In this document: positions 1-64,000 of the stretch, piece by piece | Position numbering within the stretch: the first letter of the stretch is position 1 | Layout: every line of letters begins with the position of its first letter | Program-made: the position numbers and the translations under genes | Notes under the pieces: model-generated | The model's database searches: none | What the model saw: the letters and a program-made list of their open reading frames with translations, nothing else | Told to the model about the DNA's origin: nothing | Origin: Escherichia coli | GTDB taxonomy: Bacteria > Pseudomonadota > Gammaproteobacteria > Enterobacterales > Enterobacteriaceae | Length of the DNA stretch: 64,000 bases | Assembly: GCF_029227855.1 (NCBI RefSeq) | Contig: NZ_CP074356.1 | Strand: one strand, 5' to 3'

Positions 1-1310
1 TAAATTGCCAACAATGGCTGCAAACTCGGTGCTGTCCAGTCCTGGCGGCAGTTGCGAAAGCTGACTTCCGGGGACGATGACCATTTTTAGCCCCAGTTCG
101 CGGGCGCGCTGCACTTTACCAAAAAGCAGCCCCGCCACCTGGCGATCGGCAAACGCCTCGCGCAGGCTATCAATAAGCTGTTGCTGGGCCTGAGACTCCC
201 CCTGCACCATCGCCAACACGCGATCATACTCTTTCATCTGCAACAGACCATTGAGCGTCGACATCCAATTGAGATGCTCGTGTCGCAATGTGCGCAGGCT
301 CTCGACGTATTGTTTAATTTGCGTCAGTTGCGCATTGAGGGTGGATATTTCGTCTTTACTACGAAAGCTGATAATGGCCCCCAGCAAATCATCACCAGAA
401 CGAATAGCTTCCCGGTTGGCAATAACGCTCAGACCGTTAAAGTTCGCCACCACATCCTGTCGTTTTTCATCAATCTGTTCGGTAAAGAAATCGGCGGGCC
501 TGACCACTTCAGCAATGGGTTTACCCAACCATTGCCGTCCGGGGGAGCTCAGCCCCAGCATCTTTCTTGCGTTACGATTGATGGCGGTAATGTAACCGTG
601 CGGATCCACCGCAATGAGCCCTTCATAAACCGAACTAAACAGCGCCTCTTGCTGACGGACCACGCGTGCGATTTGCTTTGGCTCCATGCCCATCATCTGC
701 CGACGGATATGCGCGGCCAGGAACCACGACAGCAACATCAGAATCCCTAACAGCACGACAAACACGCCAGCCATCGGTAATAAAAACTCAGCCCGCCAGC
801 TATCGATTTTACTCACCAGGTAGCCAATCGACACCACGCCGATGACTTTTCCATCGTCATCAAAGATTGGCGTTTTGGCACGCATCGCCATGCCAATTGA
901 CCCTTTCCCGGTGATGAAGTAGCTCTCCCCTTTCTCCAGCGCGCCCGGTTTGGTGAACTGCATAGGATAACCAATTTTCTCCGGATTAGGATGGTAAAGA
1001 CGAATCGAGTGCCGATCGCCAATCACCACATAATCGAAATCAGTATCTCTTTGTAATTTATCAGCGATGGTCGCCAGCCTCTTGTAGTCACGCGTTTTCA
1101 CTGCGCTGATGATACTGTCATTAGAAGCAATAATTTTTGCCTGATTCATTGCCATATCGCGCACATGAAGCGTTAAATAGTCCTCAAAACTGGCCGTAAA
1201 ATATTGCGCCAGGGCTGCAATGACAAATATTGAGAACACCAGAATCAGCAAAAAGATACGCAGCGGAAATGCCAGTCTTTGGAAAAATGCAAACTGTTTA
1301 TTCTCGTTAA
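1..1310 (-). CDS. dpiB: Sensor histidine kinase DpiB/CitA, partial (N-terminal ~436 codons; 3' end beyond window start)
   Basis: Reverse-strand translation from ATG at 1308-1310 gives MLQLNENKQFAFFQRLAFPLRIFLLILVFS... continuing in frame to position 1 with no stop; divergent from citC as in K-12. Not in the ORF track because it has no stop inside the window. Confidence 0.85.
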
Positions 1311-1699
1311 GCTGCAACATTGTTTTCCTTGCGGGTTGTCCCGAGCCTCTTTGACGAATGTAATTAAAATGTTGAATCAAAATACATAGATATTAAATAT
1401 AATCGTGGCAAATTTTATTCATTAAATCAATTAAATCACTTAAACCTGCGGGTCATTTCGTAATTACATTAATTAAAAAACTTAAAACCATTAAATAAAT
1501 AAAAAACCACTAACTCTATGTGAAATAAATCAAAATTTCACGCTGCAATACTCCTTAGGATGTATAGCGAAAGGAGAAAAAGATATACCTCGATCGCCCC
1601 CCTTTCTCCCAAGTGAAAATAAAAGGTTATCAGTTTGCAACATCGAACAACATTTGTTGCAAATCGATAACAACATGCACCTTCAGGATACTATTTATT

Positions 1700-2758
1700 A
1701 TGTTCGGCAATGATATTTTCACCCGTGTAAAACGTTCAGAAAATAAAAAAATGGCGGAAATCGCCCAATTCCTGCATGAAAATGATTTGAGCGTTGACAC
1801 CACAGTCGAAGTATTTATTACCGTAACCCGCGATGAAAAGCTTATCGCGTGCGGTGGAATTGCCGGAAATATTATTAAATGCGTTGCTATCAGTGAATCC
1901 GTTCGCGGTGAAGGACTGGCGCTGACATTAGCCACCGAGCTAATTAACCTCGCCTATGAGCGGCACAGCACGCATCTGTTTATTTATACCAAAACCGAAT
2001 ACGAGGCGCTGTTCCGCCAGTGCGGTTTTTCCACGCTGACCAGTGTACCCGGCGTGATGGTGCTGATGGAAAACAGCGCCACGCGACTGAAACGCTATGC
2101 CGAATCGCTGAAAAAATTTCGTCATCCAGGGAACAAGATTGGCTGCATTGTGATGAACGCCAATCCCTTTACGAATGGTCACCGTTATCTGATTCAACAG
2201 GCTGCAGCACAGTGCGACTGGTTGCATCTGTTTTTAGTTAAAGAAGATTCTTCACGCTTTCCCTATGAAGACCGGCTGGATCTGGTGTTAAAAGGCACCG
2301 CCGATATTCCACGCCTGACTGTGCATCGCGGCTCCGAATACATCATCTCCCGCGCTACGTTCCCTTGCTACTTCATTAAAGAACAGAGCGTCATTAACCA
2401 TTGTTACACCGAAATTGATCTGAAGATTTTCCGTCAGTACCTCGCTCCCGCGCTGGGTGTAACTCACCGCTTTGTCGGTACTGAACCCTTTTGTCGCGTT
2501 ACCGCCCAGTACAACCAGGATATGCGCTACTGGCTGGAAACGCCGACTATCTCCGCACCGCCCATCGAACTGGTTGAAATTGAGCGGCTGCGTTACCAGG
2601 AGATGCCGATATCCGCTTCCCGGGTACGTCAACTGCTGGCGAAAAACGATCTCACGGCTATCGCGCCGCTGGTCCCTGCAGTCACGCTGCATTATTTGCA
2701 GAACCTGCTTGAGCACTCCCGCCAGGACGCGGCAGCTCGTCAAAAGACCCCCGCATGA
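1700..2758 (+). CDS. citC: [Citrate (pro-3S)-lyase] ligase CitC, 352 aa
   Basis: ORF 1613..2758; internal ATG at 1700 (MFGNDIFTRVKRSENKKMAEIAQF...) matches the CitC N-terminus as I recall it; first gene of the cit operon. Confidence 0.9.
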   Translation: MFGNDIFTRVKRSENKKMAEIAQFLHENDLSVDTTVEVFITVTRDEKLIACGGIAGNIIKCVAISESVRGEGLALTLATELINLAYERHSTHLFIYTKTEYEALFRQCGFSTLTSVPGVMVLMENSATRLKRYAESLKKFRHPGNKIGCIVMNANPFTNGHRYLIQQAAAQCDWLHLFLVKEDSSRFPYEDRLDLVLKGTADIPRLTVHRGSEYIISRATFPCYFIKEQSVINHCYTEIDLKIFRQYLAPALGVTHRFVGTEPFCRVTAQYNQDMRYWLETPTISAPPIELVEIERLRYQEMPISASRVRQLLAKNDLTAIAPLVPAVTLHYLQNLLEHSRQDAAARQKTPA

Positions 2759-2772
2759 GAAACAGGTGAAAA

Positions 2773-3069
2773 ATGAAAATAAACCAGCCCGCCGTTGCAG
2801 GCACCCTTGAGTCTGGGGATGTGATGATACGCATCGCCCCACTCGATACGCAGGATATCGACCTGCAAATCAACAGCAGCGTTGAGAAACAGTTTGGCGA
2901 TGCAATTCGCACCACCATTCTGGACGTTCTCGCCCGCTACAACGTGCGCGGCGTACAGCTGAATGTCGATGATAAAGGCGCACTGGACTGCATTTTACGT
3001 GCACGACTGGAAGCCCTGCTGGCACGCGCCAGCGGTATCCCGGCTCTGCCATGGGAGGATTGCCAATGA
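2773..3069 (+). CDS. citD: Citrate lyase acyl carrier protein (gamma subunit) CitD, 98 aa
   Basis: ORF track 2773..3069, [25 protein letters not shown]...; position between citC and citE. Confidence 0.93.
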
Positions 3070-3974
3070 TTTCCGCTTCGCTGCAACAACGTAAAACTCG
3101 CACCCGCCGCAGCATGTTGTTTGTGCCTGGTGCCAATGCCGCGATGGTCAGCAACTCCTTCATCTACCCGGCTGATGCCCTGATGTTTGACCTCGAAGAC
3201 TCCGTGGCATTGCGTGAAAAAGATACCGCCCGCCGCATGGTTTACCACGCGCTGCAACATCCGCTGTATCGCGATATTGAAACCATTGTGCGTGTAAACG
3301 CGCTGGATTCCGAATGGGGTGTTAACGACCTGGAAGCCGTCGTTCGCGGTGGTGCGGACGTTGTGCGTCTGCCGAAAACCGATACCGCTCAGGATGTTCT
3401 GGATATCGAAAAAGAGATCCTGCGTATCGAAAAAGCCTGTGGTCGTGAACCCGGCAGCACCGGCCTGCTGGCGGCGATTGAATCTCCGCTGGGGATTACC
3501 CGCGCAGTGGAAATCGCTCACGCTTCCGAGCGTTTGATCGGTATCGCCCTCGGTGCAGAAGACTATGTGCGCAACCTGCGTACAGAACGCTCCCCGGAAG
3601 GAACTGAACTGCTGTTCGCACGCTGTTCCATTTTGCAGGCCGCGCGCTCTGCGGGTATTCAGGCGTTCGATACCGTCTATTCCGACGCTAACAACGAAGC
3701 CGGATTCCTGCAAGAAGCCGCCCACATCAAACAGCTGGGCTTTGACGGCAAATCGCTGATCAACCCGCGTCAGATTGATCTGCTGCATAACCTCTACGCA
3801 CCGACCCAGAAAGAAGTGGATCACGCCCGCCGCGTCGTAGAAGCCGCTGAAGCCGCCGCTCGCGAAGGCCTCGGCGTGGTTTCCCTGAATGGCAAGATGG
3901 TGGACGGTCCGGTTATCGATCGCGCCCGTCTGGTGCTCTCCCGCGCAGAACTTTCCGGCATCCGCGAAGAATAA
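3066..3974 (+). CDS. citE: Citrate lyase beta subunit (citryl-ACP lyase) CitE, 302 aa
   Basis: ORF 3051..3974; start taken at ATG 3066 ([27 protein letters not shown]...); overlaps citD stop by 4 nt. Confidence 0.92.
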
Positions 3975-3984
3975 GGCAATCAAA

Positions 3985-5517
3985 ATGACGCAGAAAATTG
4001 AACAATCTCAACGACAAGAACGGGTAGCGGCCTGGAATCGTCGCGCTGAATGCGATCTTGCCGCTTTCCAGAACTCGCCAAAGCAAACCTACCAGGCTGA
4101 AAAAGCGCGCGATCGCAAACTGTGCGCCAACCTGGAAGAAGCGATTCGTCGCTCGGGTTTACAGGACGGTATGACGGTTTCCTTCCATCACGCTTTCCGT
4201 GGCGGTGACCTGACCGTCAATATGGTGATGGACGTCATCGCGAAGATGGGCTTTAAAAACCTGACTCTGGCCTCCAGCTCCCTGAGTGATTGCCATGCGC
4301 CGCTGGTAGAACACATTCGCCAGGGCGTGGTTACCCGCATTTATACCTCTGGCCTGCGCGGTCCACTGGCGGAAGAAATCTCCCGTGGTCTGCTGGCGGA
4401 ACCGGTGCAAATCCACTCTCACGGCGGACGTGTGCATCTGGTACAGAGCGGCGAACTGAATATTGATGTGGCTTTCCTCGGCGTCCCGTCCTGTGATGAA
4501 TTCGGTAATGCCAACGGCTACACCGGTAAAGCCTGCTGCGGCTCCCTCGGCTATGCAATGGTTGATGCCGACAACGCGAAACAGGTTGTGATGCTCACTG
4601 AAGAACTGCTGCCTTATCCGCATAATCCGGCAAGCATTGAGCAAGATCAGGTTGATCTGATCGTCAAAGTTGATCGCGTTGGCGATGCCGCGAAAATCGG
4701 CGCTGGCGCGACCCGTATGACCACTAACCCGCGCGAACTGCTTATTGCCCGTAGCGCTGCGGATGTGATTGTCAACTCAGGCTACTTTAAAGAAGGTTTC
4801 TCCATGCAGACCGGCACCGGCGGCGCATCGCTGGCGGTAACCCGTTTCCTGGAAGACAAAATGCGTAGCCGCGATATTCGCGCCGACTTCGCCCTTGGCG
4901 GTATTACCGCAACGATGGTTGATCTGCACGAAAAAGGGCTGATCCGCAAACTGCTGGATGTACAGAGCTTTGACAGCCACGCTGCACAATCGCTGGCCCG
5001 TAACCCCAATCACATCGAAATCAGCGCCAACCAGTACGCTAACTGGGGTTCAAAAGGCGCATCGGTTGATCGTCTCGACGTGGTGGTACTGAGCGCGCTG
5101 GAAATTGACACCCAGTTCAACGTTAACGTGCTGACCGGCTCTGACGGCGTACTGCGTGGTGCTTCCGGTGGTCACTGCGATACCGCGATTGCCTCTGCGC
5201 TTTCCATCATCGTCGCGCCGCTGGTACGCGGTCGTATTCCGACTCTGGTGGATAACGTGCTGACCTGCATCACCCCGGGCTCCAGTGTCGATATTCTGGT
5301 CACTGACCACGGTATCGCAGTTAACCCGGCACGTCCGGAGCTGGCAGAACGTCTGCAGGAAGCGGGCATTAAAGTGGTTTCCATTGAGTGGCTGCGTGAA
5401 CGTGCGCGTCTGCTGACCGGTGAACCACAGCCGATTGAATTCACCGACCGCGTCGTTGCCGTTGTGCGTTACCGCGATGGCTCGGTGATCGATGTTGTGC
5501 ATCAGGTGAAGGAATAA
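3985..5517 (+). CDS. citF: Citrate lyase alpha subunit (citrate CoA-transferase) CitF, 510 aa
   Basis: ORF 3889..5517; start taken at ATG 3985 (MTQKIEQSQRQERVAAWNRR...), 10 nt after citE stop. Confidence 0.92.
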   Translation: MTQKIEQSQRQERVAAWNRRAECDLAAFQNSPKQTYQAEKARDRKLCANLEEAIRRSGLQDGMTVSFHHAFRGGDLTVNMVMDVIAKMGFKNLTLASSSLSDCHAPLVEHIRQGVVTRIYTSGLRGPLAEEISRGLLAEPVQIHSHGGRVHLVQSGELNIDVAFLGVPSCDEFGNANGYTGKACCGSLGYAMVDADNAKQVVMLTEELLPYPHNPASIEQDQVDLIVKVDRVGDAAKIGAGATRMTTNPRELLIARSAADVIVNSGYFKEGFSMQTGTGGASLAVTRFLEDKMRSRDIRADFALGGITATMVDLHEKGLIRKLLDVQSFDSHAAQSLARNPNHIEISANQYANWGSKGASVDRLDVVVLSALEIDTQFNVNVLTGSDGVLRGASGGHCDTAIASALSIIVAPLVRGRIPTLVDNVLTCITPGSSVDILVTDHGIAVNPARPELAERLQEAGIKVVSIEWLRERARLLTGEPQPIEFTDRVVAVVRYRDGSVIDVVHQVKE

Positions 5518-5520
5518 GCC

Positions 5521-6925
<1,405 letters not shown>

Positions 6926-6974
6926 TAATTTAAGCACTTGATAAAATTGGAATATTAATTGTCGGAGAACCCGT

Positions 6975-8438
6975 ATGTCTTTAGCAAAAGATAATATATG
7001 GAAATTATTGGCGCCCCTGGTGGTGATGGGTGTCATGTTTCTTATCCCTGTACCTGACGGTATGCCGCCGCAGGCGTGGCATTACTTTGCAGTGTTTGTG
7101 GCAATGATTGTCGGCATGATCCTCGAGCCAATTCCGGCAACGGCGATCAGTTTTATTGCGGTTACTATTTGCGTTATTGGCAGTAATTACCTGCTCTTTG
7201 ATGCCAAAGAATTAGCTGACCCAGCGTTTAATGCGCAAAAACAGGCGCTGAAATGGGGTCTGGCTGGTTTTTCCAGCACCACGGTATGGCTGGTATTTGG
7301 CGCATTTATTTTTGCATTAGGGTATGAAGTTTCCGGGTTAGGCCGTCGTATTGCCCTTTTCCTGGTGAAATTCATGGGCAAACGCACGCTGACGTTGGGT
7401 TATGCGATTGTCATTATCGACATTCTGCTGGCACCGTTTACACCGTCCAACACCGCGCGTACCGGGGGTACGGTTTTTCCGGTCATTAAAAACCTGCCGC
7501 CGCTGTTTAAATCATTCCCGAACGATCCGTCCGCGCGTCGTATTGGCGGCTATTTGATGTGGATGATGGTCATTAGTACCAGTCTGAGTTCGTCCATGTT
7601 TGTCACCGGTGCGGCACCAAACGTACTGGGTCTGGAGTTCGTCAGCAAAATTGCCGGTATCCAGATTAGCTGGTTGCAGTGGTTCCTCTGCTTCCTGCCG
7701 GTTGGGGTTATCTTGCTTATCATTGCGCCGTGGCTTTCCTACGTGCTGTACAAACCGGAAATCACACACAGTGAAGAAGTGGCAACCTGGGCGGGTGATG
7801 AACTAAAAACCATGGGTGCGCTGACACGCAGAGAGTGGACGCTGATTGGTCTTGTATTGCTCAGCTTAGGTTTGTGGGTATTTGGCAGTGAAGTCATTAA
7901 TGCTACTGCGGTAGGTCTGCTGGCAGTTTCGCTAATGTTGGCCCTGCACGTTGTGCCGTGGAAAGACATTACCCGCTATAACAGCGCATGGAACACACTG
8001 GTCAACCTGGCAACTCTGGTTGTGATGGCTAATGGCCTGACTCGTTCTGGTTTTATTGACTGGTTCGCCGGTACCATGAGTACGCACCTGGAAGGCTTCT
8101 CACCAAACGCAACGGTGATTGTACTGGTTCTGGTGTTCTACTTTGCGCACTACCTGTTTGCCAGCCTGTCTGCGCACACCGCAACCATGCTGCCGGTTAT
8201 TCTGGCCGTCGGTAAAGGTATTCCGGGCGTACCAATGGAACAACTGTGTATCCTGCTGGTGCTGTCTATCGGTATCATGGGCTGTCTGACGCCGTATGCA
8301 ACCGGTCCTGGGGTGATTATTTACGGCTGTGGCTATGTGAAATCAAAAGATTACTGGCGACTTGGTGCAATCTTCGGGGTGATTTACATCTCTATGCTGC
8401 TGTTGGTTGGCTGGCCGATTCTCGCCATGTGGAACTAA
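6975..8438 (+). CDS. citT: Citrate:succinate antiporter CitT, 487 aa
   Basis: ORF track 6975..8438, polytopic membrane protein MSLAKDNIWKLLAPLVVMGVMFLIPVPDG...; last gene of the cit cluster. Confidence 0.93.
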   Translation: MSLAKDNIWKLLAPLVVMGVMFLIPVPDGMPPQAWHYFAVFVAMIVGMILEPIPATAISFIAVTICVIGSNYLLFDAKELADPAFNAQKQALKWGLAGFSSTTVWLVFGAFIFALGYEVSGLGRRIALFLVKFMGKRTLTLGYAIVIIDILLAPFTPSNTARTGGTVFPVIKNLPPLFKSFPNDPSARRIGGYLMWMMVISTSLSSSMFVTGAAPNVLGLEFVSKIAGIQISWLQWFLCFLPVGVILLIIAPWLSYVLYKPEITHSEEVATWAGDELKTMGALTRREWTLIGLVLLSLGLWVFGSEVINATAVGLLAVSLMLALHVVPWKDITRYNSAWNTLVNLATLVVMANGLTRSGFIDWFAGTMSTHLEGFSPNATVIVLVLVFYFAHYLFASLSAHTATMLPVILAVGKGIPGVPMEQLCILLVLSIGIMGCLTPYATGPGVIIYGCGYVKSKDYWRLGAIFGVIYISMLLLVGWPILAMWN

Positions 8439-8468
8439 TACGTTCGCCAAACGCTGAATAAATCATCA

Positions 8469-8505
8469 CGCCCGCCAGGTAAGCCCACCTGGCGGGCTTT
8501 TTTAT
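8469..8505 (+). terminator. Rho-independent terminator downstream of citT
   Basis: GC-rich inverted repeat GCCCGCCAGGT / ACCTGGCGGGC followed by a T-run (TTTTTTAT), 31 nt after the citT stop. Confidence 0.6.
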
Positions 8506-8551
8506 GATTTAATAGATAGTATTCAGTGTATGTATGAGTTCCACACCCATT

Positions 8552-9358
8552 ATGAAAGCATTCTGGCGTAACGCCGCGTTGCTCGCGGTTTCTCTGCTTC
8601 CCTTCTCTTCTGCCAACGCCGTGGCGTTGCAGGCAAAACAGTATGGCGATTTTGATCGCTATGTCCTGGCCCTCTCCTGGCAAACCGGATTTTGCCAGAG
8701 TCAACACGATCGAAATCGTAACGAACGAGATGAATGTCGCCTGCAAACCGAAACGACCAACAAAGCTGATTTTCTGACCGTACATGGTCTATGGCCAGGA
8801 TTGCCTAAATCGGTTGCTGCCCGTGGTGTTGATGAACGCCGCTGGATGCGCTTCGGTTGCGCTACTCGCCCAATCCCGAATCTACCAGAAGCGCGCGCCA
8901 GCCGAATGTGTTCATCGCCGGAAACCGGGTTATCGCTGGAAACGGCCGCTAAACTAAGTGAAGTCATGCCAGGAGCTGGCGGACGTTCCTGCCTGGAACG
9001 CTACGAATATGCCAAACACGGTGCCTGCTTTGGTTTTGATCCAGACGCATACTTCGGCACGATGGTACGCCTGAATCAAGAAGTTAAAGAGAGCGAAGCC
9101 GGAAAATTCCTTGCGGATAACTACGGTAACACAGTGAGCCGCCGTGACTTTGATGCCGCCTTTGCCAAAAGCTGGGGAAAAGAGAACGTGAAAGCAGTTA
9201 AGCTAACGTGCCAGGGTAACCCTGCGTATTTGACTGAAATTCAGATCTCGATCAAAGCTGACGCCATCAACGCTCCGCTTTCTGCCAACTCATTCTTGCC
9301 ACAACCACACCCAGGCAACTGTGGCAAAACCTTTGTGATTGATAAAGCAGGTTATTAA
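8552..9358 (+). CDS. rna: Periplasmic ribonuclease I, 268 aa
   Basis: ORF 8534..9358; start taken at ATG 8552 (MKAFWRNAALLAVSLLPFSSANA... signal peptide). Confidence 0.92.
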   Translation: MKAFWRNAALLAVSLLPFSSANAVALQAKQYGDFDRYVLALSWQTGFCQSQHDRNRNERDECRLQTETTNKADFLTVHGLWPGLPKSVAARGVDERRWMRFGCATRPIPNLPEARASRMCSSPETGLSLETAAKLSEVMPGAGGRSCLERYEYAKHGACFGFDPDAYFGTMVRLNQEVKESEAGKFLADNYGNTVSRRDFDAAFAKSWGKENVKAVKLTCQGNPAYLTEIQISIKADAINAPLSANSFLPQPHPGNCGKTFVIDKAGY

Positions 9359-9536
9359 TCCTCTGATTTACAAAACACGCTAATTCGTCTTCCATAAACC
9401 ATGACGATTAAGATTTATACATAATGCGCTACATTGAGGAATTCCCTGAATGTGACGCAAATCACTTCAAAGAGTGAGCAACAGTCAGTATCATCATGTG
9501 AGTTAAACCCTCGCCGCCTGACGGTGAGGGTTTTCT

Positions 9537-10248
9537 TGTGCACAGAAAACCCCCAGCTAGGCTGGGGGTTCCGGAAAGCTTTCAGCTTTGAGCCTGTTAT
9601 TAAAACCCCTTTTGATTTGTTAAAACACCTTGCGGTCTGGCAACTGCAAGTGTCAAACAAGAAATCAAAAGGGGGTCCCAATGGGGAACGAAAAGAGCTT
9701 AGCGCACACCCGATGGAACTGTAAATATCACATAGTTTTTGCGCCAAAATACCGAAGACAGGTGTTCTACAGAGAGAAGCGTAGAGCAATAGGCAGTATT
9801 TTGAGAAAGCTGTGTGAGTGGAAAAGCGTACGGATTCTGGAAGCTGAATGCTGTGCAGATCATATCCATATGCTTGTGGAGATCCCGCCTAAAATGAGCG
9901 TATCCGGGTTTATGGGATATCTGAAAGGGAAAAGCAGTCTGATGCTTTACGAGCAGTTTGGTGATTTGAAATTCAAATACAGGAACAGGGAGTTCTGGTG
10001 CAGAGGGTACTACGTCGATACAGTGGGTAAGAACACGGCGAAGATACAGGATTACACAAAGCACCAGCTTGAAGAGGATAAAATGGGAGAGCAGTTATCG
10101 ATTCCCTATCCGGGCAGCCCGTTTACGGGCCGTAAGTAACGAAGTTGGATGCAAATGTCAGATCGTGTGCGCCTGTTAGGGCGCGGCTGGTAAGAGAGCC
10201 TTATAGGCGCATTTGAAAAACCTCCGGCTATGCCGGAGGATATTTATT
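9537..10248 (+). mobile_element. IS200 copy 1 (IS200/IS605 family), ~712 bp, boundaries approximate (+/- 5 bp)
   Basis: Boundaries set by where the sequence stops matching the reverse complement of copy 2 (48334..49046). Contains a left-end hairpin CCCCCAGC-TAG-GCTGGGGG, a 152-aa tnpA, and a right-end hairpin CCTCCGGC-TAT-GCCGGAGG. No terminal inverted repeats, as expected for this family. Confidence 0.85.
9681..10139 (+). CDS. tnpA: IS200 transposase TnpA (HUH Y1 transposase), 152 aa
   Basis: ORF 9630..10139; start taken at ATG 9681 (MGNEKSLAHTRWNCKYHIVFAPKYRRQVFY...HIHMLVEIPPK), the IS200 TnpA signature. Confidence 0.9.
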   Translation: MGNEKSLAHTRWNCKYHIVFAPKYRRQVFYREKRRAIGSILRKLCEWKSVRILEAECCADHIHMLVEIPPKMSVSGFMGYLKGKSSLMLYEQFGDLKFKYRNREFWCRGYYVDTVGKNTAKIQDYTKHQLEEDKMGEQLSIPYPGSPFTGRK

Positions 10249-10299
10249 TTTGGGTATGTTTATCTGCGACACTCGCAGTACCGACGACATGGAGTAAAA

Positions 10300-10710
10300 A
10301 TGTCCAGACCAACTATCATCATTAACGACCTGGATGCCGAACGCATCGATATTCTGCTGGAGCAACCCGCCTATGCTGGTTTGCCAATCGCCGACGCGTT
10401 AAACGCAGAGTTGGATCGCGCCCAAATGTGTTCGCCAGAAGAGATGCCACACGACGTGGTGACAATGAACAGCCGGGTTAAATTCCGCAATCTTAGCGAT
10501 GGCGAAGTGCGTGTGCGCACGCTGGTGTATCCGGCAAAAATGACCGACAGCAATACTCAGCTTTCCGTTATGGCTCCGGTAGGTGCCGCACTGCTGGGGC
10601 TGCGCGTTGGCGATTCCATTCACTGGGAACTTCCGGGCGGCGTTGCAACCCACCTTGAAGTGCTGGAACTCGAATACCAGCCAGAAGCTGCTGGCGACTA
10701 CCTGCTTTAA
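10300..10710 (+). CDS. rnk: Regulator of nucleoside diphosphate kinase Rnk (GreA/GreB-like), 136 aa
   Basis: ORF 10213..10710; start taken at ATG 10300 ([28 protein letters not shown]...). Confidence 0.9.
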
Positions 10711-10852
10711 TCCCATCTGCACAAGCGATAACTCGCTTTGCCCAGAGGATGCACTCGCATCCTCTTTTCGCTCAAATATCAACCAGATTTATCATTTTGC
10801 TCTTAAGCGCAGCATTCTAATCTGAACTGGTTATTCATCTGCGGAACCTCAT

Positions 10853-10942
10853 ATGAGCGAAGCTCTCGGTATCACTGCATTTTATATATTCATAGCCGCG
10901 ATTATTGTTGCTGCAGTGCTATACCTTGAACAACGCTGGTAG
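10853..10942 (+). CDS. Candidate small hydrophobic protein, 29 aa (MSEALGITAFYIFIAAIIVAAVLYLEQRW), hypothetical
   Basis: Short ATG-to-TAG ORF read from the raw sequence in the 355-bp rnk-uspG spacer; one predicted transmembrane helix; weak Shine-Dalgarno. Below the ORF-track size cutoff. Confidence 0.2.
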   Translation: MSEALGITAFYIFIAAIIVAAVLYLEQRW

Positions 10943-11065
10943 CGCCTGGTTTTATTTATTTTCCAGCTCAATAGCAAATTCAGATCAAATCAGCCTCGCA
11001 AATCATAGATTCATAACCAATAATGTGCTGTTATGTATACATGCAAAAACAAGGAGAGAATGCTT

Positions 11066-11494
11066 ATGTACAAGACAATCATCATGCCAGTGGATGTTTT
11101 CGAAATGGAATTGAGCGACAAAGCTGTTCGCCACGCTGAATTCCTCGCCCAGGATGACGGAGTTATTCATCTACTTCACGTACTACCCGGGTCAGCCAGC
11201 CTGAGCCTGCACCGTTTTGCCGCTGATGTGCGTCGTTTTGAAGAGCATCTGCAACATGAAGCAGAAGAACGTCTGCAAACGATGGTCAGCCACTTCACCA
11301 TCGATCCTTCCCGCATTAAGCAACATGTCCGTTTTGGTAGCGTGCGGGATGAAGTCAATGAGTTGGCAGAAGAACTGGGGGCTGATGTTGTAGTTATCGG
11401 TTCGCGCAACCCTTCGATTTCGACCCATCTGTTAGGTTCTAACGCCTCGAGCGTGATCCGCCACGCCAATCTGCCGGTGCTGGTTGTGCGTTAA
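11066..11494 (+). CDS. uspG: Universal stress protein G (UspG/YbdQ), 142 aa
   Basis: ORF 11033..11494; start taken at ATG 11066 ([29 protein letters not shown]...). Confidence 0.9.
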
Positions 11495-11510
11495 TTGCCA
11501 GAATAAATAT

Positions 11511-11548
11511 CCCGCCCTGCCCGGAGCCATCCCGGCGGGGCTTTTTAT
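11511..11548 (+). terminator. Terminator hairpin downstream of uspG
   Basis: CCCGCC...GGCGGGG stem followed by CTTTTTATT, directly after the uspG stop. Confidence 0.5.
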
Positions 11549-11552
11549 TGCC

Positions 11553-11586
11553 ATAAAAAAGCCGCCAGGTTTGACCCCGGCGGCTA
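11553..11586 (-). terminator. Terminator hairpin downstream of ahpF (minus strand)
   Basis: GCCGCC(N12)GGCGGC stem with an A-run on the plus strand (a U-run on the minus-strand transcript), 30 nt past the ahpF stop. Confidence 0.5.
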
Positions 11587-11614
11587 AGCAATTGCAGGTG
11601 AATCTTACTTCTTC

Positions 11615-13180
11615 TTATGCTGTTTTGGTGCGAATCAGGTAGTCAAAAGCACTCAGAGAGGCTTTGGCACCTTCGCCAGTGGCGATGATGATCTGCTTGT
11701 ACGGAACCGTTGTACAGTCACCCGCTGCGAACACGCCTTTCACGTTGGTTTCGCATTTCGCATCAATGATAATCTCGCCCATGCGGTTACGTTCGACTGC
11801 GCCTTCGAGCCAGTTGGTGTTCGGCAGCAGACCAATCTGCACGAAAATACCGGCCAGTTCGATGTTGTGAATATCGCCGCTGACACGATCGCGATATTCC
11901 AGACCAACGACTTTGCTGCCGTCGCCTTTCACTTCCGTGGTTTGCGCATTCAGAATAATGTCGACGTTTTTCAGGCTGCGCAGTTTGTCCTGCAGAACCT
12001 GGTCGGCTTTCATTTCTGGCGCAAATTCCAGCAGAGTTACGTGCTCAACGATACCCGCCAGGTCGATTGCTGCTTCCACGCCGGAGTTACCGCCGCCGAT
12101 AACCGCTACGCGTTTACCTTTAAACAGCGGGCCGTCGCAGTGCGGGCAGTAGGTCACGCCTTTGGTGCGATACTGATCTTCGCCCGGAACGTTCATGTTG
12201 CGCCATTTTGCACCGGTCGCCACGATAATGCTGCGCGCTTTCAGTACCGCGCCGGAAGCTGTTTCAATCTGATGCAGGCCACCTTCAACCGCTGCCGGGA
12301 TCAGTTTGCTGGCGCTCTGGCTGTCGATCACATCAACATCGTATTCATCAACGTGAACTTTCAGTGCCCCTGCCAGCTTCTGCCCTTCGGTCTTCGGTAC
12401 AGAAATGTAGTTTTCGATATCAACGGTATCGAGGATCTGACCACCAAAACGTTCGCCCATCAAACCAGTACGGATACCTTTACGTGCGGAGTAAATTGCT
12501 GCCGCTGCACCCGCCGGGCCGGAACCGACGATTAATACGTCATAAGCATCACGCTTGTTCAGCTCTTCTGCCGCACGTTTTTCCGCGCCAGTATCAATTT
12601 TGGCGACGATTTCAGTCAACGTCATGCGACCCTGACCAAACTCTTTCCCGTTTACGAACACTGCCGGAACGCCCATCACGTTGCGATCGGTGATTTCGTT
12701 CTGGAAGGTGCCGCCGTCAATTGCAGTGTGCTTGATGCGCGGGTTCAGTACGCTCATCAGGTTCAGCGCCTGCACCACGTCCGGGCAGTTGTGGCAAGAG
12801 AGCGAGTAATAGGTTTCGAATTCAAAATCACCGTCAATATGGCGAATCTGCTCCAGCAGAGACTGCGCTTCTTTCGACGGATGACCACCGGTCCACAACA
12901 ACGCCAGTACCAGCGAGGTAAACTCGTGGCCCAGCGGGGAACCTGCAAAACGTGGCCCCTGGTTAGAACCTGGGTTAGTGATCAGGAAAGACGGCTTACG
13001 CACCGGCAAGCTGTTATCTTCTTTAAAGGTGACTTTGTCTGACAGTTCTGCGATTTCAGCCAACAGTTCCTTGATTTCTGCCGATTTAGCGCTGTCATCC
13101 AGCGTGGCAATTAACTCAACAGGCTTGGTCAATTTCTCAAGGTAAGCCTTGAGTTGAGTTTTCATATTTGTGTCGAGCAT
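11615..13180 (-). CDS. ahpF: Alkyl hydroperoxide reductase subunit F, 521 aa
   Basis: ORF 11615..13210; start taken at the ATG at 13180 ([30 protein letters not shown]...) with AGGAG upstream; flavoprotein disulfide reductase motifs. Confidence 0.93.
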
Positions 13181-13350
13181 GTTTATCTCCTGGGCTTTAA
13201 ACATCATCATGCAAGCGGCCTCTGCGGCTACCTGGATGCAGCTTGCATCATGGTGCGGGGAAGAAAATCGGGTGCCGCAGCACCCGAAGAATTAGGTGAA
13301 TTTCCGAAGTATTTCGCGCCGGAGTTGGTAGCGCGAAAGACGAAGGAAAT

Positions 13351-13914
13351 TTAGATTTTACCAACCAGGTCCAGAGACGGAGCCAGAGTTGCTTCACCTT
13401 CTTTCCATTTAGCCGGGCAAACTTCACCTGGGTGAGAAGCTACGTACTGTGCTGCTTTGATTTTACGCAGCAGGTCAGACGCGTCACGGCCAATGCCTTC
13501 AGCGGTAACTTCGATTGCCTGGATGATACCCTGCGGGTCAACAACGAAGGTCGCACGGTCAGCCAGACCTTCATCTTCACGCATGTTGTCGAAGTTACGG
13601 GTCAGGGCGCCAGTCGGGTCGCCGATCATCGCATATTTGATTTTAGCGATGGTTTCAGAGCTGCTGTGCCATGCTTTGTGGGTGAAGTGAGTATCGGTAG
13701 ATACTGCGTATACGTCTACGCCCAGTTTCTGCAGTTCTTCGTAGTGGTCAGCAACGTCACCCAGTTCGGTCGGGCATACGAAAGTAAAGTCAGCCGGGTA
13801 GAAGAAGAAGACGCTCCAGCGGCCTTCGGTATCTTTTTCGGTGATTTCGATGAATTCGCCGTTTTTGAATGCCTGGTTTTTAAAAGGTTTAATTTTGGTG
13901 TTAATCAAGGACAT
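13351..13914 (-). CDS. ahpC: Alkyl hydroperoxide reductase subunit C (peroxiredoxin), 187 aa
   Basis: ORF track 13351..13914, [51 protein letters not shown]... Confidence 0.95.
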
Positions 13915-14285
13915 CTATACTTCCTCCGTGTTTTCGATGAGATGTAAGGTAACCAATTTTTGCCGATTCGGCTAATGCGTTTCCATTATCAAATCGATAA
14001 GTTTTACCTTACAACCTTCGTAAGACAACTTTGTGAACTTTGCACCGCCAGCGGCGATAAAAAGTAAAATGGCCCCCTTTCCAGGTGACCGTGTAATCTG
14101 AACTACCCTTTGGTATCTTCAGCGCCTGCCTGCAGGCTGAGGTGTTGCCCTTACAAATGCAACAACGACATGGATTACAACACCCTCATAAACAAAGGGC
14201 AATCACCTGATCTAAGCTCTTACCTATGACAGTGATAGGTTATGCCTTTTACCCGACTTTTGCACTGACTGAAAAGGACAAATTA
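13915..14285. promoter_or_regulatory. Divergent ahpC / dsbG promoter region (expected OxyR-controlled ahpC promoter)
   Basis: 371-bp spacer between divergently transcribed ahpC and dsbG, the same size as in K-12; individual operator sites not resolved by eye. Confidence 0.5.
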
Positions 14286-15032
14286 ATGTTAAAAAAGATA
14301 CTTTTACTGGCTCTGCTTCCTGCAATCGCCTTCGCAGAGGAACTTCCTGATCCAGTAAAAGCGATTGAAAAACAGGGTATTACGATCATCAAAACATTCG
14401 ATGCTCCCGGAGGAATGAAAGGTTATCTCGGAAAGTATCAGGATATGGGCGTCACCATCTACCTGACTCCAGATGGTAAGCACGCTATCTCCGGTTACAT
14501 GTACAACGAGAAAGGTGAAAACCTGAGTAACACACTTATCGAAAAAGAAATTTACGCACCAGCCGGACGCGAAATGTGGCAACGGATGGAACAATCCCAC
14601 TGGCTCCTCGACGGTAAAAAAGATGCGCCGGTCATTGTCTACGTCTTCGCCGATCCTTTCTGCCCATATTGTAAACAGTTCTGGCAGCAGGCTCGTCCGT
14701 GGGTAGATTCTGGCAAAGTGCAATTAAGAACATTGTTGGTTGGCGTTATCAAGCCAGAAAGCCCGGCGACAGCAGCGGCAATTCTTGCCGCCAAAGATCC
14801 CGCAAAAACCTGGCAAGAATATGAAGCCTCTGGTGGCAAGCTTAAGCTAAACGTGCCTGCAAACGTAAGTACAGAGCAAATGAAAGTGTTAAGCGATAAC
14901 GAGAAACTGATGGACGATCTGGGGGCAAATGTCACGCCAGCTATCTATTACATGAGTAAGGAAAATACACTGCAACAGGCCGTGGGGTTGCCCGATCAGA
15001 AAACGCTTAATATCATTATGGGGAATAAATAA
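14286..15032 (+). CDS. dsbG: Periplasmic thiol:disulfide interchange protein DsbG, 248 aa
   Basis: ORF 14226..15032; start taken at ATG 14286 ([30 protein letters not shown]...); CPYC active-site motif present. Confidence 0.9.
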
Positions 15033-15240
15033 AAGATAATTCATGGATGGTTGAACTATATCCCTGCTTTTCAACCATCCTAAAAAAGCATGAATTGCTC
15101 GCTCTGCCCTAAGTGGCTGTGCTATTTTAGTAAAACTTAATCCTGAGTTAAGCAAAAAAACATAATCAATAAAAATATATACGCAAAAAACATTGATTAA
15201 GTGAATATACCATGGAAGAAAAATATAACCGGAGTAGTGT

Positions 15241-16143
15241 ATGGCCAATCTCTACGACTTGAAAAAGTTCGACTTAAATCTTCTTGTCATATTTGAGTGT
15301 ATTTATCAGCATTTAAGCATTAGCAAGGCTGCTGAATCACTATATATCACCCCGTCAGCCGTGAGCCAGTCGTTACAACGCTTACGTGCGCAATTTAATG
15401 ACCCTTTATTCATTCGCTCAGGAAAAGGTATCGCGCCGACGACGACAGGGTTAAATCTGCATCACCATCTTGAGAAAAACCTCAGAGGCCTTGAACAAAC
15501 AATTAATATAGTCAATAAGTCCGAACTAAAGAAAAACTTTATTATCTACGGCCCTCAGCTCATTTCTTGCTCTAATAATAGTATGCTGATCCGCTGCCTA
15601 CGGCAAGATGCCTCTGTCGAGATTGAGTGCCATGATATCCTCATGTCAGCAGAGAATGCTGAAGAACTGTTGGTTCACCGCAAAGCCGATCTGGTGATCA
15701 CCCAAATGCCAGTGATCAGCCGTTCCGTCATTTGCATGCCATTGCATACAATTCGCAATACTCTAATTTGTAGTAATAAGCATCCGCGAATTACTGACAA
15801 TAGCACTTATGAACAAATTATGACAGAAGAGTTCACCCAATTAATATCCAAATCAGCAGGAGTTGATGATATTCAAATGGAAATAGACGAGAAGTTTATG
15901 AATCGCAAAATTTCATTTCGTGGTTCCTCTTTGCTGACAATCATTAATAGCATTGCAGTTACAGATTTACTGGGAATAGTCCCCTATGAACTTTATAACT
16001 CCCACCGTGACTTTCTTAATTTAAAAGAGATAAAACTAGAACATCCGTTACCTTCAATAAAGCTTTACATTTCCTATAATAAATCTTCTTTAAATAATTT
16101 GGTGTTCTCCCGATTTATTGATCGTCTAAATGAGAGTTTTTGA
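15241..16143 (+). CDS. ybdO: LysR-family transcriptional regulator YbdO, 300 aa
   Basis: ORF track 15241..16143; N-terminal helix-turn-helix (LSISKAAESLYITPSAVSQSLQRLR); synteny between dsbG and ybdN. Confidence 0.88.
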   Translation: MANLYDLKKFDLNLLVIFECIYQHLSISKAAESLYITPSAVSQSLQRLRAQFNDPLFIRSGKGIAPTTTGLNLHHHLEKNLRGLEQTINIVNKSELKKNFIIYGPQLISCSNNSMLIRCLRQDASVEIECHDILMSAENAEELLVHRKADLVITQMPVISRSVICMPLHTIRNTLICSNKHPRITDNSTYEQIMTEEFTQLISKSAGVDDIQMEIDEKFMNRKISFRGSSLLTIINSIAVTDLLGIVPYELYNSHRDFLNLKEIKLEHPLPSIKLYISYNKSSLNNLVFSRFIDRLNESF

Positions 16144-16289
16144 TATATAACCTCAGACAGCTATTATAACTTTCACCTATTTATTCACAGCACGAATGAA
16201 AAATAAAACACTCTGCTTTTCAGTGTTTACTTTATAATTAACAGTCTTATCTCACTGATCACCCCGTAACGTTCAGAGAGCGTTTTCAG

Positions 16290-17510
16290 ATGTCTATTTA
16301 TAAAATCCCGCTTCCACTGAATATTCTGGAAGCTGCAAAAGAACGTATTACCTGGACACTTAACACCCTACCCCGTGTCTGCGTTTCTTTTTCGGGTGGT
16401 AAAGATTCCGGATTAATGCTGCATCTGACCGCCGAACTTGCCCGACAAATGGGCAAAAAAATTTGTGTTTTATTTATCGACTGGGAAGCTCAGTTCTCTT
16501 GCACCATTAACTATGTTCAGTCCCTGCGCGAGTTGTACACCGATGTCATCGAAGAGTTTTACTGGGTTGCGCTCCCGCTTACAACGCAAAATTCCCTATC
16601 ACAATACCAACCCGAATGGCAGTGCTGGGAACCTGATGTCGAATGGGTACGTCAGCCCCCGCAAGATGCGATAACCGATCCTGACTTTTTCTCCTTTTAC
16701 CAGCCTGGCATGACCTTCGAACAATTTGTGCGTGAGTTTGCCGAATGGTTTTCGCAAAAACGTCCGGCGGCGATGATGATCGGCATCCGTGCGGATGAGT
16801 CCTACAACCGTTTTGTCGCCATCGCCAGTTTAAATAAACAACGTTTTGCCGATGATAAGCCCTGGACTACTGCCGCACCAGGCGGTCATAGCTGGTACAT
16901 ATACCCCATCTACGACTGGAAAGTCGCTGATATCTGGACCTGGTATGCTAGCCATCAACGCCTCTGTAACCCACTGTATAATATAATGTATCAGGCAGGC
17001 GTTCCTCTACGTCATATGCGAATTTGCGAACCTTTTGGTCCGGAACAACGGCAAGGATTATGGCTCTATCACGTTATCGAACCGGATCGCTGGGCTGCTA
17101 TGTGCGCACGAGTCAGCGGGGTAAAAAGTGGCGGCATTTACGCCGGACATGACAACCATTTTTATGGTCATCGGAAAATCCTCAAGCCCGAACATTTAGA
17201 CTGGCAGGAGTATGCATTATTGCTACTCAACAGCATGCCGGAGAAAACAGCTGAGCATTATCGCAATAAAATCGCCATTTATTTGCACTGGTATCAGAAA
17301 AAAGGCATCGAGGTTCCACAAACCCAGCAAGGGGACATTGGCGCGAAAGATATCCCCTCCTGGCGGCGAATATGCAAAGTTTTACTCAATAACGATTACT
17401 GGTGTCGGGCATTATCATTTAGCCCGACCAAAGCGAAGAACTATCAGCGTTATAACGAACGAATAAAAGGAAAACGTCAGGAATGGGGGATACTATGCAA
17501 CAACGATTAA
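16290..17510 (+). CDS. ybdN: PAPS-reductase-like (adenine-nucleotide alpha-hydrolase) protein YbdN, 406 aa
   Basis: ORF track 16290..17510; SFSGGKDS P-loop-like motif near the N-terminus; synteny. Confidence 0.88.
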   Translation: MSIYKIPLPLNILEAAKERITWTLNTLPRVCVSFSGGKDSGLMLHLTAELARQMGKKICVLFIDWEAQFSCTINYVQSLRELYTDVIEEFYWVALPLTTQNSLSQYQPEWQCWEPDVEWVRQPPQDAITDPDFFSFYQPGMTFEQFVREFAEWFSQKRPAAMMIGIRADESYNRFVAIASLNKQRFADDKPWTTAAPGGHSWYIYPIYDWKVADIWTWYASHQRLCNPLYNIMYQAGVPLRHMRICEPFGPEQRQGLWLYHVIEPDRWAAMCARVSGVKSGGIYAGHDNHFYGHRKILKPEHLDWQEYALLLLNSMPEKTAEHYRNKIAIYLHWYQKKGIEVPQTQQGDIGAKDIPSWRRICKVLLNNDYWCRALSFSPTKAKNYQRYNERIKGKRQEWGILCNND

Positions 17511-18112
17511 CGCAGGATTTAACCCAATTTCTCGCCAGCTTGCCGGAAGACGATCGCATCAAAGCGATTAATGAAATCCGCATGGCGATCCATCAGGTTA
17601 GCCCCTTTCGAGAAGAGCCAGTGGATTGCGTTCTGTGGGTTAAAAACAGCCAACTTATGCCTAATGATTACAACCCAAACAACGTGGCACCACCCGAAAA
17701 AAAACTGCTGAAAAAATCCATTGAAATAGATGGTTTTACCCAACCCATTGTGGTCACGCATACGGATAAAAATGCCCTGGAAATCGTGGATGGTTTTCAC
17801 CGCCATGAAATTGGTAAAGGCTCATCATCGTTAAAATTACGCTTAAAAGGTTATTTGCCGGTGACCTGTCTGGAAGGTACGCGTAATCAACGCATCGCCG
17901 CGACTATTCGTCATAATCGCGCCCGTGGACGTCACCAAATCACTGCCATGTCAGAAATCGTCCGTGAACTCAGCCAGTTGGGATGGGACGATCATAAAAT
18001 CGGCAAAGAGCTGGGAATGGACAGCGACGAAGTGCTACGCCTGAAGCAAATTAACGGCCTGCAAGAGTTGTTTGCCGACCGTCAATATTCCCGCGCCTGG
18101 ACGGTTAAATAG
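17483..18112 (+). CDS. ybdM: ParB/Srx-like nuclease-domain protein YbdM, 209 aa
   Basis: ORF track 17483..18112; overlaps the ybdN 3' end by 28 nt; ParB-like motif region (IVDGFHRH). Confidence 0.85.
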   Translation: MGDTMQQRLTQDLTQFLASLPEDDRIKAINEIRMAIHQVSPFREEPVDCVLWVKNSQLMPNDYNPNNVAPPEKKLLKKSIEIDGFTQPIVVTHTDKNALEIVDGFHRHEIGKGSSSLKLRLKGYLPVTCLEGTRNQRIAATIRHNRARGRHQITAMSEIVRELSQLGWDDHKIGKELGMDSDEVLRLKQINGLQELFADRQYSRAWTVK

Positions 18113-19273
18113 CTAAAGCTGGCGCAGGCGTTCAGCTGCTGCCAGCAACGTCGATTCCTTCTTGGCAAAACAGAGACGAATCAGTTTATGTGGGAAGGGA
18201 TCGGCGCAAAACACCGATAGCGGAATCGCCGCTACGCCGTGCTCCTGCGTCAGCCACTGGCAAAACTCAACGTCATCCAGCGTAGACACGGCGCTGTAAT
18301 CCACCAGCAAAAAGTATGTACCTTCGCACGGTAAAATCTCCAGCCGACTCTCACTTAAGGCATTCACCAGAATATCGCGTTTCTGGCGATAAAAGTCCGG
18401 TAACGCAAGATAATGCTCAGGTTCTGCACGTAGCATATCCGCAAGTGCCAGCTGTGCCGGGGTATTCACCGAAAAGGTCAGATACTGATGTACCTTGCGA
18501 ATTTCGGCACTGATGGGCGCTGGCGCAACGCAATAACCCACTTTCCAGCCGGTCATATGATAGGTCTTGCCAAACGATGACACCGCCACCGCCCGCTCAC
18601 GCAGCTGCGGATGCGCCAGCACGCTGGCATGGCCCTGTTGTGAAAAGTTGATGTGCTCGTAAACTTCATCGCTAATGACAAAAATCTCGTGCCCGGCAAT
18701 TGCCTGCCACAAAGCGGCGAAATCAGCCTGCTGCCAGACAGTTGCACTGGGGTTATGCGGGGTGTTGAGGATCACCAGTCGGGTGCGCTCGCTTAACAAT
18801 GCGGCAAATTCCTGCCAGTCCACGCGAAAATGCGGTGGTTGCAGTGCAATACGTTTCACTATTCCCCCCGAAAGCGCGATGGCGGGCGCGTAACTGTCAT
18901 AGCTGGGATCAAAGCAGATCACTTCATCACCATTGCGCACCAATGCGGTAATCGCTGCATATAACGCTTCCGTCGCCCCTGCCGTTACGGTGATATCACT
19001 ATCGGCATCCGGTTGATAGCCATACAGACGTTCCGTTTTCTGAGCAATCGCCTCGCGCAAGGCCTGCACGCCAGTCATAGGCGCGTATTGGTTTGCCCCC
19101 TGGTCAACATGGTACGCCAGCCGCTCCTGCAAATAGCGCGGACCATCAAAATCAGGAAAGCCTTGCGACAGGTTAATCGCCTGGTGTTGCTGCGCCAGCG
19201 CGCTCATCTGGGTGAAAATAGTGGTGCCAAGTTGTGGAAGTTTGCTTTGTGGAATCAGAGGGTTATTTGTCAT
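18113..19273 (-). CDS. ybdL: Methionine-oxo-acid aminotransferase YbdL (PLP-dependent), 386 aa
   Basis: ORF track 18113..19273, MTNNPLIPQSKLPQLGTTIFTQMSALAQQ...SSFGKTYHMTGWKVGY (PLP lysine motif). Confidence 0.9.
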   Translation of the reverse strand: MTNNPLIPQSKLPQLGTTIFTQMSALAQQHQAINLSQGFPDFDGPRYLQERLAYHVDQGANQYAPMTGVQALREAIAQKTERLYGYQPDADSDITVTAGATEALYAAITALVRNGDEVICFDPSYDSYAPAIALSGGIVKRIALQPPHFRVDWQEFAALLSERTRLVILNTPHNPSATVWQQADFAALWQAIAGHEIFVISDEVYEHINFSQQGHASVLAHPQLRERAVAVSSFGKTYHMTGWKVGYCVAPAPISAEIRKVHQYLTFSVNTPAQLALADMLRAEPEHYLALPDFYRQKRDILVNALSESRLEILPCEGTYFLLVDYSAVSTLDDVEFCQWLTQEHGVAAIPLSVFCADPFPHKLIRLCFAKKESTLLAAAERLRQL

Positions 19274-19382
19274 TTTTTATTGTGCCTGACGAAGTTGCGT
19301 GTTGAAGGCACTATAACACGATGCTAGTATTTGGCAATCAAGACGTTTAGATGTCTAAATAAAACAATAGGGACAACACAAC

Positions 19383-20471
19383 ATGCCTCACAATCCTATC
19401 CGCGTGGTCGTCGGCCCGGCTAACTACTTTTCACATCCAGGAAGTTTCAATCACCTGCACGATTTTTTCACTGATGAACAACTTTCTCGCGCGGTGTGGA
19501 TCTACGGCGAACGCGCCATTGCTGCGGCGCAAACAAAACTTCCGCCAGCGTTTGAACTGCCAGGGGCAAAGCATATTTTGTTTCGCGGCCATTGCAGCGA
19601 AAGCGATGTACAACAACTGGCGGCTGAGTCCGGTGACGATCGCAGCGTGGTGATTGGCGTCGGCGGCGGCGCACTGCTCGACACCGCGAAAGCCCTCGCC
19701 CGCCGTCTCGGTCTGCCGTTTGTTGCCGTTCCGACGATCGCCGCCACCTGCGCCGCCTGGACACCGCTCTCCGTCTGGTATAACGATGCCGGACAGGCGC
19801 TGCATTATGAGATTTTCGACGACGCCAATTTTATGGTGCTGGTGGAACCGGAGATTATCCTCAATGCGCCGCAAGAATATCTGCTGGCGGGGATCGGTGA
19901 CACGCTGGCGAAATGGTATGAAGCGGTGGTGCTGGCTCCGCAACCAGAAACGTTGCCGCTAACCGTGCGGCTAGGGATCAATAATGCGCAGGCTATTCGC
20001 GACGTCTTGTTAAACAGTAGCGAACAGGCGCTGAGCGATCAGCAAAATCACCAGTTAACGCAATCATTTTGCGATGTGGTGGATGCGATTATCGCCGGAG
20101 GTGGAATGGTCGGTGGTCTGGGCGATCGTTTTACGCGTGTGGCGGCGGCCCATGCCGTGCATAACGGTCTAACCGTGCTGCCGCAAACCGAGAAGTTTCT
20201 TCACGGCACCAAAGTCGCCTACGGAATTCTGGTGCAAAGCGCCTTGCTGGGTCAGGATGATGTGCTGGCGCAATTAACTGGAGCGTATCAGCGTTTTCAT
20301 CTGCCGACTACGCTGGCGGAGCTGGAAGTGGATATCAATAATCAGGCGGAGATCGACAAAGTGATTGCCCACACCTTGCGTCCGGTGGAATCCATTCATT
20401 ACCTGCCGGTCACGCTGACACCGGATACGTTGCGTGCAGCGTTCGAAAAAGTGGAATCGTTTAAAGCCTGA
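19383..20471 (+). CDS. ybdH: Iron-containing alcohol/hydroxycarboxylate dehydrogenase YbdH, 362 aa
   Basis: ORF track 19383..20471, MPHNPIRVVVGPANYFSHPGSF...; glycerol-dehydrogenase-like fold motifs (GVGGGALLDTAK). Confidence 0.88.
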   Translation: MPHNPIRVVVGPANYFSHPGSFNHLHDFFTDEQLSRAVWIYGERAIAAAQTKLPPAFELPGAKHILFRGHCSESDVQQLAAESGDDRSVVIGVGGGALLDTAKALARRLGLPFVAVPTIAATCAAWTPLSVWYNDAGQALHYEIFDDANFMVLVEPEIILNAPQEYLLAGIGDTLAKWYEAVVLAPQPETLPLTVRLGINNAQAIRDVLLNSSEQALSDQQNHQLTQSFCDVVDAIIAGGGMVGGLGDRFTRVAAAHAVHNGLTVLPQTEKFLHGTKVAYGILVQSALLGQDDVLAQLTGAYQRFHLPTTLAELEVDINNQAEIDKVIAHTLRPVESIHYLPVTLTPDTLRAAFEKVESFKA

Positions 20472-20480
20472 CGTACATAT

Positions 20481-20678
20481 TTAGCAGCAGCGCGCGCCGC
20501 CTTTTCCACCGTAGCGCGCGTCCTGCCGCTCACGGAAAAACTCCTCGTAGGTCATCGGCGTTTGATCGGGATGGTTAACCCGCATATGTTCGACATAGTT
20601 GTCGTAATCAGGCATACCAATCATCAGTTTCGCCGCCTGACCTAAATATTTTCCGGCTTTTGCCAGTGAATCAAACAT
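20481..20678 (-). CDS. ybdD: Small protein YbdD (DUF466), 65 aa, downstream partner of cstA
   Basis: ORF track 20481..20678, [58 protein letters not shown]...; immediately 3' of cstA on the same strand. Confidence 0.85.
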
Positions 20679-20790
20679 CTAAACCTCCGGTAATACAAAT
20701 GCCCTCCTGAATTAAGAGGGCTTAATTGCTATCAACACGCTCGGGCTGAGAGTAAGGGGAACGCTCAGCACATCCCCCCTCACTCTGACT

Positions 20791-22896
20791 TTAGTGCGCG
20801 CCTTTCGCCTGCGCCACGATCTCCTCGACATTTTCCGGCATTGGCTCATACGGCGTTTCTTTCGCCGTTGGCTTCGGCTCTTTCAATGCCGCCAGTGCCG
20901 TCTTAATCGAGAACAGCGCCAGAACCACCACGACCACCATAAAGAAGATGGTTAACCCGGCATCCAGACGGTTGTTGAACACCAGTTGCGCCAGCTGTGA
21001 CTCAGTATACTGCGACGGAATATTGCCGCTGTCGATCATTGCCTGGAACTTATTAGCAATGGCCAGGAAGCCGACTTTCGCATCCGGGCTAAACGCTTTC
21101 TGCCAGCCTGCGGTCAGGGTACAAATCAGCAGCCAGGCCGTTGGTACCAGCGCCACCCAGGCGTAACGTTGACGTTTCATTTTGAACAGCACCACAGCAC
21201 AGAGCATCAGCGCCATCCCTGCCAGCATCTGGTTGGCAATACCAAACAGCGGCCACAAGGTGTTAATACCGCCCAGCGGATCGACCACACCCTGATGGAG
21301 GAAATAGCCCCACGCCAGTACGCACAGCGCCGTTGCCAGCAGGTTAGCAGGCAGTGAATCGGTCCGTTTCAGGCCCGGAGACACCACGCCCAGCAGATCC
21401 TGCAACATAAAGCGCGCAGCACGCGTACCTGCATCCACCGCCGTCAGAATAAACAGTGCTTCAAACAAAATGGCGAAGTGATACCAGAACGCCACATCCA
21501 TCATGCCGCCCAGCGCGCCGTGCAGAATGTAGGCCATCCCCACCGCCAGCGTCGGCGCACCGCCCGCACGGGAAATGATCGACTGTTCACCCACTTCGCT
21601 GGCAATCTGGTTGAGCGTATCTGGTGTAATGCTAAAGCCCCAGCTACTCACCACCTGCGCGGCAGAAGCGACTACATCCGCCGTCCCTGCAGGAGCCAGC
21701 ACCGCCATCGGGCTGTTCATGGCGAAGTACACACCTGGATCGATGATACAGGCGGAAACCAGCGCCATAATCGCCACGAAGGATTCCATCAACATCCCAC
21801 CGTAGCCGATAAAGCACGCCTGCCCTTCGTTCGCCAGCATCTTCGGCGTGGTGCCGGAAGAGATCAGCGCATGGAAGCCAGACACCGCGCCACAGGCGAT
21901 GGTGATAAACAGGAACGGGAACAGGTTACCGGTCCATACCGGGCCAGTGCCATCGACAAATTTAGTTAGCGCAGGCATGGTCAGCGTCGGGCGCATAATC
22001 AAAATGCCCACCGCCAGACCGACGATAGTCCCGATTTTCAGGAAGGTAGAGAGGTAGTCACGCGGAGCCAGCAGCAACCACACCGGCAGCACCGCCGCCA
22101 CAAAACCGTAACCCACCAGCATCCAGGTCAGCTGCACGCCGGTAAAGTCAAAGTACGGTGCCCAGGTCGGACTTTCTGCCACCCAGCCGCCAGAGATAAT
22201 GGCGAAAATCAGGAACACCAGACCAATCACCGACACTTCGCCAATACGCCCCGGACGCAAATAGCGCAGGTAGATCCCCATGAACAGCGCCAGCGGAATG
22301 GTGAACGCAACGGTATACGTTCCCCACGGGCTATGAGTCAGGGCTTTCACCACGATCATCGCCAGCACGGCAAGGATAATGACCATGATCATAAAGCAGG
22401 CCACCAGCGCAATCACCCCGGCGGTTGGCCCCATCTCTTCTTTGACCAACTCACCCAGCGAGCGACCATCGCGGCGCGTAGAAACAAACAGCACCATGAA
22501 ATCTTGCACCGCACCGGCGAGAACCACCCCAGCGAGCAGCCAGATCATCCCCGGCAGGTAGCCCATTTGCGCTGCCAGCACCGGCCCCACCAATGGACCT
22601 GCTCCGGCGATGGCCGCAAAATGGTGACCGAACAGCACTTTCTTGTCCGTCGGCACATAGTCCAGCCCGTCGTTATGGCGCACCGCGGGCGTCATACGCG
22701 TCGGGTCAACCGCCAGCACATTTTTGGCGATATACAGACCATAAAAACGGTAAGCGATCAGATAGATACAGACCGACGCCACCACAATCCACAGCGCATT
22801 GATCTGTTCCCCACGATTTAAAGCAATATATCCCAGAGCAAATGCTCCCATTACAGAGAGCACTGTCCAGACGAGGTATTTCCCTGATTTGTTCAT
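20791..22896 (-). CDS. cstA: Carbon starvation protein A (peptide/pyruvate transporter), 701 aa
   Basis: ORF track 20791..22896, MNKSGKYLVWTVLSVMGAFALGYIALNRGEQINALWIVVASVCIYLIAYRFYG...; polytopic membrane protein. Confidence 0.95.
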   Translation of the reverse strand: MNKSGKYLVWTVLSVMGAFALGYIALNRGEQINALWIVVASVCIYLIAYRFYGLYIAKNVLAVDPTRMTPAVRHNDGLDYVPTDKKVLFGHHFAAIAGAGPLVGPVLAAQMGYLPGMIWLLAGVVLAGAVQDFMVLFVSTRRDGRSLGELVKEEMGPTAGVIALVACFMIMVIILAVLAMIVVKALTHSPWGTYTVAFTIPLALFMGIYLRYLRPGRIGEVSVIGLVFLIFAIISGGWVAESPTWAPYFDFTGVQLTWMLVGYGFVAAVLPVWLLLAPRDYLSTFLKIGTIVGLAVGILIMRPTLTMPALTKFVDGTGPVWTGNLFPFLFITIACGAVSGFHALISSGTTPKMLANEGQACFIGYGGMLMESFVAIMALVSACIIDPGVYFAMNSPMAVLAPAGTADVVASAAQVVSSWGFSITPDTLNQIASEVGEQSIISRAGGAPTLAVGMAYILHGALGGMMDVAFWYHFAILFEALFILTAVDAGTRAARFMLQDLLGVVSPGLKRTDSLPANLLATALCVLAWGYFLHQGVVDPLGGINTLWPLFGIANQMLAGMALMLCAVVLFKMKRQRYAWVALVPTAWLLICTLTAGWQKAFSPDAKVGFLAIANKFQAMIDSGNIPSQYTESQLAQLVFNNRLDAGLTIFFMVVVVVLALFSIKTALAALKEPKPTAKETPYEPMPENVEEIVAQAKGAH

Positions 22897-23076
22897 AGTT
22901 GTTATCCGTGTGCGTGTCCATAGAGATGTTACATTTTGTTTCTATAACATCTTTGTGCAATTTAACAACACAGCAACCATGTAAATCGGAGTTGAAACCA
23001 ATATTTAACTTAACAATGTTAACTCGATCACTCCGTTAACCGAGTTTTCCTGCAATCTCATTTAATTCTGTCGGGC

Positions 23077-24238
<1,162 letters not shown>

Positions 24239-24239
<1 letters not shown>

Positions 24240-25096
24240 TATTTCACCTCGCGGGAAAGTAGCTTCCACCAGGCGTCGATGGTCGGGTTTTTCGCCAGCA
24301 TGACAAAGTCGATATCGCCATGCACTTTGCGCCAGCGCGCCGCCAGCGCCATCATCCGCACCGAATCCAGACCGTAGTCGATCAGGTTGTCGTCATCGAA
24401 CGGTTCATCGGACTCGTCCAGCAACGGCAGGATCACCTCACGCAGCGCCGCTTTGCTGGCGGGGACAGGTGCTGGCAGCAATTCTTCGGTCATCACCACC
24501 CGGCCAGAACGTCCGGCCACATATTTCAGCGACATCAAATGCTCGTCACGGCTGAAATCAGCCAGCGCATCCGCCACCATAAACGGTTTAATATCGCGCA
24601 TAAATGCGTCCGTTGCGGTGGTCATACAGCCAATGTGGGCATATACCCCGGTAATAATCAGCTGGTTACGTCCACTCTCTTTCAGCATTTGCTCCAGCGG
24701 GGAACGATGAAACGCGCTGTAGCGCCACTTCACCAGCACCGTGTCGTCGGCATCTGGCGTCAGGCGATCCACCACCTTTTGCTGTTCCGGCGAACGGGTC
24801 AGGCCAGGCCCCCACATATCATTCAACAGCGCCCGATCTTCATCGCTCTGCTCTTTCGGCTGGGCGGTGTAATAAACCGGGATATTGTGCTGTTTGCAGT
24901 AGTCGCGTAGTGCCGCAATATTCGCGATCACCTGCTCCATCATCGGGCAGTTCTCGCCCCAGAAGCTGACAAAATAGTCCTGCATATCATGGATTAACAA
25001 CGCGGCACGTTGCGGTTCAAAGGCCCAGTCAACTTTATTCTGCGGAATATCGTGAGACTCCGGCAGTGCGTAAGCCTGTAATTTTGGAATAGCCAT
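24239..25096 (-). CDS. entB: Isochorismatase / aryl carrier protein EntB, 285 aa
   Basis: ORF track 24239..25096, MAIPKLQAYALPESHDIPQNKVDWAFEPQRAALLIHDMQDYF...; C-terminal carrier domain (DNLIDYGLDSVRMMAL). Confidence 0.95.
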
Positions 25097-25109
25097 CGTG
25101 TTCTCTCCT

Positions 25110-26720
25110 TCAGGCTGATGCGCGTGACGCCAGCCACTGACGTAATTGTTTTTTATCGACTTTCCCGACCGCCGTCAGCGGAAGTGAATCCACACACTCC
25201 ACGCGATCCGGTAATTTAAATTCGGCAATACCCTGTTCACGCAGGAAACGACGCACCTGCACCGCGCGTAGAGGCTCTTTTACCACCAGATAAGCACAGC
25301 TTTTTTCGCCCATCAGCTCATCTTCCATACTCACCAGTGCGGCGTAGATCACCGCCGGATGGCGCAGCAGCAGGTTTTCGATCTCTTCGGCAGCGATCTT
25401 CTCGCCGCCACGGTTGATCTGATCTTTCTCGCGCCCCTGCACGGTGATGTACCCCTCTGGATCAATAGAGATCAGATCACCAGAACAGTAAAAACCGTTG
25501 GCATCAAAGGCGCTGGCATTGTGCTGCGGGCTTTTGTAATAGCCGCGGAAGGTGTACGGACCGCGCGTCATCAGGCGTCCGACTTCCCCTTGCGGCAGTG
25601 GATTTCCTTCGGCATCGGCAACCCACACTTCATCGTCCGGACACATTGGATAGCCCTGGGTATGGATTATTTTCTCCGCGCTATCATCAAGTCGGGTGTA
25701 GTTCACCAGTCCTTCCGCCATGCCGAATACCTGCTGTAACTGGCAGCCAATCTCTGCGGGAATACGCGCCGCAAGCGTGGCAGAAAGACGTGCACCACCG
25801 ACCTGTAACAGTTTCAGCGAGGCAAGCTGCGCCCGGCTTTCGCCTTCGGTCAGCGCCTGTAACCACAGGCTGACTGCGGGTGGCACCAGCGCGGTGACGT
25901 TCACCTGATGTTTTTCAATCAATGGGAAGCAGAGCGTGGCGCTGGGGTCGGCAGCCAGAACGACAGTGCCGCCAGCGAGAAATACGCCCAGCGATCCTGG
26001 CGAACTCATGGCGTAGTTATGAGCCGCCGGGATCGCGCACAGGTAGCGTGTCTGTTGTGTGAACTGACAAATCTCGACGCTACGACGCACGCTGTAGTAA
26101 TAGTCGTTATGAGTGCGCGGGATCAGTTTCGGTGTGCCGGTGGTGCCGCCGGAAAGCTGGAAATAGGCCACTTCATCAGCAGGTGACGGCGTGGCAGTAA
26201 AATCCTCAGCCGGATGGTTAATCGCATCCTGCAAATTATGCTCACCGCTGTCGTTGTGCAGTTGCACCACGCGAATGGAGGAATGCTCTGCAACAAATGT
26301 ATTGAGGAAATCATCTCCGCTAAACAGCGCATGCTGGCGATCGGCAATCAGTAACGCCGGTTCAATCTGGCTGGCATAGGCGTTCAGTTCACTACGCTGA
26401 TGGCTGAACAGCGCCAGCACCGGCGAAACGCCCAGTTTCAGCAGCGCGAAAAAAGTAATGTAAAGTTCAGCGACGTTACCCAGTTGTACCAGCGCAGTTT
26501 CACCAGGTTTAATGCCCTGACGGCGCAAACTACACGCGAGGTTATCCGCCGCCTGATTCAGCTCCCGGTAACTCAACTGCCGCTCGCCGTCGATGACCGC
26601 GATGCTGTCGCTTGCGGCATGACGGGTCAGAATGTCGGTCAGCGGCAAATCCTGCCAGTAGCCTTTTTCCCGATAGCGACGGGCAAACTCTTCCGGCCAG
26701 CGGGTGAATGGAATGCTCAT
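25110..26720 (-). CDS. entE: 2,3-dihydroxybenzoate-AMP ligase EntE, 536 aa
   Basis: ORF 25110..26726 (upstream GTG); start taken at ATG 26720 ([24 protein letters not shown]...); adenylation-domain motifs. Confidence 0.93.
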
Positions 26721-26729
26721 CCTCACTCC

Positions 26730-27905
<1,176 letters not shown>

Positions 27906-27933
27906 ATCATCCTCCACAAAATGATAAAGGCTT

Positions 27934-27953
27934 TAATAATGATTATCATTTAT
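27934..27953. promoter_or_regulatory. Fur box in the divergent entC / fepB promoter region
   Basis: TAATAATGATTATCATTTAT matches the Fur consensus GATAATGATAATCATTATC; lies between the divergent iron-regulated genes. Confidence 0.7.
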
Positions 27954-28093
27954 ATTTTCGGTCGCTAACCTAAAAGCAAACGCGCACTATGTCAACTCTT
28001 GAGGTAACGCAATCTGCAACTCGGGGTTGCATCTGGTTGTGGTTACAATGAAAATGAGAAGCATTAACTTCATTAATAACAGGAAGCTGATTT

Positions 28094-29050
28094 GTGAGAC
28101 TCGCCTCGCTCTACCGCAACGCCCTTCTATTAACAGGACTTTTGCTTTCAGGAATAGTCGCAGTTCAGGCCGCCGACTGGCCGCGTCAGATTACTGACAG
28201 CCGGGGCACTCATACCCTGGAAAGCCAGCCGCAGCGTATTGTTTCCACCAGCGTCACCCTGACTGGCTCACTGCTGGCGATTGATGCTCCGGTGATTGCC
28301 AGCGGCGCGACCACGCCGAATAACCGCGTCGCGGATGACCAGGGCTTTTTACGCCAGTGGAGCAAGGTGGCGAAAGAACGCAAACTGCAACGGCTCTATA
28401 TCGGCGAACCGAGCGCCGAAGCCGTTGCCGCGCAAATGCCGGATTTGATTTTAATTAGCGCAACCGGCGGGGATTCGGCGCTGGCGCTGTATGATCAGCT
28501 TTCCACCATCGCCCCGACATTAATCATCAATTACGACGACAAAAGCTGGCAGTCGCTGTTAACGCAACTTGGCGAAATTACCGGGCATGAGAAACAAGCG
28601 GCAGAGCGGATTGCACAGTTTGATAAGCAACTGGCAGCGGCGAAAGAGCAAATCAAATTACCGCCGCAGCCGGTCACTGCCATTGTCTATACCGCCGCTG
28701 CACACAGTGCCAATCTCTGGACGCCGGAATCAGCACAAGGGCAGATGCTGGAACAACTCGGCTTTACGTTGGCGAAATTGCCCGCAGGGTTAAACGCCAG
28801 CCAAAGCCAGGGCAAACGCCATGACATCATTCAGCTTGGTGGTGAAAATCTGGCTGCAGGGTTAAATGGCGAGTCACTATTCCTGTTCGCCGGTGATCAG
28901 AAAGATGCCGATGCTATTTATGCCAATCCACTGCTCGCGCACCTGCCCGCAGTACAAAACAAGCAGGTTTATGCGCTGGGAACCGAGACGTTCCGACTGG
29001 ATTACTACAGCGCCATGCAAGTGCTGGAACGACTTAAGGCGCTGTTTTAA
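28094..29050 (+). CDS. fepB: Ferric-enterobactin periplasmic binding protein FepB, 318 aa
   Basis: ORF track 28094..29050 (initiates at GTG), [38 protein letters not shown]... signal peptide plus substrate-binding fold. Confidence 0.9.
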
Positions 29051-29053
29051 GCA

Positions 29054-30304
29054 TTAACTGTCGGACGCTGCCACCTGCGGCGGCGTCTGGCGAAAACGTC
29101 GCAACTCCACCAGCACCAGCAACAACAACACGCCGATAATCAACAAACCAAAACCGCTCGCGCTTGCGGAAGCAACCGGTGTCATCATCGCGCCCAAACC
29201 GCCCAGCAGCGCCGCGCCTATGGCATCGCCCGTCACGTTTTGCGCCGTCCACAAACCGTTAATCCGCCCTAACATCGCTTCCGGGGTTTGCGTTTGCAGC
29301 ATTGTGTATTGCAGCAACGAACTAACCGCGCTCAGCCAGCCGAACAGCGCCAGACAAACCACGCCTAAAATCCACATCGGCATCAGGCCAAACAGACCAA
29401 TGGCGAGGAACGATCCCAGCGTGGAAAGCAGCATCAATAACCCTGGTCGCGCGCTATGTGCCAGCTTACCGCTGGTTAACGCGCCAATAGCCGCGCCGAG
29501 CGGGATCGCCGCATAGAGAAAACCAATCTGTGCCGCCGACATCTGCCAGTTGTCAGCCAGCGCCGGATACAGTACCCGCACCGCGCTCGCCATCGTCAAT
29601 AAACCACCCAGCAGCGCAATCCCTCCCACCAGCGGGCTGGCGAGCAGAAAACGAAATCCTGCCAGTAATGATTTCAACGGATGCTCACGCGGCTGCGGTG
29701 GCGGTGGCAACGCCGGAAGGCTTAACAACGGTAGCAAGGTAATAAACGTGCCCGCCGCCGCCAGCCCGTAGTTCCAGGCCACACCGCCGGTCGCCAGCAA
29801 TAAACCGCCAATCATAGGCGAAATCACCGACCCCAGACGCACGGTCAACATGGTGATCGCCCCGGCCTGCATTAAGTTTTCACGCCCTACCAGTGCAGGT
29901 GTCGCCGCCAGTAGCGCCGTAACGCCAAGCGATGCGAAAAAACCATCCCATAATCCGAGTAAATAGATTGCCAGCAAAGATGGCTCCGGCAGCAACGCGT
30001 TCAGGCACAGTCCAATGAAGCCAATGCCACAGGTGCCGCGCGCCAGCAAAATCACTTTTTTGCGCTCATACCGATCCGCCAGCACACCGCCGACCATCAG
30101 GCCAACAAACATCGCCCCGCCGGTCAGCGTTACCGAAAGCCCCACCTGCCAGGTAGAATGCGTCATCATCTGGATCTGCACCGGCACCGCGACGCCGAGC
30201 AAACCCAGAGACACAATTGAGATAAAACGAGCGAGGAATACTGCGCGAAACGCCGGGTGCGTTTTCAACAGGCTGAGGTTAAGCAGCCAGGATTGTTTAT
30301 TCAT
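29054..30304 (-). CDS. entS: Enterobactin exporter EntS (MFS), 416 aa
   Basis: ORF track 29054..30304, [43 protein letters not shown]... Confidence 0.93.
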
Positions 30305-30377
30305 TACAATGCCTTGCCATCAAATATTTTAAATACCTATTCTTAGGCTGCACATGCTAACATATCCAAATAAGATC

Positions 30378-30403
30378 GATAACGATAATTAATTTCATTA
30401 TCA
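30378..30403. promoter_or_regulatory. Fur box in the divergent entS / fepD promoter region
   Basis: GATAACGATAATTAATTTCATTATCA, a Fur-consensus-like AT-rich repeat between the divergent genes. Confidence 0.65.
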
Positions 30404-30414
30404 TGGAAGTTCGT

Positions 30415-31419
30415 ATGTCTGGTTCTGTTGCCGTGACACGCGCCATTGCCGTGCCCGGATTGCTGTTATTACTGATTATCGCGACGGCATTAAGCCTGCT
30501 CATTGGGGCAAAATCACTCCCCGCTTCCGTAGTGCTGGAGGCGCTCTCCGGCACCTGCCAGAGCGCCGACTGCACCATTGTGCTCGACGCCCGTCTGCCG
30601 CGCACCCTTGCCGGTTTACTGGCAGGCGGTGCGCTTGGGCTTGCCGGGGCGCTGATGCAAACCCTCACCCGAAACCCACTTGCCGACCCCGGCTTGCTTG
30701 GCGTGAACGCCGGAGCCAGCTTTGCCATTGTGCTGGGTGCGGCGCTGTTTGGTTACTCTTCCGCACAGGAACAACTGGCGATGGCCTTCGCCGGGGCGCT
30801 GGTGGCCTCATTGATTGTTGCCTTTACCGGCAGCCAGGGCGGCGGGCAGTTAAGTCCGGTGCGTTTAACCCTGGCGGGCGTGGCACTGGCGGCGGTGCTG
30901 GAAGGGCTGACCAGCGGCATCGCCCTGCTTAATCCTGACGTCTACGATCAGTTGCGTTTCTGGCAAGCCGGTTCGCTGGATATTCGCAATCTACATACCT
31001 TAAAAGTGGTGCTGATCCCGGTGCTGATCGCCGGAGCAACCGCGCTATTACTGAGCCGCGCGCTGAACAGTTTAAGCCTCGGCAGTGACACCGCGACGGC
31101 GCTGGGTAGTCGCGTGGCGCGCACACAGTTGATTGGTCTGCTGGCGATTACCGTGCTTTGTGGTAGTGCGACGGCGGTAGTTGGCCCGATTGCCTTTATT
31201 GGCCTGATGATGCCGCATATGGCACGTTGGTTGGTGGGTGCCGATCATCGCTGGTCGCTGCCCGTCACGCTGCTTGCTACCCCTGCCCTGCTGCTGTTTG
31301 CCGATATCATCGGGCGGGTGATTGTGCCCGGCGAACTGCGCGTTTCTGTAGTCAGTGCCTTTATTGGCGCACCGGTGCTGATCTTCCTCGTGCGACGTAA
31401 AACGCGAGGTGGCGCATGA
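30415..31419 (+). CDS. fepD: Ferric-enterobactin ABC transporter permease FepD, 334 aa
   Basis: ORF 30403..31419; start taken at ATG 30415 (MSGSVAVTRAIAVPGLLLLLIIATALSLLIGAK...). Confidence 0.9.
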   Translation: MSGSVAVTRAIAVPGLLLLLIIATALSLLIGAKSLPASVVLEALSGTCQSADCTIVLDARLPRTLAGLLAGGALGLAGALMQTLTRNPLADPGLLGVNAGASFAIVLGAALFGYSSAQEQLAMAFAGALVASLIVAFTGSQGGGQLSPVRLTLAGVALAAVLEGLTSGIALLNPDVYDQLRFWQAGSLDIRNLHTLKVVLIPVLIAGATALLLSRALNSLSLGSDTATALGSRVARTQLIGLLAITVLCGSATAVVGPIAFIGLMMPHMARWLVGADHRWSLPVTLLATPALLLFADIIGRVIVPGELRVSVVSAFIGAPVLIFLVRRKTRGGA

Positions 31420-32408
31420 TTTACGTCTCTCGCCGATTAATCATCACCTGTTTGCTGCTAATTACCGCCTGTGTGGTTGCAGGTATCTGGGGATTACGCA
31501 GCGGTGCCGTCACGCTGGAAACCTCGCAGATATTCGCCGCGCTGATGGGCGATGCGCCGCGCAGTATGACGATGGTGGTCACCGAATGGCGTTTACCACG
31601 CGTGCTGATGGCGCTGTTAATTGGCGCGGCTCTGGGCGTCAGCGGCGCGATTTTTCAGTCGCTGATGCGTAACCCGCTCGGCAGCCCTGACGTAATGGGC
31701 TTTAACACCGGGGCGTGGAGCGGCGTGCTGGTGGCGATGGTGCTGTTTGGTCAGGACCTGACGGCTATCGCCCTGGCAGCAATGGTGGGCGGCATTGTCA
31801 CCTCGCTGCTGGTCTGGCTGCTTGCCTGGCGTAACGGTATCGACACCTTTCGGTTAATTATTATCGGTATCGGTGTTCGCGCCATGCTGGTGGCCTTTAA
31901 TACCTGGTTGTTGCTGAAAGCGTCTTTAGAAACGGCGCTAACAGCGGGTTTGTGGAATGCCGGATCGCTCAACGGCCTGACGTGGGCAAAAACCTCGCCT
32001 TCCGCGCCCATCATTATATTGATGCTCATTGCCGCCGCCTTACTGGTACGCCGGATGCGCTTGCTGGAAATGGGCGATGATACCGCGTGTGCGTTGGGCG
32101 TCAGCGTCGAACGTTCGCGGCTGTTAATGATGCTGGTGGCAGTGGTGCTCACCGCTGCGGCAACGGCGCTTGCCGGGCCGATTTCCTTTATTGCTTTAGT
32201 CGCGCCACACATTGCCCGGCGCATTAGCGGCACCGCTCGCTGGGGGCTGACCCAGGCGGCGCTGTGCGGGGCGTTGTTACTGCTGGCGGCCGATCTCTGC
32301 GCCCAACAACTGTTTATGCCGTATCAACTTCCGGTTGGCGTCGTTACCGTCAGCCTCGGTGGTATTTACCTTATCGTCTTGTTAATTCAGGAGTCTCGCA
32401 AAAAATGA
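31416..32408 (+). CDS. fepG: Ferric-enterobactin ABC transporter permease FepG, 330 aa
   Basis: ORF track 31416..32408; ATGA start/stop overlap with fepD. Confidence 0.92.
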   Translation: MIYVSRRLIITCLLLITACVVAGIWGLRSGAVTLETSQIFAALMGDAPRSMTMVVTEWRLPRVLMALLIGAALGVSGAIFQSLMRNPLGSPDVMGFNTGAWSGVLVAMVLFGQDLTAIALAAMVGGIVTSLLVWLLAWRNGIDTFRLIIIGIGVRAMLVAFNTWLLLKASLETALTAGLWNAGSLNGLTWAKTSPSAPIIILMLIAAALLVRRMRLLEMGDDTACALGVSVERSRLLMMLVAVVLTAAATALAGPISFIALVAPHIARRISGTARWGLTQAALCGALLLLAADLCAQQLFMPYQLPVGVVTVSLGGIYLIVLLIQESRKK

Positions 32409-33220
32409 CCGAATCAGTAGCCCGTTTGCGTGGCGAACAGTTAACCCTCGGATATGGCAAATATACCGTTGCGGAAAATCTGACTGTAGAAATTCCTGAT
32501 GGTCACTTCACGGCAATTATCGGGCCAAATGGCTGCGGTAAATCCACGTTACTGCGTACTTTAAGCCGCCTGATGACGCCTGCTCACGGGCATGTCTGGC
32601 TGGATGGTGAGCACATTCAACATTACGCCAGTAAAGAGGTTGCACGCCGGATTGGCCTGTTGGCGCAAAATGCTACCACGCCGGGCGATATCACCGTGCA
32701 GGAGCTGGTGGCGCGTGGACGTTACCCGCATCAACCGCTGTTTACCCGCTGGCGCAAAGAGGATGAAGAAGCGGTAACGAAAGCGATGCAGGCCACGGGA
32801 ATCACTCATCTGGCAGATCAAAGCGTGGATACCCTTTCTGGCGGACAACGCCAGCGAGCGTGGATAGCAATGGTGCTGGCCCAGGAAACGGCAATTATGC
32901 TGCTCGATGAACCAACGACCTGGCTGGATATCAGTCATCAGATTGATTTGCTGGAACTGTTAAGCGAACTGAACCGCGAGAAAGGCTATACCCTGGCGGC
33001 GGTGCTGCACGATCTTAATCAGGCCTGTCGTTACGCCAGCCATTTGATTGCATTGCGGGAAGGGAAAATTGTTGCTCAGGGAGCGCCGAAAGAGATTGTC
33101 ACTGCTGAATTGATCGAGCGCATTTATGGTCTGCGCTGCATGATAATTGACGATCCGGTTGCCGGAACGCCGCTCGTGGTGCCGCTCGGACGAACGGCAC
33201 CTTCAACCGCAAATAGTTAA
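32405..33220 (+). CDS. fepC: Ferric-enterobactin ABC transporter ATPase FepC, 271 aa
   Basis: ORF 32264..33220; start taken at ATG 32405 (MTESVARLRGEQLTLGYGKY...); Walker A GPNGCGKST and LSGGQRQR signature; ATGA overlap with fepG. Confidence 0.92.
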   Translation: MTESVARLRGEQLTLGYGKYTVAENLTVEIPDGHFTAIIGPNGCGKSTLLRTLSRLMTPAHGHVWLDGEHIQHYASKEVARRIGLLAQNATTPGDITVQELVARGRYPHQPLFTRWRKEDEEAVTKAMQATGITHLADQSVDTLSGGQRQRAWIAMVLAQETAIMLLDEPTTWLDISHQIDLLELLSELNREKGYTLAAVLHDLNQACRYASHLIALREGKIVAQGAPKEIVTAELIERIYGLRCMIIDDPVAGTPLVVPLGRTAPSTANS

Positions 33221-34350
33221 ACTAAGTGCTCTTCCATCACGGCATCCTGTTTTCTGGATGCCATCGCATGGCGCAACAGCACGCCACCACAAGCCACCAT
33301 CCCGCCGATCATCGCAGAAAGGATCACAATAATCGCCTTACCCGGACCGTCTTTTTTCACTGGCAATGACGGGCTTAACTGATATTTAAACGGCGTAAAA
33401 TTCACATCGTTGATATTTGCTTTTGTTAACTGCTCAACAAGATACTGACGATTACGTAATTCACCGTTCAGTTCCGCAACGTCAGTAACCGCTTTTTCAA
33501 TTTCCAGTTTGCGTTCAATACCGTCTGCGCCGAGAGAAATAGAGAAATCGGGGTCATCTTTAACGGCCTGACCATTACTGTAAACGGGCTTTTTAATTCC
33601 TGCCGCGTTAGCAATGTCGAGTGAATAATTGAGGCGCTGAATGTTTGCATCAAGTTGATTTTTCGTTTTAATGCGGTCCTGAGCCAGTTTTTCTTTTTCA
33701 AACTGGGTTTTGATCTCCAGTTTATTACGGACGTTTTCTATCGACTCTTTCACCACCAACGCAGAGATATAATCGATATACCCTCTCAAAACGGTCTGCG
33801 CCTCTTCACTGGTTGGCGCGGTAAAACTTAGCGTCCAGGAGTTATACAGTGACGGTTCATCTTTTTTCTTACTGGCATTGTCATCAACCGCTTTCATTTT
33901 TTCGCTCAATGCGACAATTGCGCGATGCAAATCCAGTTCGTCGATTTTCGCCTCTTTTAATTGGTCCATCACATAAGGTGTTGAGCGCAGGTACTCTTCC
34001 AGCAAGCTAACCGACTGAAACTTCTTGATAAACAGGTTAAATGCTTCTGTACGATCAATTTTGATATCCAGATCCAGCACACGAAGCTTAGTGAATGTTT
34101 TCTCAAGCGCCTGCCACTGAACAGGTTCTGGAGGCGTGACAACCGCCACGCTGGTCCATTTTTGCGGCAGGATGAAAGAGATCAGTAAACCTGCGCAGGC
34201 AAATGCAAAAATGACCGCCATGACCGTTTTTTTGGCCCGCCATAAAACTGCGATTAGATTAAGTAAATCAATTTCATTATTACTGGGCGACGCCAGAGGA
34301 TACTCGGGAAAATGAGCGTCACTTCCCTGTTTAATATTCAGTGATGACAT
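33217..34350 (-). CDS. fepE: FepE, Wzz-family polysaccharide co-polymerase (O-antigen chain-length regulator), 377 aa
   Basis: ORF track 33217..34350, MSSLNIKQGSDAHFPEYPLASPSNNEIDLLNLIAVLWRAKK...; two-TM Wzz architecture. Confidence 0.9.
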   Translation of the reverse strand: MSSLNIKQGSDAHFPEYPLASPSNNEIDLLNLIAVLWRAKKTVMAVIFAFACAGLLISFILPQKWTSVAVVTPPEPVQWQALEKTFTKLRVLDLDIKIDRTEAFNLFIKKFQSVSLLEEYLRSTPYVMDQLKEAKIDELDLHRAIVALSEKMKAVDDNASKKKDEPSLYNSWTLSFTAPTSEEAQTVLRGYIDYISALVVKESIENVRNKLEIKTQFEKEKLAQDRIKTKNQLDANIQRLNYSLDIANAAGIKKPVYSNGQAVKDDPDFSISLGADGIERKLEIEKAVTDVAELNGELRNRQYLVEQLTKANINDVNFTPFKYQLSPSLPVKKDGPGKAIIVILSAMIGGMVACGGVLLRHAMASRKQDAVMEEHLV

Positions 34351-34565
34351 GGGGTATAACCTGAAAATGAGTCCAATAGGGGGAAATCTCCACGGCGCTC
34401 ACTTTACCAGTTGGTGAGAATTATCCGAAGCTGAAGTTTGTAAATTCCTTCCACTGAATGCAACATTCACTCTATTTAAGAGAAATATCCACCAAATCCA
34501 TAAATTAAATAAATGATAAACCCATAATTATTTCCTGTAATTATGGGTTTATCGATAATATTAAT

Positions 34566-37500
34566 TTACCTGTTTAGCGTAGCGCGAATAATCGGCCCAA
34601 TTTTTTCAAACGCCCCTGGAGAGATAATATCCACATGCGCACAATCCTGACGATAGATATCCAGCTCCGCAATCCACGGCGACCAGGCGCGTTCGGGATT
34701 CATACCTTCCTGAAGCGTGCGTTCAGCAACAAACAGCGTCGCTTTACCGTCAAACGGTACACTATGAGCAGTCGTCAGCAGGCGCACAGCATCAGCGTAG
34801 TTGCCTTCAATGGTGGTAAACAACTCCGTTGAAGTACTTCCCTGCTGTGCCGCCAGGAAGGCCTCGCGCTCGCGGTTAATCTCCGCCAGCACTTCCGGGT
34901 CCAGGCCATTAGCCTCTTTTTCCTGCCAGTTTTGCGTTTCTGGCGGCCAGGTATCCAGCAAGCCAAAAAATGCCACCTGTTCGCCACGGGCACGCAGCCG
35001 CGCCGCAATACCCTGCGCCAGCGTACCGCCCAGCGAATAACCCAGCAGGTAATAAGGGCCGTGCGGTTGATGCTCAAGTAACGTTGCCAGATGCGCTTCG
35101 CAGACTTCATCCAGATTTGCCGCGGTCTGCATGGGGCCATTGGGGCGCGGCGACTGAATGCCGATAATCGACCATTGTGGATCGAGATAACGCGAGAGCA
35201 CGCTGAACTGCCAGGCAAAACCGGACGCAGGATGGAAACAAAACAGCGTCGGGCCATTACCTTCACGCAACGGCAGAATGGTTTCGAATCCCATGCGCCG
35301 GGAGCTGTCTTCTTCACCATCAATAATCGTTGCCAGTTTGGCGACAGTTGACGCGACCATCACCTGCCCCGGCGTCACCTGGCGGGTAAACTGCCGACTT
35401 AACTGCGCAGCCAGTTTCATTGCCAGTAGCGAATGACCGCCAAGCGCGAAGAAATCAGCATCGGCATCCTGCACGTCACAACCCAGCAACGACGAGAATG
35501 CCGCGGCGATAATCGTTTCACTGCCCGCTTTCGGCGCACGCCCCGGCGCTTGTGCCTTCAGTTCAGGCAACGGTAAGGCTTTGCGATCCAGCTTGCCGTT
35601 GGCGCTAAGCGGCAACTGCGGAAGTTGCAGCAGAACCACGGGCACCATATGCGGTGGCAATGTTTCGCGCAACTGCGCCTGCAATGCAGTGGTATCCAAC
35701 GGCAGGCCTGATTGCGACACCAGATACCCAACCAACTGACGCGCATCGCCTCCCGTTGCGGCAGCCTGGTTAATAACGCAGGCGTGGGTCACGGCCTGTT
35801 CAACGTCCGGCAGCGCCTGCATCACGCGGTCGATTTCGCCCAGTTCGATACGCTGCCCGCGAATTTTTAGCTGATCGTCACTGCGCCCGAGGTACTCCAC
35901 CGCGCCGTTATCCAGCCAGCGGGCAACGTCTCCGGTACGGTACATCCGTTCACCTGGGGCAAAAGGATCGGCAATAAAGCGGCTGGCGGTCAGATCGGGG
36001 CGTCCGAGATAGCCCTGCGCCAGTTGTATGCCAGTGAGATAGAGATCACCCGCCACACCTGGCGGCACCGGATGCATCATCGCATCAAGAATACGCAGGC
36101 CCGTATTCCACACCGGATAACCAATCGGCACACTACTGCCGCGCACCTGTGCCAGTTCCTCGCCAAAAGCCGGATACCAGCTGACATCTACCGCCGCTTC
36201 CGTCGGGCCATATAGATTATGCAACGGCACGCTGGTTAACTGTTGCCATTCGCGGCATAAATCAGCGGGTAAGGCCTCACCACTACAGAAAACCTGTTTC
36301 AACGTCGCGCAATTCTGGCGAGCGGTTTGCGGCGTCAGCGATGCAACAAATGCCGCCAGCATCGACGGCACAAAGTGCGTAGTCGTTACGCCATATTCGG
36401 CAAAGAATTGCTGCATAGCGAGCGGGTCGCGGTGCGCTTCCGGTTCAGCCATCACCAGTTTAGCCCCGGCAATAAACGGCCAGAAAAACTCCCACACCGA
36501 GACATCAAAACTGCACGGCGTTTTTTGGGCAACGACATCTTCGCCTGTAAGCGGGTAGTGGTTTTGCATCCAAAGCAGGCGGTTAACGATAGCCGTCTGC
36601 CCGACCATTACCCCTTTCGGCCTGCCGGTGGAGCCAGAGGTAAAGATGATATAAGCCGTGTGGTGCGGTTGTGAAAGTTTCAGCGGCGCACTGCCCTGCG
36701 GTGTAAGCGGGGCGTTATAGCAAAGGCTGGTTAAATCTGGAACATCGGCAAAGCGCGGCAGTTGATCGTCGGTGGTGATTAACAGCGACGGACGCGCATC
36801 TTCCAGCATCATTTTCAGGCGATCGTCCGGATAGCCGGTATCCAGCGGTAACCAGGCCGCACCAGCCTCAACAATTGCATGTAGCGCCAGAGTCAAAAAG
36901 ACCGAGCGCGGTAGCGCCACCGCCACGCTGTCGCCTGGTTTAACGCCGCGCTCACGCAGCAGATTCGCCAGCGCCACCACCTGCTCGCGCATTTCCCGAT
37001 AGCTAAACTGGTAACTCGCATCAACCAGCGCCGGAGCATGCGGTGTTTTTGCCGCTTGTTCTGCCACCAGCGCGCTCAGCGTGGTTTCTGGAATCTCAAC
37101 CTGAGTGGCGTTGATCTGCGCCAGCTGCACATATTCACCTGGCAGCATAATATCGACATCGCCGCACAACAGCGCCGGATCCGCGGCGAACTGGGCAATC
37201 AGCATTTTCAGGCGTTCAGCATGCTGGATTAACGTTGGCTCATCGTAACGCTGTTTATTGGCGAGGATCTCAATACTCAAATCACCGTGTTCATCCGGGA
37301 ACAGGGCCAGTTCAAGGTCATTAACCGGACCGGTTGCCAGGGTATGGGTTTGCGTCTGAACACCAGGAATATCCAGTTGGTAATCAAATACCTTGATATT
37401 GAGTACCGGACCGAACAGCGGTTCCTCTCCTGCCGCTCGCCCGCTGTCACGGACAATTTGTTCGGCATCGTAACGTTGATAACGACGCATTTTTTTCAGT

Positions 37501-38447
37501 TGTGCTGCCAGTCGGGTTGCCAGTTCCGGCAGCGTTTCTTGTGCCGCAATGTGAATCCCCAACGGCAAAACGTTGAGCACGGGTCCGGTAGCCGTCAGCG
37601 CCGCCGAGCCCAGTCGACGCATAAAGATAAATCCGGCGGCGTAGTCCATGCGATTGCACAATCGCCCCAGCCACAAGGCTGCCAACGCAAGTGCTAAATC
37701 GGTACGCTGCACACCTGAAAGTTGCGTAGCCAGCTGGCGGAATTCCCCGTCGGTAAACTCCAGTTTCAGGCGCAGAATATCTGCCGAGACGCTGCGCCCC
37801 GGTAAAGGTGCCGGAGAAAGTGACGCGGGCGGCGGCAGTTGACGACGCTGTTCCGTCCAGAATGCCGCATCACGCTGCCAGGCTTCGCTTTCGCGGTATT
37901 GCTGGTACTCTTCCACGACATCAGCGAAAGGCGTAAACGGCGAAGCAGGCGTTGGTTCGCCACGCAGCCATGCGCAGTAAATATTGGCGATCTGGCGGGT
38001 AATGGCCGGGAAACTGAAGCCATCGACCAGCAAATGGTGATAACGCTGATACCAGTACCAGCGGTTATCTGCCACCTGAATGAGCTGATGAAAGACCAGC
38101 GGTTTGCCGCTGTCGGCACGTAGATTTTGCTGTAAATCCGCCTGCATTAATGCCCGCGCAGTACCGTGCGGATCAATGTTGGTTCGCAGGTCGATAATTT
38201 CTGGCAGTTCGAACGTCAGCGCATCATCGACCCACTGCCAGACTTCGCCGTTATCTTCCGTAAAACGCATCCGCAGCGTATCTGCTTGCGCTATTCCGGC
38301 AACCACCGCGCGGGCCAGTAGTGGCGCATCAACCTCTCCGGTTAACTCAACGTAATGCGCCACGCTCCAGGCGGAGGGTAAATCCGACAGTTTTTCTGCC
38401 ATCCAGATGCCGGGCTGTGCGGCGACCAAAGGTAAATGCTGGCTCAT
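34566..38447 (-). CDS. entF: Enterobactin synthase component F (NRPS: C-A-PCP-TE), 1293 aa
   Basis: ORF track 34566..38447, MSQHLPLVAAQPGIWMAEKLSD...; adenylation motifs (FTSGSTGRPKGV), PCP (GGHSLLA), thioesterase GYSLGG. Confidence 0.96.
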   Translation of the reverse strand: MSQHLPLVAAQPGIWMAEKLSDLPSAWSVAHYVELTGEVDAPLLARAVVAGIAQADTLRMRFTEDNGEVWQWVDDALTFELPEIIDLRTNIDPHGTARALMQADLQQNLRADSGKPLVFHQLIQVADNRWYWYQRYHHLLVDGFSFPAITRQIANIYCAWLRGEPTPASPFTPFADVVEEYQQYRESEAWQRDAAFWTEQRRQLPPPASLSPAPLPGRSVSADILRLKLEFTDGEFRQLATQLSGVQRTDLALALAALWLGRLCNRMDYAAGFIFMRRLGSAALTATGPVLNVLPLGIHIAAQETLPELATRLAAQLKKMRRYQRYDAEQIVRDSGRAAGEEPLFGPVLNIKVFDYQLDIPGVQTQTHTLATGPVNDLELALFPDEHGDLSIEILANKQRYDEPTLIQHAERLKMLIAQFAADPALLCGDVDIMLPGEYVQLAQINATQVEIPETTLSALVAEQAAKTPHAPALVDASYQFSYREMREQVVALANLLRERGVKPGDSVAVALPRSVFLTLALHAIVEAGAAWLPLDTGYPDDRLKMMLEDARPSLLITTDDQLPRFADVPDLTSLCYNAPLTPQGSAPLKLSQPHHTAYIIFTSGSTGRPKGVMVGQTAIVNRLLWMQNHYPLTGEDVVAQKTPCSFDVSVWEFFWPFIAGAKLVMAEPEAHRDPLAMQQFFAEYGVTTTHFVPSMLAAFVASLTPQTARQNCATLKQVFCSGEALPADLCREWQQLTSVPLHNLYGPTEAAVDVSWYPAFGEELAQVRGSSVPIGYPVWNTGLRILDAMMHPVPPGVAGDLYLTGIQLAQGYLGRPDLTASRFIADPFAPGERMYRTGDVARWLDNGAVEYLGRSDDQLKIRGQRIELGEIDRVMQALPDVEQAVTHACVINQAAATGGDARQLVGYLVSQSGLPLDTTALQAQLRETLPPHMVPVVLLQLPQLPLSANGKLDRKALPLPELKAQAPGRAPKAGSETIIAAAFSSLLGCDVQDADADFFALGGHSLLAMKLAAQLSRQFTRQVTPGQVMVASTVAKLATIIDGEEDSSRRMGFETILPLREGNGPTLFCFHPASGFAWQFSVLSRYLDPQWSIIGIQSPRPNGPMQTAANLDEVCEAHLATLLEHQPHGPYYLLGYSLGGTLAQGIAARLRARGEQVAFFGLLDTWPPETQNWQEKEANGLDPEVLAEINREREAFLAAQQGSTSTELFTTIEGNYADAVRLLTTAHSVPFDGKATLFVAERTLQEGMNPERAWSPWIAELDIYRQDCAHVDIISPGAFEKIGPIIRATLNR

Positions 38448-38662
38448 TGTGCCTCCTGCAACTGGGTGAAATTCGCCGGTGTCAGAGTACGCCAGTGGGC
38501 TTCAAGCCACTGCTGGCAGGACGCCTGTGACTGCGGCTGACACACAACGACCCAGCCTGCCGGTAAGGCGCATTGTTGCGGCCACAGACTGAATTGCCCC
38601 TGCGCATTGCGCAAAATGTTAAACGCTCCCTGCGGATCATCGAAGGGATTACTGAATGCCAT
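38444..38662 (-). CDS. ybdZ: MbtH-like protein YbdZ, 72 aa
   Basis: ORF 38444..38668 (upstream TTG); start taken at ATG 38662 (MAFSNPFDDPQGAFNILRNAQGQFSLWPQQ...); overlaps the entF start by 4 nt. Confidence 0.88.
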   Translation of the reverse strand: MAFSNPFDDPQGAFNILRNAQGQFSLWPQQCALPAGWVVVCQPQSQASCQQWLEAHWRTLTPANFTQLQEAQ

Positions 38663-38664
38663 AT

Positions 38665-39867
38665 TCAACTCCTGTCATGGAAAAGTGGTTGCCAGAGGTC
38701 GATTAGCCCCTGCATCAAGCCACCGCGCCAACAAAGCGCATCATGTCCGCCGTCAACCTGACGCCAGAAAATGGATTCTTTTATGGGGTGTAATTGCGCA
38801 TACAGCGCCTGATTGGCCCGCATGATCATCGGCTCGCGAATACCCGCTTCCAGCATAATGCGCAGACCTTCGGCGCTAACTTCACCAGCTTTAAGTTGCT
38901 CAAGTAAAACACCTTCTTGCTGCCCGCCCCGATGAGGCCACCAGTACGATCCTGACTGGCTTAATACACAGCCAAAGCGTTCAGGCCAGTGCAGTCCGGC
39001 ATACAGCGCGGAAAGTCCACCAAAACTCTGCCCGGCGACCACGGTGCGATCGGCGCGATCGCTAAAAGGGGCAATAGCTTTCACCAGGGGTAATAACTCT
39101 TGCTGTACTGCCAGCCAGAAATCCGCATTACACGGCAGTTCGTGGGCGCGGTGCGTGGTGTCAATAGCGTCGATCAACACATACACGGCGGGAGGAAGTT
39201 GCTGACGATGGGTCAACGAAGTCAGCACAGGCCAGACAGGCATACTCTGCGCCCAAAATTCGCCATCGAGCAAAACTGCCAGCGGGCGTTCTCCTGCTGT
39301 TGCATCGCCGGTGGTAAAAATCCATACACGGCGTGAATTTTTCAACCGCTCACTTTTCCAGATAATTTCTTTGGCAGGCGTTTCTGGCGCTTGCGGACAA
39401 TCCCATCCCGGTTGTAGGGGCGCTTGCGGCATTTCGAGTGCAGAAACAGCGTGCCCTCGCCCGCCTTTCCAGCTTTGTGGATTCAGCGGATCGGCTATCG
39501 CCTGGGGCAATAGTTTTCGCCAGCCTTCACGTAATTCGAGGCGATCGGGGGATGGTGCAGAAAAAATGTCATCGCGTTCGGTGGGAATAAAACAGTAGCT
39601 GCCGCGCCAGTTGGCATTAAGTTGTGTCGTCCACTGCCAGACGTTGGTACCTGCAATTCGCTGCATCGACTGGGGCTGGCTGTTCTGATGGTGATCGGTC
39701 ACACCAGTGATGTAGACCCATACGCGCTTTATCGTCGAGTATTCTTCAGAACCTTGGGGATCACGCCACCAGAAAGTGACCTCAAACATTTCGTCATTCA
39801 GACGCTGCCATTCCGGGCCATGTTTCGACTGCCACCAGCTCTCACTTCCTACTTTTAACGCCGTCAC
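38665..39867 (-). CDS. fes: Enterochelin esterase Fes, 400 aa (start at GTG 39867; the internal ATG at 39789, MFEVTFWW..., would give 374 aa)
   Basis: ORF track 38665..39867, ...MFEVTFWWRDPQGSEEYSTIKRVWVYITGV...GQSFGG esterase motif; start codon choice uncertain. Confidence 0.88.
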   Translation of the reverse strand: MTALKVGSESWWQSKHGPEWQRLNDEMFEVTFWWRDPQGSEEYSTIKRVWVYITGVTDHHQNSQPQSMQRIAGTNVWQWTTQLNANWRGSYCFIPTERDDIFSAPSPDRLELREGWRKLLPQAIADPLNPQSWKGGRGHAVSALEMPQAPLQPGWDCPQAPETPAKEIIWKSERLKNSRRVWIFTTGDATAGERPLAVLLDGEFWAQSMPVWPVLTSLTHRQQLPPAVYVLIDAIDTTHRAHELPCNADFWLAVQQELLPLVKAIAPFSDRADRTVVAGQSFGGLSALYAGLHWPERFGCVLSQSGSYWWPHRGGQQEGVLLEQLKAGEVSAEGLRIMLEAGIREPMIMRANQALYAQLHPIKESIFWRQVDGGHDALCWRGGLMQGLIDLWQPLFHDRS

Positions 39868-39913
39868 ACCATAACCCCATGTTTACTGTGAAATTTTTCA
39901 TTGATTGCAGAAA

Positions 39914-39943
39914 TATATTGATAATATTATTGATAACTATTTG
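39914..39943. promoter_or_regulatory. Fur box(es) in the divergent fes / fepA promoter region
   Basis: ATATTGATAATATTATTGATAACTATTTGC: overlapping Fur-consensus hexamer repeats between the divergent iron-regulated genes. Confidence 0.7.
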
Positions 39944-40109
39944 CATTTGCAATAGCGTAATGGCGCGCCGTGGGAAGCGCGGACATTAATTAACCAACTG
40001 CACTGCGTGTCTTTCAGGATCAAAGGTTTTCGCGGTAGCGGGATGCGTCGTGTTGATGACGACCATGCCCGACAGTTGCAATTCGTGGCAAAAATGCAGG
40101 AATAAAACA

Positions 40110-42350
40110 ATGAACAAGAAGATTCATTCCCTGGCCTTGTTGGTCAATCTGGGGATTTATGGGGTAGCACAGGCACAAGAGCCAACCGATACTCCTGTTT
40201 CACATGACGATACCATTGTCGTTACCGCCGCCGAGCAGAACTTGCAGGCACCTGGCGTTTCGACCATCACCGCAGATGAAATCCGCAAAAACCCGGTTGC
40301 CCGCGATGTGTCGGAGATCATCCGTACCATGCCAGGCGTTAACCTGACCGGTAACTCCACCAGTGGTCAGCGTGGGAATAACCGACAGATTGATATTCGC
40401 GGCATGGGTCCGGAAAACACGCTGATTTTGATTGACGGCAAGCCGGTAAGCAGCCGTAACTCGGTGCGTCAGGGCTGGCGTGGCGAGCGCGATACCCGTG
40501 GTGATACCTCCTGGGTGCCACCTGAAATGATTGAACGTATTGAAGTTCTGCGTGGTCCGGCAGCTGCGCGTTATGGCAACGGCGCGGCGGGCGGCGTGGT
40601 TAACATCATTACCAAAAAAGGCAGTGGTGAGTGGCACGGCTCGTGGGACGCATATTTCAATGCGCCAGAACATAAAGAGGAAGGTGCCACCAAACGCACT
40701 AACTTTAGCCTCACCGGTCCGCTGGGCGACGAATTCAGCTTCCGCTTGTATGGCAACCTCGACAAAACTCAGGCTGACGCGTGGGATATCAACCAGGGCC
40801 ATCAGTCCGCGCGTGCCGGAACGTATGCCACGACGTTACCAGCCGGGCGCGAAGGGGTGATCAATAAAGATATTAACGGCGTGGTGCGCTGGGACTTCGC
40901 ACCATTACAATCGCTGGAACTGGAAGCAGGTTACAGCCGCCAGGGTAACCTGTATGCGGGCGATACCCAGAACACCAACTCTGACTCCTATACCCGCTCG
41001 AAATATGGCGATGAAACCAACCGTCTGTATCGCCAGAACTACTCGCTGACCTGGAACGGCGGCTGGGATAACGGCGTGACCACCAGCAACTGGGTGCAGT
41101 ACGAACACACCCGTAACTCGCGTATTCCGGAAGGTCTGGCGGGCGGTACCGAAGGGAAATTTAACGAAAAAGCGACACAGGATTTCGTCGATATCGATCT
41201 CGATGACGTGATGCTGCACAGCGAAGTTAACCTGCCGATTGATTTCCTCGTTAACCAGACGCTGACGCTGGGTACGGAGTGGAATCAGCAGCGGATGAAG
41301 GACTTGAGTTCCAACACCCAGGCGCTCACCGGGACGAATACCGGCGGCGCTATTGATGGCGTGAGTGCCACCGACCGTAGCCCGTATTCAAAAGCAGAAA
41401 TTTTCTCGCTGTTTGCCGAAAACAATATGGAGCTGACTGACAGCACCATCGTAACGCCGGGGCTGCGTTTCGATCATCACAGCATTGTTGGCAATAACTG
41501 GAGTCCGGCTCTAAACATATCGCAAGGTTTAGGCGATGACTTCACGCTGAAAATGGGCATTGCCCGTGCTTATAAAGCGCCGAGTCTGTACCAGACTAAC
41601 CCAAACTACATTCTCTACAGTAAAGGTCAGGGCTGCTATGCCAGCGCGGGCGGCTGCTATCTGCAAGGTAATGATGACCTGAAAGCGGAAACCAGCATCA
41701 ACAAAGAGATTGGTCTGGAGTTCAAACGCGACGGCTGGCTGGCGGGTGTGACCTGGTTCCGTAACGATTATCGCAATAAGATTGAAGCGGGCTATGTGGC
41801 TGTAGGGCAAAACGCAGTCGGCACCGATCTCTATCAGTGGGATAACGTACCGAAAGCGGTGGTTGAAGGTCTGGAAGGATCGTTAAACGTACCGGTTAGC
41901 GAAACGGTGATGTGGACCAATAACATCACTTATATGCTGAAGAGTGAAAACAAAACCACGGGCGACCGTTTGTCGATCATCCCGGAGTATACGTTGAACT
42001 CAACGCTGAGCTGGCAGGCACGGGAAGATTTGTCGATGCAAACAACCTTCACCTGGTACGGCAAGCAGCAGCCGAAGAAGTACAACTATAAAGGTCAGCC
42101 AGCGGTTGGACCGGAAACCAAAGAAATCAGTCCGTACAGCATTGTGGGTCTGAGCGCGACCTGGGATGTGACGAAGAATGTCAGTCTGACCGGCGGCGTG
42201 GACAACCTGTTCGACAAACGTTTGTGGCGTGCAGGTAATGCCCAGACCACGGGCGATCTGGCAGGAGCCAACTATATCGCCGGTGCCGGGGCGTATACCT
42301 ATAACGAGCCGGGACGTACGTGGTATATGAGCATTAATACTCACTTCTGA
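40110..42350 (+). CDS. fepA: Ferric-enterobactin TonB-dependent outer-membrane receptor FepA, 746 aa
   Basis: ORF 40050..42350 (upstream GTG); start taken at ATG 40110 (MNKKIHSLALLVNLGIYGVAQAQE... signal peptide); TonB box DTIVVTA; C-terminal aromatic residue. Confidence 0.95.
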   Translation: MNKKIHSLALLVNLGIYGVAQAQEPTDTPVSHDDTIVVTAAEQNLQAPGVSTITADEIRKNPVARDVSEIIRTMPGVNLTGNSTSGQRGNNRQIDIRGMGPENTLILIDGKPVSSRNSVRQGWRGERDTRGDTSWVPPEMIERIEVLRGPAAARYGNGAAGGVVNIITKKGSGEWHGSWDAYFNAPEHKEEGATKRTNFSLTGPLGDEFSFRLYGNLDKTQADAWDINQGHQSARAGTYATTLPAGREGVINKDINGVVRWDFAPLQSLELEAGYSRQGNLYAGDTQNTNSDSYTRSKYGDETNRLYRQNYSLTWNGGWDNGVTTSNWVQYEHTRNSRIPEGLAGGTEGKFNEKATQDFVDIDLDDVMLHSEVNLPIDFLVNQTLTLGTEWNQQRMKDLSSNTQALTGTNTGGAIDGVSATDRSPYSKAEIFSLFAENNMELTDSTIVTPGLRFDHHSIVGNNWSPALNISQGLGDDFTLKMGIARAYKAPSLYQTNPNYILYSKGQGCYASAGGCYLQGNDDLKAETSINKEIGLEFKRDGWLAGVTWFRNDYRNKIEAGYVAVGQNAVGTDLYQWDNVPKAVVEGLEGSLNVPVSETVMWTNNITYMLKSENKTTGDRLSIIPEYTLNSTLSWQAREDLSMQTTFTWYGKQQPKKYNYKGQPAVGPETKEISPYSIVGLSATWDVTKNVSLTGGVDNLFDKRLWRAGNAQTTGDLAGANYIAGAGAYTYNEPGRTWYMSINTHF

Positions 42351-42388
42351 TGCTAACGTCAGATTGTTGACAAAGTGCGCGTAGTTCA

Positions 42389-42487
42389 TGCCGGATGCGG
42401 CGTGAACGCCTTATCCGGCCTACAAAAATCTTGCCAATTCAATATATTGCAGGACCACGTAGGCCTGATAAGCGTAGCGCATCAGGC
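42389..42487. repeat. REP/BIME element (two palindromic units) in the fepA-entD spacer
   Basis: GCCGGATGCGGCGTGAACGCCTTATCCGGCCTAC and GTAGGCCTGATAAGCGTAGCGCATCAGGCA are canonical enterobacterial REP palindromic units. Confidence 0.85.
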
Positions 42488-42524
42488 AGTTTTGCGTTTG
42501 TCATCAGTCTCTAATATGGTCGAC

Positions 42525-43145
42525 ATGAAAACTACGCATACCGCCCTCCCCTTTGCCGGAAATACGCTGCATTTTGTTAAGTTCGATCCGGCGAGTTTTT
42601 GTGAGCAGGATTTACTCTGGCTGCCACACTACGCGCAACTGCAACACGCTGGACGTAAACGTAAAACAGAGCATTTAGCCGGACGGATCGCTGCAGTTTA
42701 TGCGCTGCGGGAATATGGCTATAAATGTGTGCCCGCAATCGGCGAGCTACGCCAACCTGTGTGGCCTGCGGGGGTATACGGCAGTATTAGCCACTGTGGG
42801 GCTACGGCATTAGCCGTGGTATCTCGTCAACCGATTGGCATTGATATTGAAGAAATTTTTTCTGCGCAAACAGCGGCAGAATTGACAGACAACATTATTA
42901 CACCAGCAGAACACGAGCGACTCGCAGAATGCGGTTTAACCTTTTCTCTGGCGCTGACACTGGCATTTTCCGCCAAAGAGAGCGCATTTAAGGCAAGCAA
43001 GATACAGGCCGCTCAAGGTTTTCTGGATTATCAGATAATTAGCTGGAATAAACAGCAGATCATCATTCGACTAGAGGATGAGCAGTTTGCTGTGCACTGG
43101 CAGATAAAAGAAAAAATAGTCATAACGCTGTGCCAACACGATTAA
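42525..43145 (+). CDS. entD: Enterobactin synthase 4'-phosphopantetheinyl transferase EntD, 206 aa
   Basis: ORF 42375..43145 reads through the REP element and is over-extended; start taken at ATG 42525 (MKTTHTALPFAGNTLHFVKFDPASF...); an ATG 9 nt upstream (42516, MVDMKTT...) is an alternative. Confidence 0.85.
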   Translation: MKTTHTALPFAGNTLHFVKFDPASFCEQDLLWLPHYAQLQHAGRKRKTEHLAGRIAAVYALREYGYKCVPAIGELRQPVWPAGVYGSISHCGATALAVVSRQPIGIDIEEIFSAQTAAELTDNIITPAEHERLAECGLTFSLALTLAFSAKESAFKASKIQAAQGFLDYQIISWNKQQIIIRLEDEQFAVHWQIKEKIVITLCQHD

Positions 43146-43266
43146 TTGACAACATCTGGTACGATTCGCCCGCAGCCATTACTGACCGCGGGCGAAAGTG
43201 TAAAGCAGGTGCCTTACCATCCTGACCTGACAACCGGATATGCGGGGATTGCTCCCCGCACAACGG

Positions 43267-43419
43267 CTACTTCTTCGGTTCGTAAGCGAGAACAGCCTTA
43301 AACTCAATATTACGTTCCTTCACCGTAAACTCACACAGCGAGTCGCGGACCAGAAGCGTAAATCCCAGCACCGTTAAACACAGCACTATGACTGCCACAA
43401 GGGCATATTTCGTCAGCAT
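43267..43419 (-). CDS. hokE: Hok-family membrane toxin, copy A, 50 aa (Arg at position 25)
   Basis: ORF 43267..43455; Hok start at ATG 43419 with GGAGG Shine-Dalgarno: [50 protein letters not shown]. Confidence 0.8.
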
Positions 43420-43519
43420 GTTTATATTGCCTCCATGCGAAGAAGGGACTACCATCCGAGTTGTTCAGGTTTGGGTAGGTAGCCCCAGGGTTGATAGAAA
43501 TATCGTCCTGGGGCTTCAT
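43331..43519 (-). CDS. mok-like overlapping reading frame of hok copy A, 62 aa
   Basis: ORF track 43331..43519 ([20 protein letters not shown]...), starts upstream of hok and overlaps it out of frame, the arrangement known for mok in hok/sok loci. Confidence 0.4.
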
Positions 43520-43670
43520 CTTTCCAGACCTCAGAGTTAACCTGAAACCGGAAAGCTTCAGGCACCCGCCGTTATCTTACCCTTCCTCAGCAAAATAGCT
43601 GTTTATTTATACAGTGAATCCTGTTTCGGACTTCTGTTGGCAAAACTGATCATTGCCCTTAAAACGACAT

Positions 43671-44139
43671 CGCCCGCAGCCATTGCTGACCGCGGGCGAA
43701 AGTGTAAAGCAGGTGCCTTACCACCCTGACCTGACAACCGGATATGCGGGGATTACTCCCCGCACAACGGCTACTTCTTCGGTTCGTAAGCGAGAACAGC
43801 CTTAAACTCAATATTACGTTCCTTCACCGTAAACTCACACAGCGAGTCTCCGACCAGAAGCGTAAATCCCAGTACCGTCAAACACAGCACTATGACTGCC
43901 ACAAGGGCATATTTCGTCAGCATGTTTATATTGCCTCCATGCGAAGAAGGGACTACCATCCAAATTGTCTGGTTTGGAGTGGCAGCCCCAGGGTTGATAG
44001 AAATATCTCCTGGGGCTTCATCTTTCCAGACCTCAGAGTAAACCTGAAACCGGAAAGCTTCAGGCACCCGCCGTTATCTTACCCTTCCTCAGCAAAATGG
44101 CTGTTTATTTATACAGTGAGTCCTGTTTCGGACTTCTCA
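43671..44139 (-). other. hok/sok-type type I toxin-antitoxin locus, copy B (hokE-like), boundaries approximate
   Basis: Tandem direct repeat of copy A with a 504-bp period; same stem-loops; differs by several substitutions and small indels in the mok/leader region. Confidence 0.8.
43771..43923 (-). CDS. hokE: Hok-family membrane toxin, copy B, 50 aa (Gly at position 25)
   Basis: ORF 43771..44067; Hok start at ATG 43923 with GGAGG Shine-Dalgarno: [50 protein letters not shown]. In this copy the upstream frame is fused in-frame to hok. Confidence 0.8.
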
Positions 44140-44354
44140 CTCCTAATTTGATCAACTGAAGCTGAACCCGTTTTTTTCTGCATGCCTCAATCGTCAAAAT
44201 TCTTCGCCACCAGCCAGCTCTGCCATAACTTGTCACATTGCAAAAGTAGCCAAATTGCTTCAGTCACCATCACCAAAAAAAAGAAACATTCCAGAACTTC
44301 CGCATCTCGCCCAGCCGCTCCGACTTCTATACTGAATAGAAAACGCCAACATAA

Positions 44355-45482
<1,128 letters not shown>

Positions 45483-45547
45483 GCCGGGAATTGCCTTACA
45501 GAAGAATATCCCTGACAATGGTGTTTTAACTTACATTTAACAATGTT

Positions 45548-45796
45548 ATGAAACACCCTTTAGAAACCTTGACCACCGCAGCAGGCATTTTGCTGATGGC
45601 TTTCCTTTCTTGCCTGCTGCTGCCCGCCCCCGCACTGGGGCTGACGCTGGCACAAAAACTGGTGACCATGTTCCATCTGATGGATCTTAGCCAGCTTTAC
45701 ACTTTATTGTTTTGTCTGTGGTTTTTAGTGCTGGGCGCTATTGAGTATTTTGTTCTGCGCTTTATCTGGCGACGCTGGTTCTCGCTGGCGGATTAA
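45548..45796 (+). CDS. ybdJ: Small inner-membrane protein YbdJ (DUF1158), 82 aa
   Basis: ORF track 45548..45796, [33 protein letters not shown]...; two predicted TM helices; synteny. Confidence 0.85.
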
Positions 45797-45860
45797 ACGT
45801 CGATTATCGCCGAACTTCGCGGCATACTTTGCTTATTCTCCTTCGCCTAAAGGAACGTTT

Positions 45861-46229
45861 ATGGATAAGCAATCACTGCACGAAACGGCGAAACGCCTGG
45901 CCCTTGAGTTACCCTTTGTCGAGCTTTGCTGGCCTTTTGGCCCGGAGTTCGATGTTTTTAAAATTGGCGGCAAGATTTTTATGCTGTCGTCGGAGCTGCG
46001 CGGCGTCCCCTTTATCAATCTGAAGTCCGATCCACAAAAATCCCTGTTAAATCAGCAGATATACCCGAGCATTAAACCAGGATATCACATGAATAAAAAG
46101 CACTGGATTTCGGTTTATCCCGGCGAGGAAATCTCCGAAGCGTTACTTAGCGATCTGATCAACGATTCGTGGAATCTGGTGGTTGATGGTCTGGCTAAAC
46201 GCGATCAAAAAAGAGTGCGTCCAGGCTAA
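45861..46229 (+). CDS. ybdF: Uncharacterized protein YbdF (DUF419/YjbR-like), 122 aa
   Basis: ORF 45741..46229; start taken at ATG 45861 ([27 protein letters not shown]...). Confidence 0.85.
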
Positions 46230-46322
46230 AGCGGAAATCTATAGCGCATTTTTCTCGCTTACCATTTCTCGTTGAACCTTGTAATCTGCTGGCACGCAAA
46301 ATTACTTTCACATGGAGTCTTT

Positions 46323-46976
46323 ATGGATATCATTTCTGTCGCCTTAAAGCGTCATTCCACTAAGGCATTTGATGCCAGCAAAAAACTTACCCCGGAACAG
46401 GCCGAGCAGATCAAAACGCTACTGCAATACAGCCCATCCAGCACTAACTCCCAGCCGTGGCATTTTATTGTTGCCAGCACGGAAGAAGGTAAAGCGCGTG
46501 TTGCCAAATCCGCTGCCGGTAATTACGTGTTCAACGAGCGTAAAATACTTGATGCCTCGCACGTCGTGGTGTTCTGTGCAAAAACCGCGATGGACGATGC
46601 CTGGCTGAAGCTGGTTGTTGACCAGGAAGATGCCGATGGCCGCTTTGCCACGCCGGAAGCGAAAGCCGCGAACGATAAAGGTCGCAAGTTCTTCGCCGAT
46701 ATACACCGTAAAGATCTGCATGATGATGCGCAGTGGATGGCAAAACAGGTTTATCTCAACGTCGGTAACTTCCTGCTCGGCGTGGCGGCGCTGGGTCTGG
46801 ACGCGGTGCCCATCGAAGGTTTTGACGCCGCCATCCTCGATGCAGAATTTGGTCTGAAAGAGAAAGGCTACACCAGTCTGGTGGTTGTTCCGGTAGGTCA
46901 TCACAGCGTTGAAGATTTTAACGCTACGCTGCCGAAATCTCGTCTGCCGCAAAACATCACCTTAACCGAAGTGTAA
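46323..46976 (+). CDS. nfsB: Oxygen-insensitive NAD(P)H nitroreductase NfsB, 217 aa
   Basis: ORF 46272..46976; start taken at ATG 46323 ([31 protein letters not shown]...). Confidence 0.93.
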
Positions 46977-46995
46977 TTCTCTCTTGCCGGGCATC

Positions 46996-47020
46996 TGCCC
47001 GGCTATTTCCCCTCAGATTC
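46996..47020 (+). terminator. Terminator hairpin downstream of nfsB
   Basis: GCCGGGCATCTGCCCGGC perfect hairpin followed by TATTTCC, 20 nt after the nfsB stop. Confidence 0.5.
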
Positions 47021-47035
47021 TCCTGATTTGCATAA

Positions 47036-48331
<1,296 letters not shown>

Positions 48332-48333
48332 TT

Positions 48334-49046
48334 AATAAATATCCTCCGGCATAGCCGGAGGTTTTTCAAATGCGCCTATAAGGCTCTCTTACCAGCCGCG
48401 CCCTAACAGGCGCACACGATCTGACATTTGCATCCAACTTCGTTACTTACGGCCCGTAAACGGGCTGCCCGGATAGGGAATCGATAACTGCTCTCCCATT
48501 TTATCCTCTTCAAGCTGGTGCTTTATGTAATCCTGTATCTTCGCCGTGTTCTTACCCACTGTATCGACGTAGTACCCTCTGCACCAGAACTCCCTGTTCC
48601 TGTATTTGAATTTCAAATCACCAAACTGCTCGTAAAGCATCAGACTGCTTTTCCCTTTCAGATATCCCATAAACCCGGATACGCTCATTTTGGGCGGGAT
48701 CTCCACAAGCATATGGATATGATCTGCACAGCATTCAGCTTCCAGAATCCGTACGCTTTTCCACTCACACAGCTTTCTCAAAATACTGCCTATTGCTCTA
48801 CGCTTCTCTCTGTAGAACACCTGTCTTCGGTATTTTGGCGCAAAAACTATGTGATATTTACAGTTCCATCGGGTGTGCGCTAAGCTCTTTTCGTTCCCCA
48901 TTGGGACCCCCTTTTGATTTCTTGTTTGACACTTGCAGTTGCCAGACCGCAAAGTGTTTTAACAAATCAAAAGGGGTTTTAATAACTGGCTCAAAGCTGA
49001 AAGCTTTCCGGAACCCCCAGCCTAGCTGGGGGTTTTCTGTGCACAA
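48334..49046 (-). mobile_element. IS200 copy 2 (IS200/IS605 family), ~713 bp, inverted relative to copy 1; boundaries approximate
   Basis: Reverse complement matches copy 1 over its full length; I saw one mismatch in the noncoding left part plus one TnpA codon difference. Begins 3 bp after the ybdG stop; its other end abuts the pheP terminator hairpin. Confidence 0.85.
48443..48901 (-). CDS. tnpA: IS200 transposase TnpA, 152 aa
   Basis: ORF 48443..48952; start taken at the ATG at 48901 (MGNEKSLAHTRWNCKYHIVFAPKYRR...); differs from copy 1 at one residue (Ile versus Thr in ...KIQDY[I/T]KHQ...). Confidence 0.9.
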   Translation of the reverse strand: MGNEKSLAHTRWNCKYHIVFAPKYRRQVFYREKRRAIGSILRKLCEWKSVRILEAECCADHIHMLVEIPPKMSVSGFMGYLKGKSSLMLYEQFGDLKFKYRNREFWCRGYYVDTVGKNTAKIQDYIKHQLEEDKMGEQLSIPYPGSPFTGRK

Positions 49047-49078
49047 AAAAACCGCTCTCATCGAATGGATGAGAGCGG
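49044..49078 (-). terminator. Rho-independent terminator of pheP (minus strand)
   Basis: CCGCTCTCATC-GAATG-GATGAGAGCGG hairpin followed on the minus strand by a 7-nt U-run; a degenerate REP-like palindrome lies between it and the pheP stop. Confidence 0.65.
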
Positions 49079-49109
49079 ACATCGTTTTGTCGGATGTAGC
49101 GTGAATGCC

Positions 49110-50486
49110 TTATTTCCGACGCAGCGTTTTAAATGCCACAAACAGGAATACAATCCACACCGGCAGCAGGATCGCTGACAAGCGCATATCATCCATCGTG
49201 CACATCAGCAGCAAAATCATGCCGAGGAAGGCAATACAAAGATAGTTGCCGAACGGATAAAGCAGCGCCTTAAACTGTGTTTCACGTCCCTGACGTCGCA
49301 TCGCCGCGCGAAAACGCAGATGCGCCAGGCAGATCATAATCCAGTTCAACAGCAGCGTTGCTACCACCAGCGCCATCAGCAGACCAAACGCTTTTTGCGG
49401 CAGCAGATAGTTGATTAACACCACCAGCGAAGTGATCGCTCCGGAAAGCATCAGCGAGTTAATCGGCACGCCGCGACGGCTGACGCGAGTCAAAAACTTC
49501 GGCGCATTACCCTGCACAGAAAGGCCAAACAGCATGCGGCTGTTAGAGTAAACCCCGCTGTTATACACCGACAACGATGCCACCAGAATGACGAAGTTCA
49601 GCGCAGAAGCCACTACGTTGCTGTCGAGATTATGGAAAATCATCACAAACGGGCTACTGTTAGATTTCACTTCCACCCACGGATAGAGTGCCAGTAAAAC
49701 CACCAGTGAACCGATGTAAAACAGCAGGATGCGATACACCACCTGATTCACTGCTTTAGGGATGCTTTTTTCCGGATCGCGCGCTTCAGCGGCAGTAATC
49801 CCAATCAGTTCCAGACCGCCGAAGGAGAACATAATCACCGCCAGCGATAAAATCAGCCCATTCCAGCCGGTGGCAAAGAAACCACCGTAGCGCCAGAGGT
49901 TGTCGATACTGGCTTTCTCGCCGCCGTGACCAGAAAACAGCAGCCACAGGCCAAAGCCGATCATGCCGATGATCGCCAGCACTTTAATCAGCGCAAACCA
50001 GAACTCGGTTTCGCCATATAAGCGCACGTTCACCAGGTTAACAGCGTTGATGATAATAAAGAAGGCGGCAGCCCAGATCCAGGTAGGAACATCCGGGAAC
50101 CAGTACTGCATATAAATGCCCGCAGCCGTTAGCTCTGCCATCCCCACCAGCACGAACATCACCCAGTAGTTCCAGCCAGAGAGGAAGCCCGCAAACGGTC
50201 CCCAGTATTTATAGGCAAAGTGGGCAAATGAACCGGATACCGGCTCTTCGACCACCATCTCGCCGAGCTGGCGCATAATCAGGAAAGCGATGATCCCGGC
50301 GACGCCGTAGCCCAGCAATACAGCCGGACCCGCCATCTGAATCGCCGGGCCAATGCCAAGAAACAGACCAGTACCAATTGCGCCACCCAGCGCAATCAGT
50401 TGAATATGACGGTTATGTAATCCGCGATGAAGCGTCGGCTCTTGATTCGACGCAGTATCTTCCGATACGGTTGACGCGTTTTTCAC
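49110..50486 (-). CDS. pheP: Phenylalanine-specific permease PheP (APC family), 458 aa
   Basis: ORF 49110..50522; start taken at GTG 50486 (VKNASTVSEDTASNQEPTLHRGLHNRHIQLIALGGAIGTGLF...), as I recall for K-12; the upstream ATG at 50522 would add 12 residues. Confidence 0.9.
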   Translation of the reverse strand: MKNASTVSEDTASNQEPTLHRGLHNRHIQLIALGGAIGTGLFLGIGPAIQMAGPAVLLGYGVAGIIAFLIMRQLGEMVVEEPVSGSFAHFAYKYWGPFAGFLSGWNYWVMFVLVGMAELTAAGIYMQYWFPDVPTWIWAAAFFIIINAVNLVNVRLYGETEFWFALIKVLAIIGMIGFGLWLLFSGHGGEKASIDNLWRYGGFFATGWNGLILSLAVIMFSFGGLELIGITAAEARDPEKSIPKAVNQVVYRILLFYIGSLVVLLALYPWVEVKSNSSPFVMIFHNLDSNVVASALNFVILVASLSVYNSGVYSNSRMLFGLSVQGNAPKFLTRVSRRGVPINSLMLSGAITSLVVLINYLLPQKAFGLLMALVVATLLLNWIMICLAHLRFRAAMRRQGRETQFKALLYPFGNYLCIAFLGMILLLMCTMDDMRLSAILLPVWIVFLFVAFKTLRRK

Positions 50487-50587
50487 GCCTTTCCCCTGTG
50501 TGTCTTTTTTGTTGAGGGGCACCTTTTAACATTTAGTGCCCATCGTCGCAAGACACAATCCACACGGTTAAACGGGGTATCCTGCTT

Positions 50588-53500
50588 TTATTTCCGTACC
50601 CGATGTCGGTGCAGCCACATCAGCTTATACGCCGCCGGGATAATAAACAGCGACAGCAAAGGCGCGGTGATCATGCCGCCAATCATCGGTGCGGCAATCC
50701 GGCTCATCACCTCTGAACCAGCCCCCGTTCCCCACAGAATCGGCAGCAGACCGGCGATAATCACCGCCACCGTCATCGCTTTCGGGCGCACGCGCAGTAC
50801 CGCGCCGTGATACAACGCCTCATCCAGCTTCTGCTCACTGAATGTTTGCGGATTATTCAACGACGGCTCGGCCTCTATGGCGTGACGTAAATACATCAGC
50901 ATCACCACGCCAAATTCGGCGGCGACCCCGGCAAGGGCAATAAAGCCAGTACCCGTCGCCACGGAAAGATGAAAGCCCATCCACCACAGCAACCAGATGC
51001 CGCCCACCAGCGCAAACGGTACGCTGCTGATAATCAGCAACGCTTCGCCCACCCGACGGAATGCCAGATACAACAGCACGAAGATGATCATCAGTGTCAT
51101 CGGCACCATGAGTTTCAGCTTATGGTTGGCGCGCTCCAGTAGCTCGAACTGCCCGGAGAATGCCACGCTGGTGCCCGGTTTTAACTGCACTTTTTCATCT
51201 ATCGCTTTTTGCAAATCGTGAACCACCGACACCATGTCACGATCGCGGGCATCGATATAAATCCAGCTCGTCGGGCGCGCATTCTCGGTTTTCAGCATCG
51301 ACGGTCCGGTAGAGACTTTAATGTCGGCCACGTCTGCCAGGGTGATTTGCTGCTTCATCGGCGTCAGGATCGGCAACTGGCGCAGTGCCTGCGGACTATC
51401 GCGCCAGCTTTGCGGATAACGCAGATTAATTGGATAACGGGCAATCCCTTCCACCGTTTCGCCAACCATCGCCCCGCCCACCGCAGAAGTCACAAACAAC
51501 TGCACATCCGCCACCGTCATACCGTAACGCGCGGCTTTTTCACGGTTAATCTCAACGTTGATATAGCGCCCACCTTCCAGACGCTCGGCAAGCGCAGAAG
51601 CCACGCCTGGTACCGTTCGTGCCACCTCTTCAATTTGCTCCGCCATCGCGTCGATATCCGCCAGCACAGTGCCGGAAACTTTAATGCCGATGGGGCTTTT
51701 AATGCCAGTCGAGAGCATATCGATACGGTTACGAATTGGCGGCACCCACAGATTCGCCAGCCCCGGCAGCCGCACGGTGTTATCCAGTTCCTCAATGATT
51801 TTGTCCATCGTCATGCCAGGCCGCCACTGATCCTGCGGCTTAAGCTGGATGGTCGTTTCAACCATCTCGAGCGGAGCAGAATCGGTGGCGGTTTCCGCTT
51901 TCCCGGTTTTGCCAAATACCCGCGCCACTTCAGGTACGCTCATAATTAGCTTGTCGGTTTTTTGCAGCATACTCGCCGCCTCTGCTGCGGAAATCCCCGG
52001 CAGCGTCGATGGCATATACAACAAGTCGCCTTCATTGATCTGCGGTAAAAATTCCCCGCCAACTTTATTGAGCGGCCAGAGAACCGTCAGCACCGAAAGC
52101 GCTGCCACCAGCAGCGTGGTTTTTGGCCAGTGCAGTACTTTCAGCAACAGCGGATGATAAGCACGAATCAAAAAGCGATTGAGCGGGTTACTGCTTTCTG
52201 GCGGAATTTTGCCACGGATCCAGTAACCCATCAGGATAGGGATCACTATGATCGCCAGCAGCGCCGCACCCGCCATCGCATAAGTTTTGGTGAACGCCAG
52301 CGGGCCAAACAGACGCCCTTCCTGCCCTTCCAGGGTGAAGATCGGGATAAACGACAACGTGATAATCAGCAGACTGATAAACAGCGCCGGCCCCACTTCA
52401 ACAGACGCATCGGTGATCACCTGCCAGCGCGTTTTATTATCCAGCGTGGCGTCAGGATGCTGGTGCTGCCACTCTTCCAGTCGTTTATGCGCATTCTCGA
52501 TCATGACGATAGCGGCATCGACCATCGCCCCGACGGCAATCGCAATGCCGCCCAGCGACATAATATTGGCATTCAGCCCCTGGAAGTGCATGACAATAAA
52601 AGCAATACACAACCCCAGCGGCAACGAAATAATCGCCACCAGCGCCGAGCGCACATGCCAGAGAAACAGCGCACAGACTACCGCCACCACAATAAACTCT
52701 TCCAGCAACTTGCCGCTGAGGTTGTCGATGGCGCGGTCAATGAGCTGGCTGCGATCGTATGTTGTAACTATCTCCACGCCTTCCGGCAGACTGCTTTTCA
52801 GCGTTTCCAGTTTGTCTTTCACGGCGGCGATCACTTCTCGGGCGTTTTTGCCGGAGCGCAGGATCACCACCCCGCCCGCCACTTCGCCTTCGCCGTTCAG
52901 TTCGGCAATGCCCCGGCGCATCTCCGGGCCAATCTGGACCTTCGCAACATCGCGCAGATAAACGGGCACGCCATTTTCACTGGCTTTTAAAACGATGTGA
53001 TTAAAGTCGTCGAGCGTTTGCAGATAGCCGCTGGCGCGCACCATATATTCCGCTTCCGCCAGTTCGATCGACGAACCGCCCGCTTCCTGGTTTGAAGCAT
53101 CCAGCGCGCTTTTTACTTCGGCGAGACTGATGCCATATTGCGCCAGGCGCTGGGGATCGATAACCACCTGATACTCTTTCACCACACCGCCCACCGACGC
53201 CACTTCCGCAACGTCAGGGATGGTTTTTAGCTCATATTTGAGAAACCAGTCCTGCAATGAGCGTAAATCGGCCAGATCGTGCTTACCGCTGCGATCCACC
53301 AGTGCATATTCATAGATCCAGCCAACACCCGTGGCATCTGGCCCCAGCTCAGCGCTGACTCCCGCAGGCAGCTTACCCTGTACCTGGTTGAGGTACTCCA
53401 GCACCCGCGAGCGCGCCCAGTATGGATCGGTGCCATCTTCGAAAATGACATACACATAAGAGTCGCCAAACTGCGAGAAACCGCGCACAGTCTTCGCGCC

Positions 53501-53731
53501 AGGCACCGACAACATAGTGGTGGTTAGCGGATAAGTCACCTGATTTTCAACGATTTGCGGTGCCTGACCGGGATAGCTGGTTTTAATAATCACCTGCACA
53601 TCAGAGAGATCCGGCAGTGCATCCACTGGCGTGTTAATGATGGTCCAGGTGCCCCAGATACTCAGAAACAACGCGCCCATCAGCACCAGAAAACGGTTCG
53701 CCACCGAGCGACGAATAATCCATTCAATCAT
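50588..53731 (-). CDS. cusA: Cu(I)/Ag(I) efflux RND transporter CusA, 1047 aa
   Basis: ORF track 50588..53731, [47 protein letters not shown]... Confidence 0.96.
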
Positions 53732-53742
53732 TGGTTATTCCC

Positions 53743-54966
53743 TCAATGCGCATGGGTAGCACTTTCAGAGCGCATCCGCTCCAGTGCGCCAGAAATATTG
53801 GCTTCGGAATCAATCAGGAACAGGCCGCTGGAAACCACCTTTTCACCTTCCGCCAGACCAGAGCGTAATGCGGTGACGCCTTGCGATGCCTGGAAAACGG
53901 CAACGCGTTTCGGTACAAAGCGCCCGTCGGCATCAACGGTAATCACCCGCTGTTCGCTGCCGGTATCAATCAGCGCTTGTGACGGAATGAGCAGCATCGG
54001 TTCGCTGGCGGTGTTGAGTTGCAACCAGGCGTTCATTCCCGGCTTTAGCGCCTCGTCGGTGTTGTCGACTTCCAGGCGCAGCTGCAGCGTGCGGGTTGCG
54101 GCATCCACGCCGGGTAGCAGCGTCCATTTGCGGATGGTGAGTGTTTTATCAGGTCGTGCCGGAACGGTGAGCGTAAACTGCGAGGCATCTTTCACCAGCC
54201 AGGCGATGGACTCCGGGATCGCGGCAGTGATCCACACCGGATCCATACCCTGAATTTTCGCGACCACGTTATCTTTGGCGATATTCATTCCCGCGCGCAG
54301 ATCAAACGCGGTGATCACGCCATCAATGGGCGCTTTGAGCGTAAAGCGAGTCTGGATTTTTTGCGTGGCGATCAGGCGGCGAATATCCGCCTCCGGCATT
54401 CCCGCCAGTCTCAGCCGCTCAAGAATGCCTTCAGTCTGGGTCGCCGTACCGCCAGTTTCGCGCAGCAGTAAATACTCACTCTGCGCTTCCACCCAGTCGG
54501 GAATGGTCAGGTCGAGAAGCGGCGCGCCCTTTTGTACTTTATCGCCCACGGTAAGCGGATACACCTTGTCGATAAACCCGGCGGCGCGGGCCTGCACAAT
54601 GGCATACTGATACTCGTTGTAACTGACATTCGCCGGGAAACTTTGGGCAAAAGTCAGCGGCCCGCGCGTGACGGTCGCCGTTTTCACCCCCAGATTCTGC
54701 GTCTGAGTCGGGTCAATGCGCACACCAGACGCAGAACTCTCTTCATCGGCATATTTCGGCACCAGATCCATATCCATAAACGGCGATTTACCTGGTTTAT
54801 CGAACCGCGTATTGGGATACATCGGGTCGTACCAGAATAAGATTTTACGTTCTGCGGTCGACGTTTTTTCTGCGGGCGGTTCCGCCTTTGCAAACCAGGT
54901 AAAACCTGCCGCAGAAATAATACCGCCCGCGATCATGCTGCCGATAATAAGCGCGATTTTTTTCAT
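53743..54966 (-). CDS. cusB: Cu(I)/Ag(I) efflux membrane-fusion protein CusB, 407 aa
   Basis: ORF track 53743..54966, MKKIALIIGSMIAGGIISAAGFTWFAKAEPPAEK... Confidence 0.95.
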   Translation of the reverse strand: MKKIALIIGSMIAGGIISAAGFTWFAKAEPPAEKTSTAERKILFWYDPMYPNTRFDKPGKSPFMDMDLVPKYADEESSASGVRIDPTQTQNLGVKTATVTRGPLTFAQSFPANVSYNEYQYAIVQARAAGFIDKVYPLTVGDKVQKGAPLLDLTIPDWVEAQSEYLLLRETGGTATQTEGILERLRLAGMPEADIRRLIATQKIQTRFTLKAPIDGVITAFDLRAGMNIAKDNVVAKIQGMDPVWITAAIPESIAWLVKDASQFTLTVPARPDKTLTIRKWTLLPGVDAATRTLQLRLEVDNTDEALKPGMNAWLQLNTASEPMLLIPSQALIDTGSEQRVITVDADGRFVPKRVAVFQASQGVTALRSGLAEGEKVVSSGLFLIDSEANISGALERMRSESATHAH

Positions 54967-54981
54967 CTCATTAAACCTGGG

Positions 54982-55314
54982 TTACTGGCTGACTTTAATA
55001 TCCTGTAATAAAGAAAGGTTGCCCTGCTGGACAAAATTAAACGCCACTTTGTCGCCGGTTTTTATTTCGCCCATCTTCGTCTGCGGGGTGATGGTAAAGC
55101 GCATGGTCATCTCCGGCCAGTTCACGGCAGCAATCGGATCGTGATGGATAGTGATTTTTTTGCTTTCCAGATCAATACCTTTTACCACCCCTGTGGCACT
55201 AATGACCTGCGGTTGTGCTTCGCTCATGGTTTCATGATGATGTTCGTTAGCCTGGGCATTAAAGCCAATAACGGTAAACAGACTGAACATTGCGACTTGC
55301 AGTGCTTTTTTCAT
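54982..55314 (-). CDS. cusF: Periplasmic Cu(I)/Ag(I) chaperone CusF, 110 aa
   Basis: ORF track 54982..55314, MKKALQVAMFSLFTVIGFNAQANEHHHETMSEAQPQVISATGVVKGIDLESKKITIHHD... Confidence 0.95.
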   Translation of the reverse strand: MKKALQVAMFSLFTVIGFNAQANEHHHETMSEAQPQVISATGVVKGIDLESKKITIHHDPIAAVNWPEMTMRFTITPQTKMGEIKTGDKVAFNFVQQGNLSLLQDIKVSQ

Positions 55315-55337
55315 TTATTCTCTCCTGGAGTTAAAAA

Positions 55338-56720
55338 TTATTGCTGCCAACCGCCACCAAGTGCGGTATATAAAGAAATTTCGTTAACCTGACGGGCATA
55401 ATTCAGGTCAAGTAAAGTTTGTCGGGTTGCAAATAAAGAACGTTCGGCATCCAGCACTTCCAGATAACTGATTGCGCCGTGCTGATATAATGCCCGCGCC
55501 CGTTGCAAAGTAATTTGCAGCGATGCCAGATAACGCTGCTGGGCGCTAATTTGATCGTTCAGGCTTTGACGTAATGCCAGCGCATCTGCCACTTCTTTAA
55601 AGGCATTCTGGATTTTCTGTTCATAATTCACCACCGACTGCTGCTGGCGAATTTCGGCGATATCCAGATTGGCCTGGTTGCGTCCGGCATTAAAAATGGG
55701 GATCTCAATTTTGGGAATAAAATTCCACATCCCGCTGCTGGCGTTAAATAAGGACGACAGATCGCTGCTGGCGGTCGATATTCCGCTGGTCAGACTGATA
55801 GACGGGAAAAATGCCGCGCGTGCAGCGCCAATATTGGCATTAGCCGCCATCAACGCGTGTTCAGCTTCCATAATATCCGGGCGCTGCAATAAGATTTGCG
55901 ACGACAAGCCCGCCGGTAATTTAACGCTTTGCAGGCTGTCGCTGTTTACTGTTTGCGCTTGCGGCAGCTTGCCGTAGCTTCCCAGCAACAGTTGCAATGC
56001 ATTATTCGCCTGCGCCAGTTCCCCCTGACGTTTAGCGATGTCGCTGCGGGTACTTTCTATCACCCCGCGAGCCTGTTCCAGCGCCAGAACATTGCTGCTA
56101 CCGGTCAACAGTTGTTTTTCGACAAACGCATATGACTGCTGATAATTACGCAGCGTTTCTTCGGCTATTTGCAATTGCGCATACGCCAGTTGCTGATTGA
56201 AATAGCTTTGCGCGACATTAGAAACCAGCAGAATATGCACCGCGCGCTGGGCTTCCTCAGTGGCTAAATAATTTTGGCGCTCGGCTTCGCTCATGTTCTT
56301 TAAGCGACCGAAAAAATCGAGATCAAAGCTGGCGTTAAGGCCGGTCGAAAACTCCCGTGTCGTGGCGGTATTCCCTTTAAGATTACCGCTCCAGCTGCCG
56401 CTGCCCTCGCCATTGAGCTGTGGGTAGCGGTCGGCATCGGTCAGACGATATTGCGCCCGTGCCTCCTGCACTTTCAGCGTCGCCATGCGCAAATCCCGGT
56501 TATTCACCAGCGCCTCGCTAATCAGCGTCTTCACCTGATTATCAATAAAAAAGGTGCGCCAGCCCGCGTTCTGGTAGTTATCTGCTGCGTTAACCAGGCC
56601 GTTCTGGCTGAGTGAGAACTGCTTCGGTACGGGCATTGCCGGACGCTGATAATCCGGTGCCAATGAACAACCGGTTAGCGCAAGGGCCACACAAAATGGC
56701 AGAAGTTTACAAGGAGACAT
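55338..56720 (-). CDS. cusC: Cu(I)/Ag(I) efflux outer-membrane factor CusC (lipoprotein), ~460 aa
   Basis: ORF 55338..56726 (upstream GTG); start taken at ATG 56720 (MSPCKLLPFCVALALTGCSLAPDYQRP..., lipobox LTGC). Confidence 0.93.
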   Translation of the reverse strand: MSPCKLLPFCVALALTGCSLAPDYQRPAMPVPKQFSLSQNGLVNAADNYQNAGWRTFFIDNQVKTLISEALVNNRDLRMATLKVQEARAQYRLTDADRYPQLNGEGSGSWSGNLKGNTATTREFSTGLNASFDLDFFGRLKNMSEAERQNYLATEEAQRAVHILLVSNVAQSYFNQQLAYAQLQIAEETLRNYQQSYAFVEKQLLTGSSNVLALEQARGVIESTRSDIAKRQGELAQANNALQLLLGSYGKLPQAQTVNSDSLQSVKLPAGLSSQILLQRPDIMEAEHALMAANANIGAARAAFFPSISLTSGISTASSDLSSLFNASSGMWNFIPKIEIPIFNAGRNQANLDIAEIRQQQSVVNYEQKIQNAFKEVADALALRQSLNDQISAQQRYLASLQITLQRARALYQHGAISYLEVLDAERSLFATRQTLLDLNYARQVNEISLYTALGGGWQQ

Positions 56721-56789
56721 AGGCACATAATTTCTGGTGATTTTATGCCGCCAACTTTACCCGCCAGGCTCTGATTTTCCGGTGACAGG

Positions 56790-56811
56790 AAAATGACAAA
56801 ATTGTCATTTT
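56790..56811. promoter_or_regulatory. CusR box in the divergent cusC / cusR promoter region
   Basis: Palindrome AAAATGACAAAATTGTCATTTT between divergent cusCFBA and cusRS, matching the CusR operator as I recall it. Confidence 0.75.
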
Positions 56812-56876
56812 ACCAATAAGCGATTGCCATCTGATCCCGCTACTCTAGAATTGCCCGGGCAACATGTGGAGGAAAT

Positions 56877-57560
56877 ATGAAACTGTTGATTGTCGAAGAT
56901 GAAAAGAAAACCGGAGAATACTTGACCAAAGGGTTAACCGAAGCCGGTTTTGTGGTCGATTTGGCCGACAACGGGCTGAATGGCTACCATCTGGCGATGA
57001 CCGGAGATTATGATCTGATAATCCTCGATATTATGCTGCCGGACGTGAACGGCTGGGATATCGTGCGCATGTTGCGTTCCGCCAATAAAGGGATGCCGAT
57101 TCTGTTGCTTACCGCGCTTGGTACCATTGAACATCGCGTCAAGGGGCTGGAGTTGGGGGCGGATGACTATCTGGTGAAGCCGTTCGCTTTTGCTGAACTG
57201 CTGGCGCGGGTGCGCACTCTACTGCGGCGCGGGGCGGCGGTAATTATCGAAAGTCAGTTTCAGGTTGCCGATCTGATGGTCGATCTCGTCAGCCGCAAAG
57301 TCACCCGCAGCGGCACGCGCATCACTCTGACCAGTAAAGAATTTACTCTGCTGGAGTTTTTCCTCCGCCATCAAGGCGAAGTGCTGCCCCGCTCGCTTAT
57401 CGCCTCGCAGGTGTGGGACATGAATTTCGACAGCGATACCAACGCCATTGATGTGGCAGTGAAGCGGCTGCGCGGCAAAATCGACAACGACTTTGAGCCG
57501 AAGCTGATTCAAACCGTGCGCGGCGTGGGTTACATGCTTGAGGTGCCGGATGGTCAGTAA
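56877..57560 (+). CDS. cusR: Copper-responsive response regulator CusR (OmpR family), 227 aa
   Basis: ORF track 56877..57560, [41 protein letters not shown]... Confidence 0.95.
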
Positions 57561-58998
57561 GCCATTTCAGCGCCCGTTTTCGCTGGCAACCCGCCTGACC
57601 TTTTTTATCAGCCTGGCCACCATCGCGGCGTTTTTCGCCTTTGCCTGGATCATGATTCACTCGGTAAAAGTGCATTTTGCTGAGCAGGATATTAATGATT
57701 TAAAAGAGATTAGCGCCACACTCAAGCGCGTTCTTAATCATCCCGAAGAGACACAAGCCCGACGCTTAATGACGCTGGAAGATATCGTCAGTGGTTATTC
57801 CAATGTGTTGATTTCCCTGGCAGATAGCCAGGGTAAAACGGTGTATCACTCCCCCGGTGCGCCGGATATCCGCGAGTTTACGCGTGACGCCATACCCGAT
57901 AAAGACACGCGGGGCGGCGAGGTGTATCTCCTTTCCGGCCCGACGATTATGATGCCGGGCCACGGTCACGGGCATATGGAACACAGCAACTGGCGGATGA
58001 TTAACTTGCCGGTTGGCCCGTTGGTGGACGGCAAACCGATTTATACGCTCTACATCGCGCTTTCGATCGATTTTCATCTTCATTACATAAATGATTTGAT
58101 GAATAAACTTATTATGACCGCATCGATCATCAGCATCCTGATCGTCTTTATCGTGCTGTTGGCGGTACATAAAGGTCACGCACCGATCCGCAGCGTCAGC
58201 CGTCAAATCCAGAACATTACCTCGAAAGATCTCGACGTTCGCCTTGACCCGCAGACCGTGCCGATTGAGCTGGAACAGCTGGTACTGTCGTTCAACCATA
58301 TGATCGAGCGTATTGAGGATGTCTTTACTCGCCAGTCCAATTTCTCAGCGGATATCGCTCACGAAATTCGTACACCAATTACGAATCTCATCACGCAAAC
58401 GGAAATCGCCCTCAGCCAGTCGCGCAGCCAGAAGGAGCTGGAAGATGTGCTCTACTCTAATCTCGAAGAGCTGACGCGAATGGCGAAAATGGTCAGCGAT
58501 ATGCTGTTTCTCGCCCAGGCCGATAACAACCAGTTAATCCCCGAAAAGAAAATGCTCAACCTGGCGGATGAAGTCGGCAAAGTGTTCGATTTTTTCGAGG
58601 CATTAGCGGAAGATCGCGGCGTGGAGTTGCGGTTTGTTGGTGACGAGTGTCAGGTTGCGGGCGATCCGCTGATGCTGCGTCGGGCGTTAAGCAACCTGCT
58701 TTCGAACGCCCTGCGTTATACGCCGCCCGGAGAGGCAATTGTTGTGCGCTGCCAGACGGTCGATCACCAGGTGCAAGTTACCGTCGAAAACCCCGGTACG
58801 CCCATTGCGCCCGAGCACTTACCGCGATTGTTTGACCGTTTCTATCGCGTTGACCCTTCCCGCCAGCGAAAAGGTGAAGGTAGCGGTATTGGGCTGGCGA
58901 TAGTGAAATCGATTGTTGTCGCGCATAAAGGCACGGTTGCGGTAACGTCAGATGCGCGGGGGACAAGGTTTGTGATTATGCTGCCGGAGAGAGAGTGA
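57550..58998 (+). CDS. cusS: Copper/silver sensor histidine kinase CusS, 482 aa
   Basis: ORF 57538..58998; start taken at ATG 57550 ([29 protein letters not shown]...), overlapping the cusR stop; H-box [10 protein letters not shown]. Confidence 0.93.
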
Positions 58999-59734
58999 TT
59001 ATTAAGTTCAAATTCAGGGCGTGGTGCATCACCTCCTGGTATTGTTGATCAACAAATTAGAGAAAAACTTATTAAACATATGAAATATCGAAGGCTTTTA
59101 TTTTTCAAAGTTTCACGAGATGTTTGTATATGAAACTTAGTTAAATCTGTGTTTCTTCCAATTGTAGATCACAATGCCCTTTCTAAATTTTCATCGTTAT
59201 AAACAAGCCATCTATCATATAAAGCAATGAATAATTTAATCGCGATTAATCATCATTAATTGTTATATTATTCACTCAATCTATTTATCAAGTGAATTTG
59301 ATAAATTCCTAATTTAAAATATCCACTATTGAGCCAGTATTTAACAACGTTAAGATGTGCAATGTGCAGATCATGTTATCAGGGTGGAGCGGTAGCATAT
59401 ATTTCTTATGCAATCATTCATTTTAATAATGTTAATTGGATTATTTATTGCTGTGAATAAAAATATATTATGAATATTGGTTTAACTTTGCGTTTTTGTT
59501 ACTCGTTGTGATATGCGTACCTGTCCTGAATAACGCCAAGAAACAAGAGGTTGAGCTTGTGATTATTTTTTTGACTGAACAGACACCCGTTTCTGTAAAG
59601 TAATATTTAAACAAAATTCTCACATAACCATAGCATTTTCTGTTCCTTCCCTAATAACGTCTGAAGTCGTCCCGCTTATCACATTATCCGCAGTTGTACG
59701 GTACGGATCATTATTCATTTTACTGGAGGTTGCT

Positions 59735-61636
59735 ATGTCAACCGGATTACGTTTCACACTGGAAGTGGACGGCCTGCCGCCGGATGCTTTTGCGGTGGTT
59801 TCCTTTCATCTGAACCAGTCACTCTCTTCGCTCTTTTCCCTCGATCTCTCCCTGGTCAGCCAGCAGTTTCTCTCCCTTGAATTTGCGCAGGTGCTGGACA
59901 AAATGGCCTACCTGACGATATGGCAGGGCGATGAAGTACAGCGCCGGGTGAAAGGCGTGGTGACCTGGTTTGAACTCGGGGAGAACGACAAAAACCAGAT
60001 GCTGTACAGCATGAAGGTGCACCCGCCGCTGTGGCGTGCCGGTCTGCGCCAGAACTTCCGTATCTTCCAGAACGAGGACATCAAAAGCATCCTCGGCACG
60101 ATGTTGCAGGAAAACGGGGTGACCGAATGGAGTCCGCTGTTCAGCGAGCCGCATCCTTCCCGTGAGTTTTGTGTCCAGTACGGTGAGACTGATTACGATT
60201 TCCTGTGCCGGATGGCGGCGGAGGAAGGCATCTTCTTTTATGAGGAGCATGCTTACAAAAGTACCGACCAGAGCCTGGTGCTGTGCGACACAGTCCGCCA
60301 TCTGCCCGAATCTTTTGAAATCCCATGGAACCCGAACACCCGTACCGAGGTGAGCACCCTCTGCATCAGCCAGTTCCGCTACAGCGCACAAATCCGCCCT
60401 TCTTCCGTGGTGACCAAAGACTACACCTTTAAACGCCCCGGCTGGGCCGGACGTTTTGAACAGGAAGGCCAGCACCAGGACTACCAGCGCACGCAGTATG
60501 AAGTGTATGACTACCCCGGACGTTTCAAGGGTGCCCACGGGCAGAACTTTGCCCGCTGGCAGATGGACGGCTGGCGAAACAATGCAGAAACCGCGCGGGG
60601 AATGAGTCGCTCGCCGGAGATATGGCCGGGACGACGAATTGTGCTGACGGGGCATCCGCAGGCGAACCTGAACCGGGAATGGCAGGTGGTGGCAAGTGAA
60701 CTGCACGGCGAACAGCCACAGGCGGTGCCAGGACGGCAGGGAGCGGGGACGGCGCTGGAGAACCATTTTGCGGTGATCCCGGCAGACAGAACATGGCGAC
60801 CACAGCCGTTGCTGAAACCGCTGGTCGACGGCCCGCAGAGCGCTGTCGTGACAGGACCGGCAGGCGAGGAAATCTTCTGCGACGAACATGGTCGCGTGCG
60901 GGTGAAGTTCAACTGGGACCGCTATAACCCGTCAAACCAGGACAGTTCGTGCTGGATCCGTGTGGCACAGGCGTGGGCAGGCACCGGTTTTGGCCACCTG
61001 GCGATACCGCGTGTGGGTCAGGAGGTGATTGTAGACTTCCTCAACGGCGATCCGGACCAGCCGATCATTATGGGGCGCACCTACCACCAGGAAAACCGCA
61101 CCCCCGGCAGCCTGCCGGGAACAAAGACGCAGATGACCATCCGCTCCAAAACGTACATGGGCAGCGGATTTAATGAGCTGAAGTTTGATGATGCGACAGG
61201 GAGAGAACAGGTCTACATCCACGCGCAGAAGAACATGGATACCGAAGTGCTCAACGACCGTACCACCACCGTAAAACACGATCACCACGAAACCGTAAAA
61301 AATGACCAGACGGTCACGATCCAGGAAGGTAACCGCCTTCTTACGGTGGAAAAAGGCCACAAGATCACCGGAGTACTGAAAGGGTCTTTATCTGAGGATG
61401 TCTTTCAGGACAGAGGCACGATTGCCGGTTCGGTGCATGTTGACGCTGTAAACAATGGTGGCGAAGGCGACGGTATACAGGCTTATACGGCGATTAAGGA
61501 AATTTTGCTGGCCGTGGAGGAAAGCAAAATTGCGCTGACGCCGGATGGCATTCAGCTACAGGTCGGGGAATCGACGGTAATCAGGCTGTCGAAGGATGGC
61601 ATCACCATCGTGGGCGGTTCTGTTTTCATCAACTGA
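59735..61636 (+). CDS. vgrG: Type VI secretion spike protein VgrG (gp27/gp5-like), 633 aa, no C-terminal effector extension
   Basis: ORF track 59735..61636 with GGAGG Shine-Dalgarno; MSTGLRFTLEVDGLPPDAFAVVSFHLNQSLSSLFSLDLSLVS... N-terminus is the VgrG signature; followed by a DUF1795 gene and a PAAR-Rhs gene. Confidence 0.85.
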   Translation: MSTGLRFTLEVDGLPPDAFAVVSFHLNQSLSSLFSLDLSLVSQQFLSLEFAQVLDKMAYLTIWQGDEVQRRVKGVVTWFELGENDKNQMLYSMKVHPPLWRAGLRQNFRIFQNEDIKSILGTMLQENGVTEWSPLFSEPHPSREFCVQYGETDYDFLCRMAAEEGIFFYEEHAYKSTDQSLVLCDTVRHLPESFEIPWNPNTRTEVSTLCISQFRYSAQIRPSSVVTKDYTFKRPGWAGRFEQEGQHQDYQRTQYEVYDYPGRFKGAHGQNFARWQMDGWRNNAETARGMSRSPEIWPGRRIVLTGHPQANLNREWQVVASELHGEQPQAVPGRQGAGTALENHFAVIPADRTWRPQPLLKPLVDGPQSAVVTGPAGEEIFCDEHGRVRVKFNWDRYNPSNQDSSCWIRVAQAWAGTGFGHLAIPRVGQEVIVDFLNGDPDQPIIMGRTYHQENRTPGSLPGTKTQMTIRSKTYMGSGFNELKFDDATGREQVYIHAQKNMDTEVLNDRTTTVKHDHHETVKNDQTVTIQEGNRLLTVEKGHKITGVLKGSLSEDVFQDRGTIAGSVHVDAVNNGGEGDGIQAYTAIKEILLAVEESKIALTPDGIQLQVGESTVIRLSKDGITIVGGSVFIN

Positions 61637-61663
61637 TTCACTCAGATTATCAGGGAGTATTTT

Positions 61664-62125
61664 ATGCAGTTCACTTTTAATGAAGGCCACATTCAACTGC
61701 CGTCTCAATGGCAGGATCAGTCAATGCAGGTCCTGGTGTCCACAGATAACAGTGGCATCAACCTGGTCATTACCCGCGAAGCCGTTCCACAGGGAACCCT
61801 GACACCAGAGCTGTACCAGGAAACGCTGGCGCTGTACCAGGGCAAACTTGATGGGTACACCGAACATGCCTGCCGGGAAATCACTCTGGCAGAGGCCCCG
61901 GCCTGGCTGCTGGATTATTCCTGGAACGGTCCGGAAGATGAGGGGAATCAGGGGCGGATTAGCCAGATAGCCGTATTCCAGCGGCGTGGAGATACGCTGC
62001 TGACCTTCACTTTCAGCACCTCCTTATCCCTGAAGAACAGTCAAAAGACGATGCTGCTGGAGGTGATAAAGAGCTTCACCCCGTTGCCACCGGAGAATGA
62101 CATCCAAAAGGACCAGCCGCGCTGA
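61664..62125 (+). CDS. DUF1795 / Eag-family (EagR-like) chaperone for a prePAAR Rhs effector, 153 aa
   Basis: ORF track 61664..62125, MQFTFNEGHIQLPSQWQDQSMQVLVSTDNSGINLVITREAV...; size, N-terminal pattern and position between vgrG and a prePAAR-Rhs gene fit Eag chaperones. Confidence 0.7.
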   Translation: MQFTFNEGHIQLPSQWQDQSMQVLVSTDNSGINLVITREAVPQGTLTPELYQETLALYQGKLDGYTEHACREITLAEAPAWLLDYSWNGPEDEGNQGRISQIAVFQRRGDTLLTFTFSTSLSLKNSQKTMLLEVIKSFTPLPPENDIQKDQPR

Positions 62126-62144
62126 CATAAACGAGGGATAACAC

Positions 62145-64000
62145 ATGAGTGAAGGACCAGGCGGGCCACAGGGAGCGACCGCAGGCGGTACGCTGGCAAT
62201 GCGAATGCTGTCACAGCAGGCGATGGTCGCCAGCCAGATGAAACGGGCAGCCAACGACAAAGCCATTGCACAGATGCTGGCATCAAAAAAGTCCGGCCCC
62301 CCCGCCGCCAGGCTGGGCGATGAAATTCAGCACAAGAGTTTTTTGGGGGCGCTGGCAGGGGCCGTGCTGGGGGCGATAGTGACCATCGCAGAAGGTTGCC
62401 TGATTATGGCCGCCTGTGCCACCGGCCCTTATGCGCTGGTTCTGGTGCCTGCGCTGATGTATGCCAGCTATAAGGCGAGTGATTATGTGGAGGAGAAACA
62501 GAACCAGCTTGAATCATGGATAAACAGCTTTTGTGACACGGACGGCGCCATCAATACCGGTTCTGAAAATGTAAACATTAACGGAAAGCCCGCTGCCAGG
62601 GCCGCCGTCACCCTTCCCCCTCCTCCCCCACCTGGAGCAATACCTGAAATCCCACAGGGGGAACCCTCATGGGGTGATATTGCCACTGACCTGCTTGAAT
62701 CGGCAGCGGAAAAAGCAGTACCACTGGCGAAGGCCTGGGGGAACGCTGTTATCACCCTGACGGACAGCAATGCCGGTTTTATGGATCGCGTCAGCGCCGG
62801 CGCATCGCTTCTGTTTCCCGCCGGTCCGGTATTAATGGAGTTTGCCACCATGGTGGGCGGGCGTGGCGAAATCAAAAAAGATGTGGATTTCCCGGAAGCC
62901 GGTGAGGACACGGCGCTCTGCGACAAGGAGAACAAACCACCGAGGATAGCCCAGGGCAGCAGCAACGTCTTTATCAACAATCAGCCCGCCGCGCGCAAGG
63001 GCGACAAACTGGAGTGCAGCGCGGCAATCGTGGAAGGTTCGCCGGACGTCTTTATTGGCGGTGAACAGGTGACCTATCTGGATATCCAGCCAGAGTTCCC
63101 GCCGTGGCAGAGAATGATCCTGGGGGGAATAACGATAGCCAGCTATCTTCTGCCGCCAGCGGGACTGCTGGGAAAACTGAAGAATCTGGCGAGACTCGGC
63201 AAACTGGGGAACCTGCTGGGGAAAAGCGGGAAGCTGCTGGGGGCAAAGCTCGGCGCGTTGCTGGGAAAAACAGATAAGTCGTTAAAAAGTATTGCCAATA
63301 AAGTCATCAGATGGGTAACAGATCCTGTCGATCCGGTAACCGGCGCGTACTGCGACGAACGTACCGACTTTACGCTGGGCCAGACCCTCCCCCTCTCCTT
63401 CACCCGTTTCCACAGTTCTGTACTGCCGCTGCATGGCCTGACCGGCGTGGGCTGGAGCGACTCCTGGAGCGAATACGCCTGGGTGCGTGAACAGGGAAAC
63501 CGGGTGGATATCATCAGCCAGGGAGCCACGCTGAACTTCGCCTTCGACGGTGACAGTGATACGGCGGTTAACCCGTATCACGCCCAGTACATTCTGCGCC
63601 GCCGCGATGATTATCTGGAGCTGTTCGACAGGGATGCACTGAGCAGCCGCTTCTTTTATGACGCCTTTCCGGGAATGCGTCTGCGCCACCCGGTGACTGA
63701 CGATACCAGCGATGACCGCCTGGCACACAGCCCCAATGACCGGATGTACATGCTGGGCGGGATGAGCGACACCGCCAGCAACCGCATCACGTTTGAGCGC
63801 GACAGCCAGTACCGGATCACAGGTGTCAGTCACACCGACGGGATCCGGCTTAAACTGACGTACCACGCCAGCGGCTACCTGAAAGCCATTCACCGCACGG
63901 ATAACGGCATACAGACGCTGGCGACCTACGAACAGGATGCGCGGGGGCGGCTGACAGAAGCGGATGCGCGGCTGGACTACCACCTGTTTTATGAGTACGA
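62145..64000 (+). CDS. Rhs-family T6SS effector, N-terminal part (prePAAR motif, two TM helices, PAAR domain, start of RHS repeat core); partial, continues beyond window end
   Basis: Own translation from ATG 62145 (GAGGG Shine-Dalgarno): MSEGPGGPQG...AARLGDEIQH (prePAAR AARxxDxxxH) ...FLGALAGAVLGAIVTIAEGCLIMAACATGPYALVLVPALMYASY... PAAR-like INGKPAARA / NVFINNQPAARKGDKLECS ... RWVTDPVDPVTGAY (RHS core start); no stop before position 64000. Confidence 0.85.
   Translation, partial: MSEGPGGPQGATAGGTLAMRMLSQQAMVASQMKRAANDKAIAQMLASKKSGPPAARLGDEIQHKSFLGALAGAVLGAIVTIAEGCLIMAACATGPYALVLVPALMYASYKASDYVEEKQNQLESWINSFCDTDGAINTGSENVNINGKPAARAAVTLPPPPPPGAIPEIPQGEPSWGDIATDLLESAAEKAVPLAKAWGNAVITLTDSNAGFMDRVSAGASLLFPAGPVLMEFATMVGGRGEIKKDVDFPEAGEDTALCDKENKPPRIAQGSSNVFINNQPAARKGDKLECSAAIVEGSPDVFIGGEQVTYLDIQPEFPPWQRMILGGITIASYLLPPAGLLGKLKNLARLGKLGNLLGKSGKLLGAKLGALLGKTDKSLKSIANKVIRWVTDPVDPVTGAYCDERTDFTLGQTLPLSFTRFHSSVLPLHGLTGVGWSDSWSEYAWVREQGNRVDIISQGATLNFAFDGDSDTAVNPYHAQYILRRRDDYLELFDRDALSSRFFYDAFPGMRLRHPVTDDTSDDRLAHSPNDRMYMLGGMSDTASNRITFERDSQYRITGVSHTDGIRLKLTYHASGYLKAIHRTDNGIQTLATYEQDARGRLTEADARLDYHLFYEY

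Follow-up and report, generated by a model that had tools for sequence, protein, structure and literature searches.

The GTG codons that open fepB, fes, and pheP in the window (the whole stretch of 64,000 nucleotides of Escherichia coli DNA that we analyzed, from contig NZ_CP074356.1) are almost certainly three ordinary, previously annotated initiation codons. All three were already known from reference annotation and literature, while a literature search on GTG initiation of pheP or fes yielded nothing useful. The four codons that a preliminary description of this DNA had named as starts of these genes, i.e., GTG at 28094, 39867, and 50486 and ATG at 39789, are all present at these positions (Table 1).

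The window is the K-12 enterobactin (ent/fep/fes)/pheP/cus region in reverse orientation, with the gene order entE, entC, fepB, entS, fepDGC, fepE, entF, ybdZ, fes, fepA, entD ... ybdG, pheP, and cusA. When a 701-bp query around 28094 was searched against 5,426 complete E. coli genomes, it matched 5,417 of them, several with 100% identity and with fepB and entC annotated beneath the match. The fepB, fes, and pheP CDS measure 957, 1203, and 1377 nt both in K-12 MG1655 (NC_000913.3) and in a strain annotated by PGAP, whose sequence has 100% identity over the 701 bp compared around the start of fepB, which shows that the same three GTG starts are annotated there. Moreover, the start contexts of the three genes are the same in the window as in K-12 MG1655. 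We considered whether GTG starts might be enriched in this region and rejected the idea since 3 of the 23 CDS (13%) in the matching K-12 stretch start with GTG, which is the genome-wide rate. For reference, ~88% of annotated E. coli starts are ATG according to the INRI-seq paper (PMC9825163), and near-cognate starts make up 9% of the annotated sites detected in TRAINSPOTTER (PMC13245402). Because three in 23 matches the usual E. coli rate, the observation is real yet ordinary.

GTG starts are decoded by the initiator fMet-tRNA, and the three proteins would begin with Met, i.e., MRLAS... for FepB, MTALK... for Fes, and MKNAS... for PheP. Each GTG lies 5–9 nt 3' of a modest Shine–Dalgarno (SD)–like purine run, with matches to CAGGA at 9 nt for fepB, GGGGU at 5–6 nt for fes, and AGGGG/AAGG at 2–8 nt for pheP. 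Since exact-match scoring missed degenerate SDs, duplex energies with the anti-SD were used instead. These were -4.3, -5.4, and -6.5 kcal/mol for fepB, fes, and pheP, respectively, against -2.4 kcal/mol for the alternative starts, values that are modest and weakly discriminating because 8–22% of random 20-mers from the window are equally good. All the Ribo-RET values given below were taken second-hand from INRI-seq Table S2 (PMC9825163).

Table 1. Start codons, SD elements, and coding sequences of fepB, fes, and pheP in window coordinates
Feature	Position	Strand	Basis
fepB RyhB pairing-site match (U-20 to G+5), covering SD and GTG	28074..28098	+	PMC4666370
fepB SD-like CAGGA, 9 nt 5' of GTG	28080..28084	+	Motif conservation; -4.3 kcal/mol
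fepB GTG initiation codon	28094..28096	+	Sequence; K-12 and PGAP annotation; INRI-seq; conservation
fepB signal peptide form, codons 1-26, before ADWPRQ	28094-28171	+	Sequence pattern
fepB CDS, 318 aa	28094..29050	+	ORF; NCBIfam equivalog PRK10957
fes CDS, 400 aa plus stop	38665..39867	-	ORF; NCBIfam equivalog PRK10439
fes internal ATG (Met27), rejected start (374 aa)	39787..39789	-	Alignment; SD -2.4 kcal/mol
fes GTG initiation codon (400-aa form)	39865..39867	-	NP_415117.2; PGAP; SD -5.4 kcal/mol
Predicted Fes long-form N-terminal peptide (f)MTALKVGSESWWQSK	from 39867	-
pheP CDS, 458 aa plus stop	49110..50486	-	NCBIfam equivalog PRK10249
pheP GTG initiation codon	50484..50486	-	Annotation (K-12, PGAP); peptide; Ribo-RET; INRI-seq; conservation
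pheP SD region ACAGGGGAA	50491..50499	-	Conserved ACAGGGG; -6.5 kcal/mol
Upstream in-frame GTG opening 470-aa pheP ORF, rejected start	50520..50522	-	Orthologue stops; weak SD; peptide

The GTG and the downstream ATG of fes

For fes, the preliminary description had left the choice between the GTG at 39867 and an ATG at 39789, and this ambiguity is very likely settled in favor of the GTG and the long form. Apart from this GTG, there is no ATG, GTG, or TTG from the upstream stop to the conserved GSExWW motif, and in all 63 fes loci a start codon (ATG, GTG, or TTG) is found 3–8 codons upstream of the GSExWW block. An alignment of 34 sequences shows no variation at Fes residues G7, W11, W12, and P18. 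By codon position, nucleotide diversity amounts to 0.27/0.23/0.44 in codons 2–26 and 0.47/0.53/0.53 in the 30 nt upstream of the start, so that the third-position excess is seen solely downstream of the start, a coding signature in codons 2–26. In the AlphaFold2 model of Fes, with a mean pLDDT of 82.5, residues 11–30 reach a pLDDT of 93–94, residues 9–13 form a helix, and a strand spanning residues 19–22 adjoins a strand spanning residues 27–35.

Comparison with curated families and structures points to the same form. Fes scores 706 bits against NCBIfam PRK10439 (enterochelin esterase; cutoff 222), with residues 2–398 matching profile positions 14–417 of 418, and it aligns over residues 1–400 with PDB 2B20. 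Both 2B20 and 3C87, named enterochelin esterase by their depositors and which we take to be Shigella flexneri Fes, correspond to the 400-aa form, as does the UniProt entry FES_ECOLI, and PDB 3MGA, from a second orthologue, is also the long form. Initiation at the GTG would give a 400-aa protein whose first 26 residues would belong to the conserved, folded part of the enzyme. As for domain boundaries, the first 28 Fes residues fall outside the Pfam Enterochelin_N model, which begins at residue 29, while residues 2–28 are conserved and structured according to NCBIfam PRK10439 and the AlphaFold model. Using Pfam boundaries to choose the fes start was tried and proved nondiscriminating since, with a domain running from residue 29, the 374-aa form keeps all Pfam domains.

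Initiation-site data are less generous with fes. At its GTG, INRI-seq detected an above-threshold peak (>5 CPM; 5.14 CPM) in one of five replicates and did not call the site, while the Ribo-RET value is 0 (Table S2, PMC9825163). We infer that the in vivo Ribo-RET zeros of fes and also of fepB are due to Fur repression in rich medium.

The weak in vitro signal at the GTG leaves room for the idea that E. coli fes produces two proteoforms, the 400-aa protein from GTG 39867 and a minor 374-aa protein from the lineage-specific ATG 39789, which we nevertheless consider unlikely. E. coli does have this ATG, which is in frame 26 codons 3' of the GTG and gives MFEVTFWW..., and internal in-frame starts are common, with 118 alternative starts among the 806 sites in TRAINSPOTTER (PMC13245402). 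However, Table S3 of the INRI-seq study lists no alternative start for fes, although its synthetic transcript holds both codons (PMC9825163), and the ATG lacks both an SD and conservation. Indeed, among the 63 fes loci, just 3, the window included, have ATG at the codon aligned to E. coli Met27, and the aligned residue is Thr in E. albertii and Asn in both Escherichia sp. MOD1 and Salmonella. On our preferred reading, the downstream ATG is an E. coli–specific internal methionine.

It is less probable still, to the point of being hard to credit, that fes starts only at ATG 39789, as originally annotated, with the first 26 codons forming an untranslated leader. In favor of this scenario, ATG is the canonical start codon, the Pfam Enterochelin_N domain begins at residue 29, the GTG was not called by INRI-seq, and GenBank has 374-aa records such as ACB01707.1. 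Yet 60 of 63 species, E. albertii and Escherichia sp. MOD1 among them, have no ATG at the aligned position, where Salmonella has Asn; the supposed leader shows the third-position excess in codons 2–26 and the four invariant residues G7, W11, W12, and P18; and residues 11–30 are modeled with high confidence. Furthermore, no SD is found 5' of the ATG, where the local fold (-16.3 kcal/mol) is stronger than at the GTG, and INRI-seq lists no alternative fes start. In GenBank, the 374-aa Fes is found in 36 contigs vs. at least 1000 with the long form, and those records that keep the legacy 374-aa annotation are very probably in error. The long form, starting at the GTG, is thus the one that we retain.

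Two small reading frames were seen around the fes start. A minimal ORF reading ATG-GTG-TGA (39872–39864, minus strand) overlaps the fes GTG out of frame, and a 12-codon ORF begins at ATG 39880, 13 nt upstream of the GTG. Judging from their positions, fes initiation might face competition from either of them or be coupled to it. In addition, the fes frame of Citrobacter koseri NCTC10786 contains a stop ~32 codons past the start, with loss of the conserved motif, and this gene may be a pseudogene or carry a frameshift.

The GTG starts of fepB and pheP

A TGA is found two codons upstream of the fepB GTG, and no further in-frame start occurs before the TTG at codon 17, within the hydrophobic core of the leader, which means that a complete signal peptide can be made from the GTG alone. 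The assertion in the preliminary description that start choice affects predicted signal peptides is therefore right for this gene. From the sequence, we place the probable cleavage site ahead of ADWPRQ. INRI-seq detected a peak at the fepB GTG (K-12 position 624510) in all five replicates in vitro, while the Ribo-RET value for this start is zero (Table S2, PMC9825163). Translation of fepB is repressed by RyhB, which pairs from U-20 to G+5 over the SD and start codon, as established using compensatory mutations (Wang et al. 2015, PMC4666370). This pairing stretch is identical in the window and in K-12, and the fepB GTG sits inside the site through which translation is repressed.

Conservation of the fepB start was assessed in species-representative genomes scanned with a FepD query, which identified 80 Enterobacteriaceae loci. 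In 76 of them, from ~20 genera, the W-P-R motif served to anchor fepB. A GTG with [CG]AGGA 7–10 nt upstream opens the leader peptide in 73/76 loci. The exceptions are Buttiauxella izardii and Buttiauxella agrestis, which have ATG at the aligned position, and Citrobacter sp. JGM124, which lacks the motif. In all 76 loci, the leader read from the conserved GTG position is basic and hydrophobic, with ~21–28 residues ahead of WPR, forming a putative export signal. FepB scores 519 bits against NCBIfam PRK10957 (Fe-enterobactin ABC transporter substrate-binding protein; cutoff 205), with residues 1–318 matching profile positions 1–328 of 330. At the Citrobacter amalonaticus locus, the fepB match spans residues 139–318 only.

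The pheP GTG, which lies 12 codons inside the ORF opened by GTG 50522, is the experimentally observed N terminus. TRAINSPOTTER lists b0576 as an annotated GTG start (NC_000913:601959–601961) with Ribo-RET and INRI support, and its N-terminomics detected the PheP N-terminal peptide MKNASTVSEDTASNQEPTLHR (positions 1–21) (PMC13245402). Similarly, INRI-seq Table S2 reports pheP peaks of 21–30 CPM in five of five replicates, together with a positive in vivo Ribo-RET value (PMC9825163). PheP homologues of other genera begin MKNAS... or VKNAS..., the initial V of the latter revealing GTG start codons. At the DNA level, the GTG is preceded by a conserved ACAGGGG in the 8/8 other genera sampled (Salmonella, Klebsiella, Enterobacter, Citrobacter, Trabulsiella, Pseudocitrobacter, Yokenella, and one further Enterobacteriaceae). 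PheP scores 1041 bits against NCBIfam PRK10249 (phenylalanine transporter; cutoff 851), matching 1–458 to 1–458 of 458, while PheP does not reach the cutoff of the AroP model. Pi, Wookey, and Pittard, writing in J Bacteriol in 1991, are said to have verified the pheP GTG by mutagenesis and to have mapped the transcription start 30 bp upstream of it. A promoter consensus scan upstream of pheP found nothing.

There is next to no chance that pheP starts at GTG 50522 (470 aa) or fepB elsewhere, for example at its codon-17 TTG. GTG 50522 does open the longest ORF, but its SD pairing (-2.4 kcal/mol at a spacing of 15) is not usable, it would add the extension MPLNKKDTQGKG to PheP when the N-terminal peptide detected begins at 50486, and in-frame stops are found between the orthologous positions of 50522 and 50486. 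These stops, at codon -2 in Salmonella, -7 in Enterobacter, and -5 in Yokenella, with no upstream start, exclude the longer pheP ORF. The transcription start reportedly published 30 bp upstream of GTG 50486 would also put 50522 outside the mRNA. As for the fepB TTG, it has an AGGA nearby, but initiation there would produce a signal peptide that lacks its charged N-region and half of its hydrophobic core, and the INRI-seq peak is at the annotated GTG.

Taken together, these findings show that the start calls of the preliminary description are reliable in this window. Its GTG 28094 for fepB agrees with the K-12 and PGAP annotations, INRI-seq (5/5), the RyhB site, and conservation (73/76), and its GTG 50486 for pheP (VKNASTV...) with annotation, the N-terminal peptide, Ribo-RET, INRI-seq, and the 8/8 other genera. 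The long form of fes from GTG 39867 is backed by annotation, orthologue alignment, the coding signature, and the AlphaFold2 model, whereas the alternative ATG 39789 (MFEVTFWW..., 374 aa) exists at that position but has an aligned ATG in no more than 3/63 loci. Of the two checks it had proposed, alignment to orthologues supports the GTG starts of all three genes, and initiation-site data do so for pheP and fepB, the evidence for fes being limited to an INRI-seq peak in one of five replicates, with a Ribo-RET value of 0.

The relevance of these results is limited to annotation hygiene, and they raise no new question. An ATG-only rule would produce a Fes without 26 conserved residues and leave FepB with no usable start or signal peptide, while a longest-ORF rule would put a false 12-residue extension on PheP. 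The longest-ORF rule misleads in other cases in the window as well. The longest fepA ORF runs from an upstream GTG (40050), and the annotated start is a downstream ATG (40110); likewise, the longest entD ORF runs from an upstream GTG (42375), and the annotated start is a downstream ATG (42525), with another in-frame ATG 3 codons upstream of 42525, at 42516. Beyond entD, a 135-codon ORF (43744–44151, plus strand) between entD and ybdK has no Pfam match. Elsewhere, the entD–ybdK interval contains hokE/sokE plus IS186 (K-12) or IS150 (strain 4621), and these differences among strains make it a variable region.

Start-codon retention and comparison with known starts

GTG is generally a less efficient start than ATG. 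The strict presence of GTG in fepB and pheP, set against turnover at the fes start, suggests, as far as sequence comparison goes, that selection might act on start-codon identity. Perhaps these two genes keep GTG because their expression is tuned by a weaker start codon, and the location of the GUG inside the RyhB pairing site may be a reason for its retention in fepB. A broader scenario, in which the fepB and pheP GTG codons are under purifying selection as weak or regulatable starts and E. coli separately makes a minor 374-aa Fes isoform, is tentative, and we would sooner bet against it than for it. If true, retained weak GTG starts and a minor Fes isoform would be small refinements of known biology, and strict GTG retention in fepB and pheP adds at most a minor data point to work on start-codon selection.

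How do these starts compare to those of K-12? K-12 fepB (b0592) has the same SD, GTG, RyhB stretch, and 318-aa length as in the window, with a few residue differences between the two signal peptides (e.g., S5 against P5). However, the K-12 fepB leader has a 186-bp repeat element that is missing in the window, which accounts for an entC–fepB intergenic region that is shorter in the window (188 bp) than in K-12 (374 bp). The K-12 form of the fepB leader is found in 2,755/5,426 complete E. coli genomes, about half of them, and the median genome has the 186-bp element at 6 places. The element is GC-rich and lies in K-12 between GAGAAGCATTA and the SD region (~27545–27730 of the K-12 locus), the corresponding window site being 28060–28075.

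K-12 fes (b0585; NP_415117.2) encodes the same 400-aa long form as the window. In the start region, the two sequences match at every base from 23 nt 5' of the GTG to the end of codon 40, with one base differing further upstream, and the mature protein shows a few substitutions. K-12 pheP (b0576, NC_000913.3 601959) has an identical start context, covering 80 nt on the 5' side and 30 nt on the 3' side, and the same 458 aa, but it lacks the IS200-like element that follows the pheP terminator in the window. This element of ~710 bp (window ~48330–49040) lies between pheP and ybdG, directly after the pheP terminator hairpin, and contains a transposase ORF (48446–48901, minus strand) that matches Y1_Tnp (PF01797, E = 4e-38).

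In the general class of near-cognate (GTG/TTG) starts, which open ~9–14% of E. coli genes, GTG initiation is SD assisted, like here. Compared to this class, the window is no more than mildly notable, for the strict retention of GTG in fepB (73/76) and pheP (9/9 genomes). Unlike both, the fes start shows turnover among ATG, GTG, and TTG across orthologues.

Follow-up and report, generated by a model that had tools for sequence, protein, structure and literature searches.

The perfect palindrome between entF and fepE in Escherichia coli is very likely an intrinsic, leaky terminator that ends the iron-regulated fes–ybdZ–entF transcript before the separately promoted fepE gene. An earlier note on this DNA had offered two readings of the repeat, an entF terminator or attenuator separating entF from fepE and a protein-binding palindrome controlling fepE. 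The terminator is favoured by a hairpin with a U-rich tail on the entF-sense strand, by compensatory and strand-specific G·U changes across three genera, by a separate fepE promoter downstream and by published expression data in which fepE is uncoupled from, or weakly coupled to, its upstream genes. From this anatomy, covariation, strand specificity, fepE start site and uncoupling, we infer termination at the site and its efficiency; termination is probably incomplete.

In the proposed mechanism, the nascent RNA would fold into a 13–16-bp hairpin once the RNA polymerase has moved past the entF stop codon. The U-rich stretch would then provide a weak RNA:DNA hybrid, so that most transcripts would be released within about positions 34500–34514, and the 3´-terminal hairpin would also protect the entF mRNA from 3´ exonucleases. 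The transcript ended in this way would be the Fur-regulated fes–ybdZ–entF message, with fepE incompletely insulated from it: most fepE transcription would start at the gene's own promoter, some 120 nt downstream, and read-through would bring it only a damped iron signal.

The element is ordinary in kind and implies no new mechanism. Its main value lies in annotation, as fes–ybdZ–entF–fepE is treated in papers as one Fur-regulated operon. A conserved terminator combined with a separate promoter would explain why fepE often does not follow the iron response but H-NS, SdiA and host signals. A literature search on an entF–fepE terminator returned nothing relevant; none of the papers searched appears to describe the site, and it carries no annotation in RefSeq.

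Position and Genomic Setting of the Palindrome

The sequence analysed (the window) is a 64-kb stretch of E. coli DNA, and its relevant features are collected in Table 1. The repeat had been described as AAACCCATAATTA-TTTCCTG-TAATTATGGGTTT at 34518–34550, which matches the sequence exactly. Its description as a perfect 13-bp inverted repeat holds as to perfection but falls short as to length: the perfect arms comprise 16 nt, at 34515–34530 (GATAAACCCATAATTA) and 34538–34553 (TAATTATGGGTTTATC), with 7 nt between them. The distances given for it, 16 bp to the entF stop and about 170 bp to the fepE start, are essentially right. The gap to the entF stop codon (34566–34568) measures 15 nt for the 13-bp form and 12 nt for the 16-bp form, and 167 nt separate the repeat from the fepE ATG (34350).

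Table 1. Features of the entF–fepE region (window coordinates).
Feature	Position	Strand	Details
Probable terminator hairpin	34515..34553	-	5´ arm 34553-34538 GAUAAACCCAUAAUUA; loop 34537-34531 CAGGAAA; 3´ arm 34530-34515 UAAUUAUGGGUUUAUC
U-rich tail AUUUAUUUAAUUUAU	34500..34514	-	Directly 3´ of the stem, read from the sequence; expected region of transcript 3´ ends (NC_000913.3 about 618,087-618,100)
entF CDS	34566-38447	-	ORF list; NCBIfam EntF equivalog 2798 bits (cut-off 2400); RefSeq annotation of identical/similar loci
fepE / wzz(fepE) CDS	33217-34350	-	ORF list; NCBIfam Wzz(fepE) equivalog 621 bits (cut-off 300); same RefSeq annotation in near-identical E. coli records; GC 0.42-0.46
fepE promoter	34393..34429	-	-35-like TTCGGA 34429-34424; extended -10 TGgTAAAGT (TGGTAAAGT) 34409-34401; start site corresponds to 34393
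H-NS footprint counterpart TTTGGTGGATATT	34484..34496	-	2-mismatch match to TTTGCTGGTTATT; adjoins the hairpin without overlap
Promoter-like TCGTCA-18-TATTAT	34617-34653	-	In the last 90 bp of entF; Cappable-seq start U00096.2 617210 = NC_000913.3 617987 = window 34617

The AT-rich setting reported for the repeat is real, with a GC content of 0.37 over 34300–34599 versus 0.55–0.61 in entF. The same low value characterises the spacer as a whole (0.37), fepE is intermediate (0.42–0.46), and fepC resembles entF (0.55–0.61). Judged by this composition, the low-GC fepE segment was apparently inserted between entF and fepC. At its other end, fepE and fepC are convergent and their stop codons overlap by 4 bp (33217–33220), leaving no space for a terminator between them; in Salmonella, the fepE–fepC gap is 53 nt.

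Anatomy of the Hairpin

The stem lies on the same (minus) strand as entF, 12 nt past its stop codon, and is the only terminator-like site found on that strand by a consensus terminator scan of 33000–35000. The folding energy calculation suggested for the repeat bears out a stable structure: the entF-sense RNA folds at −19.7 kcal/mol (z = −7.9 versus shuffles) with 16 perfect pairs, and the K-12 allele forms 13 pairs at −13.4 kcal/mol (61-nt context). The stem is not G+C-rich, since only 4 of the 16 pairs are G–C, with a CCC/GGG core and A–U pairs in the remainder. A U-rich tract, AUUUAUUUAA, follows directly after the 16-bp stem and is interrupted in the window allele. The complementary hairpin is possible in plus-strand RNA, but it is then followed by CGAUAAUAUUAAUUUACC, and no transcription is expected towards it on that strand.

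Two alleles of the U tract occur, UUUUUUAUUU and UUUAUCAUUU, and the window carries the broken UUUAUCAUUU. In K-12, the 13-bp stem is followed by UUUUUUAUUUGUUU, with a clean U6; in the window allele, the tract reads UUUAUCAUUUAUUU and is interrupted because the stem has been extended into it (lower stem GAU/AUC). With the d'Aubenton-Carafa score, re-implemented with modern energy parameters so that its values are approximate, the window scores −22.8, against +13.6 for K-12, +12.5 for C. koseri, +10.9 for E. albertii and +10.4 for Salmonella. As the window stem has been extended at the expense of the U tract, its allele may be a weaker terminator than that of K-12. The difference between the clean U6 of K-12 and the interrupted tract of the window suggests that alleles may differ in how much iron-regulated read-through reaches fepE. 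The doubt raised about the efficiency of such an AT-rich stem was therefore justified, with only three to four G–C pairs in the stem and an interrupted U tract in the window.

Two promoter-like hexamer pairs overlap the hairpin (TCGATA-17-AATAAT and ATTACA-17-TATCAT). They were set aside because they are specific to the window allele, K-12 having TTTTAT in place of TATCAT; in MG1655, no Cappable-seq start site lies between U00096.2 617210 and 617434.

The element resembles canonical Rho-independent terminators of enterobacteria in combining a stem-loop with a U-rich run, a few nucleotides past the stop codon and on the coding strand. It differs from them in its unusually AT-rich composition (3–4 G–C in 13–16 pairs) and its long stem, and the window allele differs also in its broken U tract.

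Conservation, Covariation and Strand Specificity

Relatives of the locus were collected by a one-genome-per-species scan with the EntF C-terminus, which gave cryptic Escherichia lineages, E. albertii, about 14 Citrobacter species, Tenebrionibacter and Tatumella; Salmonella loci were reached via FepE homologues. A homologous hairpin is present in every entF–fepE locus examined (Escherichia spp., E. albertii, Salmonella and about 14 Citrobacter species), which answers the conservation check that had been proposed for the palindrome. It is recognisable at these loci (core CCAUAAU...AUUAUGG) and is followed by a U-rich run, while most of the other spacer sequence has diverged.

Covariation was measured on a gap-free structural alignment (A2) of 22 distinct sequences with a 16-pair helix. 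Standard pairs occupy 90.3% of the cells, versus 37–53% when the partners are slid by 1–3 columns. Changes on both sides of a pair are found in 37 cells, compared with a mean of 14.3 in shuffled alignments, and none of 500 shuffles reaches 37. The covariation score is 0.388, versus 0.185 in shuffled and at most 0.119 in slid alignments. RNAalifold independently recovered a core of 11 pairs, five of them with double changes.

The two strands are not equivalent. The entF-sense strand has 42 G·U cells, the antisense strand 4; the Salmonella hairpin, for example, has two G·U pairs (AAACCCAUAGUAAU / AUUAUUGUGGGUUU). As these cells fall mostly on the sense strand, pairing is greater there than on the antisense strand, both in the whole helix (90.3% versus 79.5%) and in the core (97.1% versus 86.4%). 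The 12 nt past the core stem contain a mean of 8.8 T on the sense strand versus 4.9 on the antisense strand (23 loci). The double-changed cells and the G·U imbalance indicate that the structure of the RNA strand, and not its sequence, is under selection.

The covariance model derived from A2 matches only at entF–fepE junctions, with no other match in the window, and it also recognises loci outside A2 (L053, L054, L055, L058 and a decayed copy in L020). Its scores range from 44 to 65 bits on the sense strand and from 19 to 37 bits on the antisense strand; the window hairpin scores 64.8 bits on the minus strand versus 36.7 bits on the plus strand. Covariation and strand bias are what would be expected of an RNA hairpin acting on entF-derived transcripts, and not of a symmetrical protein site. 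In its compensatory conservation and its predicted one-directional action, the element would again resemble canonical Rho-independent terminators.

Loci without fepE also have hairpins past entF. The convergent entF and fepC genes of Citrobacter sedlakii and two Tatumella species lie about 55–70 nt apart, with an unrelated GC-rich hairpin between them, and Tenebrionibacter, which has no fepE at this place, carries GC-rich hairpins after entF. The position right after the entF stop is thus occupied by a hairpin at loci with and without fepE, the AT-rich version co-occurring with the low-GC fepE segment. By analogy of position, immediately past the entF stop, the GC-rich entF–fepC hairpin of C. 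sedlakii and Tatumella presumably does the same job as the entF–fepE hairpin. It differs in its unrelated, GC-rich sequence and in being common to two convergent genes, whereas the entF–fepE hairpin shares the AT-richness of the inserted fepE segment and carries its U tail on a single side.

A Separate Promoter for fepE

Within the spacer, the block TTTCGGATAATTCT-N8-CTGnTAnAnT is conserved best across Escherichia, Salmonella and Citrobacter; it is an extended −10 promoter located about 120 nt downstream of the hairpin. Gene coordinates were checked in U00096.3, and start sites were converted with an offset from U00096.2 to U00096.3 at entF–fepE that we take to be 777 nt. Cappable-seq of MG1655 placed a start site at U00096.2 617434(+) (PMC4782308). 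It corresponds to a G at NC_000913.3 618211, 7 nt past TAAAGT and 43 nt before the fepE ATG, and the hairpin lies 122–160 nt upstream of it.

Homologues of fepE at non-ent loci (56–57% identity; between cupin and racemase genes) keep a version of the promoter block and lack the hairpin. The hairpin therefore belongs to the entF junction and not to the fepE regulatory module. Among the contexts of distant FepE homologues, P0124 and P0125 were informative, the contigs of P0122 and P0127 being too short. Upstream of one non-ent FepE homologue (L061 1330–1370), an unrelated perfect 11-bp palindrome, AGATTGACTTT-ATTTG-AAAGTCAATCT, is located about 60 nt before the promoter block.

Expression of fepE and Read-Through

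The genes fes–ybdZ–entF–fepE have been named as one operon in published papers (including PMC4145685, PMC6049941 and PMC8910356). Serum exposure of ExPEC induced fes, ybdZ and entF along with the Fur regulon but not fepE, which instead belonged to a separate set of genes whose rise depended on complement (PMC4145685). Mild pressure raised entF, fes and ybdZ of K-12 13.7-, 5.8- and 3.5-fold, respectively, and fepE is absent from the listed genes (PMC6049941). In the comparison of microaerobic with aerobic K-12, the log2 changes were −5.04 for fes, −4.96 for ybdZ, −3.10 for entF and −1.69 for fepE (PMC8910356), and this damped co-regulation implies that some read-through reaches fepE. Taken together, the three data sets fit a leaky terminator and an independent fepE promoter.

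Partial terminators that damp a distal gene are exemplified by the attenuator between rplL and rpoB and by the terminator before dnaG in rpsU–dnaG–rpoD. The entF hairpin is similarly located between genes of one listed operon, and the distal gene fepE has its own promoter and is more weakly co-regulated (log2 −1.69 versus −3.10).

No entry for entF or fepE is found in the Term-seq supplements of Adams 2021 (searched by gene name and coordinate) and TERMITe 2025. Such an absence says little, because standard media keep the ent genes repressed.

It is unlikely that the hairpin is a regulated attenuator, terminating conditionally under the control of, for example, an RNA-binding protein, an sRNA or ribosomes that stop 12 nt before it. 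In that case, it would gate the passage of iron-regulated transcription, or of transcription from a promoter in the 3´ end of entF, into fepE. The damped co-regulation of fepE with entF agrees with such gating, but a terminator with constitutive leakage explains it equally well. The closeness of the stop codon to the stem, 12–15 nt in Escherichia, also speaks for an attenuator; this distance is not conserved, however, reaching about 26–40 nt in Citrobacter and Salmonella. The Cappable-seq start inside the 3´ end of entF (window 34617) would put the hairpin in a leader, but no competing antiterminator fold appeared in the 76–113-nt contexts folded, and there is no leader peptide or known riboswitch, with nothing from Rfam. 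Nothing found supports regulation of this kind.

An RNA starting at window 34617 would either end at the hairpin after about 107 nt or run on into fepE as a distal transcript whose leader contains the hairpin. It is quite improbable that, beyond terminating the entF transcript, the hairpin also ends an sRNA of about 105–110 nt, made from a sigma-70-type promoter in the last 90 bp of entF, or that it conditionally gates O-antigen chain-length control (fepE) by iron status. If true, the 105–110-nt RNA would be a previously undescribed 3´-end-derived regulatory RNA of the enterobactin locus.

There is very little likelihood that the hairpin acts without true termination, by stabilising or defining processed 3´ ends, or that it serves as the terminator of a separate sRNA of about 107 nt. 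The start site U00096.2 617210 is placed 7 nt past a TATTAT −10 element, with TCGTCA as −35, but it is weak and one among the 16,539 called in the Cappable-seq set. Its hexamers fall in coding sequence, where common codons explain their conservation, so that conservation of the entF-internal promoter is not separable from codon preference. The long U tail of K-12 is typical of Hfq- or ProQ-bound RNAs, yet a literature search linking entF to Hfq or RIL-seq retrieved no papers, and a conserved hairpin followed at once by a U tract is itself the mark of termination.

Regulators of fepE and the Protein-Binding Reading

A Fur site in the spacer was considered and ruled out: the best match to the Fur box GATAATGATAATCATTATC in the spacer is 11/19, versus 15–16/19 at the entS–fepD and fepB–entC promoters of the same window. 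Published promoter-reporter fusions showed that H-NS represses fepE in EHEC and that SdiA does so in E. coli (PMC8669466, PMC11619404). The H-NS DNase I footprint at the EHEC fepE promoter corresponds to TTTGCTGGTTATT (PMC8669466), and this exact motif lies 22–34 nt 3´ of the hairpin in an O145 strain.

The other option of the earlier note, that a dimeric regulator controls fepE by binding the palindrome, be it H-NS, SdiA or another repressor, has scant probability. Perfect dyad symmetry in AT-rich DNA upstream of a gene reportedly repressed by H-NS and SdiA would suit an operator, but the variation keeps pairing and not sequence, and the 42 G·U cells break the symmetry of the DNA. The half-sites are not kept symmetrically between the two strands, the palindrome is 122–160 nt upstream of the fepE start, and the fepE homologues elsewhere keep the promoter block without it. 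The reported H-NS footprint is beside the palindrome, not on it. The left arm of the window allele contains TCGATAAA, which may resemble a reported H-NS nucleation motif; however, this motif is not conserved, K-12 having TTTATAAA. Strand asymmetry, distance and absence from other fepE loci thus all disfavour a protein-binding site.

A second perfect palindrome, TGAATG-TTG-CATTCA, occurs at window 34455–34469 (minus strand), 62–76 nt upstream of the fepE start site. Common Escherichia alleles conserve it, whereas Salmonella, Citrobacter and the Nissle-type allele described below do not. It is a candidate operator, and SdiA represses fepE in E. coli and not in Salmonella.

Rarity of the Repeat and Neighbouring Insertions

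The palindrome is the sole perfect hairpin-type repeat with arms of at least 13 nt (loop 3–10) in the window. A mean of 0.015 such repeats was obtained in 200 first-order Markov simulations, none with arms of at least 16 nt, and, allowing up to three mismatches, the palindrome pattern has a single match in the window and none in 100 shuffles. Across 4,889 E. coli genomes, the hairpin region is found at a median of one place per genome. No true plasmid copies of it were identified: the 'plasmid' matches are records of 0.1–4.9 Mb, mostly clearly mislabelled chromosomal sequence. An Rfam scan of 33000–35500 at permissive thresholds gave only three chance-level matches, none at the hairpin.

A repetitive or mobile element (REP/BIME, ERIC or MITE) is ruled out, as the element is single-copy in the window and per genome. 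It shares with REP/BIME and ERIC sequences the location of an intergenic palindrome right after a gene, but differs from them in its one copy per genome and in lacking similarity to the ERIC-like insert of Citrobacter sp. MGH106. In that strain (L020 4201–4548), the ERIC-like element, with its own strong hairpin, immediately follows the entF stop, and the original hairpin beyond it has decayed (GGAG to TAAT), scoring 27.7 bits versus 44–65 bits elsewhere.

That the palindrome arose by chance, or is a functionless relic of the fepE insertion event, is almost certainly wrong and already effectively refuted by the covariation data: the hairpin does sit at the boundary of a low-GC segment and IS1 insertions recur beside it, but chance alone would give the window only about 0.015 such repeats and the hairpin has been kept with compensatory changes across three genera.

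IS1 directly adjoins the hairpin through two independent events. In strain G3/10 (L005 1841–2490), IS1 is found in place of the spacer and the 5´ part of fepE; in OkiPb01679 (L054 1–60), IS1 ends at the CCC of the left arm and the AAA stem base is lost.

Alleles of the Junction in E. coli

The entF–fepE junction is present in 5,409 of 5,426 complete E. coli genomes, and about 4,880 genomes carry the common spacer and fepE allele. The exact window hairpin allele was found in only two genomes in each E. coli search, and just two of the 5,426 complete genomes (JNEC-KY178 and ETEC1738) reach at least 99% identity over 34300–34620. The C-terminus of the window EntF is 97% identical to that of 'Escherichia sp.' MOD1-EC7003, versus 92% to the GTDB E. 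coli representative. These rare alleles, together with the closer relation of EntF to MOD1-EC7003, point to an unusual lineage or a recombinant segment.

A second, deeply divergent spacer allele of 246 nt (L004 2552–2797, L051, L008) occurs in 517 genomes, Nissle 1917 and 516 others, its copies being at least 99% identical to one another. Its FepE is only about 84% identical to that of the window, and this divergence suggests that the fepE segment may have been replaced through recombination. The hairpin is found at the same place in the Nissle-type spacer, by way of two compensatory changes: AAACCC/GGGTTT has become AAAACC/GGTTTT and, nearer the loop, a T:A pair has become C:G.

Follow-up and report, generated by a model that had tools for sequence, protein, structure and literature searches.

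Architecture of the entD-hokE-ybdK interval

The window, the whole 64-kb stretch of Escherichia coli DNA analysed here, includes the interval between the phosphopantetheinyl transferase gene entD and ybdK, in which two hok/sok units lie in tandem on the strand opposite to both genes (Table 1). entD ends with a TAA stop codon at 43143-43145, and the first hok repeat begins at 43166 after a spacer of 20 bp; both positions agree with the preliminary description of this DNA. The two units are spaced 502-504 bp start to start, with segment identities of 88-97% in the repeat finder. The complete RefSeq genome of strain JNEC-KY178 is 100% identical to the window over 42500-44400 (1901 bp) and is annotated with the same gene order: entD, hokE, hokE, ybdK.

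K-12-type IS186 (IS4 family; 1.34 kb, 23-bp terminal inverted repeats, insL transposase) is absent from the window: blastn with K-12 IS186B as the query gave no match anywhere in the 64 kb, which bears out the earlier claim that no IS lies between entD and hok here. With zero copies of IS186 in the window, both hok/sok units keep every recognisable part. We describe the interval, with high confidence, as an IS-free entD-hokE-ybdK segment in which two type I toxin-antitoxin units, hokE/sokE, stand in tandem and are apparently complete. Where the window has two hok units, K-12 has one, a difference absent from the preliminary description.

On the other side of entD, the intergenic region that separates it from fepA (approximately 42380-42490) is filled with REP/BIME-like palindromic repeats, which read gccggatgcggcg...cttatccggcctac and gtaggcctgataagcg....

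Table 1. Features of the entD-hokE-ybdK interval in window coordinates.
Feature	Position	Strand	Basis
fepA, upstream of entD	40110-42350	+	
entD, phosphopantetheinyl transferase	42525-43145	+	ORF list, JNEC-KY178 RefSeq annotation, blastn
Spacer, 20 bp, entD stop to hok repeat	43146-43165	.	Identical spacer in K-12
hok/sok unit 1, entD-proximal tandem copy	43166-43635	-	Direct repeat, unit blastn, Rfam RF01794
hok mRNA 1, predicted full length	43567 to 43166	-	Rfam position 1 and fold
3'-terminal hairpin of hok mRNA 1, 13-bp stem	43166-43195	-	Inverted repeat, MFE fold
fbi element copy 1, AGGCACCU in RNA	43207-43214	-	MFE and centroid folds
Unoccupied IS186 target copy 1, GGGGATTGCTCCCC hairpin	43244-43257	.	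K-12 junction comparison
hok-1 CDS, 50 aa, intact	43267-43419	-	Pfam PF01848; RefSeq name hokE
mok-like leader (proposed), in-frame upstream AUG, 62-aa ORF, copy 1	43267-43455	-	
Sok-1 promoter (putative), TTGCCT, 17-nt spacer, TACCAT	43427-43432, 43450-43455	+	
Sok-1 antisense RNA	43463-43523	+	Alignment to annotated K-12 sokE
tac element, 5' end of hok mRNA 1, GGGUGCCU	43560-43567	-	Rfam, fold
Joint of the two tandem units, 34 bp, diagnostic of the duplication	43636-43669	.	
hok/sok unit 2, ybdK-proximal	43670-44137	-	Repeat, Rfam RF01794, fold
hok mRNA 2	44069 to 43670	-	Rfam RF01794, fold
3' hairpin of hok mRNA 2	43670-43699	-	Terminator-like, with U-run
fbi element copy 2	43711-43718	-	Fold
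Unoccupied IS186 target copy 2, GGGGATTACTCCCC	43748-43761	.	K-12 junction comparison
hok-2 CDS, 50 aa	43771-43923	-	Pfam PF01848
Sok-2 promoter (putative), TTGCCT, TACCAT	43931-43936, 43954-43959	+	
Sok-2 antisense RNA	43967-44025	+	Alignment to annotated K-12 sokE
tac element of hok mRNA 2	44062-44069	-	
ybdK, far-side flanking gene	44364-45482	+	ORF list, JNEC-KY178 annotation, blastn

Components of the two hok/sok units

Both predicted toxins belong to the HOK_GEF family (Pfam PF01848; 39.8 bits for hok-1 and 34.0 bits for hok-2, cutoff 22), and RefSeq gives the name HokE to proteins identical to each of them. The hok-2 protein is the form found in most strains compared, while hok-1 differs from K-12 HokE by G24R, a substitution also present in E. 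whittamii. In both copies, codon 46 of Hok reads UAC, with G as the next base (GCUUACGAACCG; minus strand, 43279-43282 and 43783-43786); in hokE mRNA, this tyrosine codon has been reported to undergo A-to-I editing to cysteine (bioRxiv 10.1101/2025.08.07.668861).

The hok leader model RF01794 matches both units over its full length (1-157), with 83.7 bits for unit 2 and 76.0 bits for unit 1 (43411-43567) against a gathering score of 59. The model puts the 5' ends of the mRNAs at 44069 and 43567, where the sequence begins GGGUGCCU.... In predicted MFE and centroid folds of both mRNAs, each about 400 nt long, nucleotides 1-8 pair with the fbi octamer AGGCACCU (nucleotides 354-361 in hok mRNA 1), and the fbi element is followed by a terminal hairpin of 13 bp. 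The folds have z-scores of -7.4 for copy 1 and -7.25 for copy 2, and none of 100 shuffles folded equally well. Of the two 3' hairpins, only that of copy 2 scores as terminator-like, with a U-rich stretch (UGUCGUUUUA) after it; copy 1, the entD-proximal one, has no U-run behind its hairpin.

In both units, the Sok RNA aligns to K-12 sokE and has a hairpin and a U-run, as judged by sequence, and the promoter element TTGCCT-17-TACCAT is the sequence that stands upstream of annotated K-12 sokE. The Sok promoters were placed by this identity and by eye, and the hok promoters were left unassigned; a consensus promoter scan of 43100-44400 returned no sigma-70-like sites. An in-frame AUG lies 12 codons upstream of hok in both units (at 43959 in copy 2), and in K-12 the annotation of mokC makes it an N-terminal extension of hokC in the same frame. 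By analogy, we infer that this AUG is the start of a mok-like leader in both units. An out-of-frame candidate for mok, a 62-aa ORF at 43331-43519, matches no Pfam family and lacks conservation in copy 2; it is also disfavoured because K-12 mokC is annotated in frame with hokC, and the in-frame AUG was adopted.

The IS186 site in K-12 and its empty equivalents

The gene order in K-12 MG1655 is ybdK, sokE, hokE (607836-607988), IS186B (608007-609351), and entD (609459-610079). The preliminary description, which put an IS186 copy between entD and hokE in K-12, is thus correct at the level of gene order, but not about the place that it gave, as K-12 and the window are colinear across 43146-43166. 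Taken literally, the K-12 alignment contradicts it there, since K-12, too, has no IS186 at that junction. The entD-side flank of K-12 aligns unbroken through entD and the spacer and on to window position 43256, and the hokE-side flank resumes at 43245 (copy 1) or 43749 (copy 2), so the interval is colinear with an IS-excised K-12.

IS186B is a 1339-bp element with a 10-bp duplication, GGATTACTCC, on both sides, and its junctions read, base by base, ...GCGGGGATTACTCC / CATAAGCGCTAACTTAAGGGTTG...IS186...CAACCCTTAAGTTAGCGCTTATG / GGATTACTCCCCGC.... Each window unit holds the 10-bp target in a single copy: GGATTGCTCC at 43246-43255 in unit 1 and GGATTACTCC, identical to the K-12 duplication, at 43750-43759 in unit 2. 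In K-12, IS186B struck a GGGG-N6-CCCC hairpin 9 nt past the hokE stop codon; window positions 43246-43255 lie 11 nt from the hok-1 stop codon, in the hok 3' UTR. IS186 in K-12 is therefore inside the hok transcription unit, in its 3' UTR, and not between entD and the hok locus; the empty site lies some 100 bp deeper into the locus than 43146-43166. It also lies between the stop codon and fbi. In K-12, IS186B cuts the fbi element and the 3'-terminal hairpin off from the hok coding region, while coding region and fbi remain joined in both window units.

Within the 64 kb of the window, GGGG-N6-CCCC has just two occurrences, one per hok 3' UTR. In MG1655, each of the three IS186 copies occupies a motif of this form and is flanked by a 10-bp duplication: IS186B at hokE (target GGGGAGTAATCCCC, read on the hok strand), IS186A at hokC (target GGGGAGTGATCCCC), and IS186C between nupC and pdeA (target GGGGATAATTCCCC). 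In 2001, saiSree, Reddy and Gowrishankar reportedly described an IS186 hotspot in the lon promoter and a consensus target for the element, which is said to be a palindrome of a G-run, a short spacer, and a C-run that is struck recurrently. The three K-12 sites fit this consensus and so support it. From these comparisons, the GGGG-N6-CCCC hairpin is a preferred IS186 target, and both window sites are unoccupied hotspots. The lon promoter and hokE share the same IS and the same kind of preference for a G-run/C-run palindrome; unlike the lon promoter hotspot, the hokE target is a hairpin that encodes RNA structure in a toxin 3' UTR, and it is unoccupied here.

Comparison with known hok/sok systems

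The closest known system is K-12 hokE/sokE (b4415/b4835) with IS186B (insL2, b0582), which occupies the same position between ybdK and entD. With the IS excised, the K-12 unit is 96-98% identical to the window units and has the same Sok promoter. K-12, however, has one hokE unit that is split by IS186B in the 3'-UTR hairpin, whereas the window has two uninterrupted tandem units. The paralogous K-12 hokC(gef)/sokC locus, which lies elsewhere on the chromosome beside dnaJ and is absent from the window, has a homologous GGGG-N6-CCCC hairpin after its stop codon, occupied by IS186A with a 10-bp duplication and in the opposite orientation relative to hok.

The units resemble hok/sok of plasmid R1 in their Hok/Gef-family toxin, RF01794 leader, cis-encoded antisense Sok, and, in the predicted folds, tac/fbi pairing of the 5' and 3' ends, the mechanism described for R1 hok mRNA (PMC9841398). 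They differ in that the window units are chromosomal, with a mok arrangement that we propose from sequence, while R1 hok/sok is plasmid-borne. Tandem hokE units are also found in E. coli W, O157:H7, and 55989; these have the two-unit arrangement of the window with only allelic differences, among them a varying order of Sok-region haplotypes.

IS186 occupancy in E. coli and other Escherichia

To place the window among other strains, we counted junctions in 5426 complete E. coli genomes from RefSeq, a biased set with many laboratory and outbreak clones. The IS186 junction was present in the K-12 orientation in 1727 of the 5426 genomes and in the opposite orientation in 286/5426, and an uninterrupted target site was present in 3646/5426; these figures tally junctions rather than whole entD-ybdK configurations. 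By the same junction counts, IS186 is at the hokE site in about 37% of the 5,426 genomes and absent from it in about 63%.

The entD/hok junction itself is as in the window in 4749 of the 5426 genomes. In 629/5426, for example AR_0081, a sugar-utilisation island of about 11 kb separates entD from the first hok unit, at the equivalent of 43146-43165; the window is without it. The island carries genes for two transketolase subunits, a sugar-binding regulator, an FGGY kinase, a ribose-type ABC transporter, and two SDR oxidoreductases, and it changes the 3' end of entD, which becomes 660 bp long instead of 621 bp. Another element is found on the hok leader side: strain XPF_3 (locus L005, 3867-5236) has IS150 between hokE and ybdK besides its IS186, and IS150 occurs between hokE and ybdK in some K-12-like genomes.

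Insertion into both tandem copies can be seen in the O104:H4 strain 2009EL-2071 (locus L008, 3167-6837), where IS186/IS421 sits in the same hairpin of each hokE unit and every copy is flanked by the duplication GGATTGCTCC. With the IS excised, they match the units of strain 55989, which carry no IS, at 100% identity. IS186 insertion at hokE is thus recurrent: it has occurred in both orientations and, in O104:H4, in both tandem copies.

For other lineages, hokE units in the entD-ybdK context were retrieved with a 20-mer from the hok leader. E. albertii and Escherichia sp. E1V33 have one hok unit, and E. whittamii, strain SCPM-O-B-8794, and Escherichia sp. MOD1-EC7003 have two; all five of the genomes retrieved are free of IS186 at hokE. 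The 20-mer also matched a Paenibacillus radicis contig exactly (locus L012, 4541-4560), but this contig is otherwise without similarity to the hok locus; as a collection this large should yield about 0.5 exact 20-mer matches by chance, we regard this match as a chance one.

The IS-free hokE is the ancestral and common state in E. coli, and K-12 is a derived form, because five other lineages are IS-free, the window target is single-copy, and insertion is recurrent. The suggestion that this strain keeps an uninterrupted, possibly ancestral configuration thus holds for the IS, with the site misplaced by about 100 bp.

Tandem duplication and allele shuffling

The joint of the two units, searched with a 60-mer across it in distant mode, is present in 2397 of the 5426 genomes (44%). 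A megablast search with the 60-mer counted only 756 genomes and was set aside as an undercount, because joints of the O157 and 55989 type carry 5-6 mismatches, which break every 28-nt word. Since the joint is found in 2397 genomes and E. whittamii has two units, the tandem duplication is old as well as common, and the single unit of K-12 is one of several states; single-unit genomes that are IS-free also exist, such as ExPEC XM. Previous reports noted that E. coli W has more than one hokE (PMC3032704) and that hok genes form "islets" of 2-6 copies by local duplication, with copy number varying in Enterobacteriaceae (bioRxiv 10.1101/2025.08.07.668861).

The two window copies differ at about 4% of positions. 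In the Sok-encoding part (43463-43505 versus 43967-44007), three haplotypes occur, and their order varies among strains: alpha-beta in the window, beta-alpha in AR_0081, gamma-alpha in 55989, and gamma-beta in O157. The varying order implies that alleles have been shuffled, through unequal crossover or recombination. Between Sok-1 and Sok-2 of the window, the 5' tails show about 5 differences. In E. whittamii (locus L011, 3773-4441), approximately 670 bp between the second hok unit and ybdK cannot be aligned to the window, which suggests a small insertion or replacement.

Alternative explanations

The empty target sites could in principle be secondary, if IS186 once occupied the hokE hairpin in an ancestor and was later removed by precise excision or by recombination with an IS-free allele. 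The region is mosaic, so replacement of an allele is plausible, and the site is filled in some 37% of complete genomes. We nevertheless think loss very improbable: both units have a clean single target copy and no scar, none of the five non-K-12 Escherichia lineages retrieved carries the IS, the recent event in the pair 55989 and O104:H4 was a gain rather than a loss, and a site never filled is the more parsimonious reading. That errors of assembly, such as the collapse of an IS or the false expansion of a repeat, produced the empty site, the duplication, or the two together is scarcely credible. Tandem repeats of about 500 bp and a multicopy IS are classic sources of misassembly, but the identical JNEC-KY178 sequence comes from an independent complete genome, the joint recurs in thousands of complete genomes (2397), and copies that diverge by about 4% are not one sequence duplicated in error.

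A different question is whether the absence of IS186 is functionally neutral, the hokE units being decaying relics with or without it. This is possible, though we consider it rather unlikely. The IS-free chromosomal hok loci that have been tested gave no killing, and hok islets vary from 2 to 6 copies in Enterobacteriaceae (both bioRxiv 10.1101/2025.08.07.668861); in addition, 37% of genomes tolerate disruption at the hokE site. On the other hand, every one of the 17 Hok ORFs examined, from several E. coli strains and the five Escherichia lineages, is intact with its full 50 aa, a point against simple decay. The conserved leader structure, fbi, hairpins, and Sok promoter point to purifying selection, and HokE served as a toxic control in an assay of 45 homologs (bioRxiv 10.1101/2025.08.07.668861).

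Functional interpretation

Beyond the anatomy, insertion site, polarity, and population frequency, which were observed, we infer a regulatory consequence of the insertion and the possible biological activity of the loci. In K-12, IS186B has transposed into the GGGG-N6-CCCC hairpin past the hokE stop codon, making the 10-bp target duplication and parting the hok coding region from the 3' fold-back-inhibition (fbi) element and terminal hairpin. Under the R1 model, pairing of the 5' and 3' ends would keep the full-length mRNA stable, untranslated, and blind to Sok until the 3' end is processed. Because neither hotspot was struck in the window, each hok mRNA could still form the tac/fbi closure, and each unit appears to retain the other parts of the system: a 50-aa Hok ORF, a mok-like in-frame start, and a Sok promoter with its Sok RNA.

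The preliminary description held that the uninterrupted state matters for whether the locus is functional. This is reasonable insofar as the IS severs fbi and the 3' hairpin in K-12, but less so in view of published tests of IS-free loci: chromosomal hokA (E. coli C), hokC (ECOR24), and hokB (K-12) showed neither post-segregational killing nor activation by rifampicin (bioRxiv 10.1101/2025.08.07.668861). The same study (bioRxiv 10.1101/2025.08.07.668861) used HokE, already characterised in the literature, as a toxic control when 45 homologs were assayed by expression; no more than three other sequences lacked toxicity. Because the tested IS-free loci gave no killing, intact may still mean inert, and the hokE units of the window may be inert or may have some other role.

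It is conceivable, but quite unlikely in our estimation, that the hairpin after the hokE stop codon is a recurrent IS186 trap whose occupation is selected, rather than reflecting target preference alone, and that the two window modules are partly orthogonal. What points this way is that the site is filled in about 37% of genomes, in both orientations, and that both tandem copies can be filled independently. If so, both hokE/sokE modules would remain fully armed in IS-free strains such as this one, and the diverged recognition tails of the Sok RNAs (about 5 positions) could let each Sok control only its own hok.

Implications

That strains are polymorphic at hokE is already known, and this strain has the common, underived state. 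hokE/sokE, its interruption by IS186 in K-12, the target preference of IS186, and tandem hok copies have likewise been described, and IS elements close to hok reading frames in K-12 are reported to be absent from wild-type cells (PMC7337300). Only the population-scale picture, of recurrent and bidirectional IS186 insertion into one RNA hairpin, is mildly new.

The absence of IS186 here also takes away one local substrate on which IS-mediated deletion of the neighbouring ent/fep iron-uptake cluster could act. [quoted passage not shown] For reference work on the regulation of hokE or on type I toxin-antitoxin systems, an IS-free strain is advisable, K-12 being derived. The usual hokE of E. coli is uninterrupted and often duplicated, and the chief value of this finding is correct annotation of the locus.

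Follow-up and report, generated by a model that had tools for sequence, protein, structure and literature searches.

The closest described relatives of the sequence studied here are the y-type REP, a substrate of TnpA_REP (RAYT), and the BIME, which consists of two inverted REPs and a linker. A GTAG tetranucleotide immediately 5' of the REP palindrome is essential and tolerates no mutation (PMC8266576). For the y REP, TnpA_REP requires an AA-GC bulge and contacts T11 and G32 (PMC8266576). Accounts of the decay of REPs and BIMEs, and of their variation from one E. coli strain to another, go back to the 1990s. Specifically, presence/absence polymorphism of BIMEs among E. coli strains is attributed to Bachellier et al. 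1997, as cited in PMC2817692. According to the account given in PMC12306157, ribosomes stall and translation is reduced where a REP lies no more than 15 nt from a stop codon (Liang, Rudd and Deutscher 2015).

Insertion sequences are the second point of reference. The established tie between the IS200/IS605 family and REPs is the homology of its transposase with TnpA_REP, not targeting (PMC8266576). In the survey by Tobes and Pareja, the families that target REPs were IS3, IS110, IS4, IS256, and IS5, and IS200 scored 1/25 for REP association, in Salmonella (PMC1525189). In the IS608 model, a guide tetranucleotide at a defined position recognises the cleavage site or the target by pairing (PMC8266576). 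Our literature search returned no explicit target rule for IS200. The closest report is a 2025-26 preprint, in which terminator-like sequences were over-represented upstream of IS200/IS605 elements (bioRxiv 10.1101/2025.07.22.666184), and the IS200 terminator pattern described below is at least partly known already.

Position and make-up of the palindrome

The DNA analysed is a 64,000-nt stretch from E. coli (the window). The original prediction described a degenerate REP-like palindrome at 49079-49109, between the pheP stop and the terminator. Its sequence was quoted exactly, but these coordinates are about 10 nt too low: GTCGGATGTAGCGTGAATGCCTTATTTCCGAC (32 nt) occurs once in the window, at 49089-49120. 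As a y-REP remnant (49089..49120, minus strand), it is supported by its exact location, its alignment to the y core, and its orthology to an intact y REP. Nor does it lie immediately after the pheP stop, as had been claimed, because the stop codon, at 49112..49110 on the minus strand, is inside the palindrome (..CGT CGG AAA TAA = R R K *). The pheP coding sequence (49110..50486, minus strand) encodes 458 aa ending in ..FKTLRRK*, according to the ORF list and the RefSeq annotation of E. coli strain JNEC-KY178, which is 100% identical to the window region over 1 kb.

Read in the pheP sense, the palindrome is GTCGGAAATAAGGCATTCACGCTACATCCGAC, with a 6-bp outer stem (GTCGGA/TCCGAC) and a weakened interior. 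Eleven of its 32 nt (49110-49120) are in the reading frame. The 5' arm of the mRNA hairpin consists of the final 8 coding bases of pheP (C GT CGG AAA; 49113..49120, minus strand). The stop codon TAA (49110..49112, minus strand) corresponds to T11-A12-A13 of the y REP, including the 'AA' of the bulge, as deduced from the translation and the alignment of forms; REP positions are numbered as in PMC8266576. The predicted RNA hairpin has a 6-bp outer and a 3-bp inner stem, versus the 7+4 bp of a REP, and a stability of -9.7 kcal/mol, versus -19.5 kcal/mol for the canonical y REP. No Rfam family matched the palindrome; the only match was STnc490, inside IS200.

Towards lower coordinates, the predicted order of features was upheld, with the palindrome followed by a 10-nt spacer, the terminator, and the left end of IS200 at 49044; only the placement of the palindrome beyond the stop was wrong. 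The spacer (49079..49088, minus strand) separates the palindrome from the terminator and, compared with that of K-12, has lost 13 nt. K-12-like genomes have this segment, CAACCATCCGAAA (about 880 records), as do the BIME forms described below; it is absent from the window-like majority (about 3,600 records), so that the relic hairpin is there 10 nt from the terminator stem. A two-strand scan identified a bidirectional intrinsic terminator (49045..49078), which is common to pheP and the convergent ybdG, a mechanosensitive channel gene (47084..48331, plus strand; ORF list and annotation). It comprises a stem-loop at 49052-49078 and a T7 run at 49045-49051 on the minus strand, with a predicted fold of -19.7 kcal/mol, and is also present in K-12, there without an IS. 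We rejected the palindrome itself as an intrinsic terminator. On the pheP strand it is followed by AAAACGATGT, which contains no T-run, and the scan made no call for it; the real terminator, with its T7, is the hairpin that follows, at 49052-49078.

The resemblance to REPs was assessed first by sequence alone. A blastn-short comparison with the y consensus gave 20/23 identities (E=0.004), the best non-canonical match in the window. Global alignment to the 30-nt y core gave 25/30 identities, with 5 substitutions and one 2-nt insertion, and all five substitutions are C:G>T:A transitions. The similarity that had been predicted is thus present, and by statistics alone it is modest: among Markov-1 simulations of the 64-kb window, 1/40 attained the local score of the palindrome. 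Taken alone, similarity to the y REP is suggestive and moderately above chance.

The units at 42389-42487, which the original prediction called intact and used for comparison, are a y REP and a z1 REP that both match their consensus at 100%. They form a canonical BIME in the fepA-entD spacer (42390..42487), with the y REP at 42390-42423 (CTAC at its plus-strand 3' end) and an inverted z1 REP at 42459-42487. The same BIME is found in K-12 at 610117-610214. The K-12 RefSeq record (NC_000913.3) carries no REP annotation in the pheP-ybdG spacer (603336-603415), which is uninformative because none is given even for the fepA-entD BIME.

Comparison with the features of a REP gives a mixed picture. 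By identity and positional orthology, the palindrome corresponds to the imperfect palindrome of the y consensus (35 nt including GTAG), and the equivalents of T11, A12A13, C27, and G32 are kept. In place of GTAG, however, there is CTGC, which belongs to the pheP codons CTG CGT; the orthologous REPs of strain MS1657 and of E. albertii have GTAG. The AA-GC bulge (A12A13/G26C27) is altered, in that G26 is A and two extra A enlarge the internal loop. Moreover, REPs are extragenic, and this palindrome has about a third of its length, including the stop codon, within pheP. Judged by these features, with GTAG gone and the bulge altered, the palindrome is no longer a functional REP, and the want of GTAG would exclude it as a TnpA_REP substrate.

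Forms of the pheP-ybdG spacer and origin of the relic

Comparison with the pheP-ybdG spacer of K-12, which had been proposed as a check, revealed an identical palindrome and no IS. A different form is found in the E. coli strains MS1657, CUVET21-PYO5, and AST85, in which the spacer is 156 bp long and a 460-aa PheP ends in ..RRKVN*. On the pheP strand, this BIME form contains the stop TAA, 18 nt, TGCCCGATGCGCAAGCTTATCGGGCCTAC (an inverted z1-like REP), and a 16-nt linker. These are followed by GTAG-GTCGGATAAGGCGTTCACGCCGCATCCGAC, a complete tagged y REP, then by AAAACGATG... and the same terminator. The predicted stability of the y REP hairpin of MS1657 is -17.4 kcal/mol. Among 5,426 complete genomes, 849 (about 16%) cover at least 80% of the BIME-form query, and 4,554 (about 84%) cover at least 80% of the K-12/window query. 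The REP part of the pheP BIME has about ten other matching loci per genome, which identifies it as a member of a dispersed family. This locus therefore holds two inverted REPs with a linker in 849 E. coli genomes besides this one, as well as in E. albertii, whereas only part of one unit is left in the window and K-12.

A species scan with PheP as query and one genome per species extended the comparison. The BIME form recurs in E. albertii, which shows RRKVN* and GTAGGCCGGATAAGGCGTTCACGCCGCATCCGAC, and 'Escherichia sp. MOD1-EC7003' has the fused form. In Citrobacter and Salmonella, PheP ends in RRK(A/S)(R/S/H)*, the terminator hairpin follows directly, and there is no REP. A third form occurs in 'E. 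coli' SCPM-O-B-8794, in which RRKAR* is followed by tattatcggttgaa and then TAAGGCGCTCACGCCGCATCCGAC; its pheP-side REP arm is degenerate and its partner REP is missing, an independent truncation of the same REP. The outer stem of the y REP has a C·A mismatch in E. albertii (GCCGGA...TCCGAC) and a compensating C>T in the E. coli BIME forms (GTCGGA...TCCGAC), which changes the predicted stability from -14.3 to -17.4 kcal/mol. Enterobacter, C. sedlakii, and Escherichia sp. ESNIH1 carry their own REP/BIME types downstream of pheP, such as GTAGGCCGGGTAAGGCG..., which in ESNIH1 are arranged as tandem arrays. This variety indicates that REPs specific to particular species have repeatedly colonised the spacer 3' of pheP. 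One further match, contig PYVH01000101.1 ('Marinobacter sp. B9-2'), carries a pheP-ybdG region with a PheP 100% identical to that of the window, and about 120 nt of its pheP 3' end, spacer, and terminator DNA match the window form minus IS200; this region is almost certainly E. coli contamination in a public assembly.

In a MAFFT alignment, a single gap of 82 nt, with conserved flanks, distinguishes the window/K-12 form from the BIME form. The missing 82 nt are GTGAATTAAGC...GTAGGTCGGA (the end also given as TTCTGTAGGTCGGA) and lie between the pheP codon AAA and the REP sequence TAAGGCG. The BIME form thus reads ..CGT AGG AAA / GTG AAT TAA.., and the window/K-12 form reads ..CGT CGG AAA / TAA GGC... 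As a consequence of the loss, PheP is two residues shorter (RRK* versus RRKVN*), and the REP's own TAA serves as the stop codon. Two simple recombination routes were rejected. Deletion between two GTAGG direct repeats would give CGTAGGTCGGATAAGG, and deletion between GTAGGA and GTCGGA would give CGT[A/C]GGATAAGG; neither product matches the observed CGTCGGAAATAAGG.

Deletion forms at several stages of decay survive. In FDAARGOS_1295 the REP interior is fully intact (GGCGTTCACGCCGCATCCGAC, pheP strand), and the predicted stability of this form is -14.4 kcal/mol. Two changes are found in XDL (GGCA...GCCAC) and, in another combination, in N1131, 631, and ECA64 (GGCA...GCCGT), and O145 and SCU-102 carry other, intermediate variants. 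K-12 and the window represent the most decayed state, with three C:G>T:A transitions (GGCATTCACGCTAC). Overall, between one and three such transitions separate the mutated forms from the intact one. The description of a decayed REP unit was therefore right in substance, given an intact y REP at the orthologous site and intermediate states of decay in other strains. Point mutation does account for part of this decay, but the 82-nt deletion also removed GTAG, the pheP-side arm, and the partner REP.

We conclude that the palindrome is very probably the fossil of a y-type REP from a two-unit BIME that lay between pheP and its terminator in ancestral Escherichia. It is the orthology with intact REPs in other strains that makes a REP origin decisive. 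Under the proposed mechanism, the 82-nt deletion would have joined the AAA of pheP to the TAAGG of the REP, which would keep R-R-K and provide an in-frame stop at once. The pheP sequence GTAGGA would then have faced the surviving arm TCCGAC, to which it is complementary at 5/6 positions, and a synonymous AGG>CGG change (A>C) would have perfected the 6-bp stem. Successive transitions would later have weakened the REP interior. The arm at 49113-49120 is, most likely, made of pheP's own codons, which resemble the lost REP arm by chance; BIME-form strains have the same ..LRRK residues, with CGT AGG AAA before VN*.

The order of events, deletion before A>C, is one that we infer. All deletion-form genomes seen have CGG, and the BIME-type forms have AGG or AGA. 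A search of the 5,426 genomes for a post-deletion AGG with an intact loop gave nothing in a single piece that matched better than the K-12 form, and no AGG deletion form was found among them; the intact-loop CGG form was found among the divergent matches. With AGG in place of CGG, the predicted stability of the hairpin is -4.2 kcal/mol.

A second route to the same structure begins with the REP's own arm. The deletion would have joined ..CTG C to GTCGGA-TAAGG, and a later 2-nt insertion (AA) would have restored the stop. This is attractive in that the REP arm of the E. coli BIME forms likewise reads GTCGGA and in that CGG, never AGG, is seen after the deletion. It nevertheless needs a precise 2-nt insertion in addition to the deletion, as well as a coincidence that yields the same R-R-K residues as in BIME-form pheP. 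Its intermediate would bear a frame extension of about 21 aa, and none was found in the 5,426 genomes. We consider this route unlikely and rank it below the single deletion into pheP codons, which is the simplest.

The polarity of the change, with the BIME form as ancestral, is suggested by E. albertii and part of E. coli; the loci compared do not include E. fergusonii, E. marmotae, or E. ruysiae. The deletion form has ancestral-looking ACG CTG codons where the extant BIME forms have ACA TTG, which indicates that it was not derived from the extant BIME haplotype itself. Introgression between E. albertii and E. coli lineages as the source of the shared BIME form, and an 82-nt insertion into a single-REP ancestor instead of a deletion, are both still formally conceivable. 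A chance inverted repeat unrelated to REPs, to which the modest statistics and the one simulated window in 40 would lend some colour, has practically no likelihood left and is ruled out by the comparative data, namely the positional orthology to GTAG-bearing y REPs in other strains and E. albertii and the graded series of intermediates.

IS200 at the shared terminator

The window contains two copies of IS200. Copy 2 (IS200C, 711 bp; 48334..49044, minus strand) was delimited by comparison with the empty site of K-12, annotation, and Rfam, and its boundaries are ambiguous by up to 2 nt owing to T/A runs. Following the anatomy given in PMC4513863, it comprises a left-end hairpin with the art200/STnc490 region (48911-49034, minus strand; Rfam RF01405, full-length, 144.6 bits), tnpA (48443-48901, minus strand), and a right-end hairpin (48343-48361). 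On one side the element borders TAATT, which consists of the ybdG stop and 2 further nt, and on the other the A7/T7 run. Its left end (GTGCACAG...) comes directly after the T7 of the pheP terminator, 44 nt from the palindrome.

The insertion separates ybdG from the terminator that it shares with pheP. The right-end hairpin of the element, CCTCCGGCATAGCCGGAGG followed by TTTTTC (48343-48361, plus strand), was called terminator-like in the ybdG direction and may take the place of the lost ybdG terminator. IS200 is present at the pheP/ybdG terminator in 29/5,426 genomes. The junctions differ between SCU-102 (T6/IS/T, a 1-nt shift) and ECA64 (T7-ATT/IS), a sign that IS200 entered this one T-tract independently at least twice.

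Copy 1 (9538-10248) also abuts a host hairpin with a T-run (9508-9537), and the whole spans 9508..10248 on the plus strand. The host sequence is CCCTCGCCG-cctga-CGGTGAGGG-TTTTCTT. To survey further sites, metagenome contigs were scanned for the exact pattern of the IS200 left end, which gave 102 loci and, together with the window copies, 75 distinct upstream flanks. Every one of these 75 folds into a GC-rich hairpin with a T-rich tail at the left end, in fixed orientation. When the rule was made strict, with a loop of 3-8 nt and no mismatch in a stem of 5 bp or more, 63/75 flanks qualified, compared with 142/20,000 random positions (0.7%) in the same contigs. The last five flank bases are T in 74, 67, 48, 75, and 75 of 75 cases, respectively, which corresponds to TTNTT with the last two T invariant. 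At the pheP locus, this combination of TTNTT after a GC-rich hairpin is found at the terminator and not at the palindrome.

These results bear on the suggestion that the presence of a REP beside IS200 may not be coincidental. According to this explanation, what brought IS200 to the pheP locus was the REP relic or its ancestor. Apart from the distance of 44 nt from palindrome to IS left end, it could appeal to the fact that TnpA_REP and the TnpA of IS200/IS605 elements are homologous HUH enzymes (PMC8266576). However, the IS abuts the T-run of the terminator and not the palindrome, and the relic has no GTAG. Among the IS200 copies compared, a REP nearby was the exception: neither flank of copy 1 holds one, and a clear REP lies within 300 nt at 1/75 sites, whereas 75/75 sites (both window copies and 73 others) are at a hairpin with a T-run. 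The premise that REPs are targets of IS200/IS605 elements is not supported either, as the REP-targeting families are the five named above and IS200 stands at 1/25 (PMC1525189). REP-guided insertion is refuted at the level of association, and we regard it as extremely improbable.

Instead, IS200 would be near the relic owing to insertion at the T-tract of the terminator. REPs and terminators share gene 3' ends, and the terminator thereby explains the proximity of the IS and the relic. A broader proposition, for and against which we see the balance as even, is that IS200-type elements select intrinsic terminators (GC-rich hairpin plus TTNTT) and always insert in one orientation, such that tnpA is read in the same direction as the terminated gene. 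AAAA precedes both IS200 hairpins and, by analogy with the IS608 model, may be a guide that fits a T-tract target. The AAAA guides 5' of the two IS hairpins may pair with the T-tract, and the terminator would mimic the right end of the IS (hairpin plus ATATTTATT). If this pattern reflects an enzymatic preference and not a survivorship filter, it would explain the harmlessness and long-term persistence of IS200. REPs and their relics between stops and terminators would then be occasional bystanders near IS200 sites.

Present role of the relic and comparison with known systems

Today, the relic appears to be near-neutral and to do little, its one concrete contribution being the pheP stop codon. 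It is predicted to be able to form a weak stem-loop (about -10 kcal/mol) in pheP mRNA, 10 nt upstream of the terminator. A functional explanation would be that selection keeps the relic as an RNA stem-loop at the stop codon, which modulates translation termination or protects the 3' region of pheP mRNA. Consistent with this, the outer stem is perfect, and the AGG>CGG change shifts its predicted stability from the weak value given above to that of the present hairpin. The 3' arm CATCCGAC is invariant in seven aligned forms (0/8 sites variable), compared with 9/23 variable positions in the adjacent spacer (P ~0.04), and REPs at most 15 nt from a stop are reported to stall ribosomes (Liang et al. 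2015, via PMC12306157).

This conservation statistic is marginal, however, and based on few sequences, and one arm is coding and constrained anyway. The interior is decaying by successive transitions in different lineages, which suggests relaxed constraint. In addition, the hairpin is half as stable as a real REP, and a 3' stem-loop is available anyway in the strong terminator, 10 nt further downstream. Selection on the stem-loop is, on this evidence, quite improbable, and the near-neutral relic is the reading that we retain.

The palindrome is an ordinary fossil of a known repeat, and its polymorphism is of a known kind. The locus serves as a textbook case, in which the intact BIME, a deletion form with an intact interior, and mutated relics all survive in sequenced genomes, and in which a conserved transporter gene has taken over an internal TAA of the repeat as its stop codon. 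It also illustrates that an unannotated 'REP-like' hairpin at the end of a gene can be a genuine homologue and yet, once GTAG is lost, no longer satisfy the functional definition.

The terminator preference of IS200 is the more notable by-product. The proximity of IS200 and REPs should not be taken as a mechanistic link, with intrinsic terminators as the landing pad. Such a landing pad bears on the persistence of the nearly dormant IS200, and on how terminator-proximal IS200 copies are read in the typing of E. coli, Salmonella, and Yersinia.

Among known systems, the IS200/IS605 family is represented here by a standard IS200C (copy 2), with its left-end terminator hairpin, art200/STnc490, tnpA, and right-end hairpin. 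This copy is not a partner of the REP relic, and its insertion point was set by the terminator T-tract. As in the stop-proximal REPs ascribed to Liang 2015 in PMC12306157, the pheP stem-loop is less than 15 nt from the stop, which it here overlaps. It differs from them in having half the stability of a true REP, and the nearest REP of the ancestral BIME was 18 nt past the stop, outside the 15-nt rule as that source relays it.

With the y-type REP, the TnpA_REP/RAYT substrate, the palindrome shares the loop TTCAC and a location at a gene 3' end, upstream of the terminator. It differs in the lack of GTAG, in a 2-nt expansion by the bulge, and in G26>A and two further transitions that weaken the inner stem. 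As for BIMEs, the ancestral pheP locus was a typical y plus z1-like BIME, of which the window holds a deletion derivative. Unlike a BIME, this derivative retains only part of one unit, and its deletion ends within coding sequence, so that the stop codon of the gene comes from the repeat.

Follow-up and report, generated by a model that had tools for sequence, protein, structure and literature searches.

The DNA analysed here is a 64-kb stretch of Escherichia coli chromosome (hereafter ‘the window’, meaning the whole of that stretch), in which the divergent cusCFBA and cusRS operons are separated by a spacer of 156 bp (56721–56876), the same length as in K-12. To the left, and on the minus strand, the cusCFBA operon extends over 50588–56720: cusC lies closest to the spacer (55338–56720, start at 56720; 460 aa versus 457 in K-12, with 454 of the 457 aligned residues identical), and is followed by cusF (54982–55314; 109/110 residues identical to K-12), cusB (53743–54966; 403/407) and cusA (50588–53731; 1042/1047). 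To the right, and on the plus strand, we find cusR (56877–57560), encoding a 227-aa response regulator that is identical to K-12 CusR at every position and that carries the same annotation in a genome 100% identical over window 56500–57100, and then cusS (57550–58998), encoding a 482-aa sensor histidine kinase that matches the 480-aa K-12 protein over its full length with 467 identities. All six open reading frames are full length, with CusA, CusB, CusF, CusC and CusS being free of internal stops. Judged by sequence, the cus regulon of this strain thus looks intact, in agreement with the first-pass annotation, which had described a site consistent with an intact copper-responsive regulon. More broadly, the 601 bp around the spacer site discussed below (window 56500–57100) are matched in full (100% identity) by several complete E. 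coli chromosomes annotated with cusC/cusR; a stretch that is present in 5,336 of 5,426 E. coli genomes. E. coli O19:H7 strain 730V1 offers a contrast, its cus control region being disrupted by an IS903B element in the cusC–cusR spacer, between cusC and the site, with an ISKpn26 element additionally present within cusC itself (L005, 1976–2944 and 418–1398).

Some differences from K-12 are apparent on either side of these genes. The spacer between cusC and cusF measures just 23 bp in the window (55315–55337), whereas that of K-12 is 157 bp long and contains an ERIC-like repeat of ~127 bp (L002, 8975–9131) that the window lacks; through this repeat, cusC of K-12 also loses its last three codons, leaving 457 rather than 460 aa. 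At the other end, similarity to K-12 ceases within the last codons of cusS, at ~58977, such that the C-terminal residues of CusS differ (…FVIMLPERE here versus …FVITLPA in K-12) at the junction with a vgrG island. Where K-12 continues with nfrB, the window strain instead carries, downstream of cusS, a vgrG–toxin module comprised of vgrG (59735–61636), a DcrB-related gene (61664–62125) and a large zincin-like toxin gene (within 58977–64000). The description of this segment as a ‘T6SS island’ was too generous: it is an orphan vgrG/DcrB-like/zincin-toxin module without a full T6SS cluster, and one that is common in the species. The junction between cusS and the module, which K-12 lacks, occurs in 2,695 of the 5,426 complete genomes of the species; being present in about half of them, it is a common arrangement and no peculiarity of the window strain. 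The IS200 element that had been described as neighbouring is likewise less close than that word implies, with the copy in question lying at about 48340–49044 (within 48331–49055), between the convergent genes ybdG and pheP, outside the cus genes and 7.7 kb from the spacer site; a second copy is located at about 9531–10253, between rna and rnk. In the closest complete genome, that of CFSAN018748, an IS200C element is instead found between uspG and ahpF, so IS200 sites vary among near-identical strains. The hokE toxin region also appears as two tandem copies (43166–43635 and 43670–44137), ~96% identical to each other's counterparts; two hokE genes are annotated likewise in a related genome.

Within the cusC–cusR spacer, positions 56790–56811 read AAAATGACAAAATTGTCATTTT, exactly the coordinates at which the first-pass annotation had placed it. 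It had also described the element as a perfect 22-bp palindrome; a comparison of the sequence with its own reverse complement, however, gives a match at 20 of 22 positions. The element is better described as a 10+2+10 inverted repeat, with two perfectly complementary arms of 10 bp each (56790–56799, AAAATGACAA; 56802–56811, TTGTCATTTT) flanking a central AA (56800–56801) that is not self-complementary. Outward pairing of the arms ends at the edges of the element, with G at 56789 and A at 56812. Its centre, at 56800.5, falls 2 bp from the midpoint of the spacer at 56798.5, bearing out the remark that it is centred between cusCFBA and cusRS. It is also the sole perfect 10+2+10 inverted repeat in the 64-kb window, for which our own estimate of chance expectation (64000 × 4^-10) is ~0.06; and the pattern AAAATGACAANNTTGTCATTTT, allowing up to 3 mismatches, has a single match in the window against none in 100 dinucleotide-preserving shuffles.

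The element corresponds to a known operator. Aligned to K-12 MG1655 (NC_000913.3), all 22 positions are identical, and the K-12 CusR box shares with it the length of the spacer, its placement with respect to the two start codons and the CusR protein itself; over the 156 bp of the spacer there are 5 differences, two of which directly flank the box (G here versus A in K-12 at 56789, and A versus G at 56812). The element also agrees at 22 of 22 positions, with nn being AA, with the CusR box that has been published as AAAATGACAAnnTTGTCATTTT for the interval separating cusRS from cusC(F)BA (PMC11195947, which cites Munson 2000 and Yamamoto & Ishihama 2005). Binding itself has been documented in the literature: ChIP-chip at 2 mM CuSO4 gave a single CusR peak in the cusC–cusR spacer (bioRxiv 10.1101/2020.08.17.251918), genomic SELEX (gSELEX) placed a CusR peak in the same interval (PMC8249747), and Reg-Seq footprints show the cusC promoter to be activated in a copper-dependent manner (PMC12132413). 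The comparison with K-12 proposed in the first-pass annotation therefore comes out in favour of its assignment, with every position retained and the published peaks mapping to the same spacer. The box thus lies between the divergent cusRS and cusCFBA operons, is identical to the orthologous bound site of K-12, and is accompanied by a cognate regulator whose DNA-binding domain is unchanged. Whilst binding and activation are taken from published work, and the position of the footprint from secondary citations, the identity, position, conservation and gene intactness reported here were computed; taken together, we estimate a probability of roughly 95% that 56790–56811 is the CusR operator of the CusS/CusR system. 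As such, the box is already known and is unchanged from K-12; the region that controls copper/silver efflux is unaltered in this strain, and the use of this observation is one of routine annotation only, for example in predicting copper or silver tolerance.

The same binding studies bring a second regulator into consideration, as CusR and HprR (YedW) have a common recognition sequence (PMC8249747, PMC9302797) and the single strongest HprR peak found by gSELEX also falls in the cusR/cusC spacer (PMC8249747). It might be argued from this that the site serves mainly HprR in vivo, with CusR in a secondary role; an arrangement we consider very unlikely, given that the cited literature has CusRS as a requirement for the induction of cusCFBA by copper, that CusR occupies the spacer by ChIP-chip, and that, in other genera, the box is found together with homologues of cusR/silR. 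Binding by HprR adds to the assignment as a CusR operator rather than replacing it.

Across the species the box hardly varies. Taking 30 bp that cover it (56782–56811), and using the identity bands of this longer stretch as a bound for conservation of the 22-mer, we find 3,463 records with the identical sequence and 1,868 with a single mismatch, while only 8 show greater divergence; in other words, the sequence is identical or one base off in ~5,330 of the 5,426 complete genomes of the species. The common single mismatch is the G/A polymorphism at 56789, just outside the box, as the example of K-12 shows.

Beyond E. coli, a scan of reference genomes for AATGACAANNTTGTCATTTT returned at least 120 loci, for which the Cus context was assessed by tblastn with the six Cus proteins. 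Among the matches listed, 24 of 120 loci have a cus-like match and ~12 a true cusR/cusC context; boxes in cusC/cusR spacers occur, again among the matches listed, in Escherichia whittamii, Citrobacter koseri, Kosakonia, Pseudocitrobacter, Budvicia and four species of Providencia. The box is also found upstream of silE and pcoE, and in the plasmid-borne silC–silR spacer it is kept (as ATAATGACAATGTTGTCATTTT) where most of the surrounding spacer has diverged. Most of the other matches listed, many of them in AT-rich taxa, have no cus gene nearby and appear to be due to chance; in isolation from its gene context, the 18-base pattern is consequently not diagnostic. The abundance of such matches in unrelated and often AT-rich genomes does lend something to the notion that the element in the window is itself no more than a chance inverted repeat, devoid of function, in an AT-rich intergenic stretch. 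We find this scarcely credible: the window shuffles yield nothing comparable even with 3 mismatches, the 64 kb holds no second repeat of this form, the box is essentially invariant within the species and is kept in the same gene context by genera whose spacer flanks have diverged, and published binding data put CusR at the site.

Several individual loci from the scan merit a brief description. In a Puniceicoccaceae (Verrucomicrobiota) metagenome-assembled genome (MAG), GAAATGACAAAATTGTCATTTT is situated 43 bp upstream of a CusR homologue with 45% identity (L084, 2285–2304), and the box thus appears either to be present outside the Proteobacteria or to have been transferred there. In two related Clostridiales/Oscillospiraceae MAGs (L071, 716–735; L077, 1780–1799), (G/A)GAATGACAAAATTGTCATTTT precedes by 85 bp the gene for a regulator of the OmpR family with only 31–33% identity to CusR; here the match could be due to chance, or could reflect a distant regulator that shares the box. 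In Citrobacter koseri NCTC10786 (L116, 3094–3773) the cusR match beside an intact box is divided into three tblastn pieces that abut or overlap by a few bases, which suggests frameshifts, arising from either a pseudogene or errors of assembly.

Turning to the promoters on either side of the box, we anchored 12 of them on the box and read each, ungapped, towards the structural operon. The set consists of cusC from eight genomes (E. coli, C. koseri, Kosakonia, Budvicia and four of Providencia), the DUF305–cusFCBA operon of Shimwellia, and the plasmid genes silC, silE and pcoE. A candidate -10 hexamer for cusCFBA, TAAAGT, lies on the minus strand at 56754–56759, exactly 30 nt after the 22-bp box, its TAnnnT pattern being invariant in 12 of 12 promoters; these are, however, related by descent, some of them closely (the four Providencia), so that invariant columns overstate the independent support. 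From this hexamer we infer that transcription of cusC would start near 56747, which would put the centre of the box near -53.5. The corresponding -35 region is poor (CCGGAA), and a sigma-70 scan of the region found no minus-strand promoter for cusC; as is to be expected for an activator-dependent promoter with a -35 of this kind. A short A.CA motif at 56772–56775 is also (near-)invariant across the anchored promoters.

On the opposite strand, a promoter scan gives a putative cusRS promoter at 56824–56851 (plus strand; TTGCCA, 16 nt, TAGAAT; 10/12 match). TAGAAT recurs in every Enterobacterales cusC/silC–cusR/silR spacer examined, although at differing distances from the box: 34 nt in Escherichia, Citrobacter, Kosakonia and sil versus 21–23 nt in Providencia and Budvicia. 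With both predicted promoters firing away from the box, leftward from ~56747 and rightward from ~56858, the box should not be transcribed.

This arrangement bears upon whether the repeat might act at the level of RNA, as a hairpin or a bidirectional intrinsic terminator (A-run, stem, T-run), in place of an operator. The element does fold stably (-12.7 kcal/mol; z = -3.8 against shuffles), and its stem is flanked by A4 and T4 runs. Any palindrome will nevertheless fold well as RNA, and the stem here is A/U-rich; both flanking genes diverge from the site, leaving no converging transcript for it to terminate, and outward-firing promoters would keep it out of either message. A terminator scan of the region found none and, on the strength of this result and of the divergent genes, the terminator/hairpin reading was rejected as most improbable, its stable fold notwithstanding.

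Returning to the site as a CusR operator, the anchored alignment points to an additional element between the box and cusC. Here, a further TGACA (56783–56787, plus strand) is in phase with that of the left arm (56794–56798), at a distance of 11 bp, with its GTCA invariant in 12 of 12 promoters whilst neighbouring bases vary. On the start site proposed above it would be found at about -38, and we infer that it may provide an extra contact for CusR. There are about even odds, in our opinion, that the cusC-side operator is a composite of three half-sites (the palindrome, the in-phase TGACA at ~-38 and a -10 at fixed distance) common to the cusC, silC, silE and pcoE promoters of the Enterobacterales. 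If so, the asymmetry of the composite would explain how a single symmetric box comes to drive the efflux operon in one way and the regulator operon in another. The layout on the side of the efflux operon is the only point that we regard as even mildly new, and the primary literature may already describe it; our own literature search for a third half-site or direct repeat at CusR boxes found the AgrR precedent alone.

That precedent is the AgrR box of Cupriavidus metallidurans, ATKACANNNNTGTMAT, in which a 6-4-6 inverted repeat is combined with an in-phase, promoter-proximal direct repeat; the contribution of the promoter-proximal half-site to activation has been demonstrated by mutation (PMC7380067). 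The core of the CusR box, ATGACA-AAAT-TGTCAT (56793–56808), fits the same 6-4-6 consensus, and it too has a conserved promoter-side half-site, here about one helical turn away. Saying this, AgrR is a different regulator from a different organism, and the contribution of the third half-site in the CusR system is suggested by conservation, as opposed to mutation.

Related boxes are also to be found on plasmids, in sil and pco (silC–silR, silE and pcoE), which share with the chromosomal box the ATGACAA-NN-(T/A)TGTCAT core, the promoter-proximal third half-site (in phase, at 11 bp) and the distance to the TAnnnT -10; they differ in their outer A/T arms, which show partial degeneracy (ATAATGACAA for sil; GGTGACAA for pcoE). 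Their regulators are SilR, ~87% identical to CusR, or chromosomal CusR acting in trans, with pcoE reportedly being controlled by CusR (PMC11195947). The HprR/PcoR-type box (CATTACAAAATTGTAATG, hiuH–hprR; PMC9302797) is a dyad of the same 6-4-6 geometry to which HprR and CusR both bind, but its half-site is TTACA rather than the TGACA of the CusR box.

Combined with what is described for K-12, these features suggest a scheme for how the spacer would operate. According to the K-12 literature, periplasmic Cu(I)/Ag(I) would activate the kinase CusS, which would in turn phosphorylate the OmpR-family regulator CusR. A dimer of phosphorylated CusR would then bind the inverted repeat ATGACAA-NN-TTGTCAT midway along the cusC–cusR spacer, where no transcription is expected, and switch on both divergent promoters; leftward that of cusCFBA, for the efflux pump, and rightward that of cusRS, for autoregulation. 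On the cusC side, the third in-phase TGACA, adjoining the weak -35, would presumably reinforce this. Recognition of the same box by the paralogue HprR would, in addition, link the site to peroxide/HOCl signalling.

Two further loci illustrate variations on these boxes. On a plasmid, CATTACACGATTGTAATG lies upstream of pcoA (L004, 8399–8632) as a dyad of the TTACA type, similar to the hiuH–hprR box and with no counterpart in the window; silE and pcoE, on that same plasmid, have a CusR box of the TGACA type. In Shimwellia pseudoproteus (L022, 5440–5640), a box with all three half-sites follows cusS and precedes a DUF305-like gene, which is followed by cusF-, cusC-, cusB- and cusA-like genes; it is therefore outside any cusC–cusR divergent spacer, and yet its third half-site still faces the efflux operon.

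Follow-up and report, generated by a model that had tools for sequence, protein, structure and literature searches.

Gene content and insertion site

The window, i.e., the whole 64,000-nucleotide stretch of Escherichia coli DNA analyzed here, carries at its 3′ end a vgrG gene, an eag chaperone gene and an rhs gene that begins with an ATG at 62145 and runs through 618 codons up to the window end without a stop (Table 1). All three had already been annotated by PGAP. They lie where a sequence-only reading of the window had placed them, and HMM searches matched VgrG, DUF1795/DcrB, PAAR and DUF6531 plus YD repeats in them. The cassette is GC-rich as described in that reading, with 56.8% in vgrG, 55.0% in eag and 60.3% in the rhs N-terminus and core, compared with 52.4% in cusS and 31.5% in the spacer.

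Table 1. Features of the cassette within the window.
Feature	Coordinates	Strand	Description
Left island junction	58974..58998	+	Inside last cusS codons; K-12 homology stops at L001 20374 = window 58973
AT-rich leader upstream of vgrG	58999..59734	+	736 bp, 28-33% GC
vgrG	59735-61636	+	633 aa, intact
vgrG trunk, residues 1-529	59735..61321	+	gp27-like hub, OB fold, gp5-like β-helix
vgrG cargo-specific C-terminal region, residues 530-633 and stop codon	61322..61636	+	Differs from core-cluster VgrG
eag/eagR chaperone gene	61664..62125	+	153 aa, DcrB/DUF1795
rhs leader before prePAAR, 53 residues	62145..62303	+	Predicted single long helix; AF2 helix 13-47, pLDDT up to 96
rhs prePAAR motif AARLGDEIQH, residues 54-63	62304..62333	+	Regex for AARxxDxxxH
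rhs TMD1, two helices, about residues 65-110	62337..62474	+	Kyte-Doolittle maxima 2.13 and 1.89
rhs middle PAAR segment, residues 125-155	62517..62609	+	Aligns to Tre23 up to Tre23 residue 139; AF2 pLDDT 83-97
rhs 98-residue insertion splitting PAAR, residues 156-253	62610..62903	+	Begins Pro-rich, continues with helices and ends moderately hydrophobic
rhs last PAAR segment, residues 254-310	62904..63074	+	NF033420 model positions 53-94; AF2 pLDDT above 90
rhs postPAAR region, residues 320-392	63102..63320	+	Hydrophobic helix (about 320-343), then Lys/Gly/Leu-rich stretch
rhs N-terminal plug, residues 393-455	63321..63509	+	DUF6531 1e-12; opens with autocleavage motif D393-P394|VDPVTG
rhs YD-repeat shell start	63510..64000	+	Window end cuts codon 619; TIGR01643 at residues 553-592

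We read the 3′ end beyond the window in JNEC-KY178, a genome identical to the window over the island region. The window is colinear with its cit-ahp-ent-fep-cus segment and agrees at 63,997 of 64,000 bases. The real source of the window might nevertheless bear another C-terminal tip, to which the tRNase assignment given below would not apply: three bases do differ, and tips at this locus vary among strains that are 99.8% identical over the first 5.4 kb. We regard this as most improbable, given the near-complete identity, a next-best genome with only 98.9% identity over 25 kb, and the last 1.2 kb of the rhs core being unique to JNEC-KY178 (next best 98.0%).

In JNEC-KY178 the island is a 14,009 bp insertion between cusS and nfrB (L001 20375-34383) that replaces 27 bp of K-12, leaves cusS (57550-58998) intact and also contains orphan tips and an ISAs1 element. 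In K-12 this place is taken by nfrB, as the sequence-only reading had it, at 149 bp from cusS. Across E. coli, 2129 of 5426 complete genomes (about 40%) carry the island at this cusS-flanking site. Its sequence very likely identifies it as the E. coli vgrG1(O1)-eagR-rhsF orphan effector island, the 5′ two-fifths of which are held at the 3′ end of the window. No hcp or T6SS core genes were found within the 64-kb window, in line with its description as an orphan island.

The module is a known and ordinary one, and the novelty implied in the sequence-only reading did not hold. Jackson et al. catalogued the locus in 2009 as rhs 'position 4', the only one among the E. coli rhs loci that belongs to clade IV (PMC2935791); it is likewise flanked by nfrB and cusS and has a GC-rich core, an AT-rich tip and dissociated tips downstream. 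At that time the concepts of T6SS, Eag and prePAAR had yet to appear, and toxin activities were left unassigned. Orthologues were named vgrG1/eagR/rhsF in EHEC O157:H7, where S-loop 44 comprises vgrG1 (z0707/ECs_0607), eagR (z0706/ECs_0606), rhsF (z0705/ECs_0605), rhsFI (ECs_0604) and rhsG (PMC7216683, PMC7618764). S-loop 44 shares with the island the cusS-nfrB site, the gene order, ISAs1/ISEc1 at the nfrB end and an orphan rhs fragment downstream. The proteins are 96-99% identical, i.e., 97.8% for VgrG with ECs_0607 of EHEC Sakai, 98.7% for the chaperone with ECs_0606 and 95.7% for Rhs residues 1-1477 with ECs_0605. In contrast, tip and immunity protein are unrelated: RhsF-CT has a BpuSI/FokI-like fold, and RhsFI (135 aa) binds sRNAs and gave no BLAST match with the 174-aa CdiI-like protein of the island. 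Ma et al. 2017 (Environ Microbiol 19:345), as cited in PMC6730261 and bioRxiv 2024.03.05.583533, described vgrGO1-eagR-PAAR-Rhs-CT modules of E. coli, some with RNase tips (CT5-CT8), and the island has their architecture as well.

Domain architecture of VgrG, chaperone and Rhs

VgrG scored 626 bits against TIGR03361 (cutoff 186) and contains the Pfam domains Phage_GPD (1e-74), Phage_base_V (3e-15) and Gp5_trimer_C (6e-22). Its trunk shares 93% identity (490/528) with the VgrG encoded in the T6SS cluster at aspV of JNEC-KY178, whereas no similarity was found between the two proteins past residue 529. Residues 561-633 match PDB 3wit, a 'Putative Vgr protein' (E=1e-37). The chaperone belongs to Pfam DcrB (PF08786, former DUF1795; 1.7e-27) and matches EagT6 (6xrf, 1tu1; E=1e-5); ECs_0606 is the orthologue of z0706, i.e., 'EagR' (PMC7216683).

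The Rhs N-terminus had been described as a prePAAR motif, two transmembrane helices and a PAAR domain. All of these are present, yet the description omitted the 53-residue leader, the splitting of PAAR by 98 residues and a third hydrophobic helix in postPAAR. Pfam prePAAR_I (PF25799) matched residues 54-100, and A54, A55, R56, D59 and H63 are near-invariant in an alignment of 83 sequences. The hydrophobic TMD1 helices at about 65-90 and 93-110 (AF2 helices 66-92 and 97-110) align to TMD1 of Tre23 and are the presumed Eag-binding site. The postPAAR region, with a Kyte-Doolittle peak at 324-343, aligns to that of Tre23, where it is a second Eag-binding site; EagR binds both TMD1 and postPAAR of Photorhabdus Rhs1 (PMC8636562).

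Pfam PAAR_motif matched at residues 266-310 (4e-10) and 132-153 (0.01). The NCBIfam PAAR model scored 47, under its cutoff of 124, because the domain is split; the best PDB matches of the AF2 model are PAAR proteins (4jiw_D, 4jiv_D). The splitting insertion has AF2 helices at 176-206 and 212-239, with pLDDT dropping from about 70 to about 41, and a Kyte-Doolittle maximum of 1.35. It is missing from Tre23 and from 80 of 91 representative relatives, and homologous insertions are present in P0098 and P0099. The subfamily-specific leader helix and this insertion are the sole mildly unusual feature of the module.

The best solved relative of the Rhs N-terminus is Rhs1 (Tre23) of the Photorhabdus laumondii VgrG-EagR-Rhs1 complex (PDB 7pq5, PMC8636562), which aligns in two blocks (E=3e-38). 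Both proteins have the order prePAAR, TMD1, PAAR, postPAAR, plug and shell as well as D|P and double-DPLGL motifs, but Tre23 lacks the insertion and has a shorter leader and an ADP-ribosyltransferase tip. Class I prePAAR effectors such as Salmonella Rhs1-SciW and P. protegens RhsA-EagR1 (Ahmad et al. 2020, PMC7773334) share AARxxDxxxH and prePAAR_I, a TM region before PAAR, YD repeats and a neighboring Eag gene. Among the 91 representative relatives, prePAAR mostly begins within the first 10 residues (71/91, 78%) and is spaced 80-139 residues from the last PAAR segment (88%), compared with residue 54 and a spacing of 208 in the Rhs studied here. HMM matches, motif and Tre23 alignment hence agree with the proposed membrane-anchored T6SS Rhs effector with Eag chaperone and cognate VgrG.

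In JNEC-KY178 the full rhs (L001 23546-28375) encodes 1609 aa with 10 YD stretches and scored 63.7 against TIGR03696 (cutoff 32.5). Both autocleavage motifs are kept, i.e., D393|PVDPVTG, comparable to D288-P289 in Tre23 and PVSMVTGE in TseI (PMC8636562), and a pair of DPLGL motifs with a spacing of exactly 17 residues.

The C-terminal tip and its immunity protein

As anticipated from the window, toxin and immunity gene lie 3′ of its end. GC content falls from 60% in the core to 39.5% in the tip and 30.5% in the immunity gene. The tip, 139 aa long, shares 61-66% identity with CdiA-CT of E. coli EC869, a tRNase that depends on EF-Tu; the match to PDB 7vmc_B (E=8e-41, 66% identity over 109 residues) spans the entire modeled toxin domain. 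The following 174-aa ORF is 34% identical over 123 residues to the cognate CdiI (7vmc_C, E=4e-18). The toxin end, where novelty had been thought most likely, is therefore in JNEC-KY178 a homologue of a structure-solved toxin/immunity pair (Jones 2017; Wang 2022, PMC9071432). A known pair at this locus would have spoken against the sequence-only reading. The pair found comes close to this case but is not strictly an instance of it, since the 7vmc pair was characterized on CdiA in another strain, with 66% and 34% identity. Delivery also differs, by CdiA/CdiB there and on an Rhs/T6SS scaffold here, and the Rhs tip lacks the VENN motif and the CDI cytoplasm-entry domain. At 34% identity to CdiI(EC869), the immunity protein is probably not cross-protective.

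From these alignments, we assign the tip in JNEC-KY178 with considerable confidence to the BECR-fold tRNases that resemble CdiA-CT(EC869). In EC869 numbering, the catalytic pair H216 and H281 and all five EF-Tu contacts (Y220, L221, Q235, M237, Y284) are conserved (PMC9071432). On the proposed tRNA-binding surface, Arg271, which is required for full toxicity of CdiA-CT(EC869), is replaced by Ala with an adjacent Lys, and Arg263 by Gly, so that substrate choice or efficiency may differ. The tip could even have diverged in activity, as an RNase with another substrate or independent of EF-Tu/EF-Ts, as its identity to the reference is only 61-66% and related BECR CdiA-CTs vary in tRNA specificity and EF-Tu use (PMC5737660, PMC9071432). 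We consider this unlikely in view of the identical His and EF-Tu-contact residues, the homology over the whole modeled domain and an immunity protein from the same family.

The tip occurs in 135-136 of the 5426 genomes. In a sibling genome with 19 of 1470 scaffold residues different, the sequence swaps exactly past DPLGL to an MPTase4 tip, the Rhs-CT1 of Ma 2017 as cited in PMC6730261. Tip displacement has been documented at this very locus (PMC2935791).

Apparatus and proposed delivery

A T6SS core elsewhere in the genome, for which the sequence-only reading had proposed a test, was found at aspV of JNEC-KY178, about 400 kb from the island. This complete T6SS-2-type cluster has intact tssA, B, C, E, F, G, H, J, K, L and M, two hcp and vgrG. 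The best overall explanation, which we hold to be highly probable, is that the island arms this aspV apparatus. Firing by another apparatus, i.e., T6SS-1, appears very unlikely. A STEC preprint does cite Ma 2017 for VgrG-O1 in T6SS1-dependent, not T6SS2-dependent, killing, but the trunk closely resembles the aspV-cluster VgrG and scored only 85 bits against EAEC Sci-1/T6SS-1 VgrG (6sjl), compared with 324 bits against P. aeruginosa VgrG1, and EHEC, with the aspV system only, retains the island.

H-NS reportedly represses both the T6SS-2 of E. coli and the promoter for full-length rhsF, and both are described as silent in culture (PMC7618764, PMC5874247), which speaks against delivery. The vgrG leader is a presumed regulatory region and, with a GC content typical of H-NS-bound DNA, a candidate H-NS target; promoter-like sites in it were not commoner than in shuffles, and no Rfam match was found there. 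The island might hence be mostly silent as a weapon and act day to day as an immunity module or one resembling a toxin-antitoxin pair. Sub-genic transcripts starting within the 3′ end of rhs would then yield tip and immunity protein only, with protection against neighbors' toxins or regulatory side effects, as proposed for EHEC rhsF-rhsFI and Salmonella orphan rhs. At the orthologous Sakai locus, the full-length rhsF start site is inactive and a strong internal promoter lies upstream of the autoprotease site (PMC7618764). We grant this role only a tentative place. JNEC-KY178 has all 13 T6SS core genes in intact form, as well as vgrG, eag and the 1609-aa rhs, which argues that delivery is under selection. 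Upstream of the tip, a consensus scan found no promoter-like site, which is weak evidence. PMC6730261 credits Ma 2017 with T6SS-dependent killing by modules of this type and with a need for vgrGO1 and eagR in the delivery of E. coli Rhs-CTs. A mostly silent island and T6SS delivery are compatible, not mutually exclusive.

For delivery by the aspV apparatus, we infer a mechanism from homology with Rhs1/Tre23 of Photorhabdus, RhsA of P. protegens and Rhs1 of Salmonella; Eag/prePAAR function is described in PMC7773334. In the producer cytoplasm, the hydrophobic helices in TMD1 and postPAAR of Rhs would be covered by Eag dimers. The prePAAR and the two PAAR segments would fold into a cone capping the island-specific C-terminal β-helix of VgrG. 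The trunk would be interchangeable with that of the core cluster's VgrG, and the loaded spike would therefore be fired by the aspV apparatus. The YD-repeat shell is predicted to encase the toxin. Two aspartyl autocleavages, one at D393-P394 and the other following the second DPLGL (L1470), would release the tip in the target cell. There it most likely binds domain II of EF-Tu and cleaves certain tRNAs in the acceptor stem, while the adjoining CdiI(EC869)-like protein would protect the producer. The downstream orphan tips and immunity genes may serve as a reservoir, with tips being replaced via recombination at the conserved core end.

The cassette beyond cusS and its place in E. coli

Past cusS, the sequence-only reading had proposed a GC-rich cassette of vgrG, a DUF1795-type chaperone gene and a prePAAR-PAAR rhs gene, and our HMM searches bear out all three assignments. 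The genes have 55–60% GC compared with 52% in cusS and are preceded by a cusS-vgrG spacer of 736 bp with 28–33% GC. The eag gene starts 27 nt past vgrG and ends 19 nt ahead of rhs, i.e., in the typical chaperone position between vgrG and effector. VgrG matches the VgrG/TssI spike model TIGR03361 (626 bits, cutoff 186), the Pfam domains Phage_GPD, Phage_base_V and Gp5_trimer_C, and P. aeruginosa VgrG1 (PDB 4mtk, E = 2e-95), and so shows the gp27-like hub, the OB fold and the gp5-like beta-helix of such spikes; moreover, its residues 561–633 match PDB 3wit (E = 1e-37). The chaperone spans the complete Pfam model DcrB (PF08786, formerly DUF1795; 1.7e-27, model positions 1–127 of 127) and is related to EagT6 structures (E = 1e-5). 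By analogy with SciW-Rhs1, EagT6-Tse6 and EagR-Rhs1 (PMC7773334, PMC8636562), we infer that it would bind and stabilize the transmembrane helices of Rhs.

The Rhs N-terminus matches prePAAR_I (6.7e-5), PAAR_motif (4e-10), DUF6531 and YD repeats. Its prePAAR motif (AARxxDxxxH, here AARLGDEIQH at residues 54–63) starts unusually far from the N-terminus and is directly followed by two strongly hydrophobic helices (TMD1, residues 65–110), in agreement with the prePAAR, two transmembrane helices and PAAR domain described earlier. The PAAR NCBIfam NF033420 stayed below its cutoff (47 vs. 124) because the PAAR domain is split. In the full-length Rhs, read from the genome used as continuation (see below), the YD-repeat model TIGR01643 matched in 10 stretches (228 bits), as expected of an Rhs shell, and the model of the RHS-associated core domain, TIGR03696, with 63.7 bits (cutoff 32.5). 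NF041261, the clade I "RHS element core protein", scored 154.5 bits, below its equivalog threshold of 2000. By sequence, the gene is to be placed in the clade IV lineage and is not of the K-12 RhsA-E type.

In line with the absence of hcp and T6SS core genes stated before, the remainder of the window consists of chromosomal core genes (cit, ahp, ent/fep, cus) and has no T6SS gene. In the vgrG leader, promoter- or terminator-like sites were not more common than in shuffled sequences and Rfam gave no match, and PADLOC found no anti-phage defence match for any island protein. The core chromosome also carries two IS200C tnpA copies, one at ybdG/pheP and one at rna/rnk, of which the ybdG-pheP copy is missing in strain CFSAN061763 (L005). 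The type I toxin locus hokE occurs as two tandem copies between entD and ybdK, and a degenerate ORF overlaps each of them.

The 3' continuation was read from E. coli JNEC-KY178 (NZ_AP045174.1, stretch L001). This genome is the best match for the last 25 kb of the window, the next-best being 98.9% identical. Over 64 kb, window and JNEC-KY178 differ by 3 mismatches (31732, 38856 and 46703), none within the cassette, and we therefore took this record as the continuation. Homology to K-12 ends 25 nt ahead of the cusS stop codon (window 58973) and restarts 141 nt upstream of nfrB, where an island of 14,009 bp stands in place of 27 bp of K-12. Toxin and immunity gene had been expected past the window end, and there the rhs gene indeed continues to 1609 aa and is directly followed by a 174-aa ORF. 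The island further holds two small AT-rich ORFs (no Pfam or NCBIfam match) and remnants of rhs sequence.

Features at the 3' end of the window, in its continuation and elsewhere in the chromosome
Feature	Window position	JNEC-KY178 position	Size	Remarks
cusS	57550-58998			ORF list
vgrG	59735-61636		633 aa	same strand as eag and rhs; ORF list
eag chaperone gene	61664-62125		153 aa	same strand as vgrG and rhs
rhs, 5' part	ATG 62145 to window end		618 codons	no stop; same strand as vgrG and eag
Immunity candidate		L001 28381-28905	174 aa	WP_001370340.1; PGAP name "RNA-binding protein"
Duplicate of Rhs residues ~238-350		L001 30655-31032		last PAAR segment and postPAAR helix; downstream of main rhs
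Orphan rhs fragment	would be 70142 onward	L001 31543-32241	232 aa	intact
DUF4304 gene	would be up to 71409	L001 32253-32810		after orphan rhs fragment
ISAs1 (H-repeat) element				adjoins nfrB; island end
IS200C tnpA	~48443-48901	L001 9844-10302
IS200C tnpA	~9681-10139			L008
hokE tandem duplicate	~43267-44159	L001 4668-5560
aspV-cluster vgrG and clade I rhs		L003 1331-8424 (NZ_AP045174.1 4001330-4008423)
Flag-2 lateral flagellar cluster		L002 (NZ_AP045174.1 3960000-3992000)

The nfrB-cusS site is rhs "position 4", home of the sole clade IV rhs of E. coli (Jackson et al. 2009, PMC2935791). In EHEC it is S-loop 44, whose genes have been named and discussed (PMC7216683, PMC7618764); in Sakai it contains ECs_0607 vgrG, 0606 eagR, 0605 rhsF, 0604 rhsFI, 0603 rhsG and 0602 ISEc1. 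VgrG, Eag and Rhs are 97.8%, 98.7% and 95.7% identical to ECs_0607, 0606 and 0605, respectively. From site and sequence identity we conclude that the island is E. coli rhs position 4/S-loop 44 (rhsF locus), with a scaffold orthologous to ECs_0605–0607. According to the summary in PMC6730261, Ma et al. 2017 showed that E. coli Rhs-CT toxins, an MPTase4 tip included, require vgrGO1 and eagR to be delivered by the T6SS. At the orthologous EHEC locus, the main promoter was reported silent, with transcription from an internal one (PMC7618764); in the island described here, a consensus scan, which is a weak test, found no internal promoter upstream of the tip. Comparing the cusS-flanking site across the species, as had been proposed, we found at least 80% of the cusS-vgrG-eag-rhs 5' segment in 2129 of 5426 complete E. 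coli genomes and the clade IV core end in 2392. The earlier observation is confirmed and its interpretation supported; the suggested novelty of the module does not stand, since this is a catalogued, PGAP-annotated accessory locus that has partly been studied by experiment, and as a discovery the island has little weight.

Loading module and secretion apparatus

The best solved relative of the Rhs N-terminus is Rhs1/Tre23 from Photorhabdus (PDB 7pq5, E = 3e-38). In Tre23, EagR binds TMD1 and the postPAAR helix, and Asp-Pro autocleavage takes place at the N-terminal plug, with a second autocleavage behind a pair of DPLGL motifs spaced by 17 residues (PMC8636562). All of these elements were found in the island Rhs, i.e., TMD1, a postPAAR helix (residues 324–343, Kyte-Doolittle hydrophobicity 1.62), an N-terminal autocleavage motif D393-P394/VDPVTG (pattern D/P(V)xxxTG, PMC8636562), and, ahead of the tip, two DPLGL motifs (1444 and 1466) with a spacing of exactly 17 residues. 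On the strength of these motifs, the island Rhs is predicted to be a T6SS Rhs cage effector with double autoproteolysis, and its loading by Eag would, by homology, proceed as in Tre23.

Compared with Tre23, residues 156–253 are inserted between the PAAR segments and a long leader precedes the prePAAR motif, which begins at 54. We analyzed 91 representative relatives that have both anchors. The prePAAR motif starts within the first 10 residues in 71 of them, and its spacing to the last PAAR segment is 80–139 residues in 80 of the 91, compared with 208 in the island Rhs. None of the solved relatives has the insertion, and 88% of the representatives lack it. It is common to P0098 (1592 aa) and P0099, two database relatives about 48–49% identical overall to the island Rhs, in which the insertion is 38% identical and has conserved internal motifs. 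In an AF2 model from 83 sequences (mean pLDDT 75), the three PAAR-forming segments have pLDDT >90, the leader is a confident helix (residues 13–47), and the insertion is helical with pLDDT of about 70 dropping to about 41; the hydrophobicity of the insertion helix is moderate (1.35). The prePAAR motif and the PAAR domain are those of class I prePAAR effectors (Ahmad et al. 2020), a class with one TM region ahead of PAAR and an Rhs body; besides TMD1 and the YD repeats, the island Rhs has the hydrophobic postPAAR helix and the moderately hydrophobic insertion helix. The best PDB matches of the model are PAAR proteins, 4jiw_D and 4jiv_D (c1882, VCA0105; probability 1.00 and 0.99), and hence the PAAR cone is kept, with the insertion as an excursion.

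It seems rather unlikely to us that the Escherichia clade IV loading module forms a distinct architectural prePAAR subclass, defined by a 53-residue leader helix and a conserved, helical, partly hydrophobic insertion of 98 residues that splits PAAR. As a third such element, the insertion could bind Eag or enter the membrane, or else it could contact the island-specific VgrG C-terminus; if true, its role would alter chaperone stoichiometry or set VgrG-cargo specificity. Leader and insertion are the only unusual anatomy of the module and pose a small effector-loading question. Phase variation at the C-rich tract 62613–62632 (ccttccccctcctcccccac), which encodes PPPPPP at the start of the insertion, was considered and ruled out. 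Three database proteins have the insertion in another frame; in their source genome (L006) cusS, vgrG and rhs are all fragmented, and the off-frame proteins trace to homopolymer assembly errors.

Whether the genome has a T6SS core elsewhere had been posed as a check, and JNEC-KY178 does carry one at aspV, uninterrupted and some 400 kb away from the island. No gene in it is flagged as a pseudogene and all 13 core genes are present (tssA, B, C, E, F, G, H, J, K, L (icmH) and M, hcp in two copies, vgrG), together with tagH, vasI, VasL and a clade I rhs. Up to residue 529, the island VgrG is 93% identical to the cluster VgrG (490/528), and unrelated beyond; this is the pattern expected of a shared trunk with a putatively cargo-specific tip. 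The aspV site is that of E. coli T6SS-2 (STEC preprint), and the island VgrG bears only a weak likeness to the EAEC T6SS-1 VgrG (85 bits); we hence infer that T6SS-2 probably launches the island VgrG. The same preprint assigns VgrG-O1 to T6SS1. In the cluster itself, the gene directly after vgrG encodes a clade I "RHS element core protein" (1499 aa), and an eag gene is lacking between the two; the genome thus holds two styles of Rhs loading, both on VgrG trunks that are nearly identical. A set of Flag-2 lateral flagellar genes (lafA, flg, fli, flhA), with flhB frameshifted, is situated some 10 kb away from the aspV T6SS.

The toxin tip and its immunity candidate

The tip, read in JNEC-KY178, comprises the 139 residues past the second DPLGL motif. 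It has no Pfam or NCBIfam match, and the CdiA-CT(EC869)-type tRNase family has no Pfam model (Pfam search; PMC9990079). Among solved structures, it matches CdiA-CT of E. coli EC869 (7vmc chain B, E = 8e-41); identity is 61% across 124 aligned columns and 66% within the nuclease domain of 109 residues. CdiA-CT(EC869) is a BECR-fold tRNase that cuts the acceptor stem of tRNA-Gln/Asn on an EF-Tu:GTP:EF-Ts scaffold (PMC9071432). Its His216 and His281 are kept in the tip as H1539 and H1605, and so are all five EF-Tu contacts (Tyr220, Leu221, Gln235, Met237 and Tyr284). Arg271, needed for full CdiA-CT(EC869) toxicity, aligns to Ala1594 with Lys1595 adjacent, and Arg263 is replaced by Gly. By homology, the tip belongs to the CdiA-CT(EC869)-type BECR tRNase family, and the corresponding activity is predicted for it. 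It does not classify as a CDI (CdiA/CdiB) protein: a VENN pre-toxin motif and a cytoplasm-entry domain are missing, homology begins only with the nuclease domain (chain residues 182–306), and the carrier is Rhs. The toxin end, earlier deemed the part most likely to be new, thus falls into a known and structurally solved family; our literature search found no paper characterizing an Rhs-borne form of the EC869-type tip.

The 174-aa ORF starts 5 nt past the rhs stop codon or overlaps it. It has no Pfam or NCBIfam match and is related to the cognate CdiI (7vmc chain C, E = 4e-18, 34% identity over 123 residues), which makes it a CdiI(EC869)-type immunity candidate. Its PGAP label could mislead: RhsFI, a T6SS immunity protein, was shown to bind RNA in EHEC, and we ruled out that the candidate is RhsFI, as the two have no similarity. 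The core has a GC content of 60%, which drops to 39.5% for the tip and to 30.5% for the immunity gene. The carrier of the tip, Rhs or cdiA, was settled by a distant-match DNA search of complete E. coli genomes. The EC869-type tip/immunity module occurs in 135–136 genomes, always on Rhs, and a cdiA-borne homologue in 35 others, with about 70% DNA identity in the toxin part only.

Tip exchange on a conserved scaffold

Jackson et al. 2009 illustrated the displacement of C-terminal tips with rhs position 4 (PMC2935791). Strain CFSAN061763 has the same Rhs scaffold (19 of 1470 residues differing) and, from exactly after DPLGL, an MPTase4 zincin tip that equals the orphan "RhsG" of Sakai. Further tips on the clade IV core, sampled by PGAP names, are zincin, AHH, restriction-endonuclease-fold and unnamed. 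Tip and immunity gene (L001 27950–28905) are 100% identical in >100 genomes, and the last 1.2 kb of the core (L001 26756–27955) has at most 98.0% identity to any other complete genome, which points to a mosaic formed by recombination where core and tip meet.

In the orphan rhs fragment, a core tail that includes both DPLGL motifs is joined through the 29-aa linker of the main tip (ATCPI[IL]RQ..NLEASRAARAASNFGK) to an unrelated tip of about 120 aa. This orphan tip has no Pfam/NCBIfam match and no sequence relative in the PDB, and carries a PD-(D/E)xK-like "IDVVD...IESKV" motif. PGAP marks only 256 nt of the fragment, as a pseudogene. The duplicate upstream of it seems to be the remnant of another rhs gene that has lost its core by deletion. 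Among proteins of other E. coli (P0046, P0063, P0026), some Rhs N-termini are fused in frame to NfrA or NfrB sequence, which reflects deletions extending out of the island, and a core-less 606-aa PAAR-DUF6531-MPTase4 protein occurs on 31 contigs; if functional, it would be an Rhs effector without cage.

The island is a clean example of a polymorphic-toxin locus: about 40% of strains have one conserved VgrG-Eag-Rhs delivery scaffold, always in the same place, which bears interchangeable tips, i.e., MPTase4, AHH, REase-fold, RhsF-CT type and EC869-type tRNase. In 135 complete genomes, the EC869-type EF-Tu-dependent tRNase, known from CDI, is also carried on a T6SS Rhs; the immunity protein that goes with it is only 34% identical. 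As this toxin type is found on both Rhs and CdiA, one toxin family with two delivery routes may be compared within one species.
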